Shown here one piece after another: positions 1 to 64,000 of a stretch of DNA of 64,000 nucleotides (the first letter of the stretch is position 1; every line of letters begins with the position of its first letter). This stretch comes from an uncultured Muribaculaceae bacterium (GTDB lineage: Bacteria > Bacillota_I > Bacilli_A > RF39 > UBA660). Below the pieces are notes generated by a model. The model did not search any database, was not told where the DNA came from, and saw nothing but the letters and a program-made list of their open reading frames with translations. The translations under genes were made by a program, and so were the position numbers. The stretch covers positions 3,488 to 67,487 of the forward strand of contig CAYZRY010000002.1 in assembly GCA_964481005.1 (NCBI GenBank), given 5' to 3'.

Positions 1-671
1 AAACTATCGGTTCTCATACCTTCGATAACTAATCTTCCGCTAGAATACCAAAGTAAGTAGAATGCAAGTAAGCTGCCAGTTTTTAAATACTTATACTTAC
101 GCATAATATACATAATGATAAAACCAATTAAATTCCAGATGCTTTCATAAAGAAAGGTTGGCTGATGATACAAACCATCTATTTTCATACCTTCGATTAT
201 AAAATTGGGTAAACCTTTTTTGCTTAGAGCTTCTAAAGTTGTAGTAGCCCCATAAGCTTCCTGGTTAAAGAAGTTCCCCCATCGACCAATTGCTTGACCG
301 AGGATCAAACCTAAACTTAGATAATCTAATTGTTTCAAAAATTCTAAACGGTGTTTCTTACTATAATATAGGACATATAAAACTCCAAAGAGAATTCCTC
401 CATGAATAGCTAAGCCACCATTCCATATTTCAAATATTTCAAGTAGATTATTTTTGTAATAGGCAATATTGAAAAGAACAAAGTAAAGCCTTGCTCCGAT
501 TATACCAATAATTAGAGTATTCATAATCATATCGACAGTTTCATCTTCGTTTAAGCCAATTCTTTTTACTTCTCTAGTAATAACCGTTATGGCTGCAAAG
601 ACGCCTAAAAAGACCATGATTGAATACCAGTATATTTGGATTACTCCAAAATCAAAAGCAACTCTACTCAC
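1..671 (-). CDS. lgt: prolipoprotein diacylglyceryl transferase Lgt (N-terminal ~223 aa; gene continues past window start)
   Basis: Minus-strand translation contains Lgt signature GRWGNFFNQEAYG and YHQPTFLYESIWNLIGF; N-terminus VAFDFGVIQIYWYSIM fits the Lgt consensus. Only possible start is GTG at 669-671, preceded by AAGAGGTGA. Absent from ORF track because open at window edge. Confidence 0.85.
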   Translation of the reverse strand, partial: MSRVAFDFGVIQIYWYSIMVFLGVFAAITVITREVKRIGLNEDETVDMIMNTLIIGIIGARLYFVLFNIAYYKNNLLEIFEIWNGGLAIHGGILFGVLYVLYYSKKHRLEFLKQLDYLSLGLILGQAIGRWGNFFNQEAYGATTTLEALSKKGLPNFIIEGMKIDGLYHQPTFLYESIWNLIGFIIMYIMRKYKYLKTGSLLAFYLLWYSSGRLVIEGMRTDS

Positions 672-1086
672 TCTTTTTCACCTCTTTTATGAAAGGTTTT
701 ATTATTAAATCATCTATCAATAAGTTAAAGATAGACATTAATATTGATATAAAGAATAGAACTAGTAAATTATCAAACTGAACTCTAGGACCCATTAAAT
801 AGTCTACTAATTTTAAAATGATAACATTATTAAAGAAGTAGAATAGTCCCATTGTTAAACCAGTAATAGGTAGAGTCAGTCTAACTAGTATCGGTTTTAT
901 TGTCTTATTTAAAACATAAATAATAACAACTGAGATAAACGAATATAAAAAGAAGTGTTCTTCGTCTATCGTAAATGTTTTAAACCAATATGACATGATT
1001 AAAAATACAATAGTATACGATAGTAAGTAGAGTACCTTTTCAAGAATATATGTTAATCTCTTTTTAATTTTTAAATCTTTGTTCAT
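664..1086 (-). CDS. small polytopic membrane protein (about 4 TM; YvlD/DUF360-like guess)
   Basis: ORF 664..1140 trimmed to internal ATG (MNKDLKIKK...) with AGGAG 6 nt upstream, which removes overlap with uvrA stop. Very hydrophobic. Stop overlaps lgt GTG start (GTGAGTAG). Confidence 0.5.
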   Translation of the reverse strand: MNKDLKIKKRLTYILEKVLYLLSYTIVFLIMSYWFKTFTIDEEHFFLYSFISVVIIYVLNKTIKPILVRLTLPITGLTMGLFYFFNNVIILKLVDYLMGPRVQFDNLLVLFFISILMSIFNLLIDDLIIKPFIKEVKKSE

Positions 1087-1094
1087 TTTTGCTC

Positions 1095-3902
1095 CTATAA
1101 GACTTTCTTCAAGAATTGACCGGTATACGATTTTGAACATTTAATTATTTCTTCAGGTGTACCACTGCAGATTATCTCTCCGCCTTTGTCTCCACCTTCA
1201 GGACCTATATCAATAATGTGATCTGCTGTCTTAATCATATCTAAGTTATGTTCAATGACCACTACTGTATCCTTATTATCTACTATTTTATTTATTATTG
1301 CAAGCAGGCTTTTAATATCGTGAGTGTGCAAACCAGTCGTTGGTTCATCAAGAATGAATAAGGTTTTACCAGTAGCTACTTTTTGCAATTCTTTGACTAG
1401 TTTAACACGGCTAGCTTCTCCACCAGATAAGGTAGGTGCACTTTGTCCAAGTTTGATATAACCAAGTCCTATTTCATTTAAGACTTTAAGTTTCTTTTTG
1501 ATTTTAGGAACATTTTCGAAAAACTCGTAAGCCTCGCTAACACGCATATCTAGCACATCAGCAATGTTTTTGTCTTTATATTTAATTCTGAGTGTTTCAC
1601 TGTTGTATCTAGTTCCATGACAAACTTCACAAGGAACGTAGACATCGGGTAAAAAGTGCATTTCAATCTTTTTAACACCGTCTCCGCGACAAGCTTCACA
1701 GCGACCACCCTTTACATTAAATGAGAAACGATCTTTTCCAAAGCCGTACATTTTAGCTTCTTTAGTATTGGTAAATAGGGTTCTAATTTCATCAAAGACA
1801 CCAGTGTATGTTGCTGGATTACTCCTTGGTGTTCTACCAATTGGTGACTGATCAATTTCGACAACTTTATCTATATGTTCAAGTCCCTTAATAGCTTTAT
1901 GCTTACCAACTGTTACTTTCGATTTATAGACCTTGTGCTGCGCAGCTTTAGCAAGAATGTCAATAATTAGACTTGATTTTCCCGAACCAGAAACTCCAGT
2001 TACACAAGTAAATTTACCAAGTGGAATGTCGACATCAATATTTTTTAAGTTGTTTTCACTAGCGCCTTGAATAGTAATTTTCTTACCTGTTCCCTCTCTT
2101 CGTACACTGGGAACATCTATCTTTTCTTTACCACTTAAATATCTTCCAGTTAAACTTTTTTCATTGGCCATGACTTCTTTTGGTGTGCCAGCGGCAACTA
2201 CTTTTCCACCCATGTCACCAGCAAGTGGACCTATATCAACCAAATAATCACTAGCTAGCATCGTATCACTATCATGTTCAACGACAATTAAAGTGTTACC
2301 AAGGTCTCTCATTTCAATCAAAGATTTAATTAACTTATCATTATCTCGCTGATGAAGACCAATACTTGGTTCATCTAGTACATAAAGTACTCCCGTAAGG
2401 CGTGATCCAATCTGCGTTGCTAATCTGATTCTTTGTGCTTCTCCACCAGATAAACTTCCAGCCATTCTAGCTAGTGTTAAATAATCGAGTCCAACGTTTA
2501 ATAGAAACTGTAGACGATTATTAATCTCGGCTATTAACACCCGAGAAATCTCTGTTTTTTCTGCAGATAGTTTTAAGCTCTTTAAAAAGTTATACAATTC
2601 TCCAATACTGAGACTAGTCACTTCATAAATATTTTTATTATTAATTTTAACTGAGAGTACTTCTCTTGAAAGACGAGCACCATTACAACTAGGACAAGTC
2701 TGTTCAATCATGTATCCTTCGATCCATTCACGTACCCAAGCACTAGTAGTTGAAAGATAACGTCGCTCTAAATTGTTAACAATTCCCTCGTACGGTTCTT
2801 TCTTGTTGTATACGTTTCCACCCTTAGAAACATAATTAAAGTGAATATTCTCATCACTACCATAAAAGATAATATCTTTTTCTTTTTGACTTAGTTTTTT
2901 AAATGGTTTATCAGTATCTATACCAAAATGTTTACAAACACATTCAAGCATTTGATTGTAGATATTTTCACTATCATCACCAAGAGTTCTAATAGCATAT
3001 TTATCAATCGATAACTCTTCGTCTGGTACTAGCAGATCAGGAGATACTCGTCTTTTAATTCCTAATCCATTACATTCTGGGCAGGCTCCATATGGCGAAT
3101 TAAAGCTAAACATACGTGGTTCAAGTTCAGGTAGTGAGAACGAACAGTGCGGACAAGCGAACTTCTCCGACATAATTATTTCTCCTTCGCCCTTTTTATC
3201 AATTAATACTTTCCCTCTAGCAAGTTTTGCTCCAGTTTCAAGTGCTTCAAAAAGTCTACTTCTAATACCTTCTTTTATAACTAGACGGTCGATAACTACA
3301 TCTATTTTATGTTTAATATTTTTTTCTAAACTAATTTCTTCGCTTAGATCTCTATCTTCTCCATCAACTCTGACCCTTACAAAACCATCACTTTTAAGTT
3401 TTTGTAAGAGATCTTTGTGCTCTCCTTTTTCACCATCGACAATCGGAGCCATGATAACTACTTTTGTACCTTCATCAAAAGACATAACTTTATTAGTCAT
3501 CTCTTCGATCGATTGACTACTTATTTCAACATGATGATCAGGACAGTAAACTGTTCCAATTCTAGCATATAGCAATCTCAAATAATCATATATTTCTGTG
3601 ACTGTTCCAACTGTTGAACGTGGATTGTTACTAGTTGTTTTTTGATCGATACTGATAGCGGGTGATAATCCTTCGATGGAATCGACATCAGGTTTTTCCG
3701 TCCCACCCAAAAACTGTCTAGCATAAGCGCTAAGACTTTCTACATATCTTCGTTGTCCTTCGGCATATATCGTATCAAAAGCTAAACTACTTTTCCCAGA
3801 ACCAGATACACCAGTCATGACAATCAGTGAATTTTTAGGAAGCTCGATATCAATATCTTTAAGATTATTCTCTCTAGCTCCCTTAATAATTATTTTATCC
3901 AT
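1095..3902 (-). CDS. uvrA: excinuclease ABC subunit A
   Basis: 935 aa with two ABC ATPase modules (GVSGSGKSSLAFDT.., GVSGSGKSSL..), zinc-finger Cys pairs, LSGGEAQR signatures. Confidence 0.96.
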   Translation of the reverse strand: MDKIIIKGARENNLKDIDIELPKNSLIVMTGVSGSGKSSLAFDTIYAEGQRRYVESLSAYARQFLGGTEKPDVDSIEGLSPAISIDQKTTSNNPRSTVGTVTEIYDYLRLLYARIGTVYCPDHHVEISSQSIEEMTNKVMSFDEGTKVVIMAPIVDGEKGEHKDLLQKLKSDGFVRVRVDGEDRDLSEEISLEKNIKHKIDVVIDRLVIKEGIRSRLFEALETGAKLARGKVLIDKKGEGEIIMSEKFACPHCSFSLPELEPRMFSFNSPYGACPECNGLGIKRRVSPDLLVPDEELSIDKYAIRTLGDDSENIYNQMLECVCKHFGIDTDKPFKKLSQKEKDIIFYGSDENIHFNYVSKGGNVYNKKEPYEGIVNNLERRYLSTTSAWVREWIEGYMIEQTCPSCNGARLSREVLSVKINNKNIYEVTSLSIGELYNFLKSLKLSAEKTEISRVLIAEINNRLQFLLNVGLDYLTLARMAGSLSGGEAQRIRLATQIGSRLTGVLYVLDEPSIGLHQRDNDKLIKSLIEMRDLGNTLIVVEHDSDTMLASDYLVDIGPLAGDMGGKVVAAGTPKEVMANEKSLTGRYLSGKEKIDVPSVRREGTGKKITIQGASENNLKNIDVDIPLGKFTCVTGVSGSGKSSLIIDILAKAAQHKVYKSKVTVGKHKAIKGLEHIDKVVEIDQSPIGRTPRSNPATYTGVFDEIRTLFTNTKEAKMYGFGKDRFSFNVKGGRCEACRGDGVKKIEMHFLPDVYVPCEVCHGTRYNSETLRIKYKDKNIADVLDMRVSEAYEFFENVPKIKKKLKVLNEIGLGYIKLGQSAPTLSGGEASRVKLVKELQKVATGKTLFILDEPTTGLHTHDIKSLLAIINKIVDNKDTVVVIEHNLDMIKTADHIIDIGPEGGDKGGEIICSGTPEEIIKCSKSYTGQFLKKVL

Positions 3903-4389
3903 ATTGCCTCATTTTAATTTTTTCTTTAATTGTTTGATCCAAATATAATGAATCTCCTAAGAACAATTCAAGTTCTTCAGGAAGCAAATAATACTGTTCA
4001 ACAAATCTTCTTTTTCTAAAGAAAGCTGTATCTTTCATATATTCGATTAGTTCTTCGTGACTCATTTTAGATTTTAGGATTATTTCTCTAGCTGCGTACA
4101 TATCATAGTATCCATAGTATTCATCTTCGTATGTAACATAATCACTAGTATTTGATTCAATTCTGCAGATATCGATATCATCTTTAGTAACAAGACCAGT
4201 ATCTGGCAGAAAGTATCTTAACGTATCTTCAGGATTAGCACAAAAATGATAGCCATTACCCCTATTGCCGAAAGATATAACACCTTCGACACTGTATGTC
4301 TTATTTAGTACAAATTGCTTACCATATCTATTTATTAGTCCCTTATCGAAACATTTAAATCCTCTTATCATACGCACCTCAAACGCCAC
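3895..4389 (-). CDS. hypothetical protein, 164 aa, inserted between uvrB and uvrA
   Basis: Long ORF. Start 2 nt after stop of upstream radical-SAM gene; stop overlaps uvrA ATG by 8 nt (translational coupling). No motif I recognise. Confidence 0.6.
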   Translation of the reverse strand: MAFEVRMIRGFKCFDKGLINRYGKQFVLNKTYSVEGVISFGNRGNGYHFCANPEDTLRYFLPDTGLVTKDDIDICRIESNTSDYVTYEDEYYGYYDMYAAREIILKSKMSHEELIEYMKDTAFFRKRRFVEQYYLLPEELELFLGDSLYLDQTIKEKIKMRQYG

Positions 4390-4391
4390 TA

Positions 4392-5186
4392 TTATAATAC
4401 AAAACGATCTTTAAAGCGACATTTTTTACATAAATCTAAATATGCTTTATTATTTTTAAATGATTGATTAGTTTTGATAAATTCTTCAGATTCTAAGATT
4501 TCAGCAAGTGACTTGTCAAAAACGTTACCAAAACTAGCATCACCATTACCATCTAAACAGCAAGGAACAACTGTCCCATCAGCTAAAATACCAATTTGAT
4601 TGATTGTCCCTAAACAGTATGAATCAGTTTCTTCTTCATCTTCTAAAGTTGGCCATCTAAATTCTTCATCTAAACTTAAATAAATGTTCTTTGCCAATTT
4701 ACAATTTTCTGGCATCTCATCAAAATGATATCTATTTTTAAGAAAATTCATTACCTCTTCGTCATAAACACCATTATTACTAATCCAAATTCGGTAATTA
4801 ATATACATATTATCACTTAGTCTATCGCAAGTTTCGGCAAGAGCATTTAAGTCTTTAATACACTCACTATGAAGAGAAACATTTATCTGATGAACTATTT
4901 CGTTTAATATATTTTCTTTTTTAGTTAGCAGTGAAGAATTGGTCGTAATTACTACTTTGAGATTATTTTTTTGACAAATATCTAAAATATCATTTAATTG
5001 ACTATGTAAAAGTGGTTCACCTTTGACGTGGAGGTAAATATAATCACTGTAATTTTTAACTTCTTTAGCAAGCTTTTTAAAATTATCGATAGACATTTCA
5101 CCACGATCATTCCAAGGTTTACAAAAGCAGCAGTTCAAATTACATTTACTTGTTATTTCGACATATATCTTTTTAAATCTAGCCAT
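4392..5186 (-). CDS. radical SAM enzyme with C-terminal Cys-rich (SPASM/twitch-like) region
   Basis: N-terminal CNLNCCFC = CX3CX2C radical SAM cluster motif at residues ~15-22, GEPLL motif, C-terminal PCC..C..C cluster. ATG at 5186 (MARFKK) chosen over GTG at 5195; ATG overlaps uvrB stop by 8 nt. Confidence 0.7.
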
Positions 5187-7137
5187 TTTTTTCACTCTTC
5201 ATCTCAAAGATGATATCTCTTAGTTCCATCGCTCTTTCAAAGTCTAGTTCATCAGCTGCTTTCATCATTGCCTGTTCAAGTTCTTCGATAGTAACAGTAG
5301 CATAATTATCTTCGCTCTTTTTCTTCTTGCTAACTTTTGTCTCATCGACATTAGAGATCAAGTCTCTGACTTCTTTGATGATTGTCTTAGGTACAATGCC
5401 ATTTTCTTCATTATATTTTTCTTGAATGTTTCGTCTTCGCGCTGTCTCTTCGATAGCATTTTTCATCGAATCTGTTATCTTATCAGCATACATTATTGTT
5501 TTACCTTCGGCATTACGAGCACATCGTCCAATTGTCTGTATTAAACTGCGGGTACTACGAAGGAAACCTTCTTTGTCAGCATCGAGAATTGCAATTAGGC
5601 TAACTTCCGGTATATCTAATCCTTCACGAAGTAAGTTAATTCCAACTAAGCAATCGTACTTTCCAAGGCGAAGATCTCGAATGATACGCAATCTCTCTAA
5701 CGTTTTAACTTCAGCATGTATATAGGCAACTGAAATGTCGATATTTTTTAAGTAATCTGTTAACTCCTCGGCCATTCTAATCGTTAAGGTAGTAATTAAA
5801 GTTCTTTCTCCTCTAGCGATGCGTTCTTTTATCTCACCTATTAAATCATCTATTTGTCCATGACTTGGTCTAATTTCAATTAGTGGATCAAGTAGTCCAG
5901 TCGGTCTGATAATTTGTTCAACGACCCTTTTATCAACCTTTTCAAGTTCATAATCACCAGGCGTTGCTGAAACATATATTGCCTGATTAATTTTCTTTTC
6001 AAACTCATCGAAGGTTAAAGGTCTATTATCAAGAGCACTAGGCAATCTAAAGCCATAGTCAACAAGTGTCTGTTTACGCGATCTATCACCATTGTACATT
6101 GCTCTGACTTGCGGAACAGTTACATGCGATTCATCGATAACCAGTAAAAAGTCATCCGGAAAGAAGTCCATCAATGTCTCTGGTGTTTCACCGGCTTTTC
6201 TACCCGCTAAATGTCTCGAATAGTTTTCTATACCAGAGCAAAAACCAGTTTCACTCATCATCTCTAAATCGTATTTGACTCTTTGCTCAAGTCTTTGATA
6301 TTCAACTAACTTATTAGCTTCGGCTAATTCTTCTAATCTTTCGGCAAGTTCAAGTTTAATATTCTCAATTGCTTTTTCAAGTTTTTCACTACCAACGACA
6401 AAGTGACTAGCTGGAAAAATAGAAACACTTTTTTTATTTAATTTAATTGTTCCCGTCAAGACATCAAACTCACTGATGCGCTCTATTTCATCGCCAAAGA
6501 ATTCAACCCTTATTCCACTAGCTCTTTCATATGTAGGAATTATCTCAAGGACATCTCCCCTTACCCTAAAAGTACCACGTTTAAAATCGTGGTCATTTCT
6601 TTCAAAAAGCATATCGACAAGTTTTAATAAAACTTTATCTCTATCTATTTCATCACCGACATTTAGAGTCAGCATATTTTTTTCGTATTCTTCTTTTTCA
6701 CCAATACCATAAATACAAGAGACACTAGCTACGACTATTACATCGCGTCTTGAAATCAAGCTACTGGTCGCAGCATGTCTAAGTTCGTCTATTTCATCAT
6801 TAATCGAAGAATCTTTTTCAATATAGGTATCAGTCGATGGAACATAAGCTTCCGGTTGATAATAATCGTAGTACGAAACAAAGTATTCTACTCGGTTATC
6901 GGGAAATAATTCTTTTAATTCTGAATATAATTGACCCGCTAAAGTTTTGTTATGAGCCATAATGAGAGTTGGTTTTTGAACTTTTTCGATAACGTTTGCT
7001 ATTGTGAAAGTTTTACCTGTTCCAGTTGCACCCAAAAGGACCTGGCTTTCTTTGCCAAGTTCTATTCCTTCGACTAATTTATCTATTGCCTGTGGCTGAT
7101 CACCAGCCGCTTTAAAACTCGATGCAATCTTAAACAT
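5179..7137 (-). CDS. uvrB: excinuclease ABC subunit B
   Basis: 652 aa; helicase motifs [13 protein letters not shown]-terminal UVR domain ([23 protein letters not shown]). Confidence 0.96.
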
Positions 7138-7195
7138 TTTGCCTCTCTTTCAGGACTTTATTTTACCACTTTTAGTACTTATTAACAAGAAGGCG

Positions 7196-7225
7196 AACAA
7201 AAAGAAAAAGAGCAATGCTCTTTTA
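7196..7225 (-). terminator. rho-independent terminator after M23 peptidase gene
   Basis: Stem AAAGAGC/GCTCTTT (7207-7223) overlapping stop codon, followed on minus strand by TTTTTCTTTTTG. Confidence 0.5.
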
Positions 7226-8416
7226 TCTATTATTCCAAGTAACTCCCCTTGCTGGGAAACTAATTACTGCTCGTGCTCCTTTGTAACCTTGTCTAGCCAT
7301 ACTAGATACGAAACTAGTATATCTCGACCAACTAGAGCATCGCGAATCACTCATGTTATATAATCGACAAGGCATGACTTCAATATGCAGATGGACACCA
7401 AACGAATATCCAGTATTACCCATATATCCAATTATATCTTCACTAGTAACACGTTTTCCAACATAGATATTTCCATATCTTGATAAGTGGCCATAAATAG
7501 CTGTATACCATGTTCCTTTAGCTATTGAATAGTATTCAACAGTAACACAAAGTGCTCCATATGTATCGCGGTAAATCGAAGTAATTCTTCCATTACCGAT
7601 AGAATATAGGGCTGTTCGCTCGCGAAGACTACTACCAATATCTAACCCACGATGTAGATAACCAGGTCTAGTAAACCCAAACTCTTGAGTAATATATCCT
7701 GTTCTAGTAGGTCTACGGAATATTCCAGCATCGCCATCGACAGCACAATCAATACCTATGCGATGATGAGATTTACAACCAACCTTTTTATAACCACTGA
7801 CGATCTCTTGATAAATTTTTACTTGCTGAGCAACACTGACACCAGCTGTTTCAAGCGAAGACTTTTCTTCACCTAAAGTTTCGACATATGATTCAAGCTG
7901 AACTTGACTCTTCTGCAACTGTATTTCTTTTTGATTTATTTCTTTTTCACGGTTGTTGTTTTTTTCAACCATATCGCTTAGTTCAGTGATCTTGTTTTCA
8001 TTGTATTCAATCATCTGTTCAATAACCGATAAACGATAGATCAAGCTAGTTATGTCTTCAGCTCCAAAAGCATATTCTAAAGCCTTGTTATTACCACTTT
8101 TAGTAAGTTGATAATACTCGACAACCTTCTTTGTTTCAACTTCCTTATCGGCTATTTCATCATTGAACTTTGAAACTTCCTGACGAAGAACAACGACTTC
8201 TCTAGCCATATTCTTCATCTCTTGTTGAATATTTGAAATATTTCTATTAGTTGAATTAATTTTGTTTTGTGTCAAATTAATGGCTGCTTTATTGGCATTT
8301 ACCTGAGCAATATAATTTGCTAATTTCTTTTCATATTCTCCTAAAGTGATAGCTTGTATACCTAGCGGAGAAAAGACTAGGCAGACTATGATAGCTATCA
8401 GTGCTTTCTTCATCAT
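7223..8416 (-). CDS. secreted coiled-coil M23 family peptidase (EnvC/PcsB-like FtsEX partner)
   Basis: Signal peptide, long coiled-coil N-half, C-terminal M23 motifs (HRGLDIG.., GNTGYSFGVHLHIEV). Immediately downstream of ftsE-ftsX with 4-nt overlap. Confidence 0.85.
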   Translation of the reverse strand: MMKKALIAIIVCLVFSPLGIQAITLGEYEKKLANYIAQVNANKAAINLTQNKINSTNRNISNIQQEMKNMAREVVVLRQEVSKFNDEIADKEVETKKVVEYYQLTKSGNNKALEYAFGAEDITSLIYRLSVIEQMIEYNENKITELSDMVEKNNNREKEINQKEIQLQKSQVQLESYVETLGEEKSSLETAGVSVAQQVKIYQEIVSGYKKVGCKSHHRIGIDCAVDGDAGIFRRPTRTGYITQEFGFTRPGYLHRGLDIGSSLRERTALYSIGNGRITSIYRDTYGALCVTVEYYSIAKGTWYTAIYGHLSRYGNIYVGKRVTSEDIIGYMGNTGYSFGVHLHIEVMPCRLYNMSDSRCSSWSRYTSFVSSMARQGYKGARAVISFPARGVTWNNR

Positions 8417-9312
8417 ATCTTCAGGTACCTGCGTACAGCACTACTACTTCCGATCATACCGACAAGGATTCCAAATAGGACAATTATTGCCGATACGTAG
8501 AAGACAAATGGATACGGCGTAACTAATTTTATAAGTGGTGAGAAGATATGTCCTTCAAACCTATTGTATAAAGCAATGTAACCATATATGACAAATAGTA
8601 CTGGAATAATAGAACCAAGTAGTCCAAGGATCATTCCTTCGATAACAAACGGCAGACGAATATTGAAGTTCGAAGCACCGACAACTCGCATGATTGCTAT
8701 TTCATTTTGTCTTGAGAAAATAGTTAATTTAATTGTATTGACGATTAGAACAATCGTTACAAAGACAAGGACAACAACGATAGCTATTAGCAGTTTTTCA
8801 ACTAGTGAGAATGCACTAAGCATTTTTTCAACCATTACTTCGCCATAGTTAACTATTTCAACCTGCTCAATCTTTTTAATTTTACTACTCGTATCACTAA
8901 TTTTTTCTAGGTCTACGACCTTAACTTGAAAACTATCTTTAAGTGGTGACTCATCTTTATCCCAATCACTCATAATTGTCTTGAAAAAATCTGATTCAGC
9001 CATTAGTTCTTGTTTTTGTTCTTCTTTCGATTTATAGACAACTGATTCAACATTAGCTATGGCTCTAATTTCTTTATCGATTCGCTCGATATCTTTTTCA
9101 TCAGCTTTAGCACTGACAAAAACGACCATCGTTACGTCTTCTTTCATCTTTTTGGTAAAATTATCGACATTTAATGATCCGACCATCGCTATAGCTACAA
9201 CTAATAATGTAATTGATATACATGATACAGCTGCAAACGAAAGTGAAAAGTTTCTGATTGCACTTTTAAAAGCATCGCGGATTCCACGACCTAACATTCT
9301 AAATATTTTCAT
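8413..9312 (-). CDS. ftsX: cell division permease FtsX
   Basis: 299 aa, 4 TM with large extracellular loop; follows ftsE with overlap. Confidence 0.85.
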   Translation of the reverse strand: MKIFRMLGRGIRDAFKSAIRNFSLSFAAVSCISITLLVVAIAMVGSLNVDNFTKKMKEDVTMVVFVSAKADEKDIERIDKEIRAIANVESVVYKSKEEQKQELMAESDFFKTIMSDWDKDESPLKDSFQVKVVDLEKISDTSSKIKKIEQVEIVNYGEVMVEKMLSAFSLVEKLLIAIVVVLVFVTIVLIVNTIKLTIFSRQNEIAIMRVVGASNFNIRLPFVIEGMILGLLGSIIPVLFVIYGYIALYNRFEGHIFSPLIKLVTPYPFVFYVSAIIVLFGILVGMIGSSSAVRRYLKI

Positions 9313-9994
9313 CGTATTTCCCCTTTTCTAGATCGGTGATAATGCGACCATCTCTAAGTGTAATAACACGTTTCTTAAGTTTATTGACAATATCTTTATC
9401 GTGAGTTGCAACTATTACTGTTGTACCCATTGTTTTGTTGATATTGCTAAGTACCTTGATAACTTCCATGCTACGCTCTGGATCTAGGTTTCCAGTTGGC
9501 TCATCACAGATCAATAATTTTGGATTATTGACGATAGCTCTAGCAATAGCAACTCTTTGCTGCTCACCACCAGATAACTCTCTTGGATACATTCTCGTCT
9601 TTGATTTTAAACCAACTAATTCGATAGCTTTTAATACTTGAACCTGAATATCTGACTTTTTAGCTCCCATCGCCTCAAGGGCAAAAGCAACATTTTCATA
9701 AACAGTCAATTTAGGAAGTAATCTGTAATCTTGAAAAACTACCCCTAATTTTCTACGTAATTTATAAACTTTCCCATCACGTAATTTAGCCACGTTAATA
9801 CCGCCAAGAATAATTTCTCCGCTATCAGGTCTAATTTCTCTATATAACATCTTTGTAAAAGTTGATTTACCAGAACCGGAACCACCTATTAAAAAGACAA
9901 AATCACCCTTCTTGATCTTTACTGAAACATCACGAAGAGCTACTACACCATTCTTATACTTAACTGTAACATTGTTGATGTTAATTAACTCCAT
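9299..9994 (-). CDS. ftsE: cell division ATP-binding protein FtsE
   Basis: ABC ATPase: GGSGSGKST Walker A, LSGGEQQR signature, LICDEPTGNLD Walker B. Confidence 0.9.
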   Translation of the reverse strand: MELININNVTVKYKNGVVALRDVSVKIKKGDFVFLIGGSGSGKSTFTKMLYREIRPDSGEIILGGINVAKLRDGKVYKLRRKLGVVFQDYRLLPKLTVYENVAFALEAMGAKKSDIQVQVLKAIELVGLKSKTRMYPRELSGGEQQRVAIARAIVNNPKLLICDEPTGNLDPERSMEVIKVLSNINKTMGTTVIVATHDKDIVNKLKKRVITLRDGRIITDLEKGKYDENI

Positions 9995-10023
9995 TTTCCA
10001 CCGCCTCGTATAATAATTATAGC

Positions 10024-10056
10024 ATAAAAAAAAGTAACTCTATAAAAAAGTTACTC
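10024..10056 (-). terminator. rho-independent terminator after first YitT-family gene
   Basis: Minus-strand hairpin AGTAACT..AGTTACT followed by run of 8 U (forward A-run 10026-10033). Confidence 0.5.
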
Positions 10057-10908
10057 TCCTCCTTGAAGTTGATAGGAATCAGTGACAACAAAGAAGACAT
10101 TTGTGTCAAGTGATTCGATCTTTTCTTTAAACTTAAAATAATCTCTAGTTGGAATAACTGTCATGATTGCTTTGGTCTCTTTATTTTTATAACCACCTTT
10201 TACATCAAAGATTGTTGCTCCGTGATGCATGTCTTTGATTAGGAAATCTGAGATTTTTTCATATTCACTGGTAACAATAATAATATATTTATTTGATGAT
10301 ATACCAAGAACAATCTTTTCCATCATCACCATGCTTGCATATAGAGCTACAGCTGCATACATCATATTCATTGGACCAAAATTAGTAAATGCGAGTAGAA
10401 CAATTATTATGTTGATAATGTTTTCCCATTTGTTAATTGATAAGTGCCATACTTTATTAAATATTTGAGCTAATAGGCTAACTCCTCCAAGACTAAGATG
10501 AGTTCTGCTAACCATTCCTTTGATGAAACCGATTACTACTCCGGCAAGAAGTGCGACAATCAAAGTATCATCACTACCAAGGTCAGATATGCTGCTAAAT
10601 CCTTTGGTTAGTTCAACGAAAATTGGTAGGGCAAAACTAGCATATAATGCAGGCAATATCTTATCAATTCTTAGTGATAGTAAACTGATAAGCAAAATAC
10701 ATGATGAGATAAATAGAATAAGCAGTGAATAATCCATTTGATAGAAGTCATATGAAATTAATGAGAATGATAATACTCCGCCAATAGGTATCTTAAACGG
10801 TACTAAAATTAAATTAAAGACAATAGCTAAAACAAATAGGCATAAAGTCATAATAAAATAATCTTTAAAAATCATCCATAATTTTTCTTTTCTTTTCATT
10901 CTAGACAT
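10051..10908 (-). CDS. YitT-family membrane protein (DUF161 + DUF2179)
   Basis: Multi-TM N-domain and C-terminal ..FFVVTDSYQLQGGE tail typical of YitT family. Start set to ATG 10908 (MSRMKRK) with GGAGGTGA RBS. Confidence 0.7.
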   Translation of the reverse strand: MSRMKRKEKLWMIFKDYFIMTLCLFVLAIVFNLILVPFKIPIGGVLSFSLISYDFYQMDYSLLILFISSCILLISLLSLRIDKILPALYASFALPIFVELTKGFSSISDLGSDDTLIVALLAGVVIGFIKGMVSRTHLSLGGVSLLAQIFNKVWHLSINKWENIINIIIVLLAFTNFGPMNMMYAAVALYASMVMMEKIVLGISSNKYIIIVTSEYEKISDFLIKDMHHGATIFDVKGGYKNKETKAIMTVIPTRDYFKFKEKIESLDTNVFFVVTDSYQLQGGE

Positions 10909-11758
10909 GTTTATCACCTCCGATAACTTGATATGAGTCTGTGACTGAGAAAAAGGCTTTTCGATCAATCTTTTTAATTCCTTCGGTTAGTCTGTGGTAT
11001 CTAGATGTTGGAATAACGCAGAGTAGAACGTTTTGTTTATTGTCGGTGAAGGCTCCAGTTCCCTCAAAGACACTGACGCTTCTCTTGTGTTTGTGAAAAA
11101 TATGATTTTTAACTTCTTCTTCTTTAGAAGTAATGATATACACTGCTTTCGAAGAACTAATTCCAAGCACTACCTTATCAGTCATGACACTGGTAAGCCA
11201 AAGAATAAAGAGTGAATAGATAGCTTCTTTTAAACCAAAGAAATAAGCACTAGATAAAGCAATTAAACCATCACTTAGCAGTATTGCTAGTCCCAGTGAC
11301 ATCTTACCGTAGCGTTCAACTATCTGATTGATAACGTCTGTCCCGCCGGTAGTAAAACCAACCTTAAATACCATTCCATTTCCAAGTCCATCTAAAATAC
11401 CAGCAAATAAAGCTGCTAAAAGAAGTGAGCTTCCACTAAAATCGATAGCTCTGACAAGCGGCTCAGTAAGGGCAACAAACACAGGCATAACTAGACTTCC
11501 GACAAGTGATCCGAACGTTGCTTTTTTACCTAGAAAAATGCTACTGACAAAAAGTAATGATATGTTTATAACAGCTACCGTGACTGCTATGTTGTATCCA
11601 AAAGCCGCATGAATTATTAGTGATAATCCTGTCGCATTACCAGCCGCAAACTCATTTGGTACCATGAATGTGTTATAGGCCACAGCACAGATAAAAAGAC
11701 CTAATAACATATAGGCATATCGATAAATTATTTTCTTGTGCTCCCTTTTTATTCTCAT
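10901..11758 (-). CDS. YitT-family membrane protein, tandem paralog
   Basis: Same architecture as neighbour; C-terminus ..FFSVTDSYQVIGGD. Confidence 0.7.
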   Translation of the reverse strand: MRIKREHKKIIYRYAYMLLGLFICAVAYNTFMVPNEFAAGNATGLSLIIHAAFGYNIAVTVAVINISLLFVSSIFLGKKATFGSLVGSLVMPVFVALTEPLVRAIDFSGSSLLLAALFAGILDGLGNGMVFKVGFTTGGTDVINQIVERYGKMSLGLAILLSDGLIALSSAYFFGLKEAIYSLFILWLTSVMTDKVVLGISSSKAVYIITSKEEEVKNHIFHKHKRSVSVFEGTGAFTDNKQNVLLCVIPTSRYHRLTEGIKKIDRKAFFSVTDSYQVIGGDKHV

Positions 11759-11760
11759 TC

Positions 11761-12837
11761 TTATCCTCTTAGTTCGGCTTCGATAAAGATATCTAAATCA
11801 CCATCTAAAACGCGATCGACATTGCTAGTCTCTGTTTTATTACGATGATCTTTGACCATCGAATACGGATGCATGACATAACTTCTTATCTGTGAACCAA
11901 AATCAATGTTCTTAACATTCCCTTTAATTTTGGAAAATTCTTCTTTTTTCTTTTCCTCTTCAAGTAAGTATAACTTATTTTTAAGCATCTTCATACACTG
12001 TTCTTTATTTTGTATCTGACTACGTTCATTTTGACAAGTTACAACTATTCCGGTTGGCAAGTGGGTAATTCTAACAGCACTATCTGTCGTGTTAACTCCT
12101 TGTCCTCCCTTTCCACTAGATCTAAAGACATCTATTCTAATATCTTTATCATTTATCTCTACTTCGATACTATCGTCAAGCTCTGGCATGATATCAACTG
12201 ATGCAAACGATGTATGACGACGTTTATTGGAATCAAATGGGGAAATTCTAACTAAGCGATGAATCCCCTTTTCATTTTTTAAGTATCCATAACTGTACTT
12301 ACCCTTAATATACATTGTAACAGTCTTCAAACCTGCTTCATCTCCTGGTAAATAGTCGAGAATATCATATTTATAATTATTTTTTTCACAGTATCTAGAA
12401 TACATTCTAAAAAGCATTTCAGCCCAATCACAAGCCTCTGTTCCTCCAGCTCCACTGTGAATCTCAAGAAAGCAATTACCACGGTCATATTCACCATCTA
12501 ATAACATAGCTATCTCTAGTTGATCCATTCTTTTCATTAGCGATTTAACTGAACTACTAATTGTTTCATCTATTTCAACACCCATATTTATGAGTTCTAA
12601 ACTATCATCTATTTCACTTTTTAGTTCATTGATTGAAACAGTTATATTCTTTAAATCATTCAGTTGCTCTATAACCTTGTTAGCTTCTTCTTTATCATCC
12701 CAAAAATTGGCAGAACTCATTCTCTCTTCGAGCTTAGCTACTTCCATATTCTTATTATCTATATCAAAAGAAATCCAAAGCTTTTCAAGCTTTTCTTTAA
12801 TCTCTTCTAAATTTTTAATAATTACTTGTTCTTCCAT
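11761..12837 (-). CDS. prfB: peptide chain release factor 2
   Basis: 358 aa; GGQ motif ([15 protein letters not shown]), SPF motif (RISPFDS). Single uninterrupted frame from Met. Confidence 0.92.
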
Positions 12838-12903
12838 ATAATACCTATAATAATTATAGAGATAAAAACAAAAAAAATCTACTTTTAAGTAGATTTTTCT
12901 TTA

Positions 12904-14295
12904 TTAGATTATAACGTTTCTTGCAAGTAGCATGAATACTAGTATTAATACAAGTAATGCTATTAGGAATTTCCATACTGACTTAATGTATTTAGTGTAT
13001 GAAACTTCTAAGTAGCTTAATGTCGCAATTAAAGTGACACTTGTTGGTACTACTAACATTGAGAAACCATAGATTGCTTGCCAGTTTAATCCAGCAACTT
13101 GTAGTGTCTTTCCACTATCTAACACTGATGTTACATATGGAAGAACAGCTTGTGACGAATATAGAATATCCGAAGCAAACAAGTTAGAGATTAATCCTGC
13201 TAAGCTTAGCGTAAACACATTTAGTGCTTTTGAATTGAGCATTCCCTTAACCATAGTAAGAGTTATTGGATGATATACAGAAATCATTAAGATTACATAT
13301 ATTGCAAGAACTAATACTGCTGGTTTAAGTGCCTTTTTCATTCCATCAACATATCCATCGATGAAATCATCAAGAGTAACTCTTGAAAGAAGTCCAACTA
13401 GAATAGTTGCTAGGAATATTAAATGTGGTGCATTTTGGATTTGCCAATTACCAAATGGTGCAGCTGCTCCAAAAATATCTTTAAAGATGGTTACTTTACC
13501 TATTTTGAATTCATTCATGTTCTTAACTAAATCGTTAAAGAATGTAACTCCAAAATATTGTTCCCAACTAAGATATGCAAGTACAAATATAATAAATGTT
13601 AGAGCAAATGTTAAAACAATTGGCCAGCATTTTGCTTTCTTTGGACCTGCTTCTGGTAAAACTACATCTTTAGCCTTAGCATCGTAATACTTTTCTCCTC
13701 TTTTAACAGTGAAGATTGTAAGAAGTGCTACAGCTAGGATAAGTAGTGCTACCTTCCACCATAATAGTGATGTCTTTTCTAGCATAAGTAATTGATTAAT
13801 TACACCAATGTTAGAAACTGATAGAGTTGATCCTATGTAACCAACCATAACTGCTCCAACTGTTGCTAGAACGGCTGTTATCTTATCGTATCCAACAGCT
13901 AGGACAAGTGTTATTGCAAATGGGAAGAAGAATAGTAAGACAAGTGATTGTCCTACAAGTGAACTAAGTAGTGCAAATAGCGCTATCATCACTGTAAGGA
14001 AAATCCATCTTGGTCTAGACTTAATGCTCTTAACAAGTTTATCAATTAAGTTACGATAACTTTTTGTCTTGAAAAGAACACCGTAGAATCCTCCAATTGC
14101 AAATAGTAAAAGTGGAACATATCCGAAGTAAGCAACTACACCAACAGAGTAGTTAAGTAAATCGAATAAACCAACTTTTAATACTCCTTCTGAGTTTAAT
14201 GTTTGGTTAAATGTTGTACCACCAATAAACCAAGTCAAGAGTACGGTTACAAACATTGTGATTGCAACCACTTTCAATAAATTGTGTTTCTTCAT
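12904..14295 (-). CDS. polytopic permease, YfcC/AbgT-superfamily-like
   Basis: 463 aa, about 12 TM. Family assignment is a low-confidence guess from size and topology. Confidence 0.45.
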   Translation of the reverse strand: MKKHNLLKVVAITMFVTVLLTWFIGGTTFNQTLNSEGVLKVGLFDLLNYSVGVVAYFGYVPLLLFAIGGFYGVLFKTKSYRNLIDKLVKSIKSRPRWIFLTVMIALFALLSSLVGQSLVLLFFFPFAITLVLAVGYDKITAVLATVGAVMVGYIGSTLSVSNIGVINQLLMLEKTSLLWWKVALLILAVALLTIFTVKRGEKYYDAKAKDVVLPEAGPKKAKCWPIVLTFALTFIIFVLAYLSWEQYFGVTFFNDLVKNMNEFKIGKVTIFKDIFGAAAPFGNWQIQNAPHLIFLATILVGLLSRVTLDDFIDGYVDGMKKALKPAVLVLAIYVILMISVYHPITLTMVKGMLNSKALNVFTLSLAGLISNLFASDILYSSQAVLPYVTSVLDSGKTLQVAGLNWQAIYGFSMLVVPTSVTLIATLSYLEVSYTKYIKSVWKFLIALLVLILVFMLLARNVII

Positions 14296-14342
14296 AATAT
14301 TACCTCCTTAGAATAATTATACAACAATAGCATATTATTTCA

Positions 14343-14366
14343 AGAAAAAAGATGATTACTCATCTT
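14343..14366 (-). terminator. rho-independent terminator after lysS
   Basis: Hairpin AAGATGA-TTAC-TCATCTT spanning the lysS stop, then U-run on minus strand (forward A-run 14344-14350). Confidence 0.5.
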
Positions 14367-15834
14367 CATTTAAAGGTCTCATTAGTGGGAACATGACGAC
14401 ATCTTTGATGTTGTCACTGTCAGTTAGTAATTGAACAACACGATCGATACCCATTCCCCATCCAGAAATAGGTGGTAATCCGTATTCCATTGCTCCGACA
14501 TAATCACTATCCATTGGATGCGCTTCTTCGTCTCCAGCAGCCTTTAAAGCAGCCTGCTCAATAAGACGACGTTCTTGCTCAACTGGGTTTACTAATTCAG
14601 AGAATCCATTGACTAACTCTGCACCAGTTACTACTAATTGGAATCTTTCAGTAATTTCTGGGTTAGCATCACTTTCTCTAGCAAACGGAGAAAGAGACGT
14701 TGGATGTTCAGTTAGATAGATAGGACCAACCATCTTAGGTCGTGCAACCTTTTTATATAGATAATCGATTAAGTTACCATATCCAAGATTTTCAACCGGA
14801 GTATCACTATCAAGTTCAATTTTCTTCTCTAAAATAATTTTAAGTAGCTTCTCCTGTGTATCATATACATTGATATCGATATCAGCATGTTCTAAAAGCA
14901 ATTCTCTAAAACTTACTTTTGGCCATGTACCACCAAAATCAACTTCTTTATCACCGATAGTAAACTTAAGTGTTCCATATACTTTTTGAATGATTGTTTG
15001 AAGTAGATTTTGAATAAAAATCATATTATCTTCATGATTGAAATATGAATGATATGCTTCGATCATAGTAAAGTCTTGTAAGTGTGAAGCGTCCATTCCT
15101 TCATTTCGGAAACATCTTGCAATTTCATATACATAGTTGAATCCTCCAGCTACTGCTCTTTTTAGATATGTCTCTGGTGCAATTCTTAGGTATACATCTA
15201 AATCCAAAGCATTATGATGGGTTACAAATGGTCTTGCAACTGCTCCTGAAGCTTGGTTATTTAAAATAGGTGTTTCAATTTCATAGTATCCATGTCCATC
15301 TAGAAAATTTCTAAGTTCTCTAATAAATTTAATTCTAGTTGTGAAACGTTTTCTAGTATCCTCGTTCATGATTAAGTCAACATAACGATTACGGTAACGT
15401 AACTCTGCATCACTTAATCCATGGAACTTCTCAGGTAGTGGCTTAAGCGCCTTTCCTAAGAAAGTAAACTCATCAGCTCTGATAGTTTTTTCACCAGTGT
15501 GAGTAGTAAACATTTCTCCTTTGATACCGATGTAATCTCCAATATCAAAATAATCTTTGAAGAACTGGTATTTTTCTTCACCAACAACATCTACTTTAAT
15601 AGATGCTTGTAGTTCTCCTTCAACATCTCTGATTTTAATAAAACTTAATTTACCCATCTGTCTCATAAAGACAATTCTTCCAGCTATGCTGACATCTTTT
15701 GTCTCATCCGCTAACTTAGCAGCCTCAACTAAACTGTGTGTAAGCTCATATCTCGTCGGATACGGATTACAATGTTCTCTAATTTTATCAACTTTATTTC
15801 TTCTAACAATTTCTTGTTCATTAAATTCTCTCAT
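14356..15834 (-). CDS. lysS: lysine--tRNA ligase (class II)
   Basis: 492 aa; N-terminal OB anticodon-binding domain; class II motifs (FRNEG.., GGFNYVYEI, GMGIDR). Confidence 0.95.
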   Translation of the reverse strand: MREFNEQEIVRRNKVDKIREHCNPYPTRYELTHSLVEAAKLADETKDVSIAGRIVFMRQMGKLSFIKIRDVEGELQASIKVDVVGEEKYQFFKDYFDIGDYIGIKGEMFTTHTGEKTIRADEFTFLGKALKPLPEKFHGLSDAELRYRNRYVDLIMNEDTRKRFTTRIKFIRELRNFLDGHGYYEIETPILNNQASGAVARPFVTHHNALDLDVYLRIAPETYLKRAVAGGFNYVYEIARCFRNEGMDASHLQDFTMIEAYHSYFNHEDNMIFIQNLLQTIIQKVYGTLKFTIGDKEVDFGGTWPKVSFRELLLEHADIDINVYDTQEKLLKIILEKKIELDSDTPVENLGYGNLIDYLYKKVARPKMVGPIYLTEHPTSLSPFARESDANPEITERFQLVVTGAELVNGFSELVNPVEQERRLIEQAALKAAGDEEAHPMDSDYVGAMEYGLPPISGWGMGIDRVVQLLTDSDNIKDVVMFPLMRPLNEDE

Positions 15835-16511
15835 TATTTTTTTACCTTCCTTGTTTTTGCTTTTTTAACTTCTTCTTTTTTTTCAGATGAGTTAACTTTC
15901 CACTCATCTTCTGTTTCAACTGTTTCTTCACTTACAACTTCTGTTTTAGCTAAGCGATCATGTAGACCTTGACCATTTTTACTAAATAGACCAATAAAAC
16001 AGATTACGAATATAGCTAGTTGTAAATAAGTTAAACCGCCTGATACTGATAAGTATGTCTTTTTTGTCGATAGAGCCAAGACCGCGGTAATGATTACATT
16101 TATGGCTACTCCATAAAGTAACATAGCTCTGATGATTAGCCTAACAAATGACAACTCCTCATCATTTGTAGGCTTAAGTTTTATTTTAACTACTTTCTTA
16201 CCGATAGTTTGTCCACCAGTAAATTTTGGTAGTATTGCAAAGTATATTATATATAGAGCAATACTTACATAGTTTTTAGTAATCATAAGTTTAGATGCTT
16301 GATAACTGATGTCACTTATTTGATCAAGTACAGCAGGATCTCTATTTTCAATATATGTTGTAAATAGTTGTGCTGACTTTTCAGATAATTCTTTAGTAGC
16401 ATCACTTTCAACAAAAACAGATGTCAAAATTGTGATCAAAGTAAAAAGAATTAGTACATCAATAATAAAGGCTAATATTCTTTTACTACTTAAATTCATC
16501 TGTTTCACCAC
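15834..16511 (-). CDS. RDD-family membrane protein with Lys-rich C-terminal tail
   Basis: TM segments plus GQTIGKK...GLHDRLAKTEVV pattern typical of RDD family. Confidence 0.6.
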   Translation of the reverse strand: MVKQMNLSSKRILAFIIDVLILFTLITILTSVFVESDATKELSEKSAQLFTTYIENRDPAVLDQISDISYQASKLMITKNYVSIALYIIYFAILPKFTGGQTIGKKVVKIKLKPTNDEELSFVRLIIRAMLLYGVAINVIITAVLALSTKKTYLSVSGGLTYLQLAIFVICFIGLFSKNGQGLHDRLAKTEVVSEETVETEDEWKVNSSEKKEEVKKAKTRKVKK

Positions 16512-17484
16512 TTTCTAACCGAGCCATATAGGCCGTTAATAACTGAATTATATCATTTATCTTTGTTTTTTGGTAGATGTTGTTTTTAACTTCGTTAGCC
16601 CCGGGCATACCTTTTAAGTAAGCTGCCACGTGGGCGCGCATTTCAAGTACTACTAATTTCTCATTTTTTATTTCTGATAAATAGGCCAAATGTTTTAAAC
16701 ACATTTCAATTCTATCTTTATATTCTGGTTTAAATTCTTCACTATTTCCCTCAAGAAAATTTTTAATGTTAGTAAATACCCAAGGATTCCCATAAGCTGC
16801 TCGTCCAATCATGACGGCATCAACACCGGTATATTCGAGCATCTTTTTAGCCGAAGGACCGTCTTTGACATCACCATTACCAATGACTGGAATGCTAACG
16901 TTTTCTTTGACTTCTTTAATTATATCTAAATCCACTTGCCCGCTATAAGCCTGACTTCTAGTTCGACCGTGGATACAAATAGCACTAGCGCCAGCCTTCT
17001 CACACACTTTGGCAATTTCGACAGCATTGATATTTTTATGATCCCAACCACTTCTAATTTTAACGGTTACCGGACAAGGAAGAGCATCGACAACTGCCTT
17101 TACTATCTCATAAACTTTATCAGGATTTTTAAGTAGAGCAGAGCCTGCCTGACTACGAAGGGCAATCTTTGGAACCGGGCAGCCCATGTTGATGTCTATT
17201 ATGTCAGGCCTCATCGTTTGATATATTGTTTTGGCAGCCTCGACAAAAGAATCTTTGTCACTTCCAAAGATCTGCTGAGCAATAGGTCTTTCACTTTCAT
17301 CCATGACAAGCATATCTAAACTTTTTTTATTCTTATAAAAAATAGCTTTGTCGCTAACCATTTCAGCATAGACTAAACCCGCTCCCATTTCTCTAGCGAT
17401 ACGTCTATACGCCGAATTACTGATGCCAGCCATCGGAGCTAAAACCACTCTGTTTTCAATTGTAAGATCTTTTATCTTCCACAT
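16486..17484 (-). CDS. dusB: tRNA-dihydrouridine synthase
   Basis: VLAPMAGISNSAYRRIARE N-terminus; catalytic Cys in INMGCP; TIM-barrel Dus family. Confidence 0.9.
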   Translation of the reverse strand: MWKIKDLTIENRVVLAPMAGISNSAYRRIAREMGAGLVYAEMVSDKAIFYKNKKSLDMLVMDESERPIAQQIFGSDKDSFVEAAKTIYQTMRPDIIDINMGCPVPKIALRSQAGSALLKNPDKVYEIVKAVVDALPCPVTVKIRSGWDHKNINAVEIAKVCEKAGASAICIHGRTRSQAYSGQVDLDIIKEVKENVSIPVIGNGDVKDGPSAKKMLEYTGVDAVMIGRAAYGNPWVFTNIKNFLEGNSEEFKPEYKDRIEMCLKHLAYLSEIKNEKLVVLEMRAHVAAYLKGMPGANEVKNNIYQKTKINDIIQLLTAYMARLESGETDEFK

Positions 17485-17507
17485 CTCAACCTCAAATTCA
17501 GTGATAT

Positions 17508-17540
17508 TATAACATAAAAAGAGGATTATTCATCCTCTTT
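17508..17540 (-). terminator. terminator after ftsH
   Basis: Hairpin AAAGAGGAT-TATTC-ATCCTCTTT spanning the ftsH stop codon. Confidence 0.45.
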
Positions 17541-19514
17541 TAATATTTTTTCTAACTCTTCTTTATTCATTTTGCTATATCCTTTAATCTTTTTAGATTT
17601 AGCAAGCTCTTTAAGTTCTGTTAGACTTAGTTCTTCATCTAGCTCTGGTGGCATTTTGCCGTTTTCAACTAGATAGTCAATTTGTTCTTTAGTAATTGTT
17701 TCATACTCTAGAAGTGCATCGACAATCAATTTTAACATATCTTGATTATCAGATAATATTTTGTGAGCTTTTTTATAGCACTCATTGATAATCTTACGAA
17801 CTTCTTGGTCAATTTCATGAGCTACTTCGTTAGAGAAGTTTTTACTCTTATTGTAGTCTCTTCCTAGGAATACTCCGTTTTCACGTTGTTCAAATTGAAC
17901 TGGTCCAAGATCACTCATTCCATATTCAGTAACCATTGCTCTAGCAATTTTAGTTGCCTTTTCAAAATCGTTGTGTGCTCCAGTTGTAACTTCATTGAAA
18001 CGAATTTCTTCAGAAACACGTCCTGATAATAATCCAACAATGCGATCTAGTAATTCACTCTTTGTCGATAGGTATGTTTCTTCCTTAGGCATCATCAAGG
18101 TGTAACCACCAGCTTGTCCACGTGGAATAATAGTAATTTTGTGAACATCATCAGCATCTTTAAGTTTGAGTCCGATAACTGCATGACCTGCTTCATGGTA
18201 AGCAATTACTTCTTTTTCATGTGGAGTATATTTTCTACTTACTTTAGCTGGTCCACCGATTACTCTATCGGTTGCTTCATCTATTTCAGACATAGTTATG
18301 TACTTTTTATCTCTTCGAACAGCAAGTAAAGCTGCCTCATTTAACAGGTTCTCAAGACCTGCTCCACTAAATCCCGGTGTTCTCTTAGCTACTGCTTTTA
18401 CTGATACATCTGGTCCAAGAATTTTATTAGATGCATGGACAGCAAGAATTTCTTCACGTTCACGTACATCTGGCAAATCAACTGTTACCTGGCGATCAAA
18501 ACGACCTGGTCTAAGTAGGGCTGGATCAAGGACATCTGCACGGTTAGTAGCAGCCATAATGATGATTCCTTCATTTACTCCAAAACCATCCATTTCAGTT
18601 AATAATTGGTTAAGTGTTTGCTCTCTTTCATCATGTCCACCACCAAGACCTGTACCACGTTGTCTACCAACTGCATCAATCTCATCAATAAAGATTAGAC
18701 ATGGCGCTGTCTGTTTGGCTTGTTTAAACATATCTCTTACACGGCTAGCTCCAACTCCGACGAATAACTCAACGAAATCTGAACCACTGATAAAGTAGAA
18801 CGGAACTTTTGCTTCTCCAGCTACTGCTTTAGCAAGTAATGTTTTACCAGTTCCTGGAGGACCTACTAACAAGATACCCTTAGGTATTCTAGCTCCAAGT
18901 TTTTGGAATCGTTTAGGATCTTTTAGAAAATCGATTATTTCTTTTACTTCTTCTTTTTCTTCTTTTAACCCAGCGACATTTTTAAATGTTGTCTTGTTAT
19001 TTTCATTTGATAATTCTGCTTTACTACGACCAAAATCCATCGATTTACCATTGCTATTTAATTGTTTAGTTAAGAACCAAAATACTAGTCCTCCAAGTAA
19101 AACAATCGGTAATAAGTTAGCAATTAGTAATAGTATCGAATTAGCTTCTGGATCTGCTTTAACTGTCAATTTATAACCAAGTTCATTTGCTCCACCTGTT
19201 TTATCTGTTTCAATTATATTTTTAATAACCGAGTCAGAAAGTGGTGCTGAAAGAGTAAAACTTTCATTTGTTTTATAGTTTTTTAACTTACCATTAATTT
19301 GGTATATAACAGCTCTTTCTCTTGGAACAATTACTAACTCAGTAACGTTTCCACTATTTAATTCTTTTATAAATTTGTCATAAGTAAACTTATGTAATTG
19401 TCTATTAAGTGCTCCGAACAATACGTATGTAATTAGTATTACTAATATTAAGGCAAAGTACGGTGTAAGACCTTTTTTAAGTGCTTTTCTATTCATTATT
19501 TCCCTCCTTGTCAC
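17526..19514 (-). CDS. ftsH: ATP-dependent zinc metalloprotease FtsH
   Basis: 662 aa; TM anchor, AAA module (GPPGTGKT), zinc motif HEAGHA. Confidence 0.96.
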
Positions 19515-20830
19515 TCATATTTCAGTATTATATCATAGCTTTCATTTTTTTGCTTCACATTTTTAGACTTTTTAATCCCTGGAATCCACAGAATCTGATC
19601 ACTAGCATCGACCACAATAGGCCACTTGTCACGTTCATCAAGAGGAATCTTATTATCGATAAAGATGTTTTTTATACGGCGATGCCCACTATTTTTAAGT
19701 GATATCTTATCTCCGTGTCTTCTAGTTCTAATAGAGATAGGCATAGTAATAGATTTGCTGTCTAGTCGGCAGATATCATTACCGTTTGTTTCTATTTCAC
19801 TGACTCTTTTAATTCTTTTTCCGTTAGGAAGAAAAGCTTCGTCGATCATTTCAATCTCATAACTTAGGACTTCCTCTGGTAATTTACCAATAATTAATTT
19901 TCCATATTCTTTGCTAACTTTAAGCTCGTTAGGAAGCATAATATATGCATTAGCTTTACTAGATGAAGCTAAATCTATAATATTTTTAGCATGGACATCA
20001 CTAATTAAAATTAGATCATCATGATATATTTCTTCAAGTATGTAATGGATAACTCTCTCTTTGATTATTTCATCTAATTTATTGAATTTGAAAACAGAAA
20101 TTTCTGTTAAACTTCCTAAATTTTCTATTTCTCTAAATGTTTCTCTATCGACAAAAGCATCGTAAGATTCTAACACTCTACTGAATTTAATAAATTTTTC
20201 ATGAACATTGGCATCTTCTTCTTTTAAGAAAGGTACTACATGATTACGGTAACGATTGCGTGTATATTTATCACTTTGATTAGATTTATCAAGGGCATAC
20301 GGTATTTTGTTGTTCTTCAAATACTCTAATATTTCATCTTTGGTCACTTCAAAAAGTGGTCTACTAATAGTGTAATCATCTCTATCTATTTTTCTAGAAA
20401 AACCACTGTATCCCTTAATTGTTGAACCTCTGACAATACGCATCAAAACCGTTTCAATTAGATCGTCAGCATGATGAGCAGTAAAAAGATGTTTAGCATC
20501 ATATTTTTTAATTAATTTATCAAAAAAGTCATATCTTATAACTCTTGCTTCATTATGAAAGTTATCATCGCCATATTTTTCAATTTTCATCGATTCAAAA
20601 ACTATATCGTTTTCTTGGCAGTAAGCTTCGACCATTTTTTCTTCTTCAGCACTAACTGCCCTAACATTATGATTGACATGAGCACAGACAATTTTAATGC
20701 TTTTTGCCTTTTTAATACTATTTACCAACGACAAAAGTGCCATTGAATCTGGTCCCCCAGAAACTCCAATGACAACTGTTTCATCTTTTAAATTCAATTC
20801 TTTATCTAAGAAGCTTATTACTTTCTGCAT
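19511..20830 (-). CDS. tilS: tRNA(Ile)-lysidine synthetase
   Basis: PP-loop SGGPDS near N-terminus; 439 aa; immediately upstream of ftsH as in Bacillus. Confidence 0.85.
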   Translation of the reverse strand: MQKVISFLDKELNLKDETVVIGVSGGPDSMALLSLVNSIKKAKSIKIVCAHVNHNVRAVSAEEEKMVEAYCQENDIVFESMKIEKYGDDNFHNEARVIRYDFFDKLIKKYDAKHLFTAHHADDLIETVLMRIVRGSTIKGYSGFSRKIDRDDYTISRPLFEVTKDEILEYLKNNKIPYALDKSNQSDKYTRNRYRNHVVPFLKEEDANVHEKFIKFSRVLESYDAFVDRETFREIENLGSLTEISVFKFNKLDEIIKERVIHYILEEIYHDDLILISDVHAKNIIDLASSSKANAYIMLPNELKVSKEYGKLIIGKLPEEVLSYEIEMIDEAFLPNGKRIKRVSEIETNGNDICRLDSKSITMPISIRTRRHGDKISLKNSGHRRIKNIFIDNKIPLDERDKWPIVVDASDQILWIPGIKKSKNVKQKNESYDIILKYE

Positions 20831-20838
20831 TTTTTCTC

Positions 20839-21150
20839 CTACTCCGGTAATCTTATTATATACTCTCCGTTTGTAGAATAAAAGTACTTTTCACGTAGAA
20901 ACCTTGCTACGTACTCTGGATCTTTTAGTTTAGCTACATCTGTAACTAACTGTGTTTCTTCTTTACGCAAACTATTTAAATTTTTGCTTAGTGTTTCTTT
21001 TTCTTTTTCTTTTTCATAAATACTTAGCCAGGTTTTACTGACTGTTCCCAAAATGACCGTTATTAGGACGACACAAAAAACAGAAACAAGAGTCGATTTG
21101 AATCTTCTTTTAACTTTTTTCTTTTTTAAAGCCAACCCTATCACCGCCAT
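20839..21150 (-). CDS. septum formation initiator family protein (FtsB/DivIC-like)
   Basis: 103 aa: basic N-terminus, single TM, coiled coil. Confidence 0.6.
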   Translation of the reverse strand: MAVIGLALKKKKVKRRFKSTLVSVFCVVLITVILGTVSKTWLSIYEKEKEKETLSKNLNSLRKEETQLVTDVAKLKDPEYVARFLREKYFYSTNGEYIIRLPE

Positions 21151-21230
21151 TCTATATTAAAAGTATACTACGTTTTTAAAATTAAAAAGTCTTTATCCCA
21201 ACAATTTTTCTACCATTAACATAAATTGAC

Positions 21231-21258
21231 ACAAAAAAATTAGACATTGTCTAATTTT
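21231..21258 (-). terminator. rho-independent terminator after rpsR
   Basis: Stem ATTAGAC/GTCTAAT overlapping rpsR stop, then 7 U on minus strand (forward AAAAAAA 21232-21238). Confidence 0.6.
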
Positions 21259-21478
21259 GTTCTGTGAATTGAATTAAAGCTATTGCTCTAGCTCTTTTTA
21301 CTTGTTTAGCTATATGTCTTTGATGTTCACTACAAGTACCTGTTACACGACGAGGAAGAATCTTTCCTCTTTCGTTTATAAATTTCTTAATAGTTTCAAC
21401 ATCTTTGTAGTCTACTACTTTATCTTTTCCGCTACACATATAACAAACTTTTTTCTTCTTACGATAAAATTCTGCCAT
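21251..21478 (-). CDS. rpsR: 30S ribosomal protein S18
   Basis: 75 aa [21 protein letters not shown]... Confidence 0.95.
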
Positions 21479-21492
21479 ATTAAACCTCCTTA

Positions 21493-21954
21493 TTAGAATG
21501 GTAATTCATCATCGCTTATTTCGATGCTTGATCCAAAGTCTGCGAAAGGATCACTTTTAATATCCGATCCAGCACTTGGAGCAAAATCACTTGGAGTAAC
21601 ATCAGCGAAATTATCATTACTTGCTGCCTTTTCACGACTAGCTTTAGTATCTAAGAATTCGACATTGTCTGCTACGACATCAGTGGTATAAACTTTTTTA
21701 CCATCCTTTTCGTAACTTCCTGTTTGAATTCTTCCATCGATAGCAACTTGGCTTCCTTTAGTTAAATAGTTTTTAACATTTTCAGCCTGCTTACGCCATA
21801 CGACAACATTGATAAAATCTGCTTCTCTTTCTCCAGCTTGATTGGTATAGGTTCTATTAACTGCGATAGAGAATCTAGCTACAGCGTTATTATCGCCTGT
21901 ATATCTAAGTTCTGGATCTTTAGTTAATCTTCCTATCAAAAACACTTTATTCAT
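21493..21954 (-). CDS. ssb: single-stranded DNA-binding protein
   Basis: OB fold N-domain [19 protein letters not shown], acidic tail ending DDELPF. Confidence 0.95.
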
Positions 21955-21958
21955 AATT

Positions 21959-22249
21959 TTATTCCTCTACTTTAACAATTAAATGACGAATTACATTTTC
22001 ACTAATTAGTGCAACTCTATCAAATTCTTTGATTGAGCTAGCATCATCAGTTTCCAAAGTAATTAAGAAATAATATCCTGTTTTGTATTTCTTTACTTCA
22101 TATGCTAATTCTCTTTGTCCCATCTCTTTCATTTCGACGGTTTTGATTTTAGCATCAGTAAAGATTTTCTTCATGTTTTCTGCTTCAGCTTTGATTGTTT
22201 TCTCTTCTAAGTCAGGTCTAACAATAAACATTACTTCGTACTTTCTCAT
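21959..22249 (-). CDS. rpsF: 30S ribosomal protein S6
   Basis: ORF 21959..22345 trimmed to MRKYEVMFIV... start with AAGGAGGTG RBS; 96 aa. Confidence 0.9.
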   Translation of the reverse strand: MRKYEVMFIVRPDLEEKTIKAEAENMKKIFTDAKIKTVEMKEMGQRELAYEVKKYKTGYYFLITLETDDASSIKEFDRVALISENVIRHLIVKVEE

Positions 22250-22351
22250 ACTACACCTCCTTATGGTCTTTGGTCTGCACTGCAGACAAGGAGTACCTAA
22301 ATACTCGTTAGTAGTATAGCAAAATAAAAGATAAAAGTAAACCACTTTTAT

Positions 22352-23452
22352 CTATACGTTAAATCTAAAGTAACAGATATCTCCGTCTTTCATCAGATAA
22401 TCTCTACCTTCAAGTCTCAGTCTTCCAGCTTCTTTAACTTTTAATTCACTTCCGTTTTTAATTAAATCTTCATAAGACATAATTTCTGCCTTGATAAATC
22501 CTTTTTCAAAATCACTGTGAATAATACCGGCACATTTCTTAGCGTTACTTCCTTTTTTAAAAGTCCATGCTCTAACCTCTTCTTTACCAGCTGTAAAAAA
22601 TGTTTCAAGACCAAGTAAATCATAGGTTTCTCTAATCAAACTATCTAATCCACTTTCTGTTATACCAACAGCTTCGAGCATCTCATTTTTTTCTTCTTTG
22701 CTCATATCAGATAATTCTTCTTCAAGTTTTACACATATTTTAATAACTTTAGCTTCCATAGCTTTACTGTATTCTTTAATTTTTAACACATGGTTGTTAT
22801 CTTCTTCGACAAGGTCTGCTTCGGCAACATTAGCTAAAAAGATGATCGGTTTAGCAGTCAATAAATTAAATTGTTTTATTACTAATTGTTCTTCATCATT
22901 AAAATCAACTGTTCTTACTGCTTTACCCGCTTCGAGGGCTTCTTTTGCTTTTAGCAAGGCACTATATTCAGCAAGCGCCTCATTATCTTTGGTAGTTTCT
23001 GCTTTCTTTTTAATTTTATCAATTCTATTGTTTACTATCTCTAAATCCGCAATCGAAAGCTCTAAATCAATAATTTCTATATCTCTAATTGGATCTACAT
23101 CATTTTCAACATGAATGATATTTGGATCATCAAAACACCTGACAACCTCGACAATAGCATCGACTTCTCTAATGTGGGCTAAGAACTTATTTCCAAGTCC
23201 TTCACCAGTTGATGCACCCTTAACTAATCCAGCAATATCAGTAAATTCATAACTAGTAGGTACTAAATTTTTAGTTTCATACATATCATTTAAAACATCT
23301 AGTCTTTCATCCGGTACAAAGACTACTCCAACGTTTGGATCAATCGTTGCAAACGGATAATTAGCAGCTAAAATACGCTGATTAGTAATAGCATTAAACA
23401 AAGTACTTTTTCCAACATTGGGAAGACCTACTATTCCCGCTTTTAAACTCAT
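22352..23452 (-). CDS. ychF: ribosome-binding ATPase YchF
   Basis: G-domain GLPNVGKST, 366 aa, TGS C-domain. Confidence 0.95.
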
Positions 23453-23487
23453 CTTGTTCTCCTTTCATTAAAAAAGTTAGTTAAATA

Positions 23488-23619
23488 CTAACTTTGAAGT
23501 TTTCTCAATCTTTCTACTTCTTCTTTACTGAGGGTAAAAGTAAACTTTTCAATTTCTGCATCAAAAGCTACTTTAACTTTTAGTTCCTCTTCTCTTTTTT
23601 CTGTTTTTTCGTTTTCCAT
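23488..23619 (-). CDS. small hypothetical protein (43 aa, charged)
   Basis: Not in ORF track (short). MENEKTEKREEELKVKVAFDAEIEKFTFTLSKEEVERLRKLQS; GGAGG RBS overlaps abgT stop, 5-nt spacer. Confidence 0.4.
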   Translation of the reverse strand: MENEKTEKREEELKVKVAFDAEIEKFTFTLSKEEVERLRKLQS

Positions 23620-23628
23620 AATTACCTC

Positions 23629-25221
23629 CTATAATGTTGGGTAAACACCCGGTCCGATTGGGATACCTATCAAGTACCACCCTAGAATTATACATATCCA
23701 TGTTATCACCATGACGATGAAATATGGATATACATAAGCCAGAGCTTTTCTGATGGAAACTGGGTCCTTACCAGTATTATATATGTTTAAGTACGCTAAG
23801 TAAATAACAAAAAATCCCATAAATGGTGTTATTCCCTTAGTGATGGAATCAGCTGCTCTAAATATAAATTGAGCAAACTGAGGAGAAATATTAGATTGCA
23901 TCATCATCGGTACAACCACTGGTGAAAAGATAATCCATTTGTTTAAAGTAGATGGATAGAATAATCCAGTGAAGGCTACAACGACGATTGTCAGCATAAT
24001 CAAACTAATGTTTTTGAAGGCAAGAAATTGAATAATTTCTGCTCCATAACAAGCTAATAATAAACCGATGTTTGTCTGTTTAAAAATAGCTAAGGCTTGG
24101 ACAAAGAAGAAGACAATTAAAGCCACGTAACCAATATTTTTTAAATATAGAGCTGCTTTTTCAAATAAATCTTTGTCGTTTTTGATCGTTTTAGCTCCGA
24201 TTCCATAAGCAACTCCACATACCATCAGTAGAATAGTTGTCATGTAGGTAAAACCATCTTTGAAATATGATTGTGCACCAAACAATTGATTTGTGTAAGC
24301 TATTCTATTTGTATCAAGTAAGATTCCTGAACCAGGTAAACCTGGAGTAATCATATAAATAAAGATGGCAATAATTGTGATTAGGGCAATAAATGCATAT
24401 TTTACTCCGCGTTTTTCAAGTACTTCTCTCTCTATTTTTTCTTTATCATCAAGCTCACCAACCAATGTATGTTCGCTAGTTTCTTCAAGAATTTCATCAT
24501 CTAAACGATATCTTCCAATCTTTTTTAGAATCATCGATTCAATTGCCATTGTTCCAACGATTGATAAAATAATTGTACTACCCATCATAATAAATAAATT
24601 TGATAATAGTGCTACATGGGCTTCAGAATCAATTAATCTAGCTGCCATTGTTGTAATTGGTACCATACTTACATCCAGTGATCCAACAAATAACGATGTT
24701 CCATAACCAAAGGCTACTCCGCAGAAAGCAGCAGTAATACCAAGTAATGGACTACGCTTGTTAGCTAGGAAAACTAATGCTCCGATTGGAATTAAAACTG
24801 CATAACCGATATCATTTACAATATTTGAACTAATAGCGATAAATATTAATGAAAAAGTAATAAATTTATTGCTCATTTTAAAAGTAATTCTTCGAATTAC
24901 AGCATCAATTAAACCAGATGCGTGCGTTATGCTAACACCAATTAAACCAATAATAAGCGTTAAAAATACTGAGAAGCTACCAAAATTACTAGCAGCATTA
25001 CTAAATATATATTTAAATCCATCATAGTTAAACATATTGCGTACTTCGACAGTAATTGTTCTAAGTTCGTTGGTTCTCGAATCGATTACTCTATATGTTG
25101 ATTGGAGATCAAATCTCGATAAAACAAAACTTAGAAATATCGTGAAAACGGCTAATAAGATTAAACTAGTGACTGGATGCAGATTAAACTTTTTTAGTCT
25201 GCGTCTTTTTCGCTCTTTCAT
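23629..25221 (-). CDS. AbgT-family transporter
   Basis: 530 aa polytopic; C-terminal segment ..FAQFIFRAADS.. and ..WYLIGIPIGPGVYP matches the AbgT/MtrF family C-terminus as I remember it. Confidence 0.75.
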   Translation of the reverse strand: MKERKRRRLKKFNLHPVTSLILLAVFTIFLSFVLSRFDLQSTYRVIDSRTNELRTITVEVRNMFNYDGFKYIFSNAASNFGSFSVFLTLIIGLIGVSITHASGLIDAVIRRITFKMSNKFITFSLIFIAISSNIVNDIGYAVLIPIGALVFLANKRSPLLGITAAFCGVAFGYGTSLFVGSLDVSMVPITTMAARLIDSEAHVALLSNLFIMMGSTIILSIVGTMAIESMILKKIGRYRLDDEILEETSEHTLVGELDDKEKIEREVLEKRGVKYAFIALITIIAIFIYMITPGLPGSGILLDTNRIAYTNQLFGAQSYFKDGFTYMTTILLMVCGVAYGIGAKTIKNDKDLFEKAALYLKNIGYVALIVFFFVQALAIFKQTNIGLLLACYGAEIIQFLAFKNISLIMLTIVVVAFTGLFYPSTLNKWIIFSPVVVPMMMQSNISPQFAQFIFRAADSITKGITPFMGFFVIYLAYLNIYNTGKDPVSIRKALAYVYPYFIVMVITWICIILGWYLIGIPIGPGVYPTL

Positions 25222-25229
25222 AATTCTCC

Positions 25230-25430
25230 TTAATATTTGATAACTTTTTTAACTTTTTTATTAAATTCTATTCTTGGAATAGTTACTATTCTACTGCAGT
25301 TATTACATTTTATTTTAATGTCTGCTCCTACTCTAGTTACTTCCCATTCGTTATGTCCACATGGATGAGCTTTTTTCATAATAACTTGTGAACCTAATTG
25401 AATATCTTTATTTTCCATATTGTTACTCAT
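25230..25430 (-). CDS. DUF951 family protein (YyzM-like)
   Basis: 66 aa with HPCG...WE(V)TR(V)GADIKIKC..C pattern, like B. subtilis YyzM; sits next to spo0J as in Bacillus. Confidence 0.75.
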   Translation of the reverse strand: MSNNMENKDIQLGSQVIMKKAHPCGHNEWEVTRVGADIKIKCNNCSRIVTIPRIEFNKKVKKVIKY

Positions 25431-26301
25431 CGATATTCATAATTTCTAAAATTCTATTTAGATCATTGACATTACTAAAGTATACTTCTAGGGTATTATT
25501 TCTGATTTTTACTCTAGTACCAAGTTTTTCAGAAAGACTATCTTCAAGATGACTAAACTGACTATTACTTGATTTTTTTGTTGTTTTAACTGGCTTTTCA
25601 CCACGAATTATATTTTCTGTCTGTCTGACATTTAAATTTTCATTAAGTATTTTTTCAACAAGTGCATCTACTTCCTCAGCAGTTTCAAGTTTACTTAAAA
25701 TTCTTGCATGACTGGCAGATATTTTATCTTTATTAATTAAATTTTTAACATGATCTGGCAAGTTTAATAGTCCTACCATGTTCGTAATATAGCTACGACT
25801 CTTACCAAGACGTTTAGCTAACTCTTCTTGCGTTATACGAAGCTTTTCAAGTAATTGCTTGTAAGCATTTGCTTCTTCAATAGCATTTAAATTTTCTCTT
25901 TGAAGATTCTCAAGTAGAGCTATTTCCATCATCTCATCATCAGTAAAATCTCTAACTATCGACGGGATAGTCTTTTTTCCTGCTATTTCACTAGCTTTAA
26001 CACGTCGTTCACCAGCTATTATTTCATAACCTTTAATTGAACTCTTTTTAACGATAATTGGCTGAATAACACCATGTTCTTTGATTGATTCAGCTAATTC
26101 ATCAAGCTTTTCAGCATCGAATATTTTTCTCGGTTGGTAAGGGTTGCTTCTAAGTTCATTAATGTTTAGTTCAACTATTTCATCTTTTGAAGTTGAATTT
26201 ACAATACTTTCTTCAATTGATGAAAAGTCCATCTTTTCATTACTGAACAACTCTTCTAAACCTTTACCCATTACTCTTCTTTTATTATCCATTTCTCTCA
26301 A
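25423..26301 (-). CDS. parB: chromosome partitioning protein ParB/Spo0J
   Basis: ParB N-domain (GERRVKAS), HTH segment LGKSRSYITNMVGLL carrying Arg at the parS-specificity position, C-terminal dimerisation domain. True start may be an internal Met (MDNKRR or MGKGLEELF). Confidence 0.9.
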   Translation of the reverse strand: MREMDNKRRVMGKGLEELFSNEKMDFSSIEESIVNSTSKDEIVELNINELRSNPYQPRKIFDAEKLDELAESIKEHGVIQPIIVKKSSIKGYEIIAGERRVKASEIAGKKTIPSIVRDFTDDEMMEIALLENLQRENLNAIEEANAYKQLLEKLRITQEELAKRLGKSRSYITNMVGLLNLPDHVKNLINKDKISASHARILSKLETAEEVDALVEKILNENLNVRQTENIIRGEKPVKTTKKSSNSQFSHLEDSLSEKLGTRVKIRNNTLEVYFSNVNDLNRILEIMNIDE

Positions 26302-27070
26302 TCACTTCCTTAGCTAAATTTAAATAAGCCTCAGTTCCTCTACATTTAGGATCGTACGCTACAATTGGTTTACCGTGCGATGGTGCCTCAGTTAATCTAA
26401 CTGATCTTGGGATGATTGTATTGTAAACTCTCTCTTTAAAATATTTTCTTATATCTTCGACTACATCAAATCCAATATTTGTTCTAGCATCGAGCATTGT
26501 CAGTAAAACTCCTTCAATATCTAGATTTGGATTTAAATTTTTCTTCGCCATCATTATCGAGTTGAGCAGTTGCATTATTCCCTCTAGTGCATAAAATTCA
26601 CACTGCACTGGAATTATTACTGAATCTGTTGCTGTAAGTGCATTAGTTGTGATCAGTCCAAGCGATGGTGGACAATCGATAATTATATAATCATATCTAT
26701 TTCTAACTGTATCTATTTTATTTTTAAATTGGGAACCCCTTTGGAAACCAGGCTCTTTTTGGCTTCTCTCCATAAGTTCCATGTCCAAACCTGCTAAATT
26801 TACTGTCGCTGGCAGGACATCTAATCTTTTGTATCTACTACTTAAAATAGCATCATCAATCTGGCACTTTTCCGTAATAACGTCATAGACGCTATATTGA
26901 AGTTCCCCCTTGTTAATACCCATTCCTGTCGTAGTATTTCCTTGTGGATCTAGATCGACAAGTAATACTTTTTTACCTAGTACTGCAATCGATGCAGAAA
27001 GATTTATACTAGTTGTTGTTTTTCCTACGCCACCCTTTTGGTTGACCAAAGATATTATCTTCCCCATCAA
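26285..27070 (-). CDS. parA: chromosome partitioning ATPase ParA/Soj
   Basis: Deviant Walker A KGGVGKTT, 261 aa. Confidence 0.92.
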   Translation of the reverse strand: MMGKIISLVNQKGGVGKTTTSINLSASIAVLGKKVLLVDLDPQGNTTTGMGINKGELQYSVYDVITEKCQIDDAILSSRYKRLDVLPATVNLAGLDMELMERSQKEPGFQRGSQFKNKIDTVRNRYDYIIIDCPPSLGLITTNALTATDSVIIPVQCEFYALEGIMQLLNSIMMAKKNLNPNLDIEGVLLTMLDARTNIGFDVVEDIRKYFKERVYNTIIPRSVRLTEAPSHGKPIVAYDPKCRGTEAYLNLAKEVIERNG

Positions 27071-27159
27071 ATCACCTTCCTAAATATCAGTATATATATG
27101 ATATCAAATATTAGATGATTTTTAAATAAAAAAAACAAATTACTTTGTTTTTCTTATCA

Positions 27160-28578
27160 TTATTTTGCTATTCTAACAACTATTTCCATAACTCCGTTGT
27201 TTACGGTGTTAACTAGTTCAACTTTGAATCCTTTACTCTCTAGTTCTCTTGTAATATTACCGATAGCAATATTAGCAAATTTGATTTCTTCACTAGCTGT
27301 AAAATCTGCTCCTGAAGCTGGTGTTGCAGCTTCTTGGACTGGAGCTTGAACTGCTTCGACTTGTGGTTCTACTTGAACAATTTGTGGAGCTGGCTCTGGT
27401 GTTACAAATGTTAAAGGTTCAATTGGGGCAACCGGAGCAATACTAGCATTTTCTTGTTCAATTATACCGCTTAGTCCATTTTGATTAACTGGTTGGATAT
27501 CGACAAGTTGTGGTGTCTGCTGAATTACAGGCATACCTGCAAGTAGTCCCTTACCGATAATTTCTTGACCATTAACTGGCTCTGGAGATGGAGTGCCAAG
27601 ATCTGGAATGAATCTGTTTTGCATTGCAACTTCTTCCTCACTCGGAGCTTCAGCTTTTAATAGTGAACTCATGTCAGCAACCTGTTTAAGACCACCTTGA
27701 TTAATGTCTGCTGCTTCTGATCTAATCTTATCGATATCAACAATTGTTTGATCAACTGCAACTGGCGAAACATCTAATGTCTCTACTTGCTGACTCTCTG
27801 CTTGAACAACTGGTGTATCAACTGGCTGAATAAATGTTGGTGCCGGGTTGATAAATGTTTCAAGTGGAGCTGGCGTCGGACTTACTACTTCGGCTGGCGC
27901 TTGAACTTGACTGTTTATTTGTGCTTCAAACGACGGTGTATTAACTTCAGCTATATTTGTATTTATTAAATTACTCTCTTCATTCATTCTCTTTATTCTT
28001 TCATCAACTTCTCTTACTGGAAGTCTTTTTTCTACTATCTCTTCAAGTAGAGTTAGTTGTTTACTACGATCAGATAAGTTAATTAAACTACGAGCATGAC
28101 GCTCAGATATCTGTTCTTTTAAAAGGGCTTGTTGAATTTCTTCAGGAAGACTTAATAGTCTTAATTTATTGGCAACCGAAGACTGAGATTTACCCATTGT
28201 TTTAGCAAGTTGTTCCTGAGTCAAATCATCTATATCTAAGATTTTTTGATAGGTTCTTGCTTCCTCAATCGGAGACAAATCTCTTCTTTGTAAATTTTCT
28301 ATTAAAGCTACTTTAGAACTTTCTTTATCATCGAAATTTTTAACTATCGCAGGAATAGTTGTCTTACCAACTAACGAAGATGCTTTATATCTTCTTTCTC
28401 CGGCAATAATCTCATACTTCTCACCAATTTTTCTAACTATGATTGGTTGAATTACTCCATGTTCTTTAATAGATACAGCTAACTCTTTTAATGCTTGATC
28501 ATCAAACACTTCACGTGGCTGAAACCTATTTGGAATAACATCATCCAAATGTAGTTGAATAATTTCTTCATTCTGCAT
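27160..28578 (-). CDS. noc: Noc-like ParB paralog with ~230-aa low-complexity insertion
   Basis: N-terminal 190 aa collinear with B. subtilis Noc (IPNRFQPR, HGVIQPIIVR, IAGERR, VALIENLQRRDLSPIEEA, MGKSQSSVANKLRLL, ISERHARSL). Gln/Lys in recognition helix where ParB has Arg/Met. Then a P/V/Q/A/E-rich linker, then a ParB-type C-terminal domain (..VMEIVVRIAK). Confidence 0.8.
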   Translation of the reverse strand: MQNEEIIQLHLDDVIPNRFQPREVFDDQALKELAVSIKEHGVIQPIIVRKIGEKYEIIAGERRYKASSLVGKTTIPAIVKNFDDKESSKVALIENLQRRDLSPIEEARTYQKILDIDDLTQEQLAKTMGKSQSSVANKLRLLSLPEEIQQALLKEQISERHARSLINLSDRSKQLTLLEEIVEKRLPVREVDERIKRMNEESNLINTNIAEVNTPSFEAQINSQVQAPAEVVSPTPAPLETFINPAPTFIQPVDTPVVQAESQQVETLDVSPVAVDQTIVDIDKIRSEAADINQGGLKQVADMSSLLKAEAPSEEEVAMQNRFIPDLGTPSPEPVNGQEIIGKGLLAGMPVIQQTPQLVDIQPVNQNGLSGIIEQENASIAPVAPIEPLTFVTPEPAPQIVQVEPQVEAVQAPVQEAATPASGADFTASEEIKFANIAIGNITRELESKGFKVELVNTVNNGVMEIVVRIAK

Positions 28579-28663
28579 ACAACAACCTCACTTTTTACCC
28601 TTTATTCTATGTATTATTATATTATATAATTTAATATAATACAATCTATTTTTAAAATACTAT

Positions 28664-28695
28664 AAACAAAAGAAAAAAGACTACTTATAGTCTTT
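28664..28695 (-). terminator. rho-independent terminator after rsmG
   Basis: Stem AAAGACTA-CTTA-TAGTCTTT followed on minus strand by UUUUUUUCU. Confidence 0.55.
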
Positions 28696-29409
28696 TTATA
28701 TCTTTAATTCTTTTTTAATTTTATCGATTGAACGCGGATATTTTTCTTTAGTTTTTTCTTCTTTTTCAAAAATTACAATGCTTCTCAAACTGTTTTCAAA
28801 TGGTAAATCAAAGGTAATAGTTTCAGCAAATTTAAGAGGTAGTTTTTGAGTATGATGAAGACTATTTATTAGTTCTTCATGAACATCACCCTTCATTAAA
28901 ATTAACTTCCCACCAAGCTTAATTGAGCGCGTTGAAATCTCTGCTAAGACAGCAGTGTTAGCTACTGCTCTAGCAGTTACAACATCAAATTTTTCAAGAT
29001 GTTTTTTTGAATAATCTTCCATTCTTCCGTGAACAGTTTCAATATCTTCCAGTTCTAATTTTTCGATAATTTCGTCTAAAAATTTAATACGTTTATTTAA
29101 AGAATCAATCAAGGTAACATGGATATTTGGAAAAAATATTTTAATCACTATACCAGGAAATCCAGCACCAGTTCCAACATCACAAAGACTATCAATATTA
29201 TTTAAATCAACTGCTTTGATTAATGTTAAACTATCATAAAAGTGCTTTAGATAAACTTCTTCTTTTTTGGTGATTGCGGTCAAATTTATTTTGTTATTCC
29301 ATTCAATTAATAACTCAAAATATTTTGTCAACTGACTCAATTTGATATCATTTATCTCGATTGTATTTGAGAGTTTTTTTACTTCTTCGACAAATTGTTT
29401 CTCAGTCAT
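28696..29409 (-). CDS. rsmG: 16S rRNA (guanine527-N7)-methyltransferase
   Basis: GidB family, SAM motif DVGTGAGFPG. Confidence 0.9.
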   Translation of the reverse strand: MTEKQFVEEVKKLSNTIEINDIKLSQLTKYFELLIEWNNKINLTAITKKEEVYLKHFYDSLTLIKAVDLNNIDSLCDVGTGAGFPGIVIKIFFPNIHVTLIDSLNKRIKFLDEIIEKLELEDIETVHGRMEDYSKKHLEKFDVVTARAVANTAVLAEISTRSIKLGGKLILMKGDVHEELINSLHHTQKLPLKFAETITFDLPFENSLRSIVIFEKEEKTKEKYPRSIDKIKKELKI

Positions 29410-31261
29410 GTTTACTCCTTTTTATATAAAGCGAAAGTATGCTAATATCACTTGGATTAACACCACTAATACGCATTGCTTGACCAAGTGAAGTTGGTCT
29501 TACTTCAGTTAGTTTTTGCTTTGCCTCATGAGCAATATTTTTTATTTTATTGTAGTCGATATCCTCGGGAATTAGCTCGTTTTCAAGATCCAGCATTTTA
29601 GCTGCTTCTTTATTTGCTTTGACAATATATCCAGCATATTTAATATTTATTTCGACCTCTTCATAAACTTCATTATCGAAATCTTCGCCTATATATTTTG
29701 TTAAATTTTGTATTTCTATCTCTGGTCTTTTTAATAAATCATAAAGAGTAATTCCATCTAATAAATGAGTCGATGAATATTCATTTAAAAACTCTTCGCT
29801 TTCTTTTCCAGGAACTAATTTTTTACTTTTTAAAATTTCTGTTAAACGGTCGATATCTTTAATTTTATTTTGAAATTTTGTGTATCTTTCTTCACTAAGT
29901 AAACCTATTTCTTTTCCGTAATCAGATAGTCTTAAATCGGCATTATCATTTCTTAAAAGAAGTCTATATTCTGCTCTCGAAGTTAATAGTCTATATGGAT
30001 CAATAACTCCTTTTGTAATTAAATCATCAATCAAAACCCCAATGTAAGCTTCACTTCTTTTTAGTACTAAAGCATCTTTATTATTTAGTTTATTGACAGC
30101 ATTTATTCCTGCCATTAAACCTTGACAAGCAGCTTCTTCATAACCACTTGTTCCATTAATTTGTCCGGCTGTAAATAAATTTTCGATGAGTTTTGTTTCA
30201 AGTGAGGCTTTTAATTGTCTAGCATCGATTGCGTCGTATTCGATAGCGTAAGCATATTTTTTAATAACTGCTTTTTCAAGCCCTGGCAAACTGTGAATCA
30301 TTTTTTCTTGAACATCTCTTGGCATGCTCGTTGAAAATCCTTGAACATAGATATCATCATAATAAATACTCTCTGGTTCTAAGAATATTTGATGTCTATC
30401 TTTATCAAAAAAACGAACAATTTTATCTTCGATTGATGGACAATATCTTGGTCCTATTCCTTCGACATATCCACCATACATACTAGATTTGTTTAAATTT
30501 TTATTAATTATTTCGTGTGTTTCAGGTGTTGTATAAATCAAATAACATGGTTCTTGATTTGCAGGATCGTAATATATTTTTCTATCGTGAGAAAAAGTCA
30601 AAGCTTCAGGATCTCCCTCTTGAATTATTCCTTTGCTATAATCAATTGAACTTTTTTCAAGTCTTGCTGGTGTACCTGTTTTCAATCTTTTGATTGTGAA
30701 ACCTAAATCACGTAGTTTTTCACTCAAAAACTTAGATGGTTCTTTTCCATCTGCGCCTTTACTAGTTTTTTCTGATCCAATTAGAATACTTGATTTTAAA
30801 TATGTACCTGTCGTTAAAATGACTACTTTAGAATATATCTTTTCACCATTTGCTAGAACTATTCCTTTGACAATTGAATCTTCGATTATTAGATCTTCGA
30901 CCATATCTTCTTTTATCTTGAGATTATTCTGATTTTCTAGTACTTCAAGCATATTTTTATGATATGTTACTTTATCTATTTGTGCTCTTAAAGCCCTAAC
31001 TGCTGGTCCCTTTTTAGTGTTTAACATCTTTAATTGCAAAAGACTTTTATCGGTATTTATACCCATTTCTCCGCCCAATGCATCTATTTCACGAACCACA
31101 ATACCTTTAGCTGGTCCACCTATCGATGGATTACAAGGAGTATCTGCTATATTTTTTAAATTACTACTTATTAGGAGAGTACTTTTTGAAAGTCTACTTG
31201 TTGCTAGCGAAGCTTCGCAACCAGCATGACCCCCACCTACTACTATTACATCATATTCCAT
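29402..31261 (-). CDS. mnmG: tRNA uridine 5-carboxymethylaminomethyl modification enzyme MnmG
   Basis: FAD-binding N-terminus YDVIVVGGGHAGCEA; 619 aa. Confidence 0.95.
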   Translation of the reverse strand: MEYDVIVVGGGHAGCEASLATSRLSKSTLLISSNLKNIADTPCNPSIGGPAKGIVVREIDALGGEMGINTDKSLLQLKMLNTKKGPAVRALRAQIDKVTYHKNMLEVLENQNNLKIKEDMVEDLIIEDSIVKGIVLANGEKIYSKVVILTTGTYLKSSILIGSEKTSKGADGKEPSKFLSEKLRDLGFTIKRLKTGTPARLEKSSIDYSKGIIQEGDPEALTFSHDRKIYYDPANQEPCYLIYTTPETHEIINKNLNKSSMYGGYVEGIGPRYCPSIEDKIVRFFDKDRHQIFLEPESIYYDDIYVQGFSTSMPRDVQEKMIHSLPGLEKAVIKKYAYAIEYDAIDARQLKASLETKLIENLFTAGQINGTSGYEEAACQGLMAGINAVNKLNNKDALVLKRSEAYIGVLIDDLITKGVIDPYRLLTSRAEYRLLLRNDNADLRLSDYGKEIGLLSEERYTKFQNKIKDIDRLTEILKSKKLVPGKESEEFLNEYSSTHLLDGITLYDLLKRPEIEIQNLTKYIGEDFDNEVYEEVEINIKYAGYIVKANKEAAKMLDLENELIPEDIDYNKIKNIAHEAKQKLTEVRPTSLGQAMRISGVNPSDISILSLYIKRSKHD

Positions 31262-31262
31262 A

Positions 31263-32618
31263 TTATTTACCTAAACAGAACTGACTAAATAGTGCATCGA
31301 GTAATTCATTTTCATAAGTTTCTCCAAGTATTTTTCCAAGTTCTTCCCAAATTCTTTTAATATCTATTTCAATCATATCTACATAATCACCATTACTTAA
31401 TGCTATTTCAACATCTTCAAGTATTTTTAGAGCTGATTTTGCCAAAGAAATTTGTCTAGTGTTTCCAAGTAATGCATGATCATTTTGATTGATTTGATTC
31501 AAATCTAGTATTTCATTTATTTTATCTTTTAATTTAACTATTTTTAAACTATCGATAGTATCTATTTCAATTACATTATCACTATCTATTTTAGATATAT
31601 CAATTTTTCTTTCTAAATCACATTTATTTATAACGGTAATAACTTTCTTTCCTTTGATGTTATCCATTATTTTTAAGTCTTCTTCGCTTAATTTTTCGTT
31701 ATTATTTAATACAAAGATTATTAAATCGGCTTTCTTACTAGCTTCAAGTGTTTTTTCAACTCCGATTTTTTCTACTACATCTTCGGTTTCTCTAATTCCG
31801 GCAGTATCTATCAAATTTAAAATAATTCCATCTATATTAATAGACCCTTCGACTATATCTCTTGTTGTTCCAGCAATTTCAGTAACAATTGCTTTATTCT
31901 CATCAAGTAATCTGTTAAGGATACTACTTTTTCCAACATTTGGTCTACCAATAATAGCAGTATTTATTCCACTTGAAAAAATTAAAGATCTTTCACTTTC
32001 TTCGATTATTTCTTTCAATTTATTTTTTACATGAACCATTGTTTCGGTAACTTTATTATTAGTAACTTGTTCTATATCTTCATATTCTGGATAATCTATA
32101 TTAACTTCAATATTAGCAATCAAATTTAACAAATCATTTCGAAGTTCTCTAATCATTTTGCTACTTGTTCCATCTATTTGTCTCATTGAAATATTTCGTG
32201 ATTGATCAGTTTGAGCTTTAATAATATCAGCAGTTGCTTCAGCTTCGACTAAATCGATACGTCCTCCGACAAAAGCTCTCTTAGTAAATTCACCAGGTTC
32301 AGCCAAGCGACATCCAGATAATAATAGTATCTCTAATATTTTCTTAGTTGTGGCAATTCCCCCATGGCAATTTATCTCAACTACATCTTCGGTTGTAAAT
32401 GTCTTTGGAGATCTCATAATCGACACTAAAACTTCATCAATTTTCTCGTTTTCAAACACTATAAAACCATGATTAATAGTATGACTATCAACCTTAGTTA
32501 AATCTTTTCCCTCAAAGAGTTTAGCAACTATTTCAATAGCTTCGCTTCCACTAGCTCTAACTATCGATATTGCTCCGGCTCCCATTGTTGTTGAAATTGC
32601 AGCAATTGTGTCTTTCAT
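31263..32618 (-). CDS. mnmE: tRNA modification GTPase MnmE
   Basis: G-domain GRPNVGKSS, C-terminal ..CLGK tail; 451 aa. Confidence 0.95.
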   Translation of the reverse strand: MKDTIAAISTTMGAGAISIVRASGSEAIEIVAKLFEGKDLTKVDSHTINHGFIVFENEKIDEVLVSIMRSPKTFTTEDVVEINCHGGIATTKKILEILLLSGCRLAEPGEFTKRAFVGGRIDLVEAEATADIIKAQTDQSRNISMRQIDGTSSKMIRELRNDLLNLIANIEVNIDYPEYEDIEQVTNNKVTETMVHVKNKLKEIIEESERSLIFSSGINTAIIGRPNVGKSSILNRLLDENKAIVTEIAGTTRDIVEGSINIDGIILNLIDTAGIRETEDVVEKIGVEKTLEASKKADLIIFVLNNNEKLSEEDLKIMDNIKGKKVITVINKCDLERKIDISKIDSDNVIEIDTIDSLKIVKLKDKINEILDLNQINQNDHALLGNTRQISLAKSALKILEDVEIALSNGDYVDMIEIDIKRIWEELGKILGETYENELLDALFSQFCLGK

Positions 32619-32672
32619 AGCATTCCCTTTCGGACGCTATTATATCATAATATAAACATAAAAAAAAGAGTG

Positions 32673-33293
32673 TTACTCTTCTTCTTTTTTCTTTAATTTA
32701 ATGACTACGTAACGATTAGGTTCTTCCCCTGCACTCTCAGTATAGACAAATCTATCATTACCTAGAACATTGTGAACAATTCTTCGTTCATAAGAATTCA
32801 TTGGATCAAGCTTAGCTTCAATTTTAGTTTTAGCTACTTCCCTAGCAATTCTTTTTGCCATTCTCTCTAGATTGTTTTCTTGTTTTTGTTTATACTGTGC
32901 AACATCAAGATTATATTTAAAAGTAAATGGCACTTCATTATTTAACATTTGTCTTGTAATTTGGTTCAAAGCAGAGATTGTTCTTCCCTCTTTACCTATT
33001 AAAATAGCATTGTTATCACTGAAAATCGTATAGTTGTAAATTCCATCTCTAACAGTTGTTTCAATTTTTATATCAAGTCCCATTTTAGCTGTAAGATTTG
33101 TCAAAAATTCTTTAATTAATAGTGATACATCTTCTTTTTTATAAATAGTTAATTCTATTTTTTTACTTTTGAATAGTCCAGCTTTCTGCTCTTCTTCTTT
33201 AACGTATACTTCTTCTTCGTTAACGTTTAGTTCATATAGAGCTAGGTTTAGGGCTTCAGATTTAGTTTTTCCTACATATGTGTATGTTTTCAT
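32673..33293 (-). CDS. khpB: RNA-binding protein KhpB/Jag (KH + R3H)
   Basis: 206 aa with Jag-N, KH and C-terminal R3H (..YERRIVHNVL..). Downstream of yidC as in Bacillus spoIIIJ-jag. Confidence 0.8.
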   Translation of the reverse strand: MKTYTYVGKTKSEALNLALYELNVNEEEVYVKEEEQKAGLFKSKKIELTIYKKEDVSLLIKEFLTNLTAKMGLDIKIETTVRDGIYNYTIFSDNNAILIGKEGRTISALNQITRQMLNNEVPFTFKYNLDVAQYKQKQENNLERMAKRIAREVAKTKIEAKLDPMNSYERRIVHNVLGNDRFVYTESAGEEPNRYVVIKLKKKEEE

Positions 33294-34216
33294 GCTTTTT
33301 TCTCCTTCTTTATAATCATATTTTGAATTATTGTGAATAAATTAGAAGTAACCCAGTATATTCCAAGGGCAGATGACATGAAGACAGCCATTACTGTGAT
33401 CATACCAGTCATCATATTACCCATTGATTTACCCTGTTTTGCATCTATTGATGCCATGTTTTTACTAAATGATAGCCATGTTGTGTAACCAACTAAAGCA
33501 AGAATAATTATGTATTGCCAGTTGCCATTCATAAAACCTACAAGTGGAGTTGTTCCAAGTTGAAAGCTTAAAAACTTTTCTTCAAATATTGCTGGAACTC
33601 GGCTTATTGCTTCGAAGAATCCAATGAAAATTGGTAATTGAATAAATGCTAGAAGACAACTTGATAATGGATTGACTTCATATTTTTGATAAAGAGCTGA
33701 CATTTCCTGACTTTTCTTCATCATTGAGTCTTGATCATTCTTATCTTTATACTTATCTTCGATTCTAGCCATTTCAGGTTTAAGCTTATTCATGTTTTCC
33801 GATTGTTTTGCTGTTTTACTAGTTACTGGGAACATCAATAATCTTATTAGAATACTTGTTATTACTAGGGCAAAACCATAACTTTTTACAATTGTTCCTA
33901 TTTTGATAATCATAAATGCAAGTGGTTTGACAAAAAGTGTTGCCCAAAGTCCTTCGTATCCTCCAGATGTTACTTTAAAATCTTTACATGCTGGTAGTTT
34001 TTCTAAATTTACTTGTTTAGGATATTTTTTATATATCTCTATTGTTTCTTTATCTGTTGGCTTACAAAGTATATTTTCTGTTAAACTCTGACCAGTTGTA
34101 GGGTTTTTAACACCTTTGTTAGTTTCTTTATCTTTTAAATTTACAGTACATGCTGTAAGAAAAAAGATCGATATAAGGAGAATAGTCAATATTTTTTTAT
34201 TTTTCATTTTTAACAC
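33290..34216 (-). CDS. yidC: membrane protein insertase YidC (lipoprotein type, SpoIIIJ-like)
   Basis: Lipobox LTAC after signal peptide; 308 aa 60-kDa inner-membrane insertase family. Confidence 0.85.
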   Translation of the reverse strand: MLKMKNKKILTILLISIFFLTACTVNLKDKETNKGVKNPTTGQSLTENILCKPTDKETIEIYKKYPKQVNLEKLPACKDFKVTSGGYEGLWATLFVKPLAFMIIKIGTIVKSYGFALVITSILIRLLMFPVTSKTAKQSENMNKLKPEMARIEDKYKDKNDQDSMMKKSQEMSALYQKYEVNPLSSCLLAFIQLPIFIGFFEAISRVPAIFEEKFLSFQLGTTPLVGFMNGNWQYIIILALVGYTTWLSFSKNMASIDAKQGKSMGNMMTGMITVMAVFMSSALGIYWVTSNLFTIIQNMIIKKEKKA

Positions 34217-34544
34217 CTCTATTTAGCTTATCAACTGCATCCATGAATAGTTTAGCGGTTGTTTCATATGAATCTATATCAAAGCCATTCCTAACTATTA
34301 TAATATAATCGTATTCATTTTGATAGTTATTTTTATTTTGATCGATTATCATTCTTAGTTGTCTTTTTATTTTGTTTCTCTTTACGGCGCTACCTATTTT
34401 TTTACCAATCGATATACCAAAACGATATGTTTTATATTCATTCTTATATATATATATTGAAAAAGAGCTATTAGAATAGTATCTTCCATTTTTAATAGCT
34501 ACGGTAAAATCTTCGTTATCTTTGACTATGTTAATCTTCTTCAT
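34197..34544 (-). CDS. rnpA: ribonuclease P protein component
   Basis: 115 aa basic protein directly downstream of rpmH; RnpA motif region (..ISIGKKIGSAVKRNKIKRQLR..). Confidence 0.85.
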   Translation of the reverse strand: MKKINIVKDNEDFTVAIKNGRYYSNSSFSIYIYKNEYKTYRFGISIGKKIGSAVKRNKIKRQLRMIIDQNKNNYQNEYDYIIIVRNGFDIDSYETTAKLFMDAVDKLNRGVKNEK

Positions 34545-34597
34545 AGGTCACCTTCCAATAACATTATATAATAAAAAACCCACTATTAAAGTGGTTT

Positions 34598-34714
34598 TTA
34601 TACTAATTTTTTTCTTCCCCTAGCTCTTCTTCTTTTTAAAACAGATTTAGAAGTAGCAAAAAAACCGTGTACTTTTGCTTTTTTTCTCTTGTTAGGTTGA
34701 TAAGTTCTTTTCAT
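34598..34714 (-). CDS. rpmH: 50S ribosomal protein L34
   Basis: Not in ORF track (short). Hand translation of minus strand: [38 protein letters not shown]; classic rpmH-rnpA-yidC order. Confidence 0.85.
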
Positions 34715-34779
34715 AATACACCTCCAAACTTAAAATCTACACAATTATATATTACTTATTAGTCATTTGTCAATTATTT

Positions 34780-34925
34780 TTACTTATAAACATATTAACA
34801 ACTATGTTGATAATTATTTTAGACATGTTATTAAAAATTTGTGGAAATTGTTAATAACTTCGTTTATAATAACAAACTAACGATTTTAATTGTGGATATC
34901 TTTGTGGATATCTTGTGAACACTCT
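34780..34925. promoter_or_regulatory. oriC upstream DnaA-box cluster and dnaA promoter region
   Basis: DnaA-box-like 9-mers: TGTTGATAA (34805), TGTGGAAAT (34840), TGTGGATAT (34891 and 34904, 13 bp apart), TGTGAACAC (34915). AT-rich; strand switch of all genes here. Confidence 0.7.
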
Positions 34926-35009
34926 TTTTGAGGGGTTTTCAACTTTATTTTTTTTAACATTTGATATAAACTTAATTTAAGAAATGTTTATAGGTTTGGG
35001 GGAGGAATT

Positions 35010-36362
35010 ATGGATTTAGATAACGTATGGCATCAAACTCTTGAAATAATTAAAAATGAACTTAATCTCCTTGCTTTTCAAACTTGGTTTGAGAACACTA
35101 AAATAGATAGTATTAAAGATAATACTGTCACTATTATAGTCCCTTATTCTATTCACAAACAACATATGGAGACTAATTATAAAGATATTATAGTTAATGC
35201 TCTAAAACTTATTAACAATGAAACTTATGAACTTAAATTTGTATTAGAGACTGAAGTTGAAGAAATCGAAATACTAGATGTTAGTCAACCAGTCAAAGAA
35301 AAGAAAAATGATAGTTTTATAACTAATCTTAATCCAAATTATACTTTTGATACATTTGTCGTAGGTAACAGTAATCGATTTGCACATGCTGCTTCATTAG
35401 CGGTAGCTGAAAATCCTGGTAAAATATACAATCCACTGTTCATTTATGGTAATAGTGGACTAGGTAAAACCCATTTGATGCATGCGATTGGTAATTACAC
35501 TTCGCAGTACAGTGATAAAAAGGTTCTATATATAACTAGTGAACAATTTATCAACGATTATGTTTCAATTAATCGACGTGATGATAAAACAAACAATTTT
35601 GAATACGTTGATCTATTTAAAAGTAAATACCGTGATGTCGACGTTCTGATTATCGATGATATTCAGTATTTAGGCGGAGCGACCGAGACACAGAAAGAAT
35701 TCTTTCAAACGTTTAATACTTTATATGAAAATAAAAAACAAATTATTATATCTTCGGATACTTCGCCAAACGATTTAAAAAGACTTGAAGATCGTTTAAT
35801 AACAAGATTTTCATGGGGATTGACAGTAGATATATATCCTCCTGATTACGAGCTTAGATACGAAATATTAAAGAAAAAGATAGCAGGGGAGTCAATTGGA
35901 ATTAAAATACCAAATGACGTTATCGAGTTTATTGCCTCATCTATCAGTGGAAATATAAGAGCTCTCGAAGGATCAATTAATAGATTATTAGCTTATTCTA
36001 CAATAATGAACCTAGAAATAGACATAAATGTCGCCAAAGAAGCTCTAAAAGACTTTATAAATAAAGGCACTAGTGAAAAGAACGATATAACTAAAATTCA
36101 AAAGGTTGTCGCTAATTACTTTGGAATTGCTGTCGAAGATCTAAAATCTAAGAAAAGAAACAAAGAAATTATTTTACCTAGACAAATAGCTATGTATCTA
36201 GCAAGACAACACACTGATGAGTCTTTCCCTAAAATAGGTAGTGAATTTGGTGGTAAAGACCATTCGACAGTCATTCATTCTTGTGATAAAATAGAACAAG
36301 AGTTAAAAAAGAATAAAGAGATTAAAATGATAGTTGAAAAACTTCAGAAAGAGATAACATAA
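35010..36362 (+). CDS. dnaA: chromosomal replication initiator protein DnaA
   Basis: AAA+ GNSGLGKTHL Walker A, C-terminal DNA-binding domain, 450 aa. Confidence 0.97.
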   Translation: MDLDNVWHQTLEIIKNELNLLAFQTWFENTKIDSIKDNTVTIIVPYSIHKQHMETNYKDIIVNALKLINNETYELKFVLETEVEEIEILDVSQPVKEKKNDSFITNLNPNYTFDTFVVGNSNRFAHAASLAVAENPGKIYNPLFIYGNSGLGKTHLMHAIGNYTSQYSDKKVLYITSEQFINDYVSINRRDDKTNNFEYVDLFKSKYRDVDVLIIDDIQYLGGATETQKEFFQTFNTLYENKKQIIISSDTSPNDLKRLEDRLITRFSWGLTVDIYPPDYELRYEILKKKIAGESIGIKIPNDVIEFIASSISGNIRALEGSINRLLAYSTIMNLEIDINVAKEALKDFINKGTSEKNDITKIQKVVANYFGIAVEDLKSKKRNKEIILPRQIAMYLARQHTDESFPKIGSEFGGKDHSTVIHSCDKIEQELKKNKEIKMIVEKLQKEIT

Positions 36363-36469
36363 TATTAACAAGCCTGTTGATACTAAAACGTTATATTTCA
36401 TACAAAAATTAACTTATTAACAGTATTAACACTAATATAGATAATATTTATAAAAAGAAAGAGGTAATC
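36363..36469. promoter_or_regulatory. dnaA-dnaN intergenic AT-rich region (probable DNA unwinding element of oriC)
   Basis: Over 80% AT, position equivalent to B. subtilis incC/DUE; weak DnaA-box-like TGTTGATAC. Confidence 0.45.
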
Positions 36470-37594
36470 ATGAAATTAAAAATTAAAAGAGAAGTTCTAT
36501 TAAATGCTCTTAACAAGGTATCTAAAGCCATATCAAGTAAAAATCTTATTCCTGTTCTATCTGGAATTAAATTTAAACTAGATAAGAAAGGTTTAAATCT
36601 ATTAGCATCTGATAACGATATAACAATCGAAGTATTCATTCCTATAAATAAAGAAGATATGACAATTGAAAAAGAGGGAAGTATTATTATATCTGGTAAA
36701 TACATATTAGATATAATAAGAAAACTTAATTCAGAATATATAAATATTGAAGTCGTAGATGAATTAAAGATCGTTGTCTATACTGAAAGTAGTGAATTTA
36801 ATTTAAATGGAATCAATCAAAGTGAATATCCTAATATAAATATTGAACTTGCGGATAATCCAATAGTAATAAACAATAAAATGTTAAAGACTATTGTATA
36901 TCAGACTTCTTTTGTAACATCAAATGATGAAGCAAGACCAATATTAACAGGTATTAATCTATTAATTAATAATAAAGAGATTGAATGTAATGCTACAGAT
37001 TCATATAGATTAGCTAAAAAGGTAGTTAAGTTAAGTAAAAAAGTTGATGAAGCTCAAAATATAGTTATTCCAAGTAAGAATATTAATGAATTTATCAAAA
37101 TACTTGATGATAATGATAGTGAAGTAGAGATCCATGTATTTACAAATAAAATTGTATTTAAATATGACAATATTCTATTTCAATCTAGATTAATTAATGG
37201 AAGTTTCCCAAATACTAATAATTTGTTTCCGACAGAATATCTACTTAAGATTAAATTCAATATAAATGAATTATATAATGTTATTGATAGAGCAAGTATT
37301 TTGACCTCTGATCGTGAAAAGAATGTTGTAACTCTTGAAACTGAAGGAAATCAATTAACTGTTAGATCTCAATCAGCTGAAATAGGGCGAGTTGAAGAAA
37401 AAATGACAATTGAGAAAGATAGTAAAGAAGATATTAAAATATCTTTCAGTGCTAAATACATGATGGAAGCTTTAAAATCATTCGATGAAGAAGAAGTTGA
37501 AATATCATTTGTTGGTGAAGTAAAACCTATAATTATTAAGAAAATTAACAAAGAAGATTTAATTCAATTAGTTTTACCAATAAGAACTTATTAA
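36470..37594 (+). CDS. dnaN: DNA polymerase III beta sliding clamp
   Basis: 374 aa, three-domain beta-clamp, follows dnaA. Confidence 0.95.
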   Translation: MKLKIKREVLLNALNKVSKAISSKNLIPVLSGIKFKLDKKGLNLLASDNDITIEVFIPINKEDMTIEKEGSIIISGKYILDIIRKLNSEYINIEVVDELKIVVYTESSEFNLNGINQSEYPNINIELADNPIVINNKMLKTIVYQTSFVTSNDEARPILTGINLLINNKEIECNATDSYRLAKKVVKLSKKVDEAQNIVIPSKNINEFIKILDDNDSEVEIHVFTNKIVFKYDNILFQSRLINGSFPNTNNLFPTEYLLKIKFNINELYNVIDRASILTSDREKNVVTLETEGNQLTVRSQSAEIGRVEEKMTIEKDSKEDIKISFSAKYMMEALKSFDEEEVEISFVGEVKPIIIKKINKEDLIQLVLPIRTY

Positions 37595-37595
37595 T

Positions 37596-37625
37596 TTCGA
37601 CAAAAAACGACAAAATTCGACAAAA
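37596..37625 (+). repeat. three tandem 10-bp direct repeats TTCGACAAAA / AACGACAAAA / TTCGACAAAA upstream of comK-like gene
   Basis: Read directly: CGACAAAA core repeated with exactly 10-bp (one helical turn) phase, abutting a TTGATA -35-like hexamer at 37630. Confidence 0.6.
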
Positions 37626-37671
37626 GTAATTGATATACTTTCCTCATAATTTTTTATGAAGGGGGAAATGT

Positions 37672-38124
37672 ATGAAAAATTATGAAATTAATGAAGATAC
37701 TATGGCTATTGTTCCAGTATCATATTATGAAAGTTTAATTAAAGAGAAGGATAGGGAATTCATTATTAACAACAATTCTTATAAAATAATGGAATATAGT
37801 TGTGAATATTATGGAAGTACTATCGGTGGTCGTTTAAAAGCAGCTAAAAAGATATTTGATTGTCCTTATAAGACACCGCTTTTAATCGAAGAAAGTGAAA
37901 ATATTATCTTTTTTCCGACTAAATCTGCCAAAGATGAAGATTGTTTATGGATTAATAATAATTATGTTGAAAAGATAATTAAAAAAGATGGAACAAGTGT
38001 CTTATTATTCACAAATGGTGATTCAATTAATATTAATACATCTAAGCTATCACTAGAAAATCAAGTTGCCAGATCAGCAAGATATGAAAACATATTAAGA
38101 AAAAGAAAATTATCTACAAAATAA
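37672..38124 (+). CDS. comK: ComK-family competence transcription factor homolog
   Basis: 150 aa. Blocks matching B. subtilis ComK as I remember it: AIVP, SCEYYGSTIGGRLKAAK (vs SCRFFGSSYAGRKAG), IIFFPTKS (vs IFLFPTLS), CLWIN (vs CGWIS), SLENQVARSARYENIL (vs SFENQVYRTAWLRTKF). Confidence 0.65.
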   Translation: MKNYEINEDTMAIVPVSYYESLIKEKDREFIINNNSYKIMEYSCEYYGSTIGGRLKAAKKIFDCPYKTPLLIEESENIIFFPTKSAKDEDCLWINNNYVEKIIKKDGTSVLLFTNGDSININTSKLSLENQVARSARYENILRKRKLSTK

Positions 38125-38150
38125 AAGAGAGTATATCTCTTTTTTTATTT
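38124..38150 (+). terminator. rho-independent terminator after comK-like gene
   Basis: AAAGAGA-GTATA-TCTCTTT followed by TTTTTATTTT. Confidence 0.55.
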
Positions 38151-38240
38151 TAAATAGGTAAATTTCGTGATATAATATTTATATGTACTCTTCCACTAAT
38201 AAATGATAATTTACAAAATAGGGCGGTTTAAAGGTGAAAA

Positions 38241-41262
<3,022 letters not shown>

Positions 41263-41270
41263 GAGGAATT

Positions 41271-43754
41271 ATGGCAGATTTTTATAAAGATTTACAATTA
41301 TCACATGAAATAAAGAAGTCTTTTCTAGATTATGCAATGAGTGTAATTGTTTCACGTGCATTACCTGATGTAAAAGACGGATTAAAACCAGTTCAACGTA
41401 GAATTGTCTATGGAATGAATGAGCTTGGTGCAGTTGCAAGCAGTCCACATAAGAAAAGTGCTCGTATTACCGGAGATGTTATGGGTAAATATCATCCGCA
41501 CGGTGATTCAAGTATTTATGATGCACTAGTTAGGATGGCTCAGGACTTTTCATATCGTTATATGTTGGTCGATGGACACGGTAACTTTGGTTCAATTGAT
41601 GGAGATGGTGCTGCAGCACAACGTTATACTGAAGCCAGAATGTCTAAATTAAGTATGGAACTTGTTCGTGATATGAACAAAAACACAGTTGATTTTACTC
41701 AAAACTATGATGGTGAAGAGAAAGAACCGACAGTTTTGCCAGCAAGATTTCCAAACCTTTTAGTAAATGGATCAACAGGTATTGCAGTTGGTATGGCAAC
41801 TAATATACCACCACATAACCTAGGTGAAGTAATTGATGGAACGGTCGCATTATTAGATAATCCAGAGATCGATATTGATGGATTGATGGAATATATCAAA
41901 GGGCCAGACTTTCCAACAGGAGCAACAATTCTAGGAAATGCAGGTATCAAAAAAGGATACGAAACAGGACGCGGAATAGTTACAATTAGATCTAAAGCCG
42001 AAATTCATGAAATGGATAATGGAAAACATCAAATAATTGTTACAGAAATCCCGTATATGGTAAATAAAGCTAATTTAGTTACTAAAATTGCTGATTTAGT
42101 TAGAAATAAAAATATAGATGGTATCACTGATTTACGTGACGAATCTAGTATGAAGGGAATAAAAATTGTAATCGAAGTACGTCGCGATGCAAACGCTAAC
42201 GTTATTTTGAATCAATTATACAAACAAACTTCTCTTCAGCAAACGTTTGGTATCAACAGTATTGCGTTAGTTGATGGAGAACCTAGAACACTATCTATTA
42301 AAGAAATGCTTGAGAAATATATTGAACATCAAAAGATAGTTATAATTAGAAGAACTAGATTTGATTTAGAAAAAGCTGAAGCTAGAGAACATATATTACA
42401 TGGTTTAGCAATTGCGTTAGATAATATTGATGCTATTGTTAAAATGCTAAAAGAGTCACCAGATGATGAAACAGCAACTAAAAATTTGATAAATACATTT
42501 AATTTAACTGAAATTCAAGCAAAAGCTATTCTAGAAATGAAACTTCGCCGATTAACTGGTCTAGAAAGAGACAAAATTAATCAAGAGTTAGAAGAATTAA
42601 AGAATTTAATTATTGAACTTAATTCAATTCTCCAAGATGATCAAAAAGTTATTAATATTATTAAAACCGAATTGTTAGAAATCAAAGATAAATACGGAGA
42701 TGAGCGAAGAACTAATATTGATATGAGTTCAATCGATTACATCGAAGATGAGTCATTGATCCCTGAAGAGAACATACTAATAACACTAACTAACAAAGGT
42801 TATATTAAACGCGTAGTAAATGACACATTTAAAACTCAAAACCGTGGAGGCGTTGGTATTAAAGGGATTACAACTAATGAAGAGGACTTCCCAGAGAAAA
42901 TAATGTCAATGAATACTCATGATTTCGTCTTACTGTTTAGTAATTACGGAAAAGTATACAGAATTAAAGGTTATGAAATTCCTGAGTTTAGTAGACAATC
43001 AAAAGGATTGCCAATAATTAATTTATTACCAATCGAAAAAGAAGAAAAAATAACTTCATCAATAATGATCAAAGCTGAAGAAGAAGAAAGTAAATATCTT
43101 ATCTTCGTTACAAAAGATGGTTTAATTAAAAGAACTGATCTAAGTGAATTTGACAGTATTAGAAAAAATGGTAAGATTGCAATTCTTCTTAAAGAAGGAG
43201 ACGAGTTAATAGCTGTTAGAAAATCTGATGGTTCAAAAGAAGTAGCAGTCGCTGCAAGTAATGGACGTATGGTTAGATTCGATGAAAATGAAGTTAGAGT
43301 AATGGGACGTAATAGTTCTGGAGTTAAAGCGATTAACTTTGAAGATGATAAAGTCATAGGTGCCGAAGTAGTAGATGCTGAATCTGAAATACTTGTTATT
43401 ACCGAAAACGGTTACGGTAAGAGAACAACTGTAGATGAATATCGTCTAACACATCGTGGAAGCAAAGGAGTTAAAGCTCTAAATATTACTGAAAAGAACG
43501 GTAAATTAGTTTCTATGAAATGTGTTTACGGTGATGAAGATATTGTCATCATCACTGATTTAGGAATGCTAATTAGAATTTCAACTGACGGAATATCTAA
43601 GTTAGGAAGAACAACTCAAGGAGTTAAACTTATCAATCTTAAAGAAGATCAAAAAGTTTCAACTGTTACAACTATTAGTAAAGAAGAGGAAAACAACGAA
43701 GAAACAACTGAAGAAATTGTTGAAGAACTTGAAAATTCCGAAGAAATAATATAA
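41271..43754 (+). CDS. gyrA: DNA gyrase subunit A
   Basis: 827 aa, catalytic Tyr region (..[27 protein letters not shown]..), C-terminal beta-pinwheel repeats, acidic tail. Confidence 0.96.
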
Positions 43755-43756
43755 AA

Positions 43757-43846
43757 TGTAAATGATGCAATGGATTGTATTAGAACCAGGTCAGGATAGG
43801 AATATAGCAGCCTTAATAGTTCTAATCCATGTGCATCATTTTTTTG
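43757..43846 (+). ncRNA. ffs: signal recognition particle RNA, small (4.5S-type, single hairpin)
   Basis: ACCAGGTCAGGATAGGAATATAGCAGCC matches SRP RNA domain IV (E. coli ACCAGGUCAGGUCCGGAAGGAAGCAGCC), with the GGAA tetraloop and both conserved loop strands intact. Closed by long stem AAATGATGCA-ATGGATT ... AATCCAT-GTGCATCATTT and terminal U7. Only ~100 nt between gyrA and tadA, so small type. Confidence 0.8.
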
Positions 43847-43855
43847 AGGTAATTT

Positions 43856-44287
43856 ATGGATGAAGATATTAAGTATATGAAGATAGCGCTTAACGAAGCA
43901 AAAAAAGCATTTAATAAAGAAGAATTGCCGATTGGCGCTGTATTAGTTATTGATGATCAAATTATTAAAGGGCATAATACTAAGCATAAAAGTAACAGAG
44001 TGATAAATCACGCAGAAATAATTGTTATTGATAAAGCTAATAAATTTAAAAACAATTGGAGACTATTAAACTCTACTATGTACGTAACATTAGAACCGTG
44101 CCCAATGTGTGCTAGTGCAATTGTTCAATCGAGAATAAAAAGATTAGTAATCGGAACTAAATCAGATCAAACACAAAGCAAAATTAGTAGAAAAATATTA
44201 AAAGATGCCGGAATAGAGGTTAAATATAACGTTTTGAAAGAAGAATGCGAGGAATTATTAAAAACATTTTTCATTGATAAACGATAA
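43856..44287 (+). CDS. tadA: tRNA-specific adenosine deaminase
   Basis: CDA fold zinc motifs HAE and PCPMC; 143 aa. Confidence 0.9.
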   Translation: MDEDIKYMKIALNEAKKAFNKEELPIGAVLVIDDQIIKGHNTKHKSNRVINHAEIIVIDKANKFKNNWRLLNSTMYVTLEPCPMCASAIVQSRIKRLVIGTKSDQTQSKISRKILKDAGIEVKYNVLKEECEELLKTFFIDKR

Positions 44288-44289
44288 AT

Positions 44290-44333
44290 ATGTTTCACGT
44301 GAAACATCAAAAATTATTTCCCGGGAAATAATT
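44290..44333. promoter_or_regulatory. composite parS + Noc-binding-site palindromes, copy 1
   Basis: ATGTTTCACGTGAAACAT (perfect 18-bp palindrome containing exact parS TGTTTCACGTGAAACA) at 44290-44307; 4-bp spacer; AATTATTTCCCGGGAAATAATT (22-bp perfect palindrome containing NBS core ATTTCCCGGGAAAT) at 44312-44333. Confidence 0.8.
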
Positions 44334-44352
44334 TGAAACAAAAAACTAAGCA

Positions 44353-44397
44353 ATGTTTCACGTGAAACATTAATAAATTATTTCCCGGGAAATAATT
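44353..44397. promoter_or_regulatory. composite parS + Noc-binding-site palindromes, copy 2
   Basis: Identical 18-bp parS palindrome 44353-44370, 5-bp spacer, identical 22-bp NBS palindrome 44376-44397. Confidence 0.8.
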
Positions 44398-44471
44398 TAA
44401 CACATAAAATTATAAAAAATGTACTAATAAATCATTTTTAAAAACTTGAAAATATAATACATAACAATCTA

Positions 44472-44515
44472 ATGTTTCACGTGAAACATTAGAAATTATT
44501 TCCCGGGAAATAATT
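44472..44515. promoter_or_regulatory. composite parS + Noc-binding-site palindromes, copy 3
   Basis: Identical 18-bp parS palindrome 44472-44489, 4-bp spacer, identical 22-bp NBS palindrome 44494-44515. Confidence 0.8.
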
Positions 44516-44544
44516 TAAGTAAATACTATTAATAAAGATAAATA

Positions 44545-44576
44545 AAAGAACATAAAACTTATGTTCTTTTTCTTTA
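44545..44576 (+). terminator. rho-independent terminator between palindrome array and dnaX promoter
   Basis: 11-bp stem AAAGAACATAA/TTATGTTCTTT with 3-nt loop, followed by TTCTTT; TATAAT-like hexamers just downstream. Confidence 0.7.
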
Positions 44577-44618
44577 TAATAAGGAGAAAAATGGTATAAT
44601 AAACATGTGAGGTGCATA

Positions 44619-46247
44619 ATGGAGACACAAGCATTATATAGAAAATATAGACCAAAAACATTTTCTGAAGTATCTGGTCAAAAAATTAGTATTAAAATAT
44701 TAGAAAATTCTATCAAAAAGAATATTTTTTCACATGCGTATATATTTTTTGGACCAAGGGGTACAGGTAAAACAAGTGTTGCTAAGATTTTTTCAAGAGC
44801 AGTAAATTGTGAAGATCAAAAAAACAGACCTTGTGGCAATTGTAGTAAGTGTCTAGAAACAATAAATAATGAAGCAGTAGATATTATTGAAATAGATGCT
44901 GCATCAAATAACGGAATTGATGACATCAGGGAAATAAAGAACAAAATAAATCTAGTTCCTGCAGCGCTAAAATATAAAGTGTATATTATCGATGAGGTAC
45001 ATATGCTTACAACCGGAGCTTTTAACGGTTTGCTAAAAACATTAGAAGAACCACCTGCTCATGCAATATTTATTTTGGCTACGACAGAATTGAATAAGGT
45101 TCCAGCGACAATATTGTCTCGCTGTCAGTTAATTGAGTTTAGAAAAATATCGATCAGAGATATGAATGCAAAACTTAGAGAGATTGCTGAAAAAGAAAAA
45201 ATTAGCATTGACGAGAAAGCGATTAAAGAGATATCTCGCGGAGCAAACGGAGGTATGCGTGATGCGCTCGGTATTCTTGATAAGGCGGTTGCTTACAATC
45301 AAGATGAAACAATTACGCTAGAAGATATTAAAGAAATAACAGGAAATGTTTTGGATGATGATCTAGATGATTTATATAAAAATATTCAAAAGAAACAATC
45401 AGACAAAGTGTTTGAAAGAATCAACAAATATTATGAAGATGGTAAGGATCTTGTAATTATCGCTGAATCTTTAATATATAAAATGAGAGATAGTTTGTTT
45501 GATGAAGATAAGAGTGAAGAAGAAAAAACAAACATATGTTCTATAATTAAGAAGTTTAACGAAACAATTGAAAAAATGAAATCTTCATCTTATCAAAAGG
45601 TTTTGCTAGATGTGTTTCTTATTGAAATGATTCGAGATACATATGAGCACGAAGAAAAAGTTGAAGAGAAACCTATTTCGGCTGAAGAATATAAAAGTCA
45701 AATAAATACTGATGAAAACGAAGAAGAACGAATTAGCGAAGAAGCAGAAAAACCAAAACGTAATAAGAAAAAAGTAATTAAAATCAAAGAAATGAAAGAA
45801 GTTAGAATAAATAATAGTTTTGTCGGAGCAAGCAAATTACTAAAATCTGATTTGCAGAAAAATTGGCAAGTGTTAAACGATTTTGTTTTAGATGATAATT
45901 ATGGTAATAATGCAAAAATGCTGTTATCGACAGAATTAGGAGTAGTTAATGAAAATCACATTGTGATTGTTGTTGAATATACTGGTACAGCCGAAGAAGC
46001 AAACACTAAAATAGAAGAATATGAAAAATTGATATCGCAAGCATTGAATAAGAGTTATAAGATTGTTTTTGTATCTAAAGCAGAATGGAAAGAAATACAA
46101 ACTGACTTTATTAAAAACAAAGATAAAGAATACACTCACATTGATGAAGATGATATAATTTATGAACAAGTTGATCATGAATCAGATATTATGGATAAAT
46201 TTACTGAGTTATTTGGTGAAGAAAATATTAACATAGAAGGAGAATAA
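44619..46247 (+). CDS. dnaX: DNA polymerase III subunit tau (gamma/tau)
   Basis: ORF trimmed to METQALYRKYRPKTF; AAA+ GPRGTGKTS, zinc module CGNCSKC, 542 aa. Confidence 0.9.
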   Translation: METQALYRKYRPKTFSEVSGQKISIKILENSIKKNIFSHAYIFFGPRGTGKTSVAKIFSRAVNCEDQKNRPCGNCSKCLETINNEAVDIIEIDAASNNGIDDIREIKNKINLVPAALKYKVYIIDEVHMLTTGAFNGLLKTLEEPPAHAIFILATTELNKVPATILSRCQLIEFRKISIRDMNAKLREIAEKEKISIDEKAIKEISRGANGGMRDALGILDKAVAYNQDETITLEDIKEITGNVLDDDLDDLYKNIQKKQSDKVFERINKYYEDGKDLVIIAESLIYKMRDSLFDEDKSEEEKTNICSIIKKFNETIEKMKSSSYQKVLLDVFLIEMIRDTYEHEEKVEEKPISAEEYKSQINTDENEEERISEEAEKPKRNKKKVIKIKEMKEVRINNSFVGASKLLKSDLQKNWQVLNDFVLDDNYGNNAKMLLSTELGVVNENHIVIVVEYTGTAEEANTKIEEYEKLISQALNKSYKIVFVSKAEWKEIQTDFIKNKDKEYTHIDEDDIIYEQVDHESDIMDKFTELFGEENINIEGE

Positions 46248-46249
46248 TT

Positions 46250-46549
46250 ATGAATATGCAAGCTTTAATGAAACAAGCGCAAAATTTACAAAAAGATATG
46301 ATGAAAGCAAAAGAAGAAATCGATCAAACAACTTTTGAGGGAAAAAATTCGTTTGTTACTGTCGTTGTAAATGGAAAAAAAGAACTGGTCGAAGTAAAAA
46401 TTGATCATGAATCAGATTTAGAAAAAGATGAAATAGAGATGCTTGAAGATATGATTTTATTAGCAACAAATGAGGCTATGAAAAAAGTAGATGAAGAAAC
46501 AGAAAAGAAAATGGGTAAATTTTCAAGTATGATGCCAGGATTGTTTTAA
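46250..46549 (+). CDS. ybaB: nucleoid-associated protein YbaB/EbfC
   Basis: 99 aa MNMQALMKQAQNLQKDMMKAKEE.., conserved dnaX-ybaB-recR order. Confidence 0.9.
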   Translation: MNMQALMKQAQNLQKDMMKAKEEIDQTTFEGKNSFVTVVVNGKKELVEVKIDHESDLEKDEIEMLEDMILLATNEAMKKVDEETEKKMGKFSSMMPGLF

Positions 46550-47142
46550 TGTATCCCGAAAGCATAAAAAATCTAATTGAAAGTTTCAAACTTCTACCAG
46601 GAGTTGGTGCTAAATCAGCGGAAAGAATGGCTTTTCACGTTTTGAGTATGGAAACAGAAAAGACAGATTATTTAGCAGATAGCATCAAAGAAGCAAAGGA
46701 AAAAATAAAATACTGTACCGTTTGTAACAACTACAGTGAAACAGATATTTGTAGTATTTGCAGCGATAGTGGTAGAAACAAAGATTATTTATGCGTTGTT
46801 GAAGATAGAAAAAGTATCTATCTTTTTGAACAGTTAGGAACTTACAAGGGGTATTATCATGTTATTAAAGACTTGATTTCCCCGCTCAACGGAATAAATC
46901 CTGAAGATATAGGGATTGATGAATTAGTTAAAAGAATAGAAAAAGAAAAATTTAAAGAAGTAATAATAGCTGTTAAACCTAGTATTGAAGGCGAGACAAC
47001 AACTTTGTATATTAAAAAAATACTAGAAGGTTTAAATGTTAAAGTAAGTAAAATTGCCAGTGGTGTACCAATGGGTGCTGACATAGAATACATAGACCAG
47101 TTAACTCTTCAACGAGCACTTAGCGATAGAAAAGAGGTCTAA
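46549..47142 (+). CDS. recR: recombination protein RecR
   Basis: HhH N-terminus, C4 zinc finger CTVCNNYSETDICSIC, Toprim; start overlaps ybaB stop. Confidence 0.95.
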   Translation: MYPESIKNLIESFKLLPGVGAKSAERMAFHVLSMETEKTDYLADSIKEAKEKIKYCTVCNNYSETDICSICSDSGRNKDYLCVVEDRKSIYLFEQLGTYKGYYHVIKDLISPLNGINPEDIGIDELVKRIEKEKFKEVIIAVKPSIEGETTTLYIKKILEGLNVKVSKIASGVPMGADIEYIDQLTLQRALSDRKEV

Positions 47143-47143
47143 C

Positions 47144-47911
47144 ATGGGGGATATAATTAGAGATATTTATTCAACCTACATGAGTGATCAAAATATAAAA
47201 CATGCGTATTTAATAGAAATGAAGACTGATGATCTAGCACTTATTTTTCGTTTAGCAAATTTAGTTTGTGAATCAAAAGTCAGTGAAGAAGCTATCCTAA
47301 AAGGTTCAAGTCAAGATATTAAAATAATATTTCCTGACGGAAATGACATAAAAAAAACCCAGATACTCGATCTTCAGGAAGAATTCATGAATACATCCAT
47401 TCTTGATAAAAAAAGAGTATATATAATATCTGATGCCAGCAAACTTAATAAATCATCTGCTAATACATTACTTAAGTTTTTGGAAGAACCACCTGTTGGT
47501 GTAATTGCTTTTCTTCTAACGAGCAATAGGCACAATATAATTAATACTATTTCATCAAGATGTATCACAATCGGACTTAATGTATTACCAAAGGAAGAAG
47601 AAATAGAGCAGATTTATATTGATATGTTAGAAAAGCTTGAAACAAAGAAAACAAAATTTTTTATCAATTTAAATGAAGAAGAGAAAAAAATTATTCACGA
47701 TAAATTAGAACAAAAGAAATTTTTAGAAAAGGCAATTGTTCTTACTCATCGTAAAACAAAGAAAGAAAGAGATACAAAACAGCTTAATGAATATACGAGA
47801 AACTTAACGATATTTATTGAAATGATAGAACTTCTCGATAAGAACATTAATCCTAAAATGGTTTTAAATAAGATGTTATATTTAATGTATGGAGGTAGTA
47901 ATTATGCATGA
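47144..47911 (+). CDS. holB: DNA polymerase III subunit delta-prime
   Basis: 255 aa AAA+-like clamp-loader subunit, LLKFLEEPP motif; position before ricT as in Bacillus. Confidence 0.7.
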   Translation: MGDIIRDIYSTYMSDQNIKHAYLIEMKTDDLALIFRLANLVCESKVSEEAILKGSSQDIKIIFPDGNDIKKTQILDLQEEFMNTSILDKKRVYIISDASKLNKSSANTLLKFLEEPPVGVIAFLLTSNRHNIINTISSRCITIGLNVLPKEEEIEQIYIDMLEKLETKKTKFFINLNEEEKKIIHDKLEQKKFLEKAIVLTHRKTKKERDTKQLNEYTRNLTIFIEMIELLDKNINPKMVLNKMLYLMYGGSNYA

Positions 47912-48698
47912 AGTAGTAGGTGTTAGATTTAATACTGGTAGAGTATACTATTTTAATCCAAATAAGAAAAAACTAAATAAAGATGATGGTGTTATTGTTG
48001 AAACTGAAAAGGGAATGCAATATGGAACAGTTGTCATTGAAAATAGAGAGGTTAGTGAAAAGAACCTATTTTTACCATTGAAAAAAGTAATTAGAGTAGC
48101 TAATGAAGATGATGAAAAACAACATCAAGAAAATTTGAACGATAGTGCTAAAGCTCTTGAAAAAGCTAAAAAACTTGTAGTTGAACTAGATTTAAATATG
48201 CGTATTTATGATGCAAGATATACTTTTGATCGCAATCAATTATTATTTACTTTCGTTGCCGATGAAAGGATTGACTTTAGAGAACTAGCAAAAAAATTAG
48301 CCTTCATATATAAAACAAGAATTGAATTAAAACAAATTGGTATTAGAGATAAAGCTCGTGAAGTTGGAGGAATTGGTCCTTGCGGAAGAATGCTTTGTTG
48401 TAATACATTTCTAGTTGATTTTGATACAGTCTCAATCAATATGGCTAAAAACCAGTTTTTATCACTTAATCCAACTAAAATTAATGGTCAATGTGGAAGA
48501 TTGTTATGTTGTCTTAATTATGAAAATGAACAGTATACTGAGCTCAAGAAAGATTTACCTAATGTTGGTAACACTGTAACGGTCGATGGTAAAAAAGGTA
48601 GAGTTATTAGTGTCAATATTTTTGATCGTACTTATGTTGTCGAAAAAGAAGATAAAACTTATGTGACAGTGAGCAAAGATAATGAAAGTTCTAAATGA
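47904..48698 (+). CDS. ricT: RicT/YaaT PSP1-domain protein
   Basis: PSP1 C-terminal domain with Cys pairs (GPCGRMLCC.., CGRLLCC); GGAGGT RBS before ATG 47904. Confidence 0.8.
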   Translation: MHEVVGVRFNTGRVYYFNPNKKKLNKDDGVIVETEKGMQYGTVVIENREVSEKNLFLPLKKVIRVANEDDEKQHQENLNDSAKALEKAKKLVVELDLNMRIYDARYTFDRNQLLFTFVADERIDFRELAKKLAFIYKTRIELKQIGIRDKAREVGGIGPCGRMLCCNTFLVDFDTVSINMAKNQFLSLNPTKINGQCGRLLCCLNYENEQYTELKKDLPNVGNTVTVDGKKGRVISVNIFDRTYVVEKEDKTYVTVSKDNESSK

Positions 48699-49425
48699 TT
48701 TACTGGAGTATAATTTAAAAATTTATCAAGATAGTGATGCTTTTAATTTTTCTCTTGAATCAGCTATCCTTCCAAATTTTGTTAGTCTAAAAAAGGGAGT
48801 AAAAAATATATTGGATGTTGGTTGTGGTAATGCACCAATATCTTTGATACTATCAACTAGAACTAATGCGAATATTGTTGGAATTGAAATTCAAGAAGAT
48901 AGCTATAACCTAGCGATAGAAAGTATAAAAATTAATAATAAAGAAAATCAAATAAAAGTAATAAATGATGACTATAAAAACATTACTAATTACTATCCTC
49001 ATGAATTCTTCGATGTGATAGTTAGTAATCCGCCTTACTTTAAGTTGGATACTACTAAAAATAAAAATATTCAAATTTCCAAGCAACACGCTAGGCATGA
49101 AATAAGTTTAGATCTAGACCAATTAATTCGTATTTCCTCAAAAATGTTAAAAAATAAGGGTGTGTTTGCTTTGGTTCACCAAAGTGAAAGATTGAGTGAA
49201 ATAATAAAATTGATGGAAGACAATAAATTAACAGTTAAAAAAATTCAATTTATTCATACGAAAGAAAACATTGATGCTATTAGAGTATTAGTCGAAGCTG
49301 TTAAAAATACCGGAGCGGGATTAAAAGTATTAAATCCTATAATAGTTCACGAGGCAGATGGGTCTGTCAAAAAAGAAGTTAGAAAATTATATTTTGGAGG
49401 TAACAATGAGTCAAAAGAGTTATGA
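48682..49425 (+). CDS. SAM-dependent N6-adenine methyltransferase, YabB/TrmN6-like
   Basis: SAM motif VGCGNAPISL and NPPY catalytic motif (IVSNPPYFK). Confidence 0.65.
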   Translation: MKVLNDLLEYNLKIYQDSDAFNFSLESAILPNFVSLKKGVKNILDVGCGNAPISLILSTRTNANIVGIEIQEDSYNLAIESIKINNKENQIKVINDDYKNITNYYPHEFFDVIVSNPPYFKLDTTKNKNIQISKQHARHEISLDLDQLIRISSKMLKNKGVFALVHQSERLSEIIKLMEDNKLTVKKIQFIHTKENIDAIRVLVEAVKNTGAGLKVLNPIIVHEADGSVKKEVRKLYFGGNNESKEL

Positions 49426-50251
49426 GAGAACAAGTTTGTTATATTTAGTACCCACACCAATTGGTAATCGCAAAGACATCAGTCAAAGAACAATTGAAAT
49501 ACTCGAGTCATCAGATGCAATCTTTTGCGAAGACACAAGAGTTACTAGTCAATTATTAAATAGTCTAAATATAAGTGTTAAACTATTTCAGTGTAATGAA
49601 CAAAATGAAGATAAAGCTAAAAAACTAATTGTTGAATATTTGAATAACGACTCAGTTGTATCGTTAGTCAGTGATAGAGGAACACCTTTGATAAGTGACC
49701 CCGGCTATAGAGTAGTTGAATACGTACTAGCTAATGACCACTATGTGATAGCATTACCTGGTCCAACAGCTTTTGTACCAGCTTTAATTACATCAGGATT
49801 AAAGACTTCCCCATTTACATTTTATGGGTTCTTGAATGCTAAATCTGCAAAAAGAGTTAGTGAGCTACAGTTACTTAAAACAAATCCACACACAATGATT
49901 TTTTATGAAGCACCTCATCGCATTCTCGAAATGCTAAATGATATGTATGAAGTTTTTGGTAATAGAAGTATATCTATCGCCAGAGAAATAAGTAAGATTC
50001 ATGAAGAAATATACCGCGGAGAGTTAAAAGATGTAATAGGCGAATTATCAAAATCGGAGATACGTGGAGAATTTGTTGTCGTGGTAAGTGGAAATGAAGA
50101 AAAAACTAATTATGATAACATTTCTATCGAAGAACATGTTAAAATGTATATCGACGAAGGTTTAGACGAAAAAGAGGCATTAAAAAAAGTTGCCAAAGAT
50201 CGAAATAAAAGTAAGTCAGATATTTATAAAATATTTCATCAAGGAAAGTGA
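49406..50251 (+). CDS. rsmI: 16S rRNA (cytidine1402-2'-O)-methyltransferase
   Basis: ORF trimmed to MSQKSYERTSLLYLVPTPIGN (tetrapyrrole-methylase fold N-terminus typical of RsmI); GGAGGT RBS. Confidence 0.85.
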   Translation: MSQKSYERTSLLYLVPTPIGNRKDISQRTIEILESSDAIFCEDTRVTSQLLNSLNISVKLFQCNEQNEDKAKKLIVEYLNNDSVVSLVSDRGTPLISDPGYRVVEYVLANDHYVIALPGPTAFVPALITSGLKTSPFTFYGFLNAKSAKRVSELQLLKTNPHTMIFYEAPHRILEMLNDMYEVFGNRSISIAREISKIHEEIYRGELKDVIGELSKSEIRGEFVVVVSGNEEKTNYDNISIEEHVKMYIDEGLDEKEALKKVAKDRNKSKSDIYKIFHQGK

Positions 50252-50255
50252 TAAT

Positions 50256-50825
50256 ATGAAATTAATCGTAGGTTTAGGAAATCCAGGAAGAAAATACAAC
50301 AAAACTCGTCATAATATGGGTTTTTTAGCTATTGATAAATATTTAGATTCAGTTGATTCAGTTAAAGCAAAAAATAAATTCAACGGAGAGTATTATCATC
50401 TTGAAATAAACGGCGAACAGGTTATCTTTTTAAAACCGCTTTCATATATGAATTTATCGGGAACAGTTATCAGACAGTTTGTCGAGTATTATAAAATAAA
50501 TTTCGATGACATTTTAATTATTCATGATGATTTAGACACTTATTTTGGTAATATTAAAATTAAAAAAGGTGGATCTAGCGCAGGCCACAACGGTTTAAAA
50601 AACATTGAAGAAAATCTTAAAACTAAAGAATATAAACGTGTCAAACTTGGAATATCTAGTAACGGTGAAGAAGAAAAAAGTGACTATGTTCTAGCCAAGT
50701 TTAATAAAGAAGAACAAAAAGAACTTGAGAATATCTTAGAAATAACTACAGATATTATTAATGATTATCTAACTTTATCTTTCGATAATTTAATGAATAA
50801 GTATAATAAAAAACAGGAAGTATAA
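50256..50825 (+). CDS. pth: peptidyl-tRNA hydrolase
   Basis: ORF trimmed to MKLIVGLGNPG..RHNMGF.. ; 189 aa. Confidence 0.9.
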   Translation: MKLIVGLGNPGRKYNKTRHNMGFLAIDKYLDSVDSVKAKNKFNGEYYHLEINGEQVIFLKPLSYMNLSGTVIRQFVEYYKINFDDILIIHDDLDTYFGNIKIKKGGSSAGHNGLKNIEENLKTKEYKRVKLGISSNGEEEKSDYVLAKFNKEEQKELENILEITTDIINDYLTLSFDNLMNKYNKKQEV

Positions 50826-53800
50826 TGACTATATTTAGTAGAGAAAAAATCTTAAATAGTAAAAAAGACATCTGTATATCTAGTGTTACAGATGAGTTTT
50901 TTTGTCTACTAATATCCGAAATATTTAAAGAGAAAAAAGAAAACATTGTCATTGTCAGTTCAACATTATACGAAGCTAGTAAACTATATAATATATTCAA
51001 TAATTATAATGTAGATGTACTATTTTTTCCGATGGATGATTTTATTAGTAGTCGTTCGATTGCAGCTAGTCCTGAGCTTAGAATAAACAGGTTAGAGACA
51101 ATAAAGAAGATAAATCCCAAAGAAAAACAAATATTAATTACTCATCTTGATGGATATGTTAAACCCCTTCCAAATAGTAGCAATTATAAAGAAGCCGTTA
51201 TTAAGATCAAAAAAGGAAATAATATAGAGCGTGAAGATTTTATTAGTAAGATGACTGATTTAGGTTATACACGTGAAACATTTGTTAGTAAAACAGGCGA
51301 GATGGCTATCAGGGGATATGTAATAGATATTTTCCCAGTAGATGAAGAAAGGCCAGTTCGTCTTGAGTTTTTCGGAGATGAAGTTGAATCTATCCGCTTT
51401 TTTGATGAAAACGACCAAAAGACTATCACTGAGCTAGAAGAAATAGTTATTTATCCAAGTAACGAAATACATAACATCGACAAAGAAGCTACAATAGCTG
51501 ATTATTTTGATGAGAAAATAACTGTTTTTAAAGATTATAACTTCATAGAAATAGCTAATAAAAAACTAGTCGAAGATGTATTTAACTATCAAAAAAATAA
51601 CGATATTAAAGAAAAGTTAATCGAAGACTTTTTCTCGATAAAGAAAAACCAAATAATATATTACGATTCGATTGATAATTACAACAAAAGAAAAGATGTC
51701 GAAGAGTTTATTTTCGATATTAAATCTGCTCCTAGTTTTAACGAAGATTTAATTGAAATTAGATCATATTTTGATCATCAAATTAGAAATGATAAAACTA
51801 TTCTACTTTGCTTAAACGAAAGACAATCTATTAATATTACTAAAGAGTTCAAAGATATTAATAAAATAGATAGTTTCTCTAAAATTAAAAAGAATAAAAT
51901 TAATTTAATGTATGCACCTATCAAACAAGGTTTTATATATTCTAACTTAATTGTTCTAACTGAAAAAGAACTATATAAGCAGAGTGTTAAGCAAAATAAT
52001 AAGTATAAGAGTAAGTTTAAGTATTCTACCAAAATAAATAGTTTAGATAATCTTGAAATTGGTGATTATGTCGTTCATCAAGCTCATGGGATAGGTATTT
52101 ATAACGGTATTAAAACAATCAGTAAAAACAAAGTATTAAAAGACTATATCGAAGTTTTATATTTGGCTAACGATAAGCTTTATATACCAGTTGAAAAAAT
52201 AGATTTATTAACTAAGTTTTCTCCTAAAGAAGGTTTTGTTGCTAAAATACATCGTTTAGGTGGAACAGAATGGGCAAAGACTAAACAACGCATAAGGAAT
52301 AAAGTTAAAGATATTGCTGCGGAGTTAATTCGTCTTTATGCTAAAAGAAAAGAAGCTAAAGGTTTTGCTTTTAGTCCAGATGGACAATGGCAAGAGTCTT
52401 TTGAAGCTGAATTTTTTCACGATGCAACAAATGATCAACTCCTTGTCAGTAAACAAATTAAAGAAGATATGGAAAGTTCTAATCCGATGGATAGATTACT
52501 ATGTGGTGATGTTGGTTATGGTAAAACCGAAGTAGCCTTTAGAGCGATGTTTAAAGCTGTTTATGACGGGAAACAAGTTATGTACTTATGTCCAACTACT
52601 ATTCTATCTAATCAGCAGTACAAATCAGCTTTAGAACGTTTTTCAAATTATCCAGTAAACATAGCTTTGTTAAATCGTTTTGTTAGTGCTAAAGAGACAA
52701 AAAAAGTAATCGAAGATTATAAAAATAAAAAAATAGATATTCTTTTTGGAACACACAGACTATTAAGTGACGATGTCAAAGCTGCTGATTTAGGTTTGTT
52801 GATAATTGATGAAGAACAACGTTTTGGAGTTACACACAAAGAAAAGATAAAAAGTTTAAAAGAAAACATCGATGTACTTACTTTAAGTGCAACCCCTATT
52901 CCTAGAACATTGCAGATGTCGCTTATGGGTATTAGAAATCTTTCTTTAATTGAAACACCACCGACCAATAGATATCCAATTCAGACATATGTTATCGAAG
53001 AAAGTGACGAACTGATCAGAGATAGTATATATAAAGAAATGTCTCGTGGTGGACAAGTATTTGTTTTATATAATAAAGTCGAAGACATTGAACAAAAACA
53101 AGCTAAATTGGAAAAATTAGTACCTGATGCTAAAATAATCAATGCTCATGGACAATTAAGTAAACTCGAACTAGAAAATAGAATGAACAGTTTCATCGAA
53201 GGAGACTACGATGTATTACTTTGTACTACCATTATTGAAACAGGTATCGATATACCTAACGTCAATACTTTGATTGTTCTAAATGCTGATCGTTTTGGAC
53301 TAAGTCAGTTATACCAAATAAGAGGACGTGTTGGTCGAAGTGACAAAGTAGCCTATGCCTTTTTGATGTACAACCCAAATAAAGTTTTAACTGAACAAGC
53401 AGTTAAACGCTTATCAGTTATCAAAGAATTCACTGAACTCGGTAGTGGTTTTAAAATTGCAAGTAGAGATTTATCTATCCGCGGTGCCGGAGATATTTTA
53501 GGTAGTGAGCAAGCTGGTTTCATCGACACGGTGGGAATTGATTTATATCTCCAAATTCTCGATGAAGAAGTTAAGCGCATGCAAGGAGTGGAAGTTCCAA
53601 CTGAGGAAACAGATGTAATAGAACAACCTTTCCTCGAAGTTACAACCCATATCAAAGATGATTATACTGACGAAGATGATGTCAAAATTGAAATACATAA
53701 ACTTATTAGCACTATCGATTCGATGGATAAACTAAATGAAGTAGCCAAAGAAATAAAAGATCGCTTTGGAAAGTTTGATGAAGACATCGAAATATACATG

Positions 53801-54067
53801 TATCAAGAACTATTTGAAAACCTAGCTAAGAAGATCAATTTGTACAAAGTTAAACAAAGTGATAAGAATATCGAGTTAATTTTAAATGATCTAATGAGCA
53901 AAAATATCGAAGGAAGTAGGCTTTTTGAACTAGTATATCGTATCAATAGAAATTTCAGATTGAAGTTCTATCACAATCGAATTAGTATTATTCTAGATAT
54001 TCACGATTTAGAAAAACATTACATATATTACTTAGTTGACTTATTCTTACAGTTACAAACACTCTAA
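50825..54067 (+). CDS. mfd: transcription-repair coupling factor
   Basis: 1080 aa; UvrB-homology N-domain, RecG-like SF2 motor (GDVGYGKTEVA, DEEQRFG), TRG and C-terminal domains. Confidence 0.95.
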   Translation: MTIFSREKILNSKKDICISSVTDEFFCLLISEIFKEKKENIVIVSSTLYEASKLYNIFNNYNVDVLFFPMDDFISSRSIAASPELRINRLETIKKINPKEKQILITHLDGYVKPLPNSSNYKEAVIKIKKGNNIEREDFISKMTDLGYTRETFVSKTGEMAIRGYVIDIFPVDEERPVRLEFFGDEVESIRFFDENDQKTITELEEIVIYPSNEIHNIDKEATIADYFDEKITVFKDYNFIEIANKKLVEDVFNYQKNNDIKEKLIEDFFSIKKNQIIYYDSIDNYNKRKDVEEFIFDIKSAPSFNEDLIEIRSYFDHQIRNDKTILLCLNERQSINITKEFKDINKIDSFSKIKKNKINLMYAPIKQGFIYSNLIVLTEKELYKQSVKQNNKYKSKFKYSTKINSLDNLEIGDYVVHQAHGIGIYNGIKTISKNKVLKDYIEVLYLANDKLYIPVEKIDLLTKFSPKEGFVAKIHRLGGTEWAKTKQRIRNKVKDIAAELIRLYAKRKEAKGFAFSPDGQWQESFEAEFFHDATNDQLLVSKQIKEDMESSNPMDRLLCGDVGYGKTEVAFRAMFKAVYDGKQVMYLCPTTILSNQQYKSALERFSNYPVNIALLNRFVSAKETKKVIEDYKNKKIDILFGTHRLLSDDVKAADLGLLIIDEEQRFGVTHKEKIKSLKENIDVLTLSATPIPRTLQMSLMGIRNLSLIETPPTNRYPIQTYVIEESDELIRDSIYKEMSRGGQVFVLYNKVEDIEQKQAKLEKLVPDAKIINAHGQLSKLELENRMNSFIEGDYDVLLCTTIIETGIDIPNVNTLIVLNADRFGLSQLYQIRGRVGRSDKVAYAFLMYNPNKVLTEQAVKRLSVIKEFTELGSGFKIASRDLSIRGAGDILGSEQAGFIDTVGIDLYLQILDEEVKRMQGVEVPTEETDVIEQPFLEVTTHIKDDYTDEDDVKIEIHKLISTIDSMDKLNEVAKEIKDRFGKFDEDIEIYMYQELFENLAKKINLYKVKQSDKNIELILNDLMSKNIEGSRLFELVYRINRNFRLKFYHNRISIILDIHDLEKHYIYYLVDLFLQLQTL

Positions 54068-54121
54068 ATGATTGACCATAAGACCCAATTTTGCTAGTAT
54101 TATCATAGAAAGGCTAAATTC

Positions 54122-54787
54122 ATGGATGAAAGTATAAAGAAACAATTTGAAACAAAAAACTATGAAATACTGACTAATAAGTTAAAGATAGACTTAAATA
54201 ATAACAGTGACTCTTTAAATAAAACCATCGAAAACATCGTTGATTTGCATCTTACGAAGCTTGAAAAAAGCCTTGCAAACATTTTGAAAAACAGTGATAC
54301 AGCGAATGACAGTAATAAAATAAATGAGTATTTTAACGAAGAAAAAGACATATTAAAAACAATTATGCTTGAGAAAGTTCAACAACGAAGAGATGTTATC
54401 TTAAAATTCTTTGAAAAAGATGAGACAGCAGAATTCTTAGAAAAGTATTTTGATACCATTGATCAAAGTCGCAAAGAATTTGATGAACAAATAAGATCAA
54501 CATTAAATGAAGAGATACTTACCAGCTTCACTAATAAAATAAGAACTTCATGTACTTTTAAAGATGAAGAGGGAAAAAATGTTGTTACTTCGATAATTGT
54601 CAGTGGTTTGCAACAGCCACTAATCGAAGGAGCAAGTGATAATAATGAATTACGTTCAAATAACTTAAAGAACTTCGCTAAAGATTCATACAATTATTAT
54701 TTAGAGTTAAACCGTGTTACAACAGATACTTATGAAGATGATGAGCTAGTTAAGGAAAAGAAAAAAAATATTGATAATATTGCGTAA
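54122..54787 (+). CDS. hypothetical protein, Asn/Lys/Glu-rich, predicted coiled-coil
   Basis: 221 aa uninterrupted ORF in an otherwise gene-dense conserved block; no recognisable motif. Confidence 0.5.
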   Translation: MDESIKKQFETKNYEILTNKLKIDLNNNSDSLNKTIENIVDLHLTKLEKSLANILKNSDTANDSNKINEYFNEEKDILKTIMLEKVQQRRDVILKFFEKDETAEFLEKYFDTIDQSRKEFDEQIRSTLNEEILTSFTNKIRTSCTFKDEEGKNVVTSIIVSGLQQPLIEGASDNNELRSNNLKNFAKDSYNYYLELNRVTTDTYEDDELVKEKKKNIDNIA

Positions 54788-54843
54788 TAATGATAATCTA
54801 ATGGGGATTAAATTATTATAGATCAAATATTTAATTGCTATCA

Positions 54844-54879
54844 AACACGATGGGTCACATGATCTGATCGTGTTTTATT
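54844..54879 (+). terminator. stem-loop immediately upstream of metG RBS (terminator of upstream gene or leader attenuator)
   Basis: 9-bp stem AAACACGAT/ATCGTGTTT with 14-nt loop followed by TATT; ends 2 nt before AGAAGGTGA RBS of metG. Confidence 0.4.
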
Positions 54880-54893
54880 AAGAAGGTGAAATT

Positions 54894-56438
54894 ATGGAAA
54901 AATATTACATTACAACGTCAATTGCATATACTTCAGGAAAGCCACATATAGGTAATACTTATGAGGCTATTTTAGCTGATGCAATTGCTAGATATAAGAG
55001 ATTTCAAGGATATGATGTATACTTGCAGACTGGAACTGATGAACATGGAGAAAAAATAGCTGAGAAGGCTAAAGCTAACGGTTTAGATCCTCAGACATTT
55101 GTCGATAATGTAAGCGGTCAGTTAAGAGCTATTTGGGATTTAGTTGGAACAAGTTATGACAGTTTTGTCAGAACTACTGATCCTCATCATAAAGAGGTAG
55201 TTCAACATATCTTTAAAAAACTTTATGATCAAGGAGATATTTATCTAGGTAAATACGAAGGACACTACTGCTTACCTTGTGAAGCATTCTTTACTAAGAG
55301 TCAAGTAGAAGATGGAAAATGTCCGGATTGTGGAGCAGAAGTCACATTTAAAAGTGAAGATGCCTACTTTTTAAGACTTAGTAAATATCAAGATAGATTG
55401 ATTGAACACATCGAAAAGAATCCGGATTTTATTAAACCGGAATCACGTAAAAATGAAATGATTAAAAACTTTCTAGAACCAGGATTGCAAGATTTATGTG
55501 TATCTAGAACTAGTTTTGATTGGGGTGTACCAGTTGATTTTGCACCTGGGCATGTAGTTTATGTTTGGATAGATGCATTAAGTAACTATATAACTAACAT
55601 TGGTTATGATGTCGACTCTTCAACAGATCAATTTAAAAAATTATGGCCAGCTGATCTTCATCTAATTGGAAAAGATATCATTAGATTCCATACAATCTAT
55701 TGGCCGATAATACTGATGGCTCTAGGTCTAGAATTACCTAAACAAGTTTATGGTCATCCATGGCTTTTAGCAGGTAATGATAAGATGAGTAAATCTAAAG
55801 GTAATTTAATGTATGCCGATGATTTAGTCGAACTTTTTGGTAAAGATGCAATTAGATACTATGTATTAAACGAAATACCATATGCAAACGATGGGGTTAT
55901 AACCTATGATTTATTAATTGAAAGAACAAATAGTGATTTAGCTAATAACTTAGGTAACTTAGTTAATCGTAGTATTTCGATGGGACATAAATATTTTGGT
56001 GGAAACATCCAAAAAAGCAATGTAGCTACTGCGTATGATGAAGAACTAATTAATAAAATTAATGAACTTGGTTCAAAAGTTGATGAAAAAGTTAACAATC
56101 TCGAAATAGCTAATGCGCTTGAACTTATATTTGATTTACTTCACAGTGGAAATAAATATATAGATTTAACTGAGCCTTGGGTACTTGCTAAAGATGAAAC
56201 TAAAAAAGAAGAGCTTCAGACAGTATTATATAATTTGCTTGAACTTATTCGCGTTTCAGCAGTTTATTTAGAACCGTTCTTACCAGATACTGGAGCAAGC
56301 ATATTCAAACAGTTAGCTACTGAAAATAAAAATACAAAGTATGCCGAAGATAATAGTTACAACCTTGGTGAAGCAACTCCTTTATTTATGAGAATAGATA
56401 AAGAAAAGAAACTAAAAGAAATACATGGCGATGAATAA
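54894..56438 (+). CDS. metG: methionine--tRNA ligase (short form without C-terminal tRNA-binding extension)
   Basis: HIGN (PHIGNTYEAI), zinc knuckle CPDCG, KMSKS; 514 aa. Confidence 0.95.
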   Translation: MEKYYITTSIAYTSGKPHIGNTYEAILADAIARYKRFQGYDVYLQTGTDEHGEKIAEKAKANGLDPQTFVDNVSGQLRAIWDLVGTSYDSFVRTTDPHHKEVVQHIFKKLYDQGDIYLGKYEGHYCLPCEAFFTKSQVEDGKCPDCGAEVTFKSEDAYFLRLSKYQDRLIEHIEKNPDFIKPESRKNEMIKNFLEPGLQDLCVSRTSFDWGVPVDFAPGHVVYVWIDALSNYITNIGYDVDSSTDQFKKLWPADLHLIGKDIIRFHTIYWPIILMALGLELPKQVYGHPWLLAGNDKMSKSKGNLMYADDLVELFGKDAIRYYVLNEIPYANDGVITYDLLIERTNSDLANNLGNLVNRSISMGHKYFGGNIQKSNVATAYDEELINKINELGSKVDEKVNNLEIANALELIFDLLHSGNKYIDLTEPWVLAKDETKKEELQTVLYNLLELIRVSAVYLEPFLPDTGASIFKQLATENKNTKYAEDNSYNLGEATPLFMRIDKEKKLKEIHGDE

Positions 56439-57189
56439 AATATTTGATACACATTGTCATTTGAGTAGCGATGACTACGATAATCTAGAAGAAATTGTTA
56501 CTAGAACAGTCGAAGATAAAGTTACGATGATAGCTAGCTGTAGTGATCCTTTATCAGAAAAAGAAGGTAAAGAGTTTGCTGAAAAATACCCAGGAAGTAT
56601 ATATTTAACAATAGGATATCATCCATCGACTTTAGATGTTAACAGTGATGATTTAACCCGTATTAGTAATTGGGCTAAAACAGATAAAAATGTTATTGCT
56701 ATTGGTGAAATAGGTTTAGATTATTACTGGAAACCATATGATGAATCTTATCAGCAAGAGTTGTTTGAAAAACAATTAAGTATGGCCAAGAAGTTAAACT
56801 TGCCTGTAGTAATTCACTCGAGAGATGCTACAAAACAGACAATTGATACACTAAAAAAATACGATTTAAAGGGTGTTATTCACTGTTTTACGGGGTCGAT
56901 TGAAACAGCCAGAGAGTATATTAAACTAGGATTTTATCTAGGTATAGGCGGCGTAGTAACATTTAAAAATGCTGGTCTTCAAGAAACAGTGAGACAATTA
57001 CCAATTGAAAGCATAGTTCTTGAAACGGATTCACCGTACCTTGCACCAGAACCATATCGAGGAAAAAAGAATGAACCTCGAAATGTTCGATTAGTAGCTA
57101 AGAAAATAGCTGAACTTAAAGGGCTATCAACCGAGGAAGTAATCGAAATTACCAATAAAAATACTATACAATTATTTGACTTGAACTAA
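56425..57189 (+). CDS. tatD: TatD-family deoxyribonuclease
   Basis: FDTHCHL N-terminus, 254 aa TIM-barrel metal hydrolase; follows metG as in Bacillus. Confidence 0.9.
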   Translation: MAMNKIFDTHCHLSSDDYDNLEEIVTRTVEDKVTMIASCSDPLSEKEGKEFAEKYPGSIYLTIGYHPSTLDVNSDDLTRISNWAKTDKNVIAIGEIGLDYYWKPYDESYQQELFEKQLSMAKKLNLPVVIHSRDATKQTIDTLKKYDLKGVIHCFTGSIETAREYIKLGFYLGIGGVVTFKNAGLQETVRQLPIESIVLETDSPYLAPEPYRGKKNEPRNVRLVAKKIAELKGLSTEEVIEITNKNTIQLFDLN

Positions 57190-57230
57190 TAATTGTGATA
57201 GTATTTTTTTATACAATAAATGAGGGTAAT

Positions 57231-57851
57231 ATGAGTAAAAGATTATTAATGTTTAAGAAAATGTTCCTATACACCGCCTATGTTACCTTGGTAATTAGCA
57301 TAGTGCTTGGTGGTTATAAAGTAGAATCGTATAAAGTTTATAATTCTAGTGGAAGTAAGTATTTAACTTCATTCCATTTAGCTAAGAATAACATTGAAGT
57401 TTCACAAGTAGCAAATACGGTAGTAGCGCCAGTAGTAGCACCTATTGCAACAGCGCCAGTAGCGGTATCGACAATGGCTGATGTAGCACTTAGAGCTAAA
57501 GCAGGGCAAGTTACTTTTAAAGGAACAATGACAGGTTATGGACCAGATTGTCTTGGTTGTAGCGGAATAGTTGCTTGTTCACCTAGAAGAGATGTCCGTG
57601 GTGGCAATATCTACGTAGATCATCAAACATATGGTAGAATGCGTATTGTTGCAGCCGATAGACGCGTTCCATGTGGCAGTGTTGTTCAAGTAGCAGGTGT
57701 TCGTGGTAGCGAACCGTTCTATGCAATTGTCTTAGATCGTGGTGGAGCAATTAAAGAAACATTATTTGATCTTTTATTTAATTCAGATGCCGAAGCAAAA
57801 TACTTCGGTAGACAAACAGTAACATATAAAACAGTCCGTTGGGGATGGTAA
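57231..57851 (+). CDS. 3D-domain protein (YuiC/YabE-like, MltA-type fold)
   Basis: N-terminal TM, Ala/Pro/Val repeat linker, C-terminal 3D-domain pattern (TGYGPDCLGCSG..., conserved Asp). Start trimmed to MSKRLLMF (GAGGGT RBS). Confidence 0.65.
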   Translation: MSKRLLMFKKMFLYTAYVTLVISIVLGGYKVESYKVYNSSGSKYLTSFHLAKNNIEVSQVANTVVAPVVAPIATAPVAVSTMADVALRAKAGQVTFKGTMTGYGPDCLGCSGIVACSPRRDVRGGNIYVDHQTYGRMRIVAADRRVPCGSVVQVAGVRGSEPFYAIVLDRGGAIKETLFDLLFNSDAEAKYFGRQTVTYKTVRWGW

Positions 57852-57909
57852 ACTTATACTTAGGTATAAGTTTTTTATTTGGTTATGATATAATTTATTT
57901 GGTGATTTT

Positions 57910-58698
57910 ATGAATGGACATAAATTTAAAAAGAAATTAGGACAAAACTTCTTAAAAGATAATAATATATCAAATAAGATAGTTAATTTAGTTAATCTAA
58001 ACAAAGATTCATTAGTAATAGAAGTAGGACCAGGAAGTGGAGCACTGACTAAATTACTTTCAGCTAGAGCTAAAGTTTTAGCTTATGAAATTGATTTAGA
58101 TTTAAAAGAAGGCTTAGAGAAGCAATTTGTATCTAGCGATGTAGCTTTTATATTTGATGATTTTTTAAATAGAGATATTACCAAAGATATAGCAAGCATT
58201 GATTATTATAATCTTTTCTTTGTGGCTAATCTTCCTTATTACATTACGACTCCGATTATTGAAAAAATAATCGATTCGAATCTAAACTTTGACAAAATAG
58301 TTATCATGGTTCAAAAAGAAGTAGCAGAGCGTTTTGCTTCGCCAGTGTCGACTAAAAGTTATTCGTCAATCACAGTCTATCTAAACTATCATTTTGATAT
58401 CAAACAAGAGTTTATTGTACCTGCTACTTGCTTCTATCCAAGGCCTAACGTCGATAGCGCTATTATTAGTTTGAATCCTAAAGAAAATCGTCGCAGAGCT
58501 AAGAATGAAGAACATTTTTATAAATTAGTCAAAGATGCTTTTGTCCATAAACGCAAGAATATTAAAAACAATCTTTTTGCCTATGATATGAAACTGATCG
58601 AAGAGTATTTACTAAGTAAAAAATTAGAGCTTTCAGTCAGAGCAGAACAACTAACTTTGGATAATTTTATCGATATCTCTGATATACTTTCAGCATAA
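57910..58698 (+). CDS. rsmA: 16S rRNA (adenine1518/1519-N6)-dimethyltransferase
   Basis: KsgA family: GQNFL, VEVGPGSGALT, NLPYYITTPI. Confidence 0.92.
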   Translation: MNGHKFKKKLGQNFLKDNNISNKIVNLVNLNKDSLVIEVGPGSGALTKLLSARAKVLAYEIDLDLKEGLEKQFVSSDVAFIFDDFLNRDITKDIASIDYYNLFFVANLPYYITTPIIEKIIDSNLNFDKIVIMVQKEVAERFASPVSTKSYSSITVYLNYHFDIKQEFIVPATCFYPRPNVDSAIISLNPKENRRRAKNEEHFYKLVKDAFVHKRKNIKNNLFAYDMKLIEEYLLSKKLELSVRAEQLTLDNFIDISDILSA

Positions 58699-58776
58699 TA
58701 TAAAAGAGTTGACTTTTAATATAATATAAAATAGAATAAACTTATAAAGTTTTAACTTTAAGAGGGAGGATACTGT

Positions 58777-59064
58777 ATGAAGATTACATCAGTAAACGTT
58801 CGTAAAATCGATAAGGAAAATTCACGTATGAAAGGAATTGCTTCTATATTGTTAGATGAAGCATTTGCTGTTCACGATATTCGTATTATCGAGGGAGATA
58901 ACGGACTGTTCATAGCTATGCCAAGTAGAAAAACTCAAAGTGGTGGGTACAGAGACATAGCTCACCCAATCAACCAAGAGGTGAGATCTGAGTTTGAAAA
59001 AGCTATTTTAGAAGCTTATGAAACCGCTGAAGATCCAAAATCTGAAGACGAAGACGAAGAATAA
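58777..59064 (+). CDS. spoVG: septation protein SpoVG
   Basis: [52 protein letters not shown].. matches SpoVG nearly throughout; acidic tail. Confidence 0.92.
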
Positions 59065-59119
59065 AATAATAAAAGCAAGTGATACTTGCTTTTAAAAATC
59101 AAAAATATAGGAGGGTAAT

Positions 59120-60310
59120 ATGGAAAAGTTAAAAATAAAATTAGTTGAAGAACAATTTAGTGATAAAAATGACAAATTCGATCAAGGTGATGCTCTAGCT
59201 TTATCAGGAAGAATAGCTGGAGTTTGTTATGACAAAGAAGGATATTCGCACATTAAAAATGAGGATTATAAAAAAACTGAGAGGCGAATTGATATGACCT
59301 TAGATAGTGGTCATCACAGTGTTTATGATCATGTTAATGTCAGATTAGAAATTCAAAATATCCCTAAAATGTTAGCAATGGTTATAAATAACGAAAAACA
59401 GTATGCCACTAGTGAAAAATCATCTAGATATACCGAAATAAACAATAAATATAACGATTCAGTTAGTGCTAAAGAAGAAGAGTTATACAACAAATGGAAA
59501 CAAATTATTGCAGTAAAAATTAAAGAAAATTATCCAGATTTCAGCGATATAAAAGTAAATAAACTAGCTCAAGAAAATGCTAGATATATGGTTTCTGTTT
59601 TTGTACCAACACAGATGGTATATACGACATCATTAAGACAAATTAACACATTGGCAATGATGATGGATGAATATATAGAAAACAATAATGGACATTATTT
59701 TGAAAGCAAGCTTTCTAAAGCAATGAATGCCCTTATTTTAGAACTAGAAGATAATAATTTGCTAGTTCCAGGGTTATTAACAAACGAAAAAAATCGTTCA
59801 TTATCACTATTTGCTGATCCAAGTATCGAAGATGAAGAGATATTTTCACATATTTATTCAGTTAACTATGATGCATCATTTGCACAATTGGCGCAGGCTC
59901 AAAGACATAGAACACTAGATTATCAAATGAATAGAACGGAGGATAAAACATATTTTATTCCACCAATTATTCAAGATGATCCACTTTTAATAAGTGAATG
60001 GGTCAATGATTTGGAGAGTGTCGCTCATTTGGTTCCACAGGCTGAAATGGTTAGAGTAACAGAATCAGGCACATATGATAACTTTATTTTAAAAGCAAAA
60101 GAAAGACTATGTACTTATGCTCAACTTGAAATTGCTATGCAAACAAAAGATACACTTCAAAAATATAGAGACGGGCTAGAAGCTAAAAAACATTATCTAG
60201 CTGACGATATAGCAAAATATGATCGTGGAGCTAGATGTAGTTTCCCTGATTATAAATGTACAAATGATTGTGGTTTTGCCGAAGGTAAAAAACTTATCAG
60301 AAAAATATAA
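59120..60310 (+). CDS. ThyX-like (Thy1 fold) protein, divergent, with C-terminal extension
   Basis: SGHHSVYDHVNV resembles ThyX HGHETPFEHIVF; NNEKQYATSEKSSRY aligns to the ThyX signature FRHRIASYNELSGRY but lacks the RHR there (an RHR appears later at QAQRHRT). About 170 extra residues ending in CSFPDYKCTNDCGF. Confidence 0.4.
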   Translation: MEKLKIKLVEEQFSDKNDKFDQGDALALSGRIAGVCYDKEGYSHIKNEDYKKTERRIDMTLDSGHHSVYDHVNVRLEIQNIPKMLAMVINNEKQYATSEKSSRYTEINNKYNDSVSAKEEELYNKWKQIIAVKIKENYPDFSDIKVNKLAQENARYMVSVFVPTQMVYTTSLRQINTLAMMMDEYIENNNGHYFESKLSKAMNALILELEDNNLLVPGLLTNEKNRSLSLFADPSIEDEEIFSHIYSVNYDASFAQLAQAQRHRTLDYQMNRTEDKTYFIPPIIQDDPLLISEWVNDLESVAHLVPQAEMVRVTESGTYDNFILKAKERLCTYAQLEIAMQTKDTLQKYRDGLEAKKHYLADDIAKYDRGARCSFPDYKCTNDCGFAEGKKLIRKI

Positions 60311-60404
60311 GTAATTAGTAAATACTAATTACTTTTTTGTGATTAAAATATGACTAATGAATAAAAATATAGTATAATGGATTTATCCAAGAAAGGAAGA
60401 AATT

Positions 60405-61379
60405 ATGAGTTTTGAAGCAAAATTAGGACTAATTAACGAATATATTGATAGAAGCAAGACCATATACATAATGATGCATTCAGATAGTGACTTGGATGCA
60501 ATCGGTTCAGCCATTGGTTTAGCAGAACACTTTAAGCGTAAACATAAAGAATGTTTTATCATAAATGATGATAAACGCATGGAAAGTGGTGTTCGTAAGG
60601 TATATAACACTTTTAAAACTAAATATAACTTTGTCAGAAGCGTGGGATTAATAACTAAAATAACTAGTGATGATTTACTCGTAGTGGTAGATACAAGCAA
60701 TCCTAAACTTATCGACAATATCGAACTGATGGAAAAATTTAAAACTGTTATCAATATTGATCATCACGATACAAGCAAGAAAGTTATCGAAGCTGATTTA
60801 AGTATCATCGATGATTTTGCTTCTAGTACAAGTGAAATGATTGTTCACTATATTAGCAGAGACAAAAATGAAGTAGTTAGTCCAGAAGTAGCAACAGTCC
60901 TTTTAGCGGGAATAGTATTAGATACTAATGGTTACTCAATTAAGACTACTGAAAGAACTTTTGTTTCTTCGGCATATCTAATGAAATGTGGAGCTGACAA
61001 CAAAGAAGTACAGTATCTACTTAAACAAGATTTAAAAGAATATATGCAGCGTCAGAAAGTCATCAATAGTGTTAAAAACATAAATGGCATAGCTGTTTCA
61101 AAAGGATTGCAAAAAATCATTTATCGACGTGAAGACTTAGCAAAGATTGCTGATAGTTTGTTGTTCTTCAATAACATAAAAGCATCTTTTGTCGTTGGAA
61201 AAGTATCAAAAGAAGAAGTTGGTATAAGTGCTAGATCATATGGAGAAGTAAATGTTGGAAAACTACTTCAAAGTTTTGGTGGTGGCGGTGATGAAGAAGG
61301 TGCTGCAGCACGTATAACAAATACAAGTGTCGAAGAGACATATAGAAGGTTATTAGAAAAATTAAAAGAAATCGGGTGA
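60405..61379 (+). CDS. nrnA: DHH/DHHA1 phosphoesterase, NrnA-like (nanoRNase / pAp phosphatase)
   Basis: DHH motifs [20 protein letters not shown]; DHHA1 GGGG..GAAAR; 324 aa with no membrane/PAS/GGDEF domains; sits before rplI-dnaB like gdpP in Bacillus. Confidence 0.7.
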
Positions 61380-61383
61380 TAAG

Positions 61384-61824
61384 ATGAAAGTTATTTTTCT
61401 TAAAGATATGAAGGGTCAGGGTAGAAAAGGTGACATTAAAGAAGTTGCCGATGGTTATGCCCAAAACTTTTTGATAAAAAAAGGTATAGCAGAGAAATTG
61501 ACTAATGAATCATATGCTAAATATGAAAGATTAAAACAACAAGATGCAGTAAGTGAAAGCTTACATCGTCAAGATGCTGAAAAAATGAAAAAACAAATCG
61601 AAGCATTATCTTTAGTTTTTAAAGTTAAAACTGGAGCTAATGATAAAGTTTTTGGTTCGATAAGTAGCAAACAAATTAAAGAAGAACTTGATAAAGAAAG
61701 TATCGAAATAGATAAAAAGCACATTAAAATCCAAGAAGCAATTAGCTCACTTGGAATGCATGAAGTAGTAATAGAGCTATATAGTGATATAATAGCTAAA
61801 CTCAAGATAAAACTTGAAAAGTAG
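61384..61824 (+). CDS. rplI: 50S ribosomal protein L9
   Basis: [30 protein letters not shown].. Confidence 0.95.
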
Positions 61825-61831
61825 GAGGAGT

Positions 61832-63187
61832 ATGGCACTAAAGAGCATACCAAACAATATTGAAGCCGAAAAGTCAGTGCTCGGAGCGATGTTTATATCG
61901 AACTCAGCATTACAGAAGGCTTGTGAAGTATTAAATAAAGAATCATTCTACATGAATAGTCATGCAGTTATTTTTGATGTTCTTAAAAATATGTATGAAG
62001 CTAATGTTCCTATCGATGCAACAACAGTTACAACTAATTTAAAAAATGCTGGAACACTTAAAGAAGCTGGTGGTGTAGAATATTTAACTGAAGTGTTAGA
62101 CTCAGTTCCAACGGCTGCTAACGTCGATCAGTATATGAAAGATGTTGAATCAGCAGCGTTACTAAGAAGATTAATTGAAGTATCAACTGATATTACAACA
62201 TCGGCATATGACCAGTCATTAGATGTTGCTGATACTCTCGATGAAGCAGAACGTAAAATATTATCAGTAGTTAAAAATCGTCGTGCTAGTGAATTTAGAA
62301 CTATTCAAGAAGTATTAACTTCAGCTCAAAAGAATCTAGAACAACTTTCTAAAACTAAGGGCGATGTTACGGGTCTTGCAACTGGATGGGTCGATATTGA
62401 TCGATTAACTTCTGGTTTGCAGCCAAAAACATTAGTTATAGTTGCTGCTCGTCCAGCCATGGGTAAAAGTGCCTGGGCACTTAATCTTGCTACTAGTGTA
62501 GCAATTAACAGTAAAAAAACAGTTGCCCTATTCAACCTTGAAATGGGAGCTGAACAGTTAGCTAATCGTATGATTTCATCACTTGGACAAGTAGATGGAT
62601 CTAAAGTTGGAACAGGTAACCTTCTCAATGAGGACTGGAAACGTGTTTATGAGGCAATCAGTCAGCTTTCTGATACAAATATATATATGGATGATACTCC
62701 AGGTATAACAATTGGAGAAATCAAATCTAAATGTCGTCGTTTAGCAAGTAGTGACGAAGGTTTATCACTTGTCATAATCGACTACTTACAGTTAATATCA
62801 AGTTCAACTAACTATGGATCTAACCGTCAGCAAGAGGTCTCAGATATTTCGAGAGCACTTAAGATCATGGCAGTTGAATTAAATATTCCAGTCGTTGCAT
62901 TAGCACAGTTATCAAGATCAGTTGATGCCCGTGAAAACAAACGACCACTTATGAGTGATCTGCGTGAATCAGGTTCGATTGAGCAAGATGCCGATATCGT
63001 TGCCTTCTTATATCGTGATGATTACTATAACCGTGAAAAAGCTACAAGCGATAATCAAAGTCATAGTGAATTTATACTCTCTAAACATCGTAATGGGCCA
63101 AATGGAACAGTCGATCTATTATTTAAGAGAAACACTTCGACTTTCTTAAGTATGAAGAAATCAGATACAGGTGATAACCGTGAATAA
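61832..63187 (+). CDS. dnaB: replicative DNA helicase (DnaB family; DnaC in Bacillus nomenclature)
   Basis: Trimmed to MALKSIPNNIEAEKSVLGAM (AGGAGG RBS); Walker A ARPAMGKSAWALN, RecA-like C-domain. Confidence 0.95.
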   Translation: MALKSIPNNIEAEKSVLGAMFISNSALQKACEVLNKESFYMNSHAVIFDVLKNMYEANVPIDATTVTTNLKNAGTLKEAGGVEYLTEVLDSVPTAANVDQYMKDVESAALLRRLIEVSTDITTSAYDQSLDVADTLDEAERKILSVVKNRRASEFRTIQEVLTSAQKNLEQLSKTKGDVTGLATGWVDIDRLTSGLQPKTLVIVAARPAMGKSAWALNLATSVAINSKKTVALFNLEMGAEQLANRMISSLGQVDGSKVGTGNLLNEDWKRVYEAISQLSDTNIYMDDTPGITIGEIKSKCRRLASSDEGLSLVIIDYLQLISSSTNYGSNRQQEVSDISRALKIMAVELNIPVVALAQLSRSVDARENKRPLMSDLRESGSIEQDADIVAFLYRDDYYNREKATSDNQSHSEFILSKHRNGPNGTVDLLFKRNTSTFLSMKKSDTGDNRE

Positions 63188-64000
63188 AAAAGTAATATTT
63201 CTTACAATAATTGCACTACTAGTTAGTAGTACAATCTTTGTTTTTTCAACAAAGAAATTCAATGATCCAATTTCTGTTTATAAAGTTTATTTGGATGGAA
63301 AAGAAATTGGAAACATAACGTCTAAAAAAGCACTTGAAGACTATATCGATAAGTCACAAGCTGAACTTAAAGAGATGTATAATGTCGATAATGTTTTTAT
63401 GCCTAACAACTTGCATATTAAAAGAGACACAACATATTTTAACAAAGTAGATGCAGTCAAAGATGTATATGAAAAAATTAGAGATCTATCACCCTTTACT
63501 ATCGATGGATACGAGATACAAATTAAGGGTATTAAACGTATGACAGAACAAGGTGAGGTTACTGGTGAAACTAAAAAAATATATACAATTCAAGAAGATA
63601 CATTTGATGAAGCTCTTAAAAAGACCGTTTCAGCTTTTGTTTCTAACGATGAATATGAAAAATATATAACTGGTACTCAAAAAGAAATTAAAGACTATGG
63701 ACGAAGAATCGACAGTCTTAAGATATTAAATGCTATAACTATTAAAAAGAGTAAAGTATCTACCGAAGAAAAAATATTTATGGATTCAAGTGAATTATCA
63801 CAATATTTATTATTTGGTTCAGAAGATGCTACTAAAGATTACTATGTCGAAGCCGGAGATAATATTCAGGAAGTATCATTTAATAACAAATTATCAGTCG
63901 AAGAGTTTATGATAGCAAACCCTAGCATTACTAGTGCTGATAATTTACTTTATCCTGGACAAAAGGTCAGTGTTGCCATCATCAATCCAGTTTTTACACT
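63180..64000 (+). CDS. membrane-anchored protein with C-terminal LysM domain (partial, continues past window end)
   Basis: GTG 63180 overlapping dnaB stop; N-terminal TM (VIFLTIIALLVSSTIFVF); LysM-like segment YYVEAGDNIQEVSFNNKLSVEEFMIANPSI...LYPGQKV. Open to the window edge, so missing from ORF track. Confidence 0.55.
   Translation, partial: MNKKVIFLTIIALLVSSTIFVFSTKKFNDPISVYKVYLDGKEIGNITSKKALEDYIDKSQAELKEMYNVDNVFMPNNLHIKRDTTYFNKVDAVKDVYEKIRDLSPFTIDGYEIQIKGIKRMTEQGEVTGETKKIYTIQEDTFDEALKKTVSAFVSNDEYEKYITGTQKEIKDYGRRIDSLKILNAITIKKSKVSTEEKIFMDSSELSQYLLFGSEDATKDYYVEAGDNIQEVSFNNKLSVEEFMIANPSITSADNLLYPGQKVSVAIINPVFT

Follow-up and report, generated by a model that had tools for sequence, protein, structure and literature searches.

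An anchor-less Noc with a long acidic linker, and interleaved parS and NBS sites near the origin, in uncultured gut and rumen Bacilli

The noc gene described here lies in a 64-kb stretch of DNA that was analysed as a whole (the window), within a run of genes on the same strand in the order mnmE, mnmG, rsmG, noc, parA/soj, parB/spo0J and DUF951 (Table 1). This is the canonical rsmG(gidB)-noc-soj-spo0J arrangement beside oriC, and the same synteny is found in related loci; the GC skew changes sign at ~35-36 kb of the window. Noc (YyaA) occupies the same position beside oriC in B. subtilis, Geobacillus thermoleovorans and Staphylococcus aureus. The gene is the syntenic noc orthologue of an uncultured low-GC lineage of gut and rumen Bacilli. 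Synteny, the TIGR04285 model, solved structures and specificity residues bear out the assignment to Noc made in the original prediction, which had called the protein a Noc paralog; that term does not hold, as the gene is the syntenic orthologue and there is no extra paralogue.

Table 1. Features of the noc locus and of the parS-NBS array, in coordinates of the window
Feature	Position	Strand	Details and basis
Co-resident parB/spo0J	25423..26301	-	R at position 173, ParB_C domain (ORF list, Pfam)
parA/soj	26285..27070	-	Directly downstream of noc; ORF; ParA-type Pfam families on the orthologous gene in related loci
Noc orthologue, complete CDS	27160..28578	-	ORF list; 472 aa + stop codon
C-terminal domain, residues 429-472, probably Noc-type	27163..27294	-	One helix + two strands
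Acidic linker, residues 201-428, 228 aa	27295..27978	-	Predicted disordered; net charge -25
Conserved island 3, residues 339-352, EIIGKGLLAGMPVI	27523..27564	-	Only in the query's clade
Conserved island 2, residues 321-326, NRFIPD	27601..27618	-	Family conservation
Conserved island 1, residues 276-300, DQTIVDIDKIRSEAADIN...	27679..27753	-	Family conservation
HTH DNA-binding domain, residues 100-199	27982..28281	-	Pfam HTH_ParB, E = 1.9e-33
Recognition region, residues 128-163	28090..28197	-	Q132, K138, S143, R160
ParB/Noc N-terminal (CTP-binding) domain, residues 5-97	28288..28566	-	Pfam ParB_N, E = 4.6e-34
N-terminus MQNEEIIQLHLDDVI	28534..28578	-	Net charge -4; MQNEEIIQLHL...
rsmG-noc intergenic region	28579..28695	-	Hairpin + T-run after rsmG, Shine-Dalgarno GTGAGG, in-frame stop; direct reading
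parS-NBS array	44291..44512	.	Three perfect parS (44291, 44354, 44473), each followed by a perfect NBS (44315, 44379, 44497); exact 16-mers

The N-terminal half of the protein is that of a typical Noc. Residues 3-201 align without large gaps to residues 27-227 of B. subtilis Noc at 51.7% identity, much as the block-by-block match first claimed for the initial 190 residues, and identity to the co-resident ParB is 48.5%. Over residues 1-200, identity to solved Noc structures reaches 52-55%, and the closest solved structures, in sequence as in fold, are those of Noc (7nfu, 7ng0 and 7ol9). Pfam recognizes ParB_N and HTH_ParB and gives no match beyond residue 200. Similarly, TIGR04285 (nucleoid_noc) covers the query at model positions 1-203 only, with 280.8 bits, above the 247.3 bits of the co-resident ParB and under the curated NCBIfam whole-protein cut-off of 315 bits; the shortfall arises because the C-terminal domain has diverged and is set off by the 228-aa insertion. 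The CTP-domain motifs PNRFQPR, GERRYK and IENLQRRDL are invariant across the Noc family of 205 relatives; the Box II form GERRYK, with Lys for the last Arg of the canonical GERRxR, is counted in 202 of the 205 and in the co-resident ParB. The HTH domain of the AF2 model has a pLDDT of 84-94, and its superposition on the Noc DBD-NBS structure 6y93 gives 1.3-1.6 A.

The recognition-helix string given in the original prediction, MGKSQSSVANKLRLL, is found at residues 128-142, and the one quoted for the co-resident ParB, LGKSRSYITNMVGLL, is present in that protein. The four residues highlighted in the recognition region correspond to the ParB/Noc specificity positions 173, 179, 184 and 201, which in the query read Q-K-S-R. 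The pattern QK[S/A/T..]R is present in 205/205 relatives, and in the co-resident ParB, positions 173 and 201 are R and S. Mutagenesis of the family established that Q173 together with R201 switches preference from parS to NBS, and that a single Lys at 179 or 184 is enough for NBS specificity (PMC7383237). Judged by that work, Q173, the permissive K179 and R201 are Noc-type (PMC7383237), as expected from the Gln and Lys originally noticed at these positions, and the alignment revealed no ParB-type residues at the two switch positions (Q132 and R160 in query numbering). The combination of Q173, K179 and R201 strongly supports the prediction that the query Noc is specific for NBS. Compared with known Noc proteins, S, A or T stands in place of K184 in the query lineage, a loss that may lower the affinity of the query Noc.

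Noc normally ties DNA to the cell membrane, stopping division through the chromosome; its N-terminal amphipathic membrane-targeting helix was reportedly described by Adams in 2015. The query has no such element. Residues 2-4 align to residues 24-27 of Noc chains with a full N-terminus and, in the N-delta-26 construct 7ng0, to residue 2, and there is no ~26-aa N-terminal extension, the carrier of the membrane-targeting helix. The query starts at strand beta1 of the Noc N-terminal domain; alpha1, alpha2 and the connecting loop are therefore absent. The stretch had been described as much shorter than in B. subtilis: the full stretch is indeed lacking, but it is absent altogether rather than shortened, given an in-frame stop 4 codons ahead of the noc ATG, and 14 residues, not the 13 first counted, precede IPNRFQPR. 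A hydrophobic-moment scan detected no amphipathic signal in the query N-terminus. In 205/205 relatives, the N-terminus measures 14-21 aa and the helix is absent; in 85 species-level loci, the median length of open frame ahead of PNRFQPR is 22 aa. A hidden upstream start encoding a membrane helix is ruled out by the in-frame stop and by the short upstream frames of these 85 relatives. In canonical Noc, helix alpha1 with alpha2 is the N-terminal amphipathic membrane-targeting element; the helix docks on the N-terminal domain and is thereby coupled to the CTP switch, and B. subtilis Noc without it is impaired in nucleoid occlusion (PMC8429893).

Between the DNA-binding half and the C-terminal domain lies the acidic linker, also called the tail below, whose measured length fits the estimate of about 230 residues made at the outset. 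It consists of 12% P, 11% A, 11% V, 10% Q and 9% E, with 31 D+E against 6 K+R. The description as a low-complexity, P/V/Q-rich segment is right as to composition, but the linker is not featureless, as it contains conserved islands at residues ~276-300, 321-326 and 339-352. AF2 assigns a pLDDT below 50 to residues 211-426 except for one short helix, a low confidence that suggests disorder. The linker is not an assembly artefact, because it contains no DNA tandem repeats (TRF), an identical 472-aa protein is present in the independent Logan assembly SRR35836907, and every close relative has the same architecture; the collapsed repeat considered in the original prediction is thus ruled out. A relocated cationic amphipathic helix was also sought in the linker: the hydrophobic-moment scan returned no cationic amphipathic window anywhere outside the folded domains, this being a crude method that a non-helical lipid-binding motif could escape. 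Island GLLAGMPVI, which is hydrophobic, may insert into the membrane or bind lipids in a way that such a scan would miss.

Several properties of the linker are maintained in evolution. Among the relatives, its median length is 239 aa and its median net charge -21, the charge being zero or negative in 205/205; the length ranges from 21 to 348 aa and exceeds 90 aa in nearly all. Against the closest relative, dN/dS is ~0.2-0.3, and ~0.3 even outside the islands, values that are rough because dS is near saturation but that point to purifying selection. The GC content of the linker is 41.7%, against the AT bias of the genome. Composition is clade-dependent, P/V/Q/A-rich in the query and N/S/F-rich in other clades. 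In many relatives, the linker is FG-repeat-like.

The islands are built of short hydrophobic or aromatic motifs, [IV]D[IL][DN]x[IL][KR], DxxLL, [KRT]F[IV]xP and GxGLLAGMPVI. Island 1, present in 131/205 relatives, contains an AF2 helix at residues 282-288 (pLDDT ~74) and is followed by the motif D-x-x-LL at ~residue 310. Island 2 is related to TF[IV]xP copies at residues 241, 248 and 390, and the regular expression for island 3 matches 65/205 relatives. As the islands are clade-specific, a partner motif common to all relatives is not evident. When residues 272-472 were compared by phmmer with 1.84 billion representative proteins, 4 matches were obtained, all long Noc proteins, and none of the linker or its islands in other protein families, so that the search points to no partner. 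Taken together, the conservation of length, charge and islands and the dN/dS make the linker look functional.

The chain ends in a small folded domain, modelled by AF2 as a helix (residues 428-448) and two strands (452-460 and 463-471) with a pLDDT of 78-89. In 4/5 relatives, the C-terminal domain is matched by TIGR04285 at positions 207-255 (E 1e-6 to 2.5e-3); that of the query falls below the threshold of the model and aligns with the matching relatives. Pfam ParB_C (PF23552) has no match in the query Noc and is present in the co-resident ParB. Foldseek with the full model recovered only the known Noc/ParB N-terminal half, with no solved structure for the C-terminal domain or the islands. 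The query thus probably keeps a Noc-type dimerisation domain at its C-terminus, and not the ParB-type domain first proposed, given the matches of its relatives to TIGR04285 and the missing ParB_C.

The window also contains the DNA sites to be expected for two such proteins. The parS-NBS array announced in the original prediction is there, with three perfect sites of each kind, in the tadA-dnaX intergenic region between gyrA and dnaX, ~8-9 kb from oriC. Within each pair, the gap between parS and NBS is 8-9 bp, or 24-28 bp centre to centre. The perfect NBS, TATTTCCCGGGAAATA, occurs three times in the 64-kb window, each time within this one 222-bp array beside parS; 0/100 shuffles reached 3 NBS-like or 5 parS-like matches. 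Perfect NBS sites are also found in related loci. All 8 loci that span the gyrA-dnaX region have parS and NBS co-clustered, and 79/80 metagenome loci with a parS-NBS pair share the low-GC gyrA-tadA-dnaX context. Seven loci were picked via DnaN, a choice independent of parS and NBS sites: 7/7 carry parS and NBS clusters in the gyrA-dnaX region, and the six that include noc all encode an anchor-less Noc of 341-564 aa. Closer to the gene, no parS was found within 10 kb of noc in the loci scanned, and some relatives have within that distance only a conserved single NBS, ~2.7 kb upstream. The NBS sites of Noc are typically spread across the chromosome, genome-wide in B. subtilis, and become rare towards the terminus. 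The DNA covered here amounts to 64 kb of the query genome and ~20-kb pieces of relatives, and NBS may be scattered genome-wide in this lineage as well.

The same build, an anchor-less N-terminus, a linker and a Noc-like half, is shared by 205/205 relatives examined, among them 85 species-level MAGs from uncultured Bacilli of the gut and rumen. Across the lineage, the anchor-less Noc with its long linker is conserved together with the interleaved clusters of parS and NBS. Losses of peptidoglycan have been predicted for orders of these bacteria (PMC10868615). A search of one literature library for an anchor-less or disordered-linker Noc, or for parS-NBS arrays, found no report.

Comparison with known systems places the protein closest to Noc. 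It shares with Noc the CTP motifs, an HTH domain that is 50-55% identical and has Q173, K179 and R201, an identical NBS sequence and, probably, a C-terminal domain of the same helix and two-strand type. It differs from Noc in lacking alpha1, alpha2 and the connecting loop, so that it begins where the N-delta-26 construct does; in having, instead of a short linker, an acidic disordered segment of 90-350 aa in which short motifs are conserved; and in that, in the regions seen, its NBS sites form clusters near the origin, interleaved with parS. The linker of B. subtilis Noc is short and basic. Chromosomal ParB/Spo0J has the same two-domain CTP-clamp fold (46-49% identical); the query is encoded beside parA and its sites lie beside parS. 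At positions 173/201, however, the query has Q/R and ParB R/G, and the query lacks the N-terminal ParA-stimulating peptide (LG[KR]GLxxLF), has a C-terminal domain that is probably of a different type and carries the long acidic insertion. The corresponding peptide of the co-resident ParB reads ...GKGLEELF (MGKGLEELF / ALGKGLEELF). Weaker fold matches of the query model in Foldseek are Myxococcus PadC (6ryk) and RK2 KorB (8qa8/8qa9), which, like the query, combine a ParB-type CTP module with a lineage-specific effector that is not ParA. They are 19-32% identical to the query, recognize other DNA or none and, unlike the query, have no long disordered tail separating the DNA-binding from the dimerisation domain. 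An analogy of function only, with no sequence relationship, exists with the PopZ-ParB hub of Caulobacter and with S. aureus RicO, where an origin-concentrated factor is linked to another structure; in the PopZ-ParB hub, PopZ uses an acidic proline-rich disordered region. A preprint on RicO describes it as anchoring origins to the membrane and discusses an amphipathic helix, on that account exactly the element absent from the query Noc (bioRxiv 10.64898/2026.03.06.710092).

On balance, we think it probable that the query Noc is an NBS-specific CTP clamp that is loaded beside ParB near the origin and whose effector is the disordered tail, not a membrane helix. By analogy with characterised ParB and Noc proteins, it would load at NBS as a CTP-gated sliding clamp and spread over origin-proximal DNA that is also occupied by ParB. 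From its placement between clamp and dimerisation domain, the acidic tail would be the effector, and it may surround the origin with many copies of partner-binding motifs or with a bulky anionic brush. The outcome would be a Noc activity focused on the origin/centromere and coupled to ParB, in place of distributed, membrane-mediated nucleoid occlusion. We infer CTP binding, sliding, NBS preference and the lack of membrane binding for the query Noc from this comparison. A more far-reaching proposal, which we put forward tentatively and rate as doubtful, is that Noc has been turned from a distributed division inhibitor that tethers DNA to the membrane into a second centromere-bound CTP clamp, with the parS-NBS pairs acting as a bipartite centromere on which ParB and Noc are loaded next to each other, and the tail recruiting a partner or forming a condensate or brush. 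The modified nucleoid-occlusion or segregation mechanism proposed at the outset may operate here, and the case for it is considerably stronger because the anchor-less Noc and the interleaved clusters are jointly conserved across the lineage.

The protein could instead be a classical nucleoid-occlusion factor whose membrane contact has moved, either to an element of the tail such as island 3 or to a membrane-bound partner recognizing the motifs of the tail. In favour are the conserved, hydrophobic islands and the retention of all other Noc features, and a long flexible tether would allow a chromosome-bound clamp to reach the membrane. The tail is, however, strongly anionic (net -25, 6 K/R in 228 aa) with no cationic amphipathic window, island 3 contains Gly and Pro and is found in only ~1/3 of relatives, and a motif ~140 residues past the DNA-binding domain could not be CTP-gated by docking on the N-terminal domain; we regard a moved membrane contact as unlikely. 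Less likely again is a tail that arose by low-complexity expansion and is largely neutral, in a lineage that evolves fast and has a reduced genome, the protein then being simply an NBS-binding clamp whose occlusion effector function is lost or decaying. Such an origin would agree with the large differences between clades in composition and length (21-348 aa), with the mere 4 tail relatives in 1.84 billion representatives, and with the loss of the anchor, itself a loss-of-function-type change. It agrees poorly with an extremely conserved N-terminal half and the maintenance of perfect NBS arrays, and with a tail whose charge is zero or negative in 205/205 and whose length is above 90 aa in nearly all, whose islands are conserved, whose dN/dS is ~0.3 outside them and whose GC content of 41.7% runs contrary to the genome's AT bias. 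We consider it highly improbable that the gene encodes a second, parS-binding ParB with a direct part in ParABS segregation, the NBS-like sites being unrelated. Its location directly upstream of parA, an identity to Noc (51.7%) little higher than the identity to the co-resident ParB (48.5%), and a score under the curated Noc cut-off would be compatible with a second ParB. Against it stand Q instead of R at 173 and R instead of G at 201, the substitutions that switch parS to NBS preference (PMC7383237). The LG[KR]GL peptide and the ParB_C domain are likewise missing, the C-terminal domain is probably Noc-type, and the genome retains a normal ParB and perfect NBS sites.

In the current mechanism of Noc, the CTP switch frees the N-terminal amphipathic helix, and clamp-bound DNA is thereby pulled to the membrane. 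At least 85 species-level genomes, from bacteria common in gut and rumen, constitute a natural experiment on this mechanism, as they retain the NBS-specific clamp together with perfect NBS sites, and have no helix and a long acidic tail. The lineage thus separates the 'NBS-bound CTP clamp' from the 'membrane tether', and one may ask which other tasks a Noc clamp could perform. The conserved 24-28-bp interleaving of parS with NBS likewise poses the directly testable problem of how two paralogous sliding clamps, loaded within a few helical turns of each other, share or compete for DNA. Although the bacteria are uncultured, all components can be produced recombinantly, so that these predictions are testable in vitro. 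If Noc is indeed a second centromere-bound clamp in these bacteria, origin segregation would be coupled to the control of division or replication, a mechanism that would be new for the ParB family.

The 472-residue Noc-like product is encoded on the minus strand at exactly the coordinates originally predicted for it, as the ORF listing confirmed. Its same-strand neighbours, a GC-skew sign switch at ~35–36 kb and dnaA–dnaN beyond it on the plus strand together define the oriC-proximal rsmG–noc–soj–spo0J arrangement that is classical for Bacillota. By synteny, the gene is the noc orthologue, not the additional paralogue that the original prediction had proposed. Its ATG is preceded by a Shine-Dalgarno sequence, GTGAGG, with an in-frame stop four codons upstream. 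Pfam places ParB_N at residues 5–97 and HTH_ParB at 100–199, with no match in the remaining 272 residues. In the parB ORF, the listed TTG start gives MREMDNKRRVMGKGLEELF...; as the conserved ParA-contacting peptide MGKGLEELF starts at an internal Met, that ATG may be the true start. Elsewhere in the cluster, a ComK-family gene is kept between dnaN and recF in every related locus fetched, a position that we take to be occupied in B. subtilis by yaaA, which encodes a small RNA-binding protein; it is uncommon for a homologue of a competence regulator to be fixed among the oriC genes. Rfam gave one gathering-level match in 64 kb, the small SRP RNA gene.

Features of the noc locus, the parS/NBS array and related loci (positions in the window unless a relative's locus, L, or protein, P, is named)
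Feature	Position	Strand	Remark
parB/spo0J	25423-26301	-	flank of noc
parA/soj	26285-27070	-	flank of noc
noc	27160-28578	-	472 residues
rsmG	28696-29409	-	flank of noc
mnmG	29402-31261	-	flank of noc
mnmE	31263-32618	-	flank of noc
DUF951 gene		-	same-strand neighbour of noc
ComK-family gene	37672-38124	+	PF06338, E = 1e-37; between dnaN and recF
ComK-family gene, relatives	L001 309-767; L169 11204-11656; others
Small SRP RNA gene	43754-43852	+	RF00169, 67.6 bits; between gyrA and tadA, directly upstream of the array
parS/NBS array	44291-44512		tadA-dnaX intergenic region, just past gyrA and the SRP RNA gene
parS, perfect, TGTTTCACGTGAAACA	44291, 44354, 44473		exact 16-mers
NBS, perfect	44315, 44379, 44497		each 8-9 bp downstream of a parS
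Single NBS upstream of noc	L026 7333; L042 7319; L045 7119; L058 7272; L074 7161; L077 7243; L080 7285; L173 4589; L174 4124
FG-type linker examples	P0008, P0010, P0030, P0032 and others; L171 285-1979

Overall identity hardly separates Noc from ParB: the protein is 51.7% identical to B. subtilis Noc residues 27–227 and 48.5% identical to the co-resident ParB. Five other lines agree on Noc, not ParB. On the NCBIfam Noc model the protein reaches 280.8 bits, below the curated cut-off, and the co-resident ParB 247.3. The top solved relatives by sequence are Geobacillus and B. subtilis Noc (230 and 212 bits; B. subtilis ParB, 184), those by fold are Noc structures (55% and 51% identity), and the DNA-binding domain superposes on the Noc–NBS complex 6y93 at 1.3–1.6 Å. 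The switch of ParB from parS to NBS is made by Q173 and R201, with Lys at either 179 or 184 sufficing as the permissive residue (Jalal et al., PMC7383237). At the positions mapped in that work, the protein carries Q132, K138, S143 and R160, a Q-K-S-R set that predicts NBS specificity; Ser stands in place of K184. The recognition-helix string MGKSQSSVANKLRLL was recovered at residues 128–142 and LGKSRSYITNMVGLL in the neighbouring ParB, and the check on the four specificity positions found Noc-type residues, ParB-type residues being absent. The co-resident ParB has Arg at position 173; its box II reads GERRVK, and its position 201 is Ser, not Gly. The perfect NBS, TATTTCCCGGGAAATA, occurs three times in 64 kb, a number reached in none of 100 shuffles. 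The C-terminal 44 residues are modelled by AlphaFold as a helix and two strands (pLDDT 78–89). Since the corresponding segment matches Noc-model positions 207–255 in four of five relatives (E 1e-6 to 2.5e-3) and Pfam ParB_C matches neither the query nor the five relatives, while it does match the neighbouring ParB, the C-terminal domain is probably Noc-type, not the ParB-type dimerisation domain of the earlier assignment. The query's own C-terminal segment scores below threshold on the Noc model but aligns with those of the relatives.

The N-terminus departs from known Noc proteins. Fourteen residues, MQNEEIIQLHLDDV, precede IPNRFQPR; the original count was 13, and its reading of this stretch as short holds, although the membrane-targeting elements are missing outright and not just reduced. 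Residues 2–4 align to 24–27 of full-N-terminus Noc chains; in 7ng0, the N-delta-26 construct, their counterpart is residue 2. Judged by these alignments, the protein starts at strand β1 and so lacks the amphipathic membrane-targeting helix α1, the conserved helix α2 and the connecting loop. These are Noc-specific additions freed by the CTP switch for membrane binding, and B. subtilis Noc without them is impaired in nucleoid occlusion (PMC8429893). Direct membrane tethering via a CTP-released helix would thus be impossible for this protein. The protein has most of the hallmarks of Noc and misses the membrane helix, the feature by which its mechanism is at present defined. A short N-terminus recurs among relatives: 14–21 residues precede PNRFQPR in 205 of 205 proteins, and the open frame upstream of this motif, with a median of 22 codons across 85 species-level loci, is too short for a hidden helix. 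All 205 have Q-K-x-R (x being S, A, T, G, V, E, D or N, never K), and 202 have GERRYK.

Between the DNA-binding and C-terminal domains lies a linker of 228 residues (201–428), close to the ~230 originally estimated. It is rich in P/A/V/Q/E; 31 of its residues are acidic and just 6 are basic. AlphaFold pLDDT is below 50 over 211–426, a short helix at 282–288 excepted. Its GC content is 41.7%, against 32% for the remainder of the gene. An assembly artefact such as a collapsed repeat was excluded: the segment holds no DNA-level tandem repeat, an independent assembly encodes the identical 472-residue protein, and relatives share the feature. Across the 205 proteins, linker length ranges from 21 to 348 residues (median 239) and net charge from −47 to 0 (median −21); composition is not conserved among relatives, length and negative charge being what is kept across clades. 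N/S-rich linkers, bearing as many as 10 SLFG/NLFG/LFG repeats, occur in many relatives and give weak matches to Nucleoporin_FG (PF13634), unlike the P/V/Q/A/E-rich linker of the window with its TF[IV]xP motifs. Conserved islands include a helix-like motif, [IV]D[IL][DN]x[IL][KR]xx[AS]xDI, followed by DxxLL; the [KRT]F[IV]xP type, represented in the query by TFINP, TFIQP, RFIPD and TFVTP; and, in the query's clade, E[VI]IGxGLLAGMPVI. This last island (IGKGLLAGM) resembles the ParA-contacting peptide of co-resident ParBs (ALGKGLEELF), a likeness that may serve as a lead only, its Lys not being conserved. A search with residues 272–472 against 1.84 billion representative proteins returned only four relatives, all long Noc, and no clue to a partner.

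The predicted parS–NBS array was borne out as three perfect pairs, each 8–9 bp apart, with no parS within 10 kb of noc itself. A metagenome-contig scan by the exact pattern parS-N(6-14)-NBS yielded 84 stretches, 80 of which were analysed; 79 were of low GC (0.22–0.31), all in a gyrA–tadA–dnaX–yaaK–recR context, with GyrA 52–67% identical to that of the window and often 2–7 pairs per locus. In a site-independent sample of seven DnaN homologues on long contigs, taken with 10 kb either side, perfect parS and NBS clusters lay between gyrA and dnaX at all seven loci, at least one NBS was within 40 bp of a parS at six, and an anchor-less Noc of 341–564 residues was encoded in all six loci that include noc. 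Interleaved perfect sites 24–28 bp apart, centre to centre, recur across the low-GC lineage (also L084–L163 and L169–L175) in the gyrA/tadA–dnaX intergenic regions, where one locus may hold as many as 8 NBS and 10 parS. Their geometry is clade-specific: in the clade of the window parS leads at 24–25 bp, and in another NBS leads at 27–28 bp. One perfect NBS, conserved in its placement ~2.7 kb upstream of noc, occurs in several relatives; its coordinates put it in the mnmG–mnmE region, and in L173 and L174 in the gap between both genes. The window has none. In locus L175 (1–6400), the place of the mnmE–mnmG–rsmG–noc–soj block, left of jag/yidC/rnpA, is taken by a gene for an rve-type integrase together with unknown ORFs. 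As its gyrA–tadA region keeps 7 NBS and 6 parS, the noc gene of this relative presumably lies at another site.

The best 120 database homologues (364–593 residues) all have the same build, named only 'ParB/RepB/Spo0J family partition protein'. A one-genome-per-species scan gave 584 relatives, the best 80 of which are all from uncultured gut or rumen MAGs labelled Bacilli, Tenericutes, Erysipelotrichaceae bacterium, Clostridium sp. CAG:417 or Candidatus Onthousia, a few being labelled Muribaculaceae, Clostridium sp. or plain 'bacterium'. Their lineage probably corresponds to the GTDB order RFN20.

There is strong support for an orthologue of Noc that retains its clamp module and NBS-type specificity and whose cognate sites are kept beside parS near oriC. 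By analogy with characterised ParB/Noc proteins, it would load at NBS, close as a CTP-dependent clamp and slide along origin-proximal DNA shared with ParB. A role as a further ParB that binds parS is highly improbable, for its specificity residues, its C-terminal domain and its lack of the ParA peptide all conflict with that reading. Since its length, charge and motifs are conserved, the tail is the likely effector, which might present multiple binding motifs for partners or build up at the origin as a bulky anionic brush. That the linker instead expanded in a mostly neutral way on a Noc in decay seems quite doubtful, since the conservation data speak against it: relative to L169, the closest relative with DNA, dN/dS is ~0.07 in the N-terminal half, 0.12 in the C-terminal domain, 0.21 in the linker and 0.32 in the linker without islands, rough values as dS is near saturation that nonetheless make a case against neutral drift. 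Membrane contact may have been relocated to island 3 (339–352) or to a membrane partner, which we consider unlikely; a crude hydrophobic-moment scan of the acidic tail found no cationic amphipathic window. An origin-focused role is made plausible by two precedents: in B. subtilis, Spo0J and Noc act together to keep Z rings from assembling too early (PMC6852036), and replication initiation is reported to be under Noc control in S. aureus (PMC5540599).

A search of the available literature library found no account of a helix-less Noc, a long-linker Noc or composite parS–NBS arrays. Across a widespread lineage, this variant uncouples the clamp of Noc from its membrane tether, and it raises a directly testable question about a pair of paralogous CTP clamps that load within a few turns of DNA of each other.

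Follow-up and report, generated by a model that had tools for sequence, protein, structure and literature searches.

In Bacillus subtilis, comK is a stand-alone gene under complex upstream control. Its promoter, PcomK, is a direct target of Spo0A~P, with several 0A-like boxes, some activating and some repressing, one of which overlaps the -35 element (PMC3297582). B. subtilis ComK requires its last 25 residues for activation, although DNA binding does not depend on them, and the family also comprises the ComK2 proteins of B. cereus and S. aureus, which have no C-terminal activation region, 22 aa being missing from B. cereus ComK2 (PMC3128618). These ComK2 paralogs dampen or repress com genes (PMC3128618; PMC12491500). 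In terms of fold, a 2026 preprint places ComK, AgrA-LytTR, and RemA in one group (PMC13232269). As for Spo0A, its 0A box has the core TGTCGAA, with base contacts at G2, C4, and G5 (PMC3485338), and Spo0A~P dimers bind tandem 0A boxes that lie 3 bp apart, with four consecutive boxes in the phi29 origins (PMC2731898). Spo0A activates the sigma-A promoters of spoIIG and spoIIE, and 0A boxes have been reported to regulate kinC in B. subtilis (PMC12090719).

Here, we describe a comK-like gene found in the window, i.e., the whole stretch of 64,000 nucleotides (64 kb) that was analyzed, and compare it with these systems. The window is the replication-origin neighborhood of a low-GC Firmicute, with a turning point of the cumulative GC skew near 34-35 kb and with the genes arranged as jag, yidC, rnpA, then a gap containing DnaA boxes, dnaA, dnaN, the comK-like gene, recF, gyrB, and gyrA (Table 1). 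The rest of the window encodes housekeeping functions, namely uvrA/B, ftsEX, prfB, lysS, ftsH, tilS, divIC, ssb, rpsF, ychF, parA/parB/noc-like genes, gidA/B, trmE, SRP RNA, tadA, dnaX, ybaB, recR, holB, yaaT, pth, mfd, metS, tatD, ksgA, spoVG, thyX, rplI, and a replicative helicase. An initial sequence-only reading had noted a ComK-family homolog preceded by three phased direct repeats between dnaN and recF. This observation was confirmed, and the position was found both in the window and in related loci. There is no further plus-strand open reading frame of at least 50 aa between dnaN and recF in the window. In Bacillus, the same slot is occupied by yaaA/rlbA, and the fixed dnaN-recF position sets the gene apart from comK of B. 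subtilis.

Table 1. Coordinates of the comK-like gene, its promoter elements, and its neighbors in the window (promoter positions are relative to the inferred transcription start)
Feature	Position	Strand	Basis or remark
DnaA boxes, TTGTGGATATCT twice / canonical TGTGGATA	34890-34914		gap between rnpA and dnaA
dnaA	35010-36362		ORF list
dnaN (beta clamp), upstream neighbor	36470-37594	+	ORF list; Pfam DNA_pol3_beta on identical gene in L214
Distal box TTCGACAAAA	37596-37605	+	sequence; about -50 to -44
Middle box AACGACAAAA	37606-37615	+	sequence; about -40 to -34
Proximal box TTCGACAAAA	37616-37625	+	sequence; about -30 to -24
Extended -10 TGaTATACT	37631-37639	+	column conservation
5' leader	37640-37666	+	about 26 nt
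Weak leader hairpin CATAA-TTTT-TTATG	37645-37658	+	folding
Strong Shine-Dalgarno sequence AAGGGGGA	37659-37666	+	sequence
comK-like gene, 150 aa	37672-38124	+	Pfam PF06338
Terminator-like hairpin and T-run	38125-38146	+	-8.6 kcal/mol, z=-3.2
Separate recF promoter: TTTAAA, 16 nt, TATAAT, upstream TG (extended -10)	38149-38176	+	promoter scan
recF	38241-39356		ORF list

The 150-aa product belongs to the ComK family. A profile search, which had been suggested as a check of the proposed homology, gave a full-length match to PF06338 (E=1e-37; 129.7 bits, cut-off 22.3) that spans positions 2-150 of the 152 in the profile. The motif blocks named in the sequence-only reading are all present, as SCEYYGSTIGGR, IIFFPT, CLWI, and SLENQVAR. 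When aligned with B. subtilis ComK, the protein shares the blocks SCxxxGSxxxGR, FPT, CxWI, and ENQ, and thus all the conserved motifs; identity is approximately 33% over 141 aa. Eleven residues are invariant in 86 ComK-like sequences (C44, G48, S49, G53, R54, F80, F81, P82, C91, N130, and Q131), while T83 and W93 are nearly so. A word-indexed search returned 137 relatives, nearly all of 147-155 aa, and PF06338 was carried by 120 of the 120 homologs listed. In a full profile search of 1.84 billion representatives, which detected 1755 ComK-family clusters, the nearest scores were those of short forms of roughly 145-157 aa, and Bacillus-type forms of 190-196 aa entered from E about 1e-34. Judged by its sequence, the protein is an ordinary member of a known family.

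The difference from B. subtilis ComK lies at the ends. Compared with the 192 aa of that protein, the 150-aa product has about 8 fewer residues at the N terminus and about 44 fewer at the C terminus. The alignment ends at residue 148 of 192, after which the 150-aa protein has only a 14-aa basic tail, and the B. subtilis-type C-terminal tail is absent. The comK-like product is a short-form ComK consisting of the core domain only. It shares the missing activation region with ComK2; however, ComK2 is a second copy beside a full-length ComK, whereas the short form described here is the conserved copy at its locus. No solved ComK structure was found in a structure search. A confident AF2 model built from 86 sequences (pLDDT 93.4, pTM 0.88) has a beta-rich core followed by a long C-terminal helix (residues 125-148). 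The protein is predicted to have a LytTR-like beta fold with a long basic C-terminal helix, and the LytTR-domain regulators AgrA and ComE are among the nearest known systems with which it may be compared.

The gene is a transcription unit of its own. It is preceded by its own promoter, its stop codon is directly followed by a hairpin and T-run, which is under the GC-pair threshold of the terminator scan, and recF has a separate promoter downstream (Table 1). Since these three features delimit it on both sides, we regard the comK-like gene as monocistronic. The proposal that the gene is wired into the recombination cluster of recF is without support, and its adjacency gives no evidence of a functional link or coregulation with recF.

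The most distinctive part of the locus is its promoter. The three direct repeats in exact 10-bp register (37596-37625) that had been pointed out are real and helically phased. The first box begins 2 nt after the dnaN stop codon (37592-37594), and no terminator was found between dnaN and the boxes in the window. The cores comprise two perfect copies of TTCGACA and one AACGACA. Within the window, pairs of CGACAAA spaced 2-4 nt apart are confined to this site, and 100 shuffles produced no such pair. The unit CGACAAAA is present in 10 copies in the window versus 2.5 expected, and the 7 copies outside the promoter are single and mostly inside coding sequence. With a promoter matrix built from related genomes, the site scores 46.8 bits, while the rest of the window never exceeds 24 bits and 20 shuffled 64-kb windows peak at no more than 11.9 bits. 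A second tandem copy reported by a tandem-repeat finder (24172-24192) is degenerate and lies inside a transporter gene, and was treated as chance. No other regulon member was detected in the window, the other copies of TTCGACA in its annotated part being intragenic and mostly on the antisense strand. The earlier statement that the repeats are not ComK A/T boxes also stands: AAAA-N5-TTTT is absent between dnaN and the start codon, and the window as a whole shows no enrichment of this motif (14 copies versus 18 expected).

Downstream of the boxes lies an extended -10 element. The TTGATA at 37630-37635, which had been taken for a -35-like hexamer, instead overlaps this conserved TGaTATACT, whose columns are T in 62 of 67 species and G in 60 of 67 for the TG, and TA in all 67. 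A standard sigma-70 scan upstream of the comK-like gene returned no -35/-10 pair, no -35 hexamer is found 16-18 nt from the extended -10, and CAAAAT occupies the 6 positions at which a properly spaced -35 would lie. We infer a transcription start near 37646, which places the boxes at about -50 to -24. The proximal box lies closer to the -10 than class II activator sites do in textbook examples, a point that we count against activation. In the leader, an upstream UUCCUC can pair with the Shine-Dalgarno sequence; folding of the leader (-7.3 kcal/mol, z=-1.0) is not significant taken alone. A leader hairpin is present in about two-thirds of 65 species (median z -3.1), its sequence varying by clade, and there was no Rfam match in the dnaN-comK intergenic region.

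This arrangement is widely conserved. The synteny set comprised 80 loci from a scan of one genome per species, all of them from RF39-like uncultured "Bacilli," "Tenericutes," or mislabeled MAGs, including Clostridium sp. CAG:710 and Bacillales bacterium UBA660; UBA660 is a family within the GTDB order RF39 (supplement of PMC10868615). Wherever a locus covers the flanks, the order dnaA-dnaN-comK-recF-gyrB is kept, with ComK identities of 36-80%, the few exceptions being insertions such as a 1.7-kb transposase-like insert in L062. The same order was found at all comK-like loci with flanks among the listed matches of a metagenome scan described below. In nearly every species, the dnaN-comK spacer contains one to three TTCGACA-like boxes, and 67 of the 80 species fit, without gaps, the pattern [box-N3]x3, N8, TGnTAnnnT, with one to three phased boxes. 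The consensus of these 67 species is TTCGACA at all three positions. The proximal box is the best conserved (C in 60, G in 63, A in 66, and C in 66 of the 67 species) and is always 8 nt upstream of the TG of the extended -10. The distal box corresponds to a conserved block of columns (15-23) in which ACA is nearly invariant, and the middle box, the most degenerate position, is often degraded to leave a 21-bp gap. In the most divergent species, only the middle box is left, as TTGACA or TCGACA, 21 nt from the -10 hexamer. In spoIIG and spoIIE, the -35-like elements lie 21-22 bp from the -10, a spacing that the TTGACA-like single box may recall.

Exact copies of TTCGACA are concentrated in these promoters, with 58 of the 123 copies in 679 kb falling within 13 kb of comK promoters, an approximately 90-fold enrichment over the other 666 kb, which hold 65 copies. 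Phased pairs show the same trend: 53 of 69 were in comK promoters, and the remainder were mostly look-alikes of DnaA boxes (TTCCACA) in oriC. Chance, or a repeat that is merely AT rich, is ruled out by the shuffles, the matrix score, and this enrichment in related promoters.

What kind of protein reads such boxes is suggested by their sequence. Read on the opposite strand, TTCGACA is exactly the 0A box TGTCGAA, and the contact bases G2, C4, and G5 of the latter map to C6, G4, and C3 on the strand shown here. These are precisely the most informative columns of the proximal box (C6 2.7, G4 2.4, and C3 2.1 bits). Variants point in the same direction, since only the uncontacted middle base is altered in the TCGCCA of one clade of comK promoters (L004, L006, and L009), and only an uncontacted base in the TTCGTCA and TTCGCCA of kinase promoters described below. 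The boxes in the window also have the tandem head-to-tail layout with 3-bp spacers, and they thus share core, tandem arrangement, and spacers with the sites at spoIIG, spoIIE, abrB, and phages phi29 and Nf (PMC2731898). As in Spo0A-activated sigma-A promoters, they lie in the -35 region ahead of a good -10. Unlike in known Spo0A promoters, there are three near-perfect boxes reaching to -24, an extended -10, and a ComK-family target. The comparison with PcomK is similarly mixed. Both promoters carry several boxes of this type; however, those of the comK-like gene are of consensus quality, in tandem, and in place of the -35, while those of PcomK flank ComK and Rok sites, and the comK-like promoter is without the A4-N5-T4 ComK boxes.

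The same promoter module is present at other genes. We scanned metagenome contigs for TTCGACA-N13/14-TTCGACA-N8-TGNTA, which yielded at least 120 loci. Among the matches listed, the GC-rich ones were inside genes or in unrelated repeats, and the low-GC ones (22-31% GC) carried the three-box promoter, with comK-like genes accounting for more than half of the latter. Further copies of the repeat in promoters, which had been proposed as a search target, thus exist at kinases and other genes in metagenome contigs and are missing from the window. Also among the matches listed, the module is found upstream of 1) HisKA histidine kinases (L136, L138, and L150), 2) Rpn-family nuclease-like proteins (L088, L096, L098, and L200), 3) a 56-58-aa protein (L139 and L185), 4) a transcript of about 75 nt ending in a terminator (L120 and L122, similarly L164 and L195), and 5) a DinD-like protein, a MuF_C protein, and a small membrane protein followed by radC (L100).

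Inspection of the kinase sequences points to orphan proteins that are predicted to cross the membrane five or six times. Their catalytic core matches AtoS best and, among Firmicute models, the sporulation kinase KinD; one was named "sporulation sensor kinase B" by its JGI source, and another was assigned by NCBI to a "Bacilli bacterium" MAG. Kinase homologs with 51-57% identity keep both a CotZ / PTS_EIIB-like / kinase neighborhood and the three-box promoter. A matrix derived from comK promoters only scored 38-44 bits on the kinase promoters, as compared to no more than 11.9 bits in shuffles. The kinase contigs also encode CotZ, SpoIIIAH, SpoVIF, and a GerE-like protein. There were no genes common to the kinase contigs and the comK contigs, and none of the assembly accessions recovered for the kinase contigs was among the 80 comK-bearing genomes; a common lineage for the two sets of contigs is putative, which we count against the Spo0A reading described below.

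Taken together, the identity with the 0A box and the module at orphan sporulation-type kinases make a response-regulator or activator-type site, as initially suspected, the best reading of the repeats. We estimate at roughly 50% the probability that the locus is a short-form comK-like gene that stands alone and is switched on by Spo0A~P or by a very similar response regulator, a scheme in which we infer the box-binding protein, activation rather than repression, and the downstream targets of the ComK-like protein. The gene would be a self-contained regulatory unit with its own activator-dependent sigma-A-type promoter, in which the -35 is replaced by three tandem TTCGACA heptamers with 3-bp spacers that, at about -50, -40, and -30, all face the same side of the helix. 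Phosphorylated Spo0A, or a response regulator of the same specificity, would occupy the boxes head-to-tail and recruit or reposition RNA polymerase, and the orphan KinB/KinD-like kinases that have the same promoter module may feed that regulator. The ComK-like factor would then be produced when cells pass into stationary phase and Spo0A~P increases. Since the boxes match the Spo0A site, stationary-phase signaling probably switches the comK-like gene on.

Several findings weigh against Spo0A itself. No spo0A gene lies within the window, and a tblastn search of 1.46 Mb of loci with B. subtilis Spo0A retrieved receiver domains only and no Spo0A C-terminal domain. We also count against it that spoIIE, yabP/Q, yabG, sspF, and spoVT, all of which belong to the origin neighborhood of B. 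subtilis, are absent from the window, and that spoIIA, spoIIG, and spo0A are not among the roughly 25 other low-GC module promoters listed. Perfect 0A boxes are, for their part, expected at low-threshold genes rather than at spoIIA, spoIIG, or spo0A. Another difference from the known Spo0A sites is the host, an uncultured lineage with reduced genomes for which the capacity to form spores is contested. RF39 genomes reportedly retain many genes for sporulation, a process that they are predicted to carry out, which speaks for the Spo0A reading (PMC10868615, the supplement of which holds no spo0A table), and a machine-learning study, which we count against the Spo0A reading, gives a sporulation probability of 0% for RF39 MAGs (PMC12536801).

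These points leave room for other binders, the main one being the ComK-like protein itself. The heptamers would then be direct repeats read in a LytTR-like manner, and the protein would regulate its own gene and drive the orphan kinases, Rpn-like nucleases, small RNA, and small proteins as its regulon, acting upstream of the Spo0A phosphorelay or partly replacing it, rather than in DNA uptake. We think this unlikely. The direct repeats bound by LytTR regulators have a spacing of about 21 bp, the two best-kept boxes are 21 bp apart, and the predicted LytTR-like fold, which belongs to a class binding such repeats, would make the ComK-like protein a credible candidate. The comK-like gene also represents more than half of the low-GC module matches listed, and several targets are related to DNA metabolism (the Rpn-family nuclease, the DinD-like protein, and radC downstream in L100). 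A LytTR domain, though, covers about 12-15 bp, and a small helix-turn-helix domain would be the better fit for three sites in 10-bp register. Only one box is left in the most divergent species, and both the identity with the 0A box at 7 of 7 positions and the peak of conservation at the bases contacted by Spo0A would have to be coincidental. Autoregulation of ComK is established in B. subtilis (PMC3297582), but the protein described here is without the C-terminal part on which activation by B. subtilis ComK depends (PMC3128618). Furthermore, none of comG, comE, comF, dprA, or ssbB was among the roughly 25 other module promoters listed, and this absence of late com genes argues against ComK acting as a competence master via these boxes; late competence genes (comG, comE, comF, and dprA) were not found within the 64-kb window either. 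It is quite unlikely, in our opinion, that the boxes are bound by another response regulator, a partner of the orphan kinases with 0A or near-0A specificity, and that Spo0A is not involved. At least four species-level variants have the module in front of orphan HisKA kinases, as is typical of two-component autoregulation, and head-to-tail repeats with a period of 10-11 bp are common for OmpR/PhoB-type regulators. However, we know of no other characterized Firmicute regulator with a TGTCGAA site, and the kinases resemble sporulation kinases and adjoin sporulation genes.

A negative or purely structural role of the boxes, be it as the operator of a repressor such as CtsR, as DnaA boxes spilling over from oriC, or as bent, UP-like phased A-tracts, is very improbable. 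A protein occupying -50 to -24 would block polymerase, as expected for a repressor, but a promoter with no -35 needs help rather than blocking. The CtsR site is the tandem heptad GGTCAAA-NAN-GGTCAAA, with which the box unit shares the 7+3 layout and 5 of 7 positions; CtsR was rejected because the mismatches hit the conserved C and A. With respect to DnaA, the box differs from TTATCCACA at only 2 of 9 positions, and a few TTCCACA/TTCGACA pairs exist in the oriC regions of related loci, but the G that tells the two apart is retained in 63 of 67 species and the DnaA boxes of the window itself are canonical (Table 1), and this candidate was also discarded. Finally, there are A4 tracts every 10 bp, as a bent structure would have, yet conservation peaks on CGAC and not on these tracts. 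This role and any remaining readings are improbable, even jointly.

Activation by Spo0A~P, or by a regulator very similar to it, therefore remains our preferred reading, and the interpretation of the sequence-only reading is, overall, partly supported. Its notion of a distinct input into competence regulation is new in part only, since Spo0A~P is already known to bind PcomK (PMC3297582). Our literature search found no paper linking RF39 to competence or ComK and no cultured RF39 representative. Relative to the literature searched, what is new is 1) the short form as the conserved copy, in the dnaN-recF slot of seemingly a whole order-level uncultured lineage, 2) a minimal promoter made of three consensus boxes and an extended -10, and 3) a module common to the comK-like gene and orphan kinases.

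RF39-type bacteria have very small genomes and are widespread in the gut. Since all species examined retain the comK-like gene in a fixed place near the origin, behind a clean promoter module, this gene likely controls an important switch in their life cycle. If Spo0A reads the module, the connection between ComK and Spo0A would be ancient, and in these bacteria it would be hard-wired in a simple manner, through consensus boxes in a promoter that shows no sign of the extra repressor sites of the B. subtilis type. This would provide a tractable model for the coupling of competence-type and sporulation-type decisions. It would also hint that these organisms may be naturally transformable in stationary phase, which could aid their genetic manipulation, and the pattern [TTCGACA-N3]x3, N8, TGnTAnnnT offers a probe for an early stationary-phase regulon in metagenomes.

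In the comK-like gene, the leader segment that separates the -10 element from the Shine-Dalgarno sequence has a hairpin in about two thirds of the species represented by the comK-like loci of related genomes (L001-L080, one genome per species). Across these loci, its sequence is clade specific, for example GAAAACG...GTTTTC, TGTAATTTT...AAAATTACA or AAATTTCTAGAAATTT, which suggests either that an RNA structure is conserved at the 5' end or that the element is a palindromic operator. The copy in the window (37640-37666) is weak, and its 5' arm is able to pair with the Shine-Dalgarno sequence. In one related genome (L062, ~2230-4000), the boxes are lost and a 1.7-kb transposase-like insertion lies between dnaN and the comK-like gene. 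In one metagenome locus (L165, 10853-10980), the three-box promoter is present in two tandem copies upstream of the comK-like gene.

Other features of the window are listed in the table below. The position of oriC is marked by the GC-skew minimum. A weak, sub-threshold match to the Rfam model Phe_leader, which adjoins rnpA/rpmH (34570-34683, minus strand), is probably due to chance. The Noc/ParB-like protein is far longer than the adjoining ParB-like protein (292 aa), and its extra C-terminal part has no match to any Pfam family; a Pfam search likewise gave no match for the ORF downstream of mfd. In the gap between tadA and dnaX, the two palindromes of the composite element each occur three times in the whole window, always within the interval listed, when none would be expected by chance. 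These copies may serve as operators or constitute a small repeat element.

Further features of the window, in window coordinates
Feature	Position	Strand	Context and details
Radical-SAM/SPASM gene and DUF7666 gene	3895-5195	-	Inserted between uvrB and uvrA
Noc/ParB-like protein, 472 aa	27160-28578	-	
Canonical DnaA boxes, TTGTGGATATCT (two)	34890-34914		Upstream of dnaA
Small SRP RNA	43754-43852	+	Between gyrA and tadA; RF00169, 67.6 bits
Composite element, three copies	44290-44515		tadA-dnaX intergenic region; each copy combines the perfect palindromes ATGTTTCACGTGAAACAT and AAATTATTTCCCGGGAAATAATTT
ORF, 221 aa	54122-54787	+	Downstream of mfd

The three-box module also precedes other genes. 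Among the metagenome matches listed, Rpn-family nuclease-like proteins of ~300 aa (L088, L096, L098 and L200) and a conserved protein of 56-58 aa (L139 and L185) recur behind it. At the kinase loci (L204-L213), an orphan multi-span HisKA kinase lies in a kept neighbourhood (CotZ/PTS_EIIB-like/kinase/Rce1-like/tyrS), and its promoter carries the module, scoring 38-44 bits on a matrix built only from comK promoters. The contigs of these kinases also encode SpoIIIAH, SpoVIF and a GerE-like gene. Finally, at two metagenome loci (L120 and L122), the three-box promoter drives a transcript of ~75 nt with an internal hairpin, and two more loci (L164 and L195) have a promoter and a hairpin that resemble these. 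Since the ~75-nt transcript of L120 and L122 lacks an ORF and has an intrinsic terminator at its end, it qualifies as a candidate small RNA, which may belong to the same regulon.

What the first reader, a model, noticed from the sequence alone, without database searches (positions are those of the whole stretch)
44288..44520. Triplicated parS + Noc-binding-site composite array in the tadA-dnaX spacer
Three identical units lie at 44290, 44353 and 44472. Each unit is an 18-bp perfect palindrome, ATGTTTCACGTGAAACAT. Its inner 16 bp are exactly the perfect Bacillus-type parS, TGTTTCACGTGAAACA. After 4-5 bp comes a 22-bp perfect palindrome, AATTATTTCCCGGGAAATAATT. Its core, ATTTCCCGGGAAAT, is exactly the published Noc-binding-site (NBS) consensus. 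The two palindromes differ at just the two half-site positions that separate parS from NBS. Even the centres are palindromic (ACGT, CCGG), which argues for dimeric DNA-binding sites rather than RNA hairpins. Both cognate proteins are encoded 16-19 kb away: ParB at 25423..26301 and a Noc paralog at 27160..28578. I found no other copy of either palindrome in the 64 kb; a parS-like half-site inside mfd is listed under rejected items. In B. subtilis, parS and NBS sites are dispersed and mostly intragenic. Paired, tandem, intergenic parS-NBS units about 9 kb from oriC is an arrangement I do not know as described. It could be a dedicated centromere plus nucleoid-occlusion anchor. It could also be a place where two CTP-dependent sliding-clamp ParB-family proteins load side by side, cooperating or competing. 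A strong terminator at 44545-44576 and the dnaX promoter follow directly, so the array may also insulate or regulate dnaX transcription.
Basis: partly seen in the sequence, partly recalled or inferred. Interest (0 to 1): 0.88.

Follow-up and report, generated by a model that had tools for sequence, protein, structure and literature searches.

The report
Interleaved parS–NBS centromere array
About 9 kb from the replication origin, this small AT-rich gut bacterium has three tight pairs of binding sites, one for the chromosome-partition protein ParB and one for a Noc-like sister protein; the same paired layout recurs in at least 100 related uncultured species and appears undescribed.

Summary
Three units at 44290, 44353 and 44472 each pair a perfect parS palindrome with a perfect NBS palindrome, 24-25 bp centre to centre. 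Neither motif occurs elsewhere in the 64 kb. The array is not unique to this genome. A capped scan of species-representative genomes found parS/NBS clusters in at least 119 contigs of uncultured, AT-rich gut Bacilli MAGs. Almost all lie in the intergenic DNA around the SRP-RNA gene and tadA, downstream of gyrA. Sites alternate far more than chance (z about 10), and gaps of 40 bp or less are parS+NBS 224 times versus 16 same-type. Variants are not compensatory, so these are protein sites, not RNA stems. Both cognate proteins are encoded left of oriC: a canonical ParB (specificity residues R-M-N-S) and a Noc-type paralog (Q-K-S-R, CTP motifs intact). The paralog is not a canonical Noc. It lacks the N-terminal membrane-targeting helix and the K184 lysine, and has a roughly 215-residue acidic disordered linker. 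At least 150 diverse protein clusters share these traits. Best reading: a chromosomal centromere built as a dual loading platform for two paralogous CTP clamps. The "nucleoid-occlusion anchor" idea is weakened. I found no prior description. It is a new variant of known systems.

The parts
44290..44307 (.). parS-1: 18-bp perfect palindrome ATGTTTCACGTGAAACAT (16-bp core = consensus parS)
   Evidence: consensus per PMC7383237
44311..44334 (.). NBS-1: 24-bp perfect palindrome AAATTATTTCCCGGGAAATAATTT (16-bp core TATTTCCCGGGAAATA = NBS)
   Evidence: (I11); the extended flank is conserved clade-wide
44353..44370 (.). parS-2 (the palindrome extends to 44352-44372)
   Evidence: (I4, I5)
44374..44399 (.). 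NBS-2: 26-bp perfect palindrome TAAATTATTTCCCGGGAAATAATTTA
   Evidence: (I10)
44472..44489 (.). parS-3 (the palindrome extends to 44468-44493)
   Evidence: (I9)
44493..44516 (.). NBS-3: 24-bp perfect palindrome
   Evidence: (I12)
44544..44576 (+). AT-rich hairpin plus T-run, a probable intrinsic terminator of tadA; the array therefore lies in the tadA 3' untranslated region
   Evidence: I13; dG -14 kcal/mol, z -5.4
44573..44600 (+). promoter-like site for dnaX (TTTATA-16-TATAAT, TG-extended -10)
   Evidence: consensus match only
43754..43852 (+). small SRP RNA gene; in relatives the parS/NBS cluster flanks or surrounds this gene
43856..44287 (+). tadA (tRNA adenosine deaminase), left flank of the array
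44607..46247 (+). dnaX, right flank of the array
25423..26301 (-). ParB/Spo0J (292 aa; ParB_N + HTH + ParB_C). Specificity residues R-M-N-S are parS-type. N-terminal ParA-interaction-like KRRVMGKGLEELF motif
   Evidence: best PDB hit Spo0J 6SDK at 202 bits, against Noc at 170
26285..27070 (-). Soj/ParA ATPase
27160..28578 (-). Noc-type ParB paralog (472 aa). NTD+DBD 1-207 with Q-K-S-R specificity residues and GERR/ENLQR CTP motifs. No N-terminal membrane helix. Acidic disordered linker about 211-426. Noc-like C-terminal domain 428-471
34545..36362 (+). oriC region (GC-skew switch) and dnaA; reference point for 'origin-proximal'

Best explanation
The array is the origin-proximal centromere of this chromosome, built as a dual loading platform. 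Each parS palindrome is the nucleation site for the canonical ParB dimer. That dimer should then close as a CTP clamp, spread over neighbouring DNA, and work with Soj/ParA (and presumably SMC) in origin segregation. Each adjacent NBS palindrome is the nucleation site for the Noc-type paralog, also a CTP clamp. The interleaving means both paralogous clamps are loaded into the same few hundred base pairs next to oriC and form two co-resident nucleoprotein complexes there. The paralog has no membrane-targeting helix, so it probably does not act through the Bacillus mechanism of tethering DNA to the membrane. Instead it would decorate the origin/centromere region with long acidic disordered arms that end in a dimerisation domain. 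These arms carry a few conserved short motifs, which could recruit a partner or act sterically. Shown here: site identity, rarity, clade-wide conservation of position and of heterotypic pairing, matching specificity residues, intact CTP motifs, and the protein architecture. Inferred: actual binding, clamp loading and co-spreading. Speculative: what the paralog's complex does downstream.
For: Sites: exact parS and NBS cores, three each, with no other copies in 64 kb. Proteins: ParB has R173/S201-type residues and its best solved relative is Spo0J. The paralog has Q173/K179/R201-type residues, its best solved relatives are Noc (230 bits, against 184 for Spo0J), GERR and ENLQR are intact, and it sits in the rsmG-paralog-soj-parB gene order. 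Conservation: at least 119 clade contigs carry parS+NBS clusters; 100 of 120 loci carry tadA, 96 gyrA and 94 dnaX; sites lie in the gyrA|tadA (434), tadA|dnaX (108) or contig-end equivalents. Clusters have a median of 3 parS + 2 NBS over 329 bp. parS is essentially confined to the cluster (420 inside, 3 more than 1 kb away), as expected of a centromere. Coupling: 375 label switches against 283 +/- 9 under ascertainment-matched permutation (z 10.2); gaps of 40 bp or less are parS-NBS 224, parS-parS 11, NBS-NBS 5. Protein sites rather than RNA: about 2 bits per position; 129 parS and 41 NBS single uncompensated mismatches; NBS double variants 14 non-compensatory to 1 compensatory. Co-occurrence: contig CANREL010000006.1 carries both the long paralog-soj-parB operon (L122) and an array (L101) on opposite sides of oriC. 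Single locus per genome: the 1.31-Mb circular MAG OZ006981.1 returned only one 8-kb block. In the window only the palindromes are conserved between units, so selection acts on the sites.
Against: There is no binding, ChIP or genetic evidence, and all relatives are uncultured MAGs. The paralog has Ser rather than Lys at the K184-equivalent; K179 alone may or may not be a sufficient permissive residue (PMC7383237 reports that K/R prevail at both 179 and 184). The order of parS and NBS relative to oriC is random (52 against 57 loci), and spacing ranges from about 22 to 38 bp or more, which argues against a rigid ParB-paralog co-complex. Alternation can arise passively by tandem duplication of a composite unit, as in L072. 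Species are phylogenetically non-independent, and the genome scan itself required one parS-NBS pair per locus. Some relatives have parS-dominated clusters with only 1-2 NBS (L020, L059, L061). Solitary NBS exist in relatives, so the paralog also acts elsewhere. The whole-genome distribution in this species is unknown, since only 64 kb was seen.
Confidence: 0.6

Rival explanations
1. Canonical nucleoid occlusion, or an origin-to-membrane anchor. The paralog is a true Noc that tethers DNA to the membrane, and the array is a high-density NBS patch that anchors or occludes the origin region beside the centromere.
For: The NBS cores are exact, the paralog is closest to solved Noc structures, and gene order is the same as gidB-noc-soj-spo0J. 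Solitary NBS are dispersed in relatives, as for Noc. Spo0J and Noc act together on Z-ring placement in B. subtilis (PMC6852036). Origin-membrane anchors exist in Firmicutes, for example RicO (preprint 10.64898/2026.03.06.710092).
Against: The 10-aa N-terminal amphipathic helix required for Noc's membrane binding and occlusion (PMC8429893) is absent. The ParB fold starts at residue 5 or so, and an in-frame TGA lies 12 nt upstream of the ATG. 146 of 150 family representatives also lack any N-terminal extension. The only confident helix in the linker (282-288) has an acidic polar face, unlike a cationic membrane helix (inference). The TIGR04285 score is below its cutoff.
Confidence: 0.17
2. Independent co-location. 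parS and NBS sites are each functional for their own protein but share this spot only because it is one of the few expandable intergenic regions near oriC in a compact genome. There is no functional coupling.
For: Intergenic DNA is scarce (the tadA-dnaX spacer has a median of 76 bp when it holds no sites). There is no polarity. Spacing and stoichiometry vary. Tandem duplication explains some arrays.
Against: Tight gaps are heterotypic 224 to 16, and alternation exceeds permutation with z 10.2. Solitary NBS show that NBS can live elsewhere, including inside genes, yet 291 of 349 sit in the parS cluster. In the window, pairing is kept although the spacers have diverged.
Confidence: 0.15
3. RNA-level element. 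The palindromes act as hairpins in the tadA 3' UTR or in SRP-RNA-flanking transcripts, as stabilisers, terminators or processing sites.
For: In the window the array lies between the tadA stop codon and the terminator, so it is probably transcribed. Perfect palindromes would fold as hairpins.
Against: Base identity, not pairing, is conserved at about 2 bits per position. There are 170 uncompensated single mismatches, and NBS double variants are 14 non-compensatory to 1. Nothing from Rfam matches. Position relative to genes varies between species. The sequences equal two known protein-binding consensus sites whose cognate proteins are encoded nearby.
Confidence: 0.03
4. Generic interspersed repeat, MITE or mobile-element remnant.
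For: The units are short, palindromic and repeated, and some species show tandem amplification.
Against: There are no other copies in 64 kb. The syntenic position is conserved in about 100 species. A 1.31-Mb circular genome and contigs of several hundred kb each returned one block. There were 0 hits in 2.9 million viral contigs, none in plasmids, and one marginal phage-bin hit.
Confidence: 0.01
5. Transcriptional regulator or insulator. ParB-family clamps loaded at the array silence or insulate dnaX, tadA or the SRP RNA gene, in the manner of KorB.
For: The array abuts the dnaX promoter and terminator in the window, and clusters surround the SRP RNA gene in relatives. Some ParB-family CTP clamps are repressors (established knowledge of KorB; PDB 8QA8 appears among distant hits).
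Against: The array changes sides of tadA between species, and its distance to promoters is not conserved. Chromosomal ParB and Noc spreading are not known to repress neighbouring genes strongly (general knowledge, not tested here).
Confidence: 0.04

Closest known systems
Chromosomal ParABS centromere (parS clusters near oriC; B. subtilis Spo0J/Soj, Caulobacter ParB)
   Same: Exact 16-bp parS consensus, multiple copies within about 10 kb of oriC, a canonical ParB with parS-type specificity residues and C-terminal dimerisation domain, and an adjacent ParA/Soj gene.
   Different: Here every parS is tightly paired (24-25 bp) with a binding site for a second ParB-family protein. All copies are intergenic and concentrated in about 230 bp rather than spread over tens of kb.
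Noc-NBS nucleoid occlusion system of Bacillus subtilis and Staphylococcus aureus
   Same: Identical NBS core (TATTTCCCGGGAAATA), Q173/K179/R201-type specificity residues, intact CTP-binding motifs, a Noc-like C-terminal domain, and a gene located between rsmG (gidB) and soj-parB. Solitary NBS sites also occur in relatives.
   Different: No N-terminal membrane-targeting amphipathic helix. Never Lys at the K184 position (0 of 150 representatives). A 150-600-aa disordered acidic linker is inserted before the CTD. The recognition site is extended to a 24-bp palindrome. Most NBS copies are clustered and interleaved with parS next to oriC rather than only scattered.
Origin-region anchoring or organising proteins of Firmicutes (RacA-ram in sporulating B. 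subtilis; RicO-ricS in S. aureus, preprint 10.64898/2026.03.06.710092)
   Same: A dedicated DNA-binding protein with multiple specific sites concentrated in the origin-proximal region, acting alongside ParB/SMC in origin organisation.
   Different: Those proteins are not ParB-family CTP clamps. They bind the membrane or a pole directly, and their sites are not paired one-to-one with parS.
Other ParB-family CTP clamps with non-partition roles (KorB, VirB)
   Same: Shows that ParB-fold CTP switches can be re-purposed once loaded at a cognate palindrome.
   Different: Those are plasmid-encoded transcription regulators with different sites. Nothing here indicates a regulatory role.

Membership tests
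ParABS chromosomal centromere | 16-bp palindromic parS matching TGTTNCACGTGAAACA | tested here: met
   Three exact copies. The clade logo is about 2 bits per position, with tolerance at the two known variable half-site positions.
ParABS chromosomal centromere | ParB with ParB_N (CTP), HTH and C-terminal dimerisation domains and parS-type specificity residues (R173; small residue at 201) | tested here: met
   Pfam ParB_N, HTH_ParB and ParB_C. Residues R-M-N-S by alignment to Spo0J 6SDK and the criteria of PMC7383237.
ParABS chromosomal centromere | Partner ParA/Soj ATPase encoded with parB | tested here: met
   26285-27070 (-), AAA_31/CbiA/ParA.
ParABS chromosomal centromere | Origin-proximal location of parS | tested here: met
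   About 9.3 kb from dnaA and the GC-skew switch. The same synteny holds in about 100 species.
ParABS chromosomal centromere | ParB actually nucleates at and spreads from these sites | not testable with these tools
   Requires ChIP-seq, BLI or EMSA.
Noc-NBS nucleoid occlusion system | NBS consensus ATTTCCCGGGAAAT (16-bp TATTTCCCGGGAAATA) | tested here: met
   Three exact copies; clade logo.
Noc-NBS nucleoid occlusion system | Four specificity residues Q173, K179, K184, R201 | tested here: inconclusive
   The window protein has Q-K-S-R. Family: Q 150/150, K179 149/150, R201 149/150, but K184 0/150. Three of four are met. PMC7383237 reports that at least one Lys is permissive, but this exact combination was not verified here.
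Noc-NBS nucleoid occlusion system | N-terminal 10-aa membrane-targeting amphipathic helix (required for occlusion) | tested here: not met
   The protein aligns from residue 24-27 or so of the solved Noc chains. An in-frame stop lies 12 nt upstream of the ATG. 146 of 150 representatives have no extension. The requirement is stated in PMC8429893.
Noc-NBS nucleoid occlusion system | CTP-binding motifs (GERRxR, ENLQR) | tested here: met
   GERR and ENxQR in 150/150; window sequence.
Noc-NBS nucleoid occlusion system | Reaches the NCBIfam TIGR04285 'nucleoid_noc' curated cutoff | tested here: not met
   280.8 bits against a cutoff of 315. The profile's C-terminal part (213-255) matches the C-terminal domain of two homologs (E 1e-4 and 0.011), but the window protein's own C-terminal segment did not match it.
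Noc-NBS nucleoid occlusion system | NBS scattered around the chromosome and absent from the terminus | tested here: inconclusive
   There are none outside the array in this 64 kb. In relatives, 38 solitary NBS occur in 634 kb of origin-proximal flanks, but 291 are clustered with parS. No whole genome could be scanned.
Interspersed repeat / MITE | Many dispersed copies per genome, no conserved syntenic position | tested here: not met
Structured RNA element | Pairing maintained by compensatory change; match to an RNA family | tested here: not met

The most novel reading that the evidence does not exclude
In this large uncultured gut Bacilli clade the Noc-type protein is not a nucleoid-occlusion factor. 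It is a second centromere-associated CTP clamp, co-loaded with ParB from interleaved sites to build a two-component origin complex. This membrane-helix-less, K184-less form, with its sites embedded in the parS cluster, may preserve the ancestral state in which Noc arose. In that state Noc would be a ParB duplicate with switched specificity still working at the centromere, before it gained membrane binding and dispersed its sites.
Probability: 0.25. Interest if true: 0.85.

Novelty: new variant of a known kind. Interest (0 to 1): 0.7.

Why it matters
ParB and Noc are the textbook example of a DNA-binding protein pair that diverged by duplication and a two-base switch in site specificity. They are described as working at separate places: parS near the origin, NBS scattered. 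Here the two site types are physically paired at the centromere in at least 100 species, and the Noc-type partner lacks the element that defines Noc's known mechanism. That gives a natural system for three questions. Do two paralogous CTP sliding clamps loaded side by side cooperate, compete or block each other? What does a Noc-type clamp do without membrane binding? How did Noc evolve from ParB? It also identifies the probable centromere of a prevalent, uncultured, reduced-genome gut lineage. Finally, it provides compact natural parS+NBS cassettes relevant to the two-colour ParB/Noc DNA-labelling tools that already exist (PMC11109969).

Tried and rejected
(1) That the spacer holds the SRP RNA (scr) gene, as in Bacillus: rejected, because the SRP RNA is upstream of tadA at 43754-43852 and no Rfam family matches the array.

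(2) RNA hairpins: rejected on variant statistics.

(3) MITE or mobile element: rejected.

(4) A hidden N-terminal helix from a mis-called start: rejected. An in-frame TGA lies 12 nt upstream, an RBS is in place, and homologs called independently have the same N-terminus.

(5) Fixed polarity of parS relative to NBS with respect to oriC: not found (52 against 57 loci).

(6) Helical phasing of pair spacing: modes at 25-27 and 35-37 bp gave a 10.5-bp periodicity signal. I regard this as inconclusive because of the ascertainment window (16-38 bp), phylogenetic non-independence, and a less clean pattern when split by order.

(7) That the array is specific to the tadA-dnaX spacer: rejected. Only about 23 of 92 loci have sites there; most have them between gyrA and tadA.

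(8) The Streptomyces hit L032: chance.

(9) Finding the window's own species among the 120 loci: none exceeds about 76% nucleotide identity. The exact paralog is on one NCBI contig of 87 kb and one Logan contig, both unnamed.

(10) Taxonomy through 'Candidatus Scybalousia': the NCBI lineage was unhelpful. Assigning the clade to GTDB order RF39 and relatives rests on my memory of how such MAGs are named and was not tested.

(11) Seven literature searches found no description of paired parS/NBS arrays or of this Noc-type subfamily. Absence from the searchable library is not proof of absence.

Full report
OBSERVATION. The sequence is as described. Three units start at 44290, 44353 and 44472. Each consists of ATGTTTCACGTGAAACAT, whose inner 16 bp are the consensus parS, then 4, 5 or 4 nt, then AAATTATTTCCCGGGAAATAATTT, whose inner 16 bp TATTTCCCGGGAAATA are the NBS used in the Noc structural work. 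Centre-to-centre distances are 24, 25 and 24 bp. Allowing 2 mismatches, there is no other parS or NBS in the 64 kb, and dinucleotide shuffles never reach the observed counts. Only the palindromes are conserved between units. The short spacers and the inter-unit DNA (18 and 73 nt) are unrelated, so this is not a recent tandem repeat.

CONTEXT IN THE WINDOW. The GC skew changes sign at about 34-36 kb next to dnaA (35010), so the array is about 9.3 kb to the right of oriC. Gene order on the right is dnaA-dnaN-comK-recF-gyrB-gyrA-SRP RNA-tadA-[array]-dnaX-ybaB-recR. The SRP RNA gene, which occupies the tadA-dnaX spacer in Bacillus, lies upstream of tadA here (43754-43852), and no Rfam family matches the array. 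An AT-rich hairpin with a T-run follows the array (44544-44576; dG -14 kcal/mol, z -5.4), and a good -35/-10 match precedes dnaX. The array is therefore probably in the tadA 3' UTR. To the left of oriC lie rsmG, a 472-aa ParB-family paralog, soj and parB.

THE PROTEINS. Jalal et al. 2020 (PMC7383237) showed that parS versus NBS specificity is set by four residues: ParB R173/T179/A184/G201 against Noc Q/K/K/R. R173 is invariant for parS binders with a small residue at 201. Q173 and R201 are typical of NBS binders, with Lys/Arg at 179 and 184 acting as permissive residues.

Alignment to solved structures gives R-M-N-S for the 292-aa protein. Its best hit is B. subtilis Spo0J 6SDK at 202 bits, against Noc at 170. 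The 472-aa paralog reads Q-K-S-R. Its best hits are Geobacillus and B. subtilis Noc at 230 and 212 bits, against Spo0J at 184. Both proteins keep the GERR and ENLQR CTP motifs. So the two palindromes have matching cognate proteins.

The paralog is nevertheless not a canonical Noc:
- It starts at the equivalent of residue 24-27 or so of Noc, so it lacks the 10-aa N-terminal amphipathic helix needed for membrane binding and nucleoid occlusion (PMC8429893). An in-frame TGA 12 nt upstream of the ATG excludes a longer N-terminus.
- It lacks Lys at position 184.
- It scores 280.8 bits against the 315-bit cutoff of TIGR04285.
- AlphaFold2 with a 45-sequence family alignment gives an ordered NTD+DBD (1-207), then about 215 residues with pLDDT below 50 containing one short conserved helix (282-288), then a confident alpha+beta-beta C-terminal domain (428-471).
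- The linker is acidic (net -24) and rich in P/A/V/Q/E.
- In two homologs the C-terminal domain matches the C-terminal end of the Noc profile (positions 213-255; E 1e-4 and 0.011); the window protein's own C-terminal segment did not reach it.

THE FAMILY. These traits define a large family. The 120 closest homologs and the 150 best 50%-identity cluster representatives are 313-821 aa long apart from a few fragments. Among the 150 representatives, 146 start the ParB fold within about 25 residues of the N-terminus. Q173 is present in 150/150, K179 in 149/150, R201 in 149/150, and K184 in 0/150. GERR/ENxQR is present in 150/150.

RELATED GENOMES. One scan of 185,579 species-representative genomes used the pattern parS-core N{3,25} NBS-core. 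All but one (a chance Streptomyces match) are AT-rich contigs (mean 27.5% GC) from uncultured gut MAGs, labelled Bacilli, Tenericutes, Mollicutes, Erysipelotrichaceae or CAG:710. From memory these are probably GTDB order RF39 and relatives, but I did not test that.

The 0.89 Mb of loci contain 458 parS and 349 NBS at 1 mismatch or fewer. Of the 120 loci, 100 carry tadA, 96 gyrA and 94 dnaX. The sites lie in intergenic DNA around tadA: 434 in gyrA|tadA, 108 in tadA|dnaX, and 217 in the same intervals cut by contig ends. The window's tadA-dnaX placement is the minority form, seen in about 23 of 92 loci. In 18 of 18 loci tested, the SRP RNA gene lies inside or beside the cluster. Typical clusters have 3 parS and 2 NBS over about 330 bp. 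Extremes are 10 parS + 13 NBS in L072 (a true 83-bp tandem repeat) and 6+6 in L027.

parS is almost confined to the cluster (420 inside, 3 more than 1 kb away). NBS is mostly in the cluster (291) but also solitary (38 exact sites in 634 kb), and solitary copies share the same extended 24-bp palindrome. The 1.31-Mb circular MAG and several contigs of 200-765 kb returned a single 8-kb block each. One contig (CANREL010000006.1) carries both the long paralog-soj-parB operon and an array on opposite sides of oriC, exactly as in the window. The 36 kb around the paralog operon in L121-L123 contain no sites. No viral contig, plasmid or credible phage carries the unit.

PROTEIN SITES OR RNA STEMS. Each core position carries about 2 bits. 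parS deviations fall on the two half-site positions known to be tolerated. There are 129 parS and 41 NBS single, uncompensated mismatches. NBS double variants are non-compensatory 14 to 1. This is the signature of dimer-binding sites.

ARE THE TWO SITE TYPES COUPLED? I permuted site labels within 89 clusters, conditioning on the scan's own ascertainment (at least one heterotypic pair of 38 bp or less). This gave 283 +/- 9 label switches against 375 observed (z 10.2; 0 of 2000 permutations). Gaps of 40 bp or less are parS-NBS 224, parS-parS 11 and NBS-NBS 5, whereas gaps of 41-400 bp are 154, 119 and 34. So close neighbours are almost always heterotypic.

Several caveats apply. Tandem duplication of a composite unit creates alternation passively. 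Species are related. The order relative to oriC is random (52 against 57 loci). Spacing is variable, with modes at 25-27 and 35-37 bp, which hints at half-integer helical turns but is not robust.

INTERPRETATION. The parS triplet is very probably the centromere of this chromosome. It is origin-proximal, it is the only parS in +/-30 kb, cognate ParB and Soj are present, and the position is conserved. The NBS triplet is very probably the nucleation site of the Noc-type paralog. The tight heterotypic pairing, conserved over about 100 species while the flanks diverge, argues that loading both clamps at the same place is selected.

What the paralog does there is not shown. The Bacillus mechanism (a membrane-tethered nucleoprotein complex) needs a helix this family does not have. 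I therefore favour a second origin/centromere-associated complex whose long acidic disordered arms and conserved short motifs recruit or exclude something. A cryptic membrane or partner-mediated anchor is the main rival. Independent co-location, transcriptional effects, RNA function and a mobile repeat are progressively less likely.

NOVELTY. parS clusters, NBS sites, ParB and Noc are all known. Interleaved parS/NBS arrays, and a Noc-type subfamily without the membrane helix and K184 but with a long disordered linker, were not found in seven full-text searches. The NBS string occurs only in the B. subtilis Noc biochemistry papers and one SlmA paper. I classify it as a new variant of a known kind, of real interest to the ParB/CTP-switch and chromosome-segregation field. 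The evidence is entirely computational and the organisms are uncultured.

Noticed in passing
window 43754-43852 (+); L005, L007, L014, L020, L027, L030 and 12 more loci: A small-type SRP RNA gene (RF00169) sits between gyrA and tadA. In 18 of 18 relatives tested it lies inside or right next to the parS/NBS cluster, so a highly expressed RNA gene is embedded in the putative centromere.
   Followed up: partly
window 37672-38124 (+); L122 314-766: A ComK-family gene (PF06338, E 1e-37) is inserted between dnaN and recF in the otherwise classical dnaA-dnaN-recF-gyrB-gyrA block, and is conserved in at least one relative.
   Followed up: no
120 loci; window pairs at 24-25 bp: Centre-to-centre distances of tight parS-NBS pairs are bimodal (25-27 and 35-37 bp, trough near 30). 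That is about n+1/2 helical turns, which would put the two dimers on opposite DNA faces. Ascertainment and phylogeny caveats apply, and it remains unexplained.
   Followed up: partly
window 44311-44334 and all clade NBS: The NBS in this clade is an extended 24-bp palindrome, AAATT-ATTTCCCGGGAAAT-AATTT, with about 1 bit at each of four extra flank positions per side. This holds in both clustered and solitary copies. It may relate to the family-wide replacement of Noc K184 by N/S/T/A/G.
   Followed up: partly
window 27160-28578 (-), protein residues 276-292, 322-325 and 338-348: Conserved islands sit inside the otherwise unconserved disordered linker: V280-D281-I282...D291-I292 (predicted helix 282-288, acidic polar face), an FIP motif, and GxGLLAGMP. 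These are candidate short linear interaction motifs with no known partner.
   Followed up: partly
L072 4500-5520 (OZ006981.1, 1.31-Mb circular MAG): Ten near-identical 83-bp units, each NBS+parS, form a true tandem repeat, followed by three further NBS. Copy number of the composite unit evidently expands by tandem duplication in some species.
   Followed up: partly
L006, L018, L025, L030, L042, L056, L080 and other loci: Several array-bearing contigs belong to MAGs labelled Muribaculaceae, Oscillospiraceae, Mycoplasma or Clostridium in NCBI. They nevertheless have the same AT-rich gyrA-tadA-dnaX synteny as the 'Bacilli' MAGs, so the taxon labels are likely wrong or the bins are mixed.
   Followed up: no
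phage record MT838424.1, 5017-5077 (hit H1): A 5.3-kb unannotated 'Bacteriophage sp.' record from human faeces has a 60-bp, 80.6% match to the array. It is possibly a mis-binned bacterial fragment of this clade.
   Followed up: no
dnaX and ybaB homologs in the loci: Exact or near-exact NBS sites recur inside the dnaX (14) and ybaB (6) coding regions of relatives. This suggests conserved intragenic NBS positions just downstream of the cluster.
   Followed up: no

Follow-up and report, generated by a model that had tools for sequence, protein, structure and literature searches.

We propose that the gene at positions 59120..60310 (plus strand) of the window, the 64,000-nucleotide stretch of DNA that was analysed, encodes a functional single-chain flavin-dependent thymidylate synthase (ThyX) made of two Thy1 repeats and carrying a four-cysteine (Cys4) metal site, and we put the probability of this reading, with its predicted activity, at roughly 0.7. 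The enzyme would convert dUMP to dTMP at the expense of CH2-H4folate and a reductant. The ORF, recognized by reading the sequence, by a database match and by an AF2 model, starts with ATG and specifies 396 amino acids, and its product is 100% identical to the database protein P0001. A ribosome-binding site, GGAGGG, is found at 59110..59115 with the ATG 4 nt further on, and a probable intrinsic terminator follows at 60310..60338, with the stem AGTAATTAGT/ACTAATTACT, the loop AAAT and then TTTTT, all on the plus strand and read from the sequence. The 10-bp stem is perfect and AT-rich, and since it has only 2 G-C pairs the hairpin was missed by the automated terminator scan. The AF2 model of the protein built from 125 sequences had a pLDDT of 96.4 and a pTM of 0.93, while one based on 18 close homologues reached a poor pLDDT of 67.6. 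An earlier note on this DNA had quoted the motifs SGHHSVYDH, NEK, ATSEKSSRY, QAQRHRTLDY and CSFPDYKCTNDCGF from a protein of 396 aa; the length is correct and all five motifs are present.

The N-terminal part of the protein is a complete Thy1 repeat (aa 1-211; 59120..59752, plus strand, as are all the features below), as judged from Pfam PF02511, hhalign and conservation. When the full-length protein was scanned, PF02511 matched aa 28-175 only (E=2e-17, 64 bits with a cutoff of 24.8). The N-half (aa 1-215) compared by hhalign with the profile of Thermotoga maritima ThyX, whose sequence (TM0449) is identical to PDB 1KQ4, gave 98.1% probability and E 1e-13 with aa 4-209 aligned to residues 1-201, and the AF2 secondary structure of aa 1-211 has its elements in the same order as canonical ThyX. 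These comparisons with ThyX establish the Thy1 fold that the earlier note had suspected; the ThyX-like region, which it took to be the N-terminal third, in fact spans the N-terminal 210 residues.

Within this repeat, alignments to the M. tuberculosis and T. maritima enzymes place SGHHSVYDH at aa 63-71 (59306..59332), where H65 and H71 are equivalent to T. maritima H53 and H59, and S67 to M. tuberculosis S71, a FAD contact contributed by subunit B. The dUMP-binding loop ATSEKSSRY (aa 96-104; 59405..59431) was located in the same way and is 96-99% conserved; its E99, S101, R103 and Y104 correspond to T. maritima E86, S88, R90 and Y91, and the last three of these to M. tuberculosis S105, R107 and Y108. 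Together with K83, which stands in place of M. tuberculosis R87, and with R155 and R173, these residues make up the ThyX-type set of the N-repeat, which lacks both an RHR and the Arg of the last helix. At the RHR position there is instead the degenerate N91-E92-K93 (59390..59398), which varies across the family and lies opposite R95-H96-R97 when the family profile is aligned to M. tuberculosis ThyX and opposite R78-H79-R80 in the hhalign alignment to T. maritima ThyX. The placing of NEK at this position in the earlier note is therefore borne out by both alignments.

A linker (aa 212-244; 59753..59851), delimited by AF2 secondary structure, separates the first repeat from a second, N-terminally truncated Thy1 repeat at aa ~245-355 (59852..60184), for which the evidence comes from Pfam searches with the C-half, hhalign and AF2 secondary structure. 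In isolation, the C-half of the window protein matched Pfam Thy1 with an E of 0.011 (aa 248-346 with profile positions 61-182 of 191). When the isolated C-halves of 44 family members were searched with the whole Pfam library, 37 matched Thy1 (best E 1e-6), and no other Pfam family was matched by more than two of the 44. The hhalign comparison of the C-half with T. maritima ThyX was weak (probability 17%, E 0.0014) and had RHR, YFIPP and R..AQLEI in register with RHR, FYIP and R174..AQWEI; a search of PDB sequences with the C-half profile returned no ThyX chain. Since the C-half matches Thy1, what had been described as a displaced RHR is the RHR of the second repeat. This sole RHR of the protein, R262-H263-R264 (59903..59911; hhalign; 96-98% conserved), does lie well downstream of NEK as the earlier note said, though at a distance of 171 residues and not about 150. 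It is part of QAQRHRTLDY (aa 259-268), in which Q259, three residues before the RHR, is equivalent to T. maritima Q75. Further on, KERLCTYAQLEI (aa 327-338; 60098..60133; hhalign) contains R329, the counterpart of the uracil-binding Arg that is R174 in T. maritima and R199 in M. tuberculosis, and C331, each of them 99% conserved. The repeat is without the first ~60 profile positions and without the Ser/Arg/Tyr dUMP loop.

The same region could be read as belonging to a lone Thy1 domain that has a large insertion and is extended at its C-terminus, the later RHR being coincidental or relocated. In keeping with that reading, the profiles of the N- and C-halves showed no mutual similarity in hhalign (probability 0.4%), and the full-length protein gives just the one Pfam Thy1 stretch described above. 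It is highly improbable, however, as the C-halves taken alone match Thy1 over profile positions 61-182, and Q..RHR, FYIP and R....AQ.EI occur in the canonical order and with the canonical spacing. Furthermore, the topology of the C-half (strand-helix-RHR-strand-helix-strand-helix-helix in the AF2 model) repeats that of the N-half, and the N-half already accounts for the whole of T. maritima ThyX (1-201), including its last helices. We therefore favour two repeats, a duplication that is based on the separate Thy1 match of each half and that would be old, since the halves have no detectable likeness.

The arrangement of the catalytic residues is best understood by reference to M. tuberculosis ThyX, where three subunits build one active site, with subunit A giving R95-H96-R97 and R199, subunit B giving S71 and R190, which lie on the FAD, and subunit C giving R87, S105, R107 and the Y108 lid (PMC6514825). 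PBCV-1 ThyX agrees with these subunit roles (PMC3498832). In the window protein, all of the A-type residues (Q259, R262, H263, R264 and R329) are in the C-repeat and all of the B- and C-type residues (S67 and R173, and K83, E99, S101, R103 and Y104, with H65 and R155 in addition) are in the N-repeat. A complete set of dUMP/FAD-contact residues for one site is thus present, divided between the repeats and 81-99% conserved in an alignment of 125 homologues with 34-63% identity. In the C-repeat, the conservation is 98% for R262, 96% for H263, 98% for R264, 99% for R329 and 92% for Q259. In the N-repeat, it is 99% for K83, S101, R103, H65 and R155, 98% for E99, 96% for Y104, 91% for S67 and 81% for R173. 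At the reciprocal positions the residues vary or are unsuitable, being N/E/K at 91-93, hydrophobic at 182, F/L at 272 and Gly at 317.

The contiguous motif RHR-X7-8-S-X-R-Y is consequently nowhere to be found in the protein, the N-repeat having NEK followed by S101-S-R103-Y104 and the C-repeat having R262-H-R264 with no S-x-R-Y, and the score with the NCBIfam equivalog for thyX, TIGR02170, is 48.8 bits, below its cutoff of 87.9. The earlier note had allowed that a proper alignment might recover every ThyX active-site residue and so make this an ordinary ThyX. The full set is indeed recovered, but from two repeats and with no contiguous motif. The lack of that motif, and the fact that each repeat is without half of the catalytic residues, is what might be expected of a catalytically dead relic of ThyX retained for a structural or regulatory role. 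Such a relic is extremely improbable given that the residues which survive form exactly one complete, complementary set that is near-invariant at 34-63% identity, and that the family is widespread, extends to phage-like contigs and is linked to tmk (see below).

With the residues divided so that role A belongs to the C-repeat and roles B and C to the N-repeat, a dimer would be expected to resemble the ThyX tetramer but to have two sites where the tetramer has four. Each C-repeat would be limited to role A and each N-repeat to roles B and C, so that in a pseudo-tetramer formed by two chains the C-repeats would act as "A" and the N-repeats as "B" and "C" of both sites. Since the catalytic residues are partitioned between the repeats, a full set can come together at only two of the four pseudo-symmetric sites. 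These would be the complete FAD/dUMP sites of the assembly, and the other two would be dead or vestigial.

The canonical homotetrameric ThyX (FDTS) enzymes, such as TM0449 (PDB 1O26) and the M. tuberculosis protein (PDB 2AF6/3GWC), are 216-258 aa long, whereas the window chain of 396 aa amounts to 1.6 Thy1 units plus the Cys4 tail. Among the PDB matches there was no fused ThyX, and single-sequence phmmer against the PDB found nothing relevant. The Foldseek matches included the Thermus thermophilus Thy1 (PDB 6J61), which like the window protein is a ThyX with added C-terminal sequence and whose title refers to an "extra C-terminal domain". The Thy1 domain of 6J61 matches T. maritima ThyX along nearly its entire length (aa 2-217, E 2.3e-65); in the window protein, by contrast, the C-terminal part appears to supply essential catalytic residues.

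A closer parallel was provided by the viral models, for which the best Foldseek matches were a "thymidylate synthase" of 491 aa from Microcystis phage LMM01 (E 5.6e-12, TM 0.62) and a protein of 413 aa from Bacillus phage SP-15. In the LMM01 protein, ORF20 (BAF36111.1, "putative thymidylate synthase"), GHGS and ERSTRY are accompanied by just one RHR, at 363, and the motifs are split in the same way in nearly all of its 37 relatives, which are 460-590 aa long; some of these long-form proteins from metagenomes carry the JGI name "thymidylate synthase ThyX". Chlamydia ThyX proteins, which are ~530 aa long and have been shown to be enzymatically active, may belong to this long-form class as well. 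In the long form, as in the window family, the N-half carries GH.S and S-T-R-Y while the C-half has the one RHR, and hhalign of the two families gave 97.7% probability and E 2.5e-12, colinear over aa 5-334 and 8-450 with both motif sets aligned. In other respects they differ. Identity between the long form and the window protein is ~12-15%, with no BLAST-level similarity, and the long form exceeds the window protein by 60-190 aa and is without the conserved Cys4. It ends in R.RPGGHINYR where the window family has ER.C..AQ.EI, and this motif, along with GAR.SR and GQE.STR.Q.F, is missing from the window protein. The two-repeat ThyX class would thus be a broad one, with the window family best read as its compact branch that bears a Cys4. 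Our literature search found nothing on two-repeat, fused/tandem or half-site ThyX, on Cys or Fe-S ThyX, or on RF39 ThyX.

The window family is large. A database search at E<=1e-3 returned 3373 matching proteins, and the best 120 of these are all full-length (395-418 aa) and, one 100% copy aside, 54-63% identical to the window protein. Since 3373 proteins match and the conservation over the 125 homologues is 81-99%, the family motifs are not due to chance. When 1.84 billion representatives were searched exhaustively, 642 matched, with 311 below 1e-30, which represent ~311 clusters at 50% identity. The family is present in at least 546 species-level genomes. The best 80 genomes are nearly all MAGs, the rest being uncultured-isolate or CAG-type assemblies, and come mostly from gut samples; they are labelled as uncultured Bacilli, Tenericutes, Mycoplasmatota or Erysipelotrichaceae, and one of them is a complete 1.31-Mb chromosome. 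In addition, 17 viral contigs of IMG/VR (up to 268 kb) encode a member with 30-46% identity, flanked mostly by ORFs without a Pfam match. GenBank phages gave no match in tblastn with either the window protein or a viral homologue, and PHROGs held no family for the window protein.

The window itself is a replication-origin region of low GC content (~31%) with a change in the sign of the GC skew near 35 kb. The plus strand carries dnaA, dnaN, recF, gyrB and gyrA and the minus strand yidC, jag, mnmE, mnmG, rsmG, parA and parB; this gene order, together with the labels of the related MAGs, makes the bacterium look Bacilli-like. The two-repeat ThyX gene is flanked by rsmA-spoVG on one side and by DHH phosphoesterase-rplI-dnaB on the other. 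Neither thyA, DHFR, tmk nor a canonical thyX was detected in the window by Pfam scans of non-overlapped ORFs of at least 120 aa or by tblastn, for which the E. coli ThyA query was itself checked, and hence the statement in the earlier note that the window has no thyA holds; nor, then, does a tmk adjoin the gene here. The spoVG/DHH/rplI surroundings were absent from 80 related loci, and those loci had no conserved neighbour other than tmk. Of the 76 related loci with sufficient downstream sequence, 25 have tmk (PF02223, E 6e-17) directly downstream, starting 1-10 nt past the stop codon of the ThyX-like gene or overlapping it. This linkage lends indirect support to dTMP synthesis. A putative dCMP deaminase, named by eye from its sequence alone, is encoded nearby in 4 related loci.

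These data bear on the possibility that the protein is a neofunctionalised Thy1-fold enzyme that makes no dTMP but methylates or hydroxymethylates UMP, dCMP or a nucleic-acid base. A precedent is PolB (PDB 4P5A), a ThyX-like UMP/dUMP C5-methylase that is encoded in the polyoxin cluster and works beside a housekeeping thymidylate synthase (PMC5954106). PolB is a single repeat with a contiguous motif, in contrast to the window gene with its two repeats, housekeeping neighbours and, at related loci, tmk linkage, and the PolB-type setting of an antibiotic cluster with a second thymidylate synthase was not found in the sampled DNA. We consider a non-dTMP enzyme unlikely, since the residues of ThyX known to contact dUMP and FAD are all kept (81-99%), and the gene appears to be translationally coupled to that for thymidylate kinase in a third of the loci. 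The 1.16 Mb made up of the window and the related loci, ~1% of those genomes, contained no thyA, DHFR or canonical thyX. Housekeeping neighbours, genomes that are seemingly small, as judged from the complete MAG chromosome, and occurrence in so many species also speak against it. Taken together, a catalytic set that is intact, the tmk linkage, the housekeeping neighbours and the phage-like contigs favour dTMP synthesis over modification of tRNA or of another nucleotide. Thus, the earlier note was right in seeing a Thy1 fold with a non-canonical architecture, while its guess that the protein is something other than a thymidylate synthase is probably wrong, given the catalytic set and tmk.

The C-terminal tail (aa 356-396; 60185..60307), defined from family alignments and AF2, contains C373, C380 and C384 in a CX6CX3C arrangement and a near-invariant R394. 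It was modelled with a pLDDT of 97-98 despite having scant secondary structure, and no domain family matched it in the Pfam scans. The Cys-rich stretch CSFPDYKCTNDCGF (aa 373-386) is located there as the earlier note reported, but it is not the end of the protein, being followed by ten residues, AEGKKLIRKI. Five cysteines are near-invariant in the family, namely C36, C331, C373, C380 and C384. C36 was rejected as a fifth metal ligand because M. tuberculosis ThyX has the same Cys (AGRACYQS), and it is thus not specific to the family. The other four occur together in 254 of 271 sequences, and six sequences without C373, five of them viral, have gained a Cys at 332 so that the count stays at four. 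C331 is equivalent to T. maritima D176 and is two residues past the uracil-binding R329. No ThyX sequence that was examined, whether canonical (T. maritima-type) or long-form, had a Cys4 beside the catalytic Arg.

From this pattern it is probable that C331, C373, C380 and C384 form a metal site, which would pin the C-terminal tail beside the active site. The metal would most simply be a structural Zn, and an Fe-S cluster could also be accommodated. A more far-reaching proposal is that the Cys4 holds a [4Fe-4S] cluster near enough to the flavin for electron transfer, that ferredoxin or flavodoxin and not NAD(P)H reduces this ThyX, and that uncultured gut Bacilli of a large clade, along with some large phages, depend on the asymmetric two-site pseudo-tetramer as their thymidylate synthase; in this complete form we regard it as rather unlikely. 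Were the Cys4 to be redox-active, the view of how ThyX is reduced in anaerobes would change.

Humans have no ThyX, and the enzyme is a target for antibacterial drugs. Since the active site is built by three subunits, it is difficult in a homotetramer to tell apart what each of them contributes. A single-chain enzyme with the roles assigned by repeat, if our reading is true, would be a natural asymmetric system in which subunit roles and the sufficiency of half of the sites could be addressed. As the equivalog failed and the textbook motif is missing, surveys of thyA and thyX that rely on motifs could score genomes of this kind as having no thymidylate synthase. Automatic annotation already labels members of the family as "FAD-dependent thymidylate synthase".

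Two-repeat ThyX proteins of the window type were also found on 17 uncultivated viral contigs from IMG/VR (L082-L098), the largest of which is 268 kb, at 30-46% identity; examples are located at L090 4857-6344 and L084 4938-6143. The majority of the ORFs flanking these viral genes had no Pfam match, and no relative of the two-repeat protein was found in GenBank phage genomes at the BLAST level. In the ThyX family alignment, a subgroup consisting of L082-L086 and the database protein P0170 has Cys at both 331 and 332 ("RLCC") and is missing the first tail Cys, C373. The total of four Cys is preserved in this subgroup, with one putative ligand of the probable metal site having moved.

A separate class is formed by the long-form ThyX proteins of 460-590 aa, comprising ORF20 of Microcystis phage LMM01 (L099 15717-17192, minus strand) and its 37 relatives (P0404-P0440). 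Their motifs are divided between the halves as in the window ThyX, with S-T-R-Y in the N-terminal half and a single RHR in the C-terminal half, but they differ in having their own motifs, GAR.SR and R.RPGGHINYR, and in lacking the four Cys. A structural relative (413 aa) is also encoded by Bacillus phage SP-15, the DNA of which contains a hypermodified base.

In a third of the related genomes the thymidylate kinase gene tmk directly follows the ThyX gene, unlike in the window, where tmk was not found anywhere in the 64 kb. In Bacillus, tmk is located in the recR/holB neighbourhood; a holB-like gene lies directly 3' of recR in the window (46549-47911, plus strand). An AbgT-family transporter is encoded at 23629-25221 (minus strand). 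This is the family of p-aminobenzoyl-glutamate transporters, so the protein may have a bearing on the salvage of folate by a bacterium that depends on a folate-using ThyX.

Since both GC skew and AT skew switch sign at about 35 kb (~34200-35000), beside dnaA (35010-36362), the chromosomal replication origin is placed there. In this region a ComK-family gene (37672-38124, plus strand; PF06338, E 1e-37) is flanked by dnaN and recF. Elsewhere, parA is flanked by two ParB-type genes (25423-28578, minus strand), the longer encoding an unusually long protein of 472 aa, the C-terminal ~270 aa of which matched no Pfam family.

An insertion that separates uvrB from uvrA (3895-5195, minus strand) encodes a radical SAM/SPASM protein of 267 aa and a DUF7666 protein of 164 aa. 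Between mfd and metG, a 221-aa ORF (54122-54787, plus strand) without a Pfam match was found; this gene also occurs on the Logan contig L081 (901-1566).
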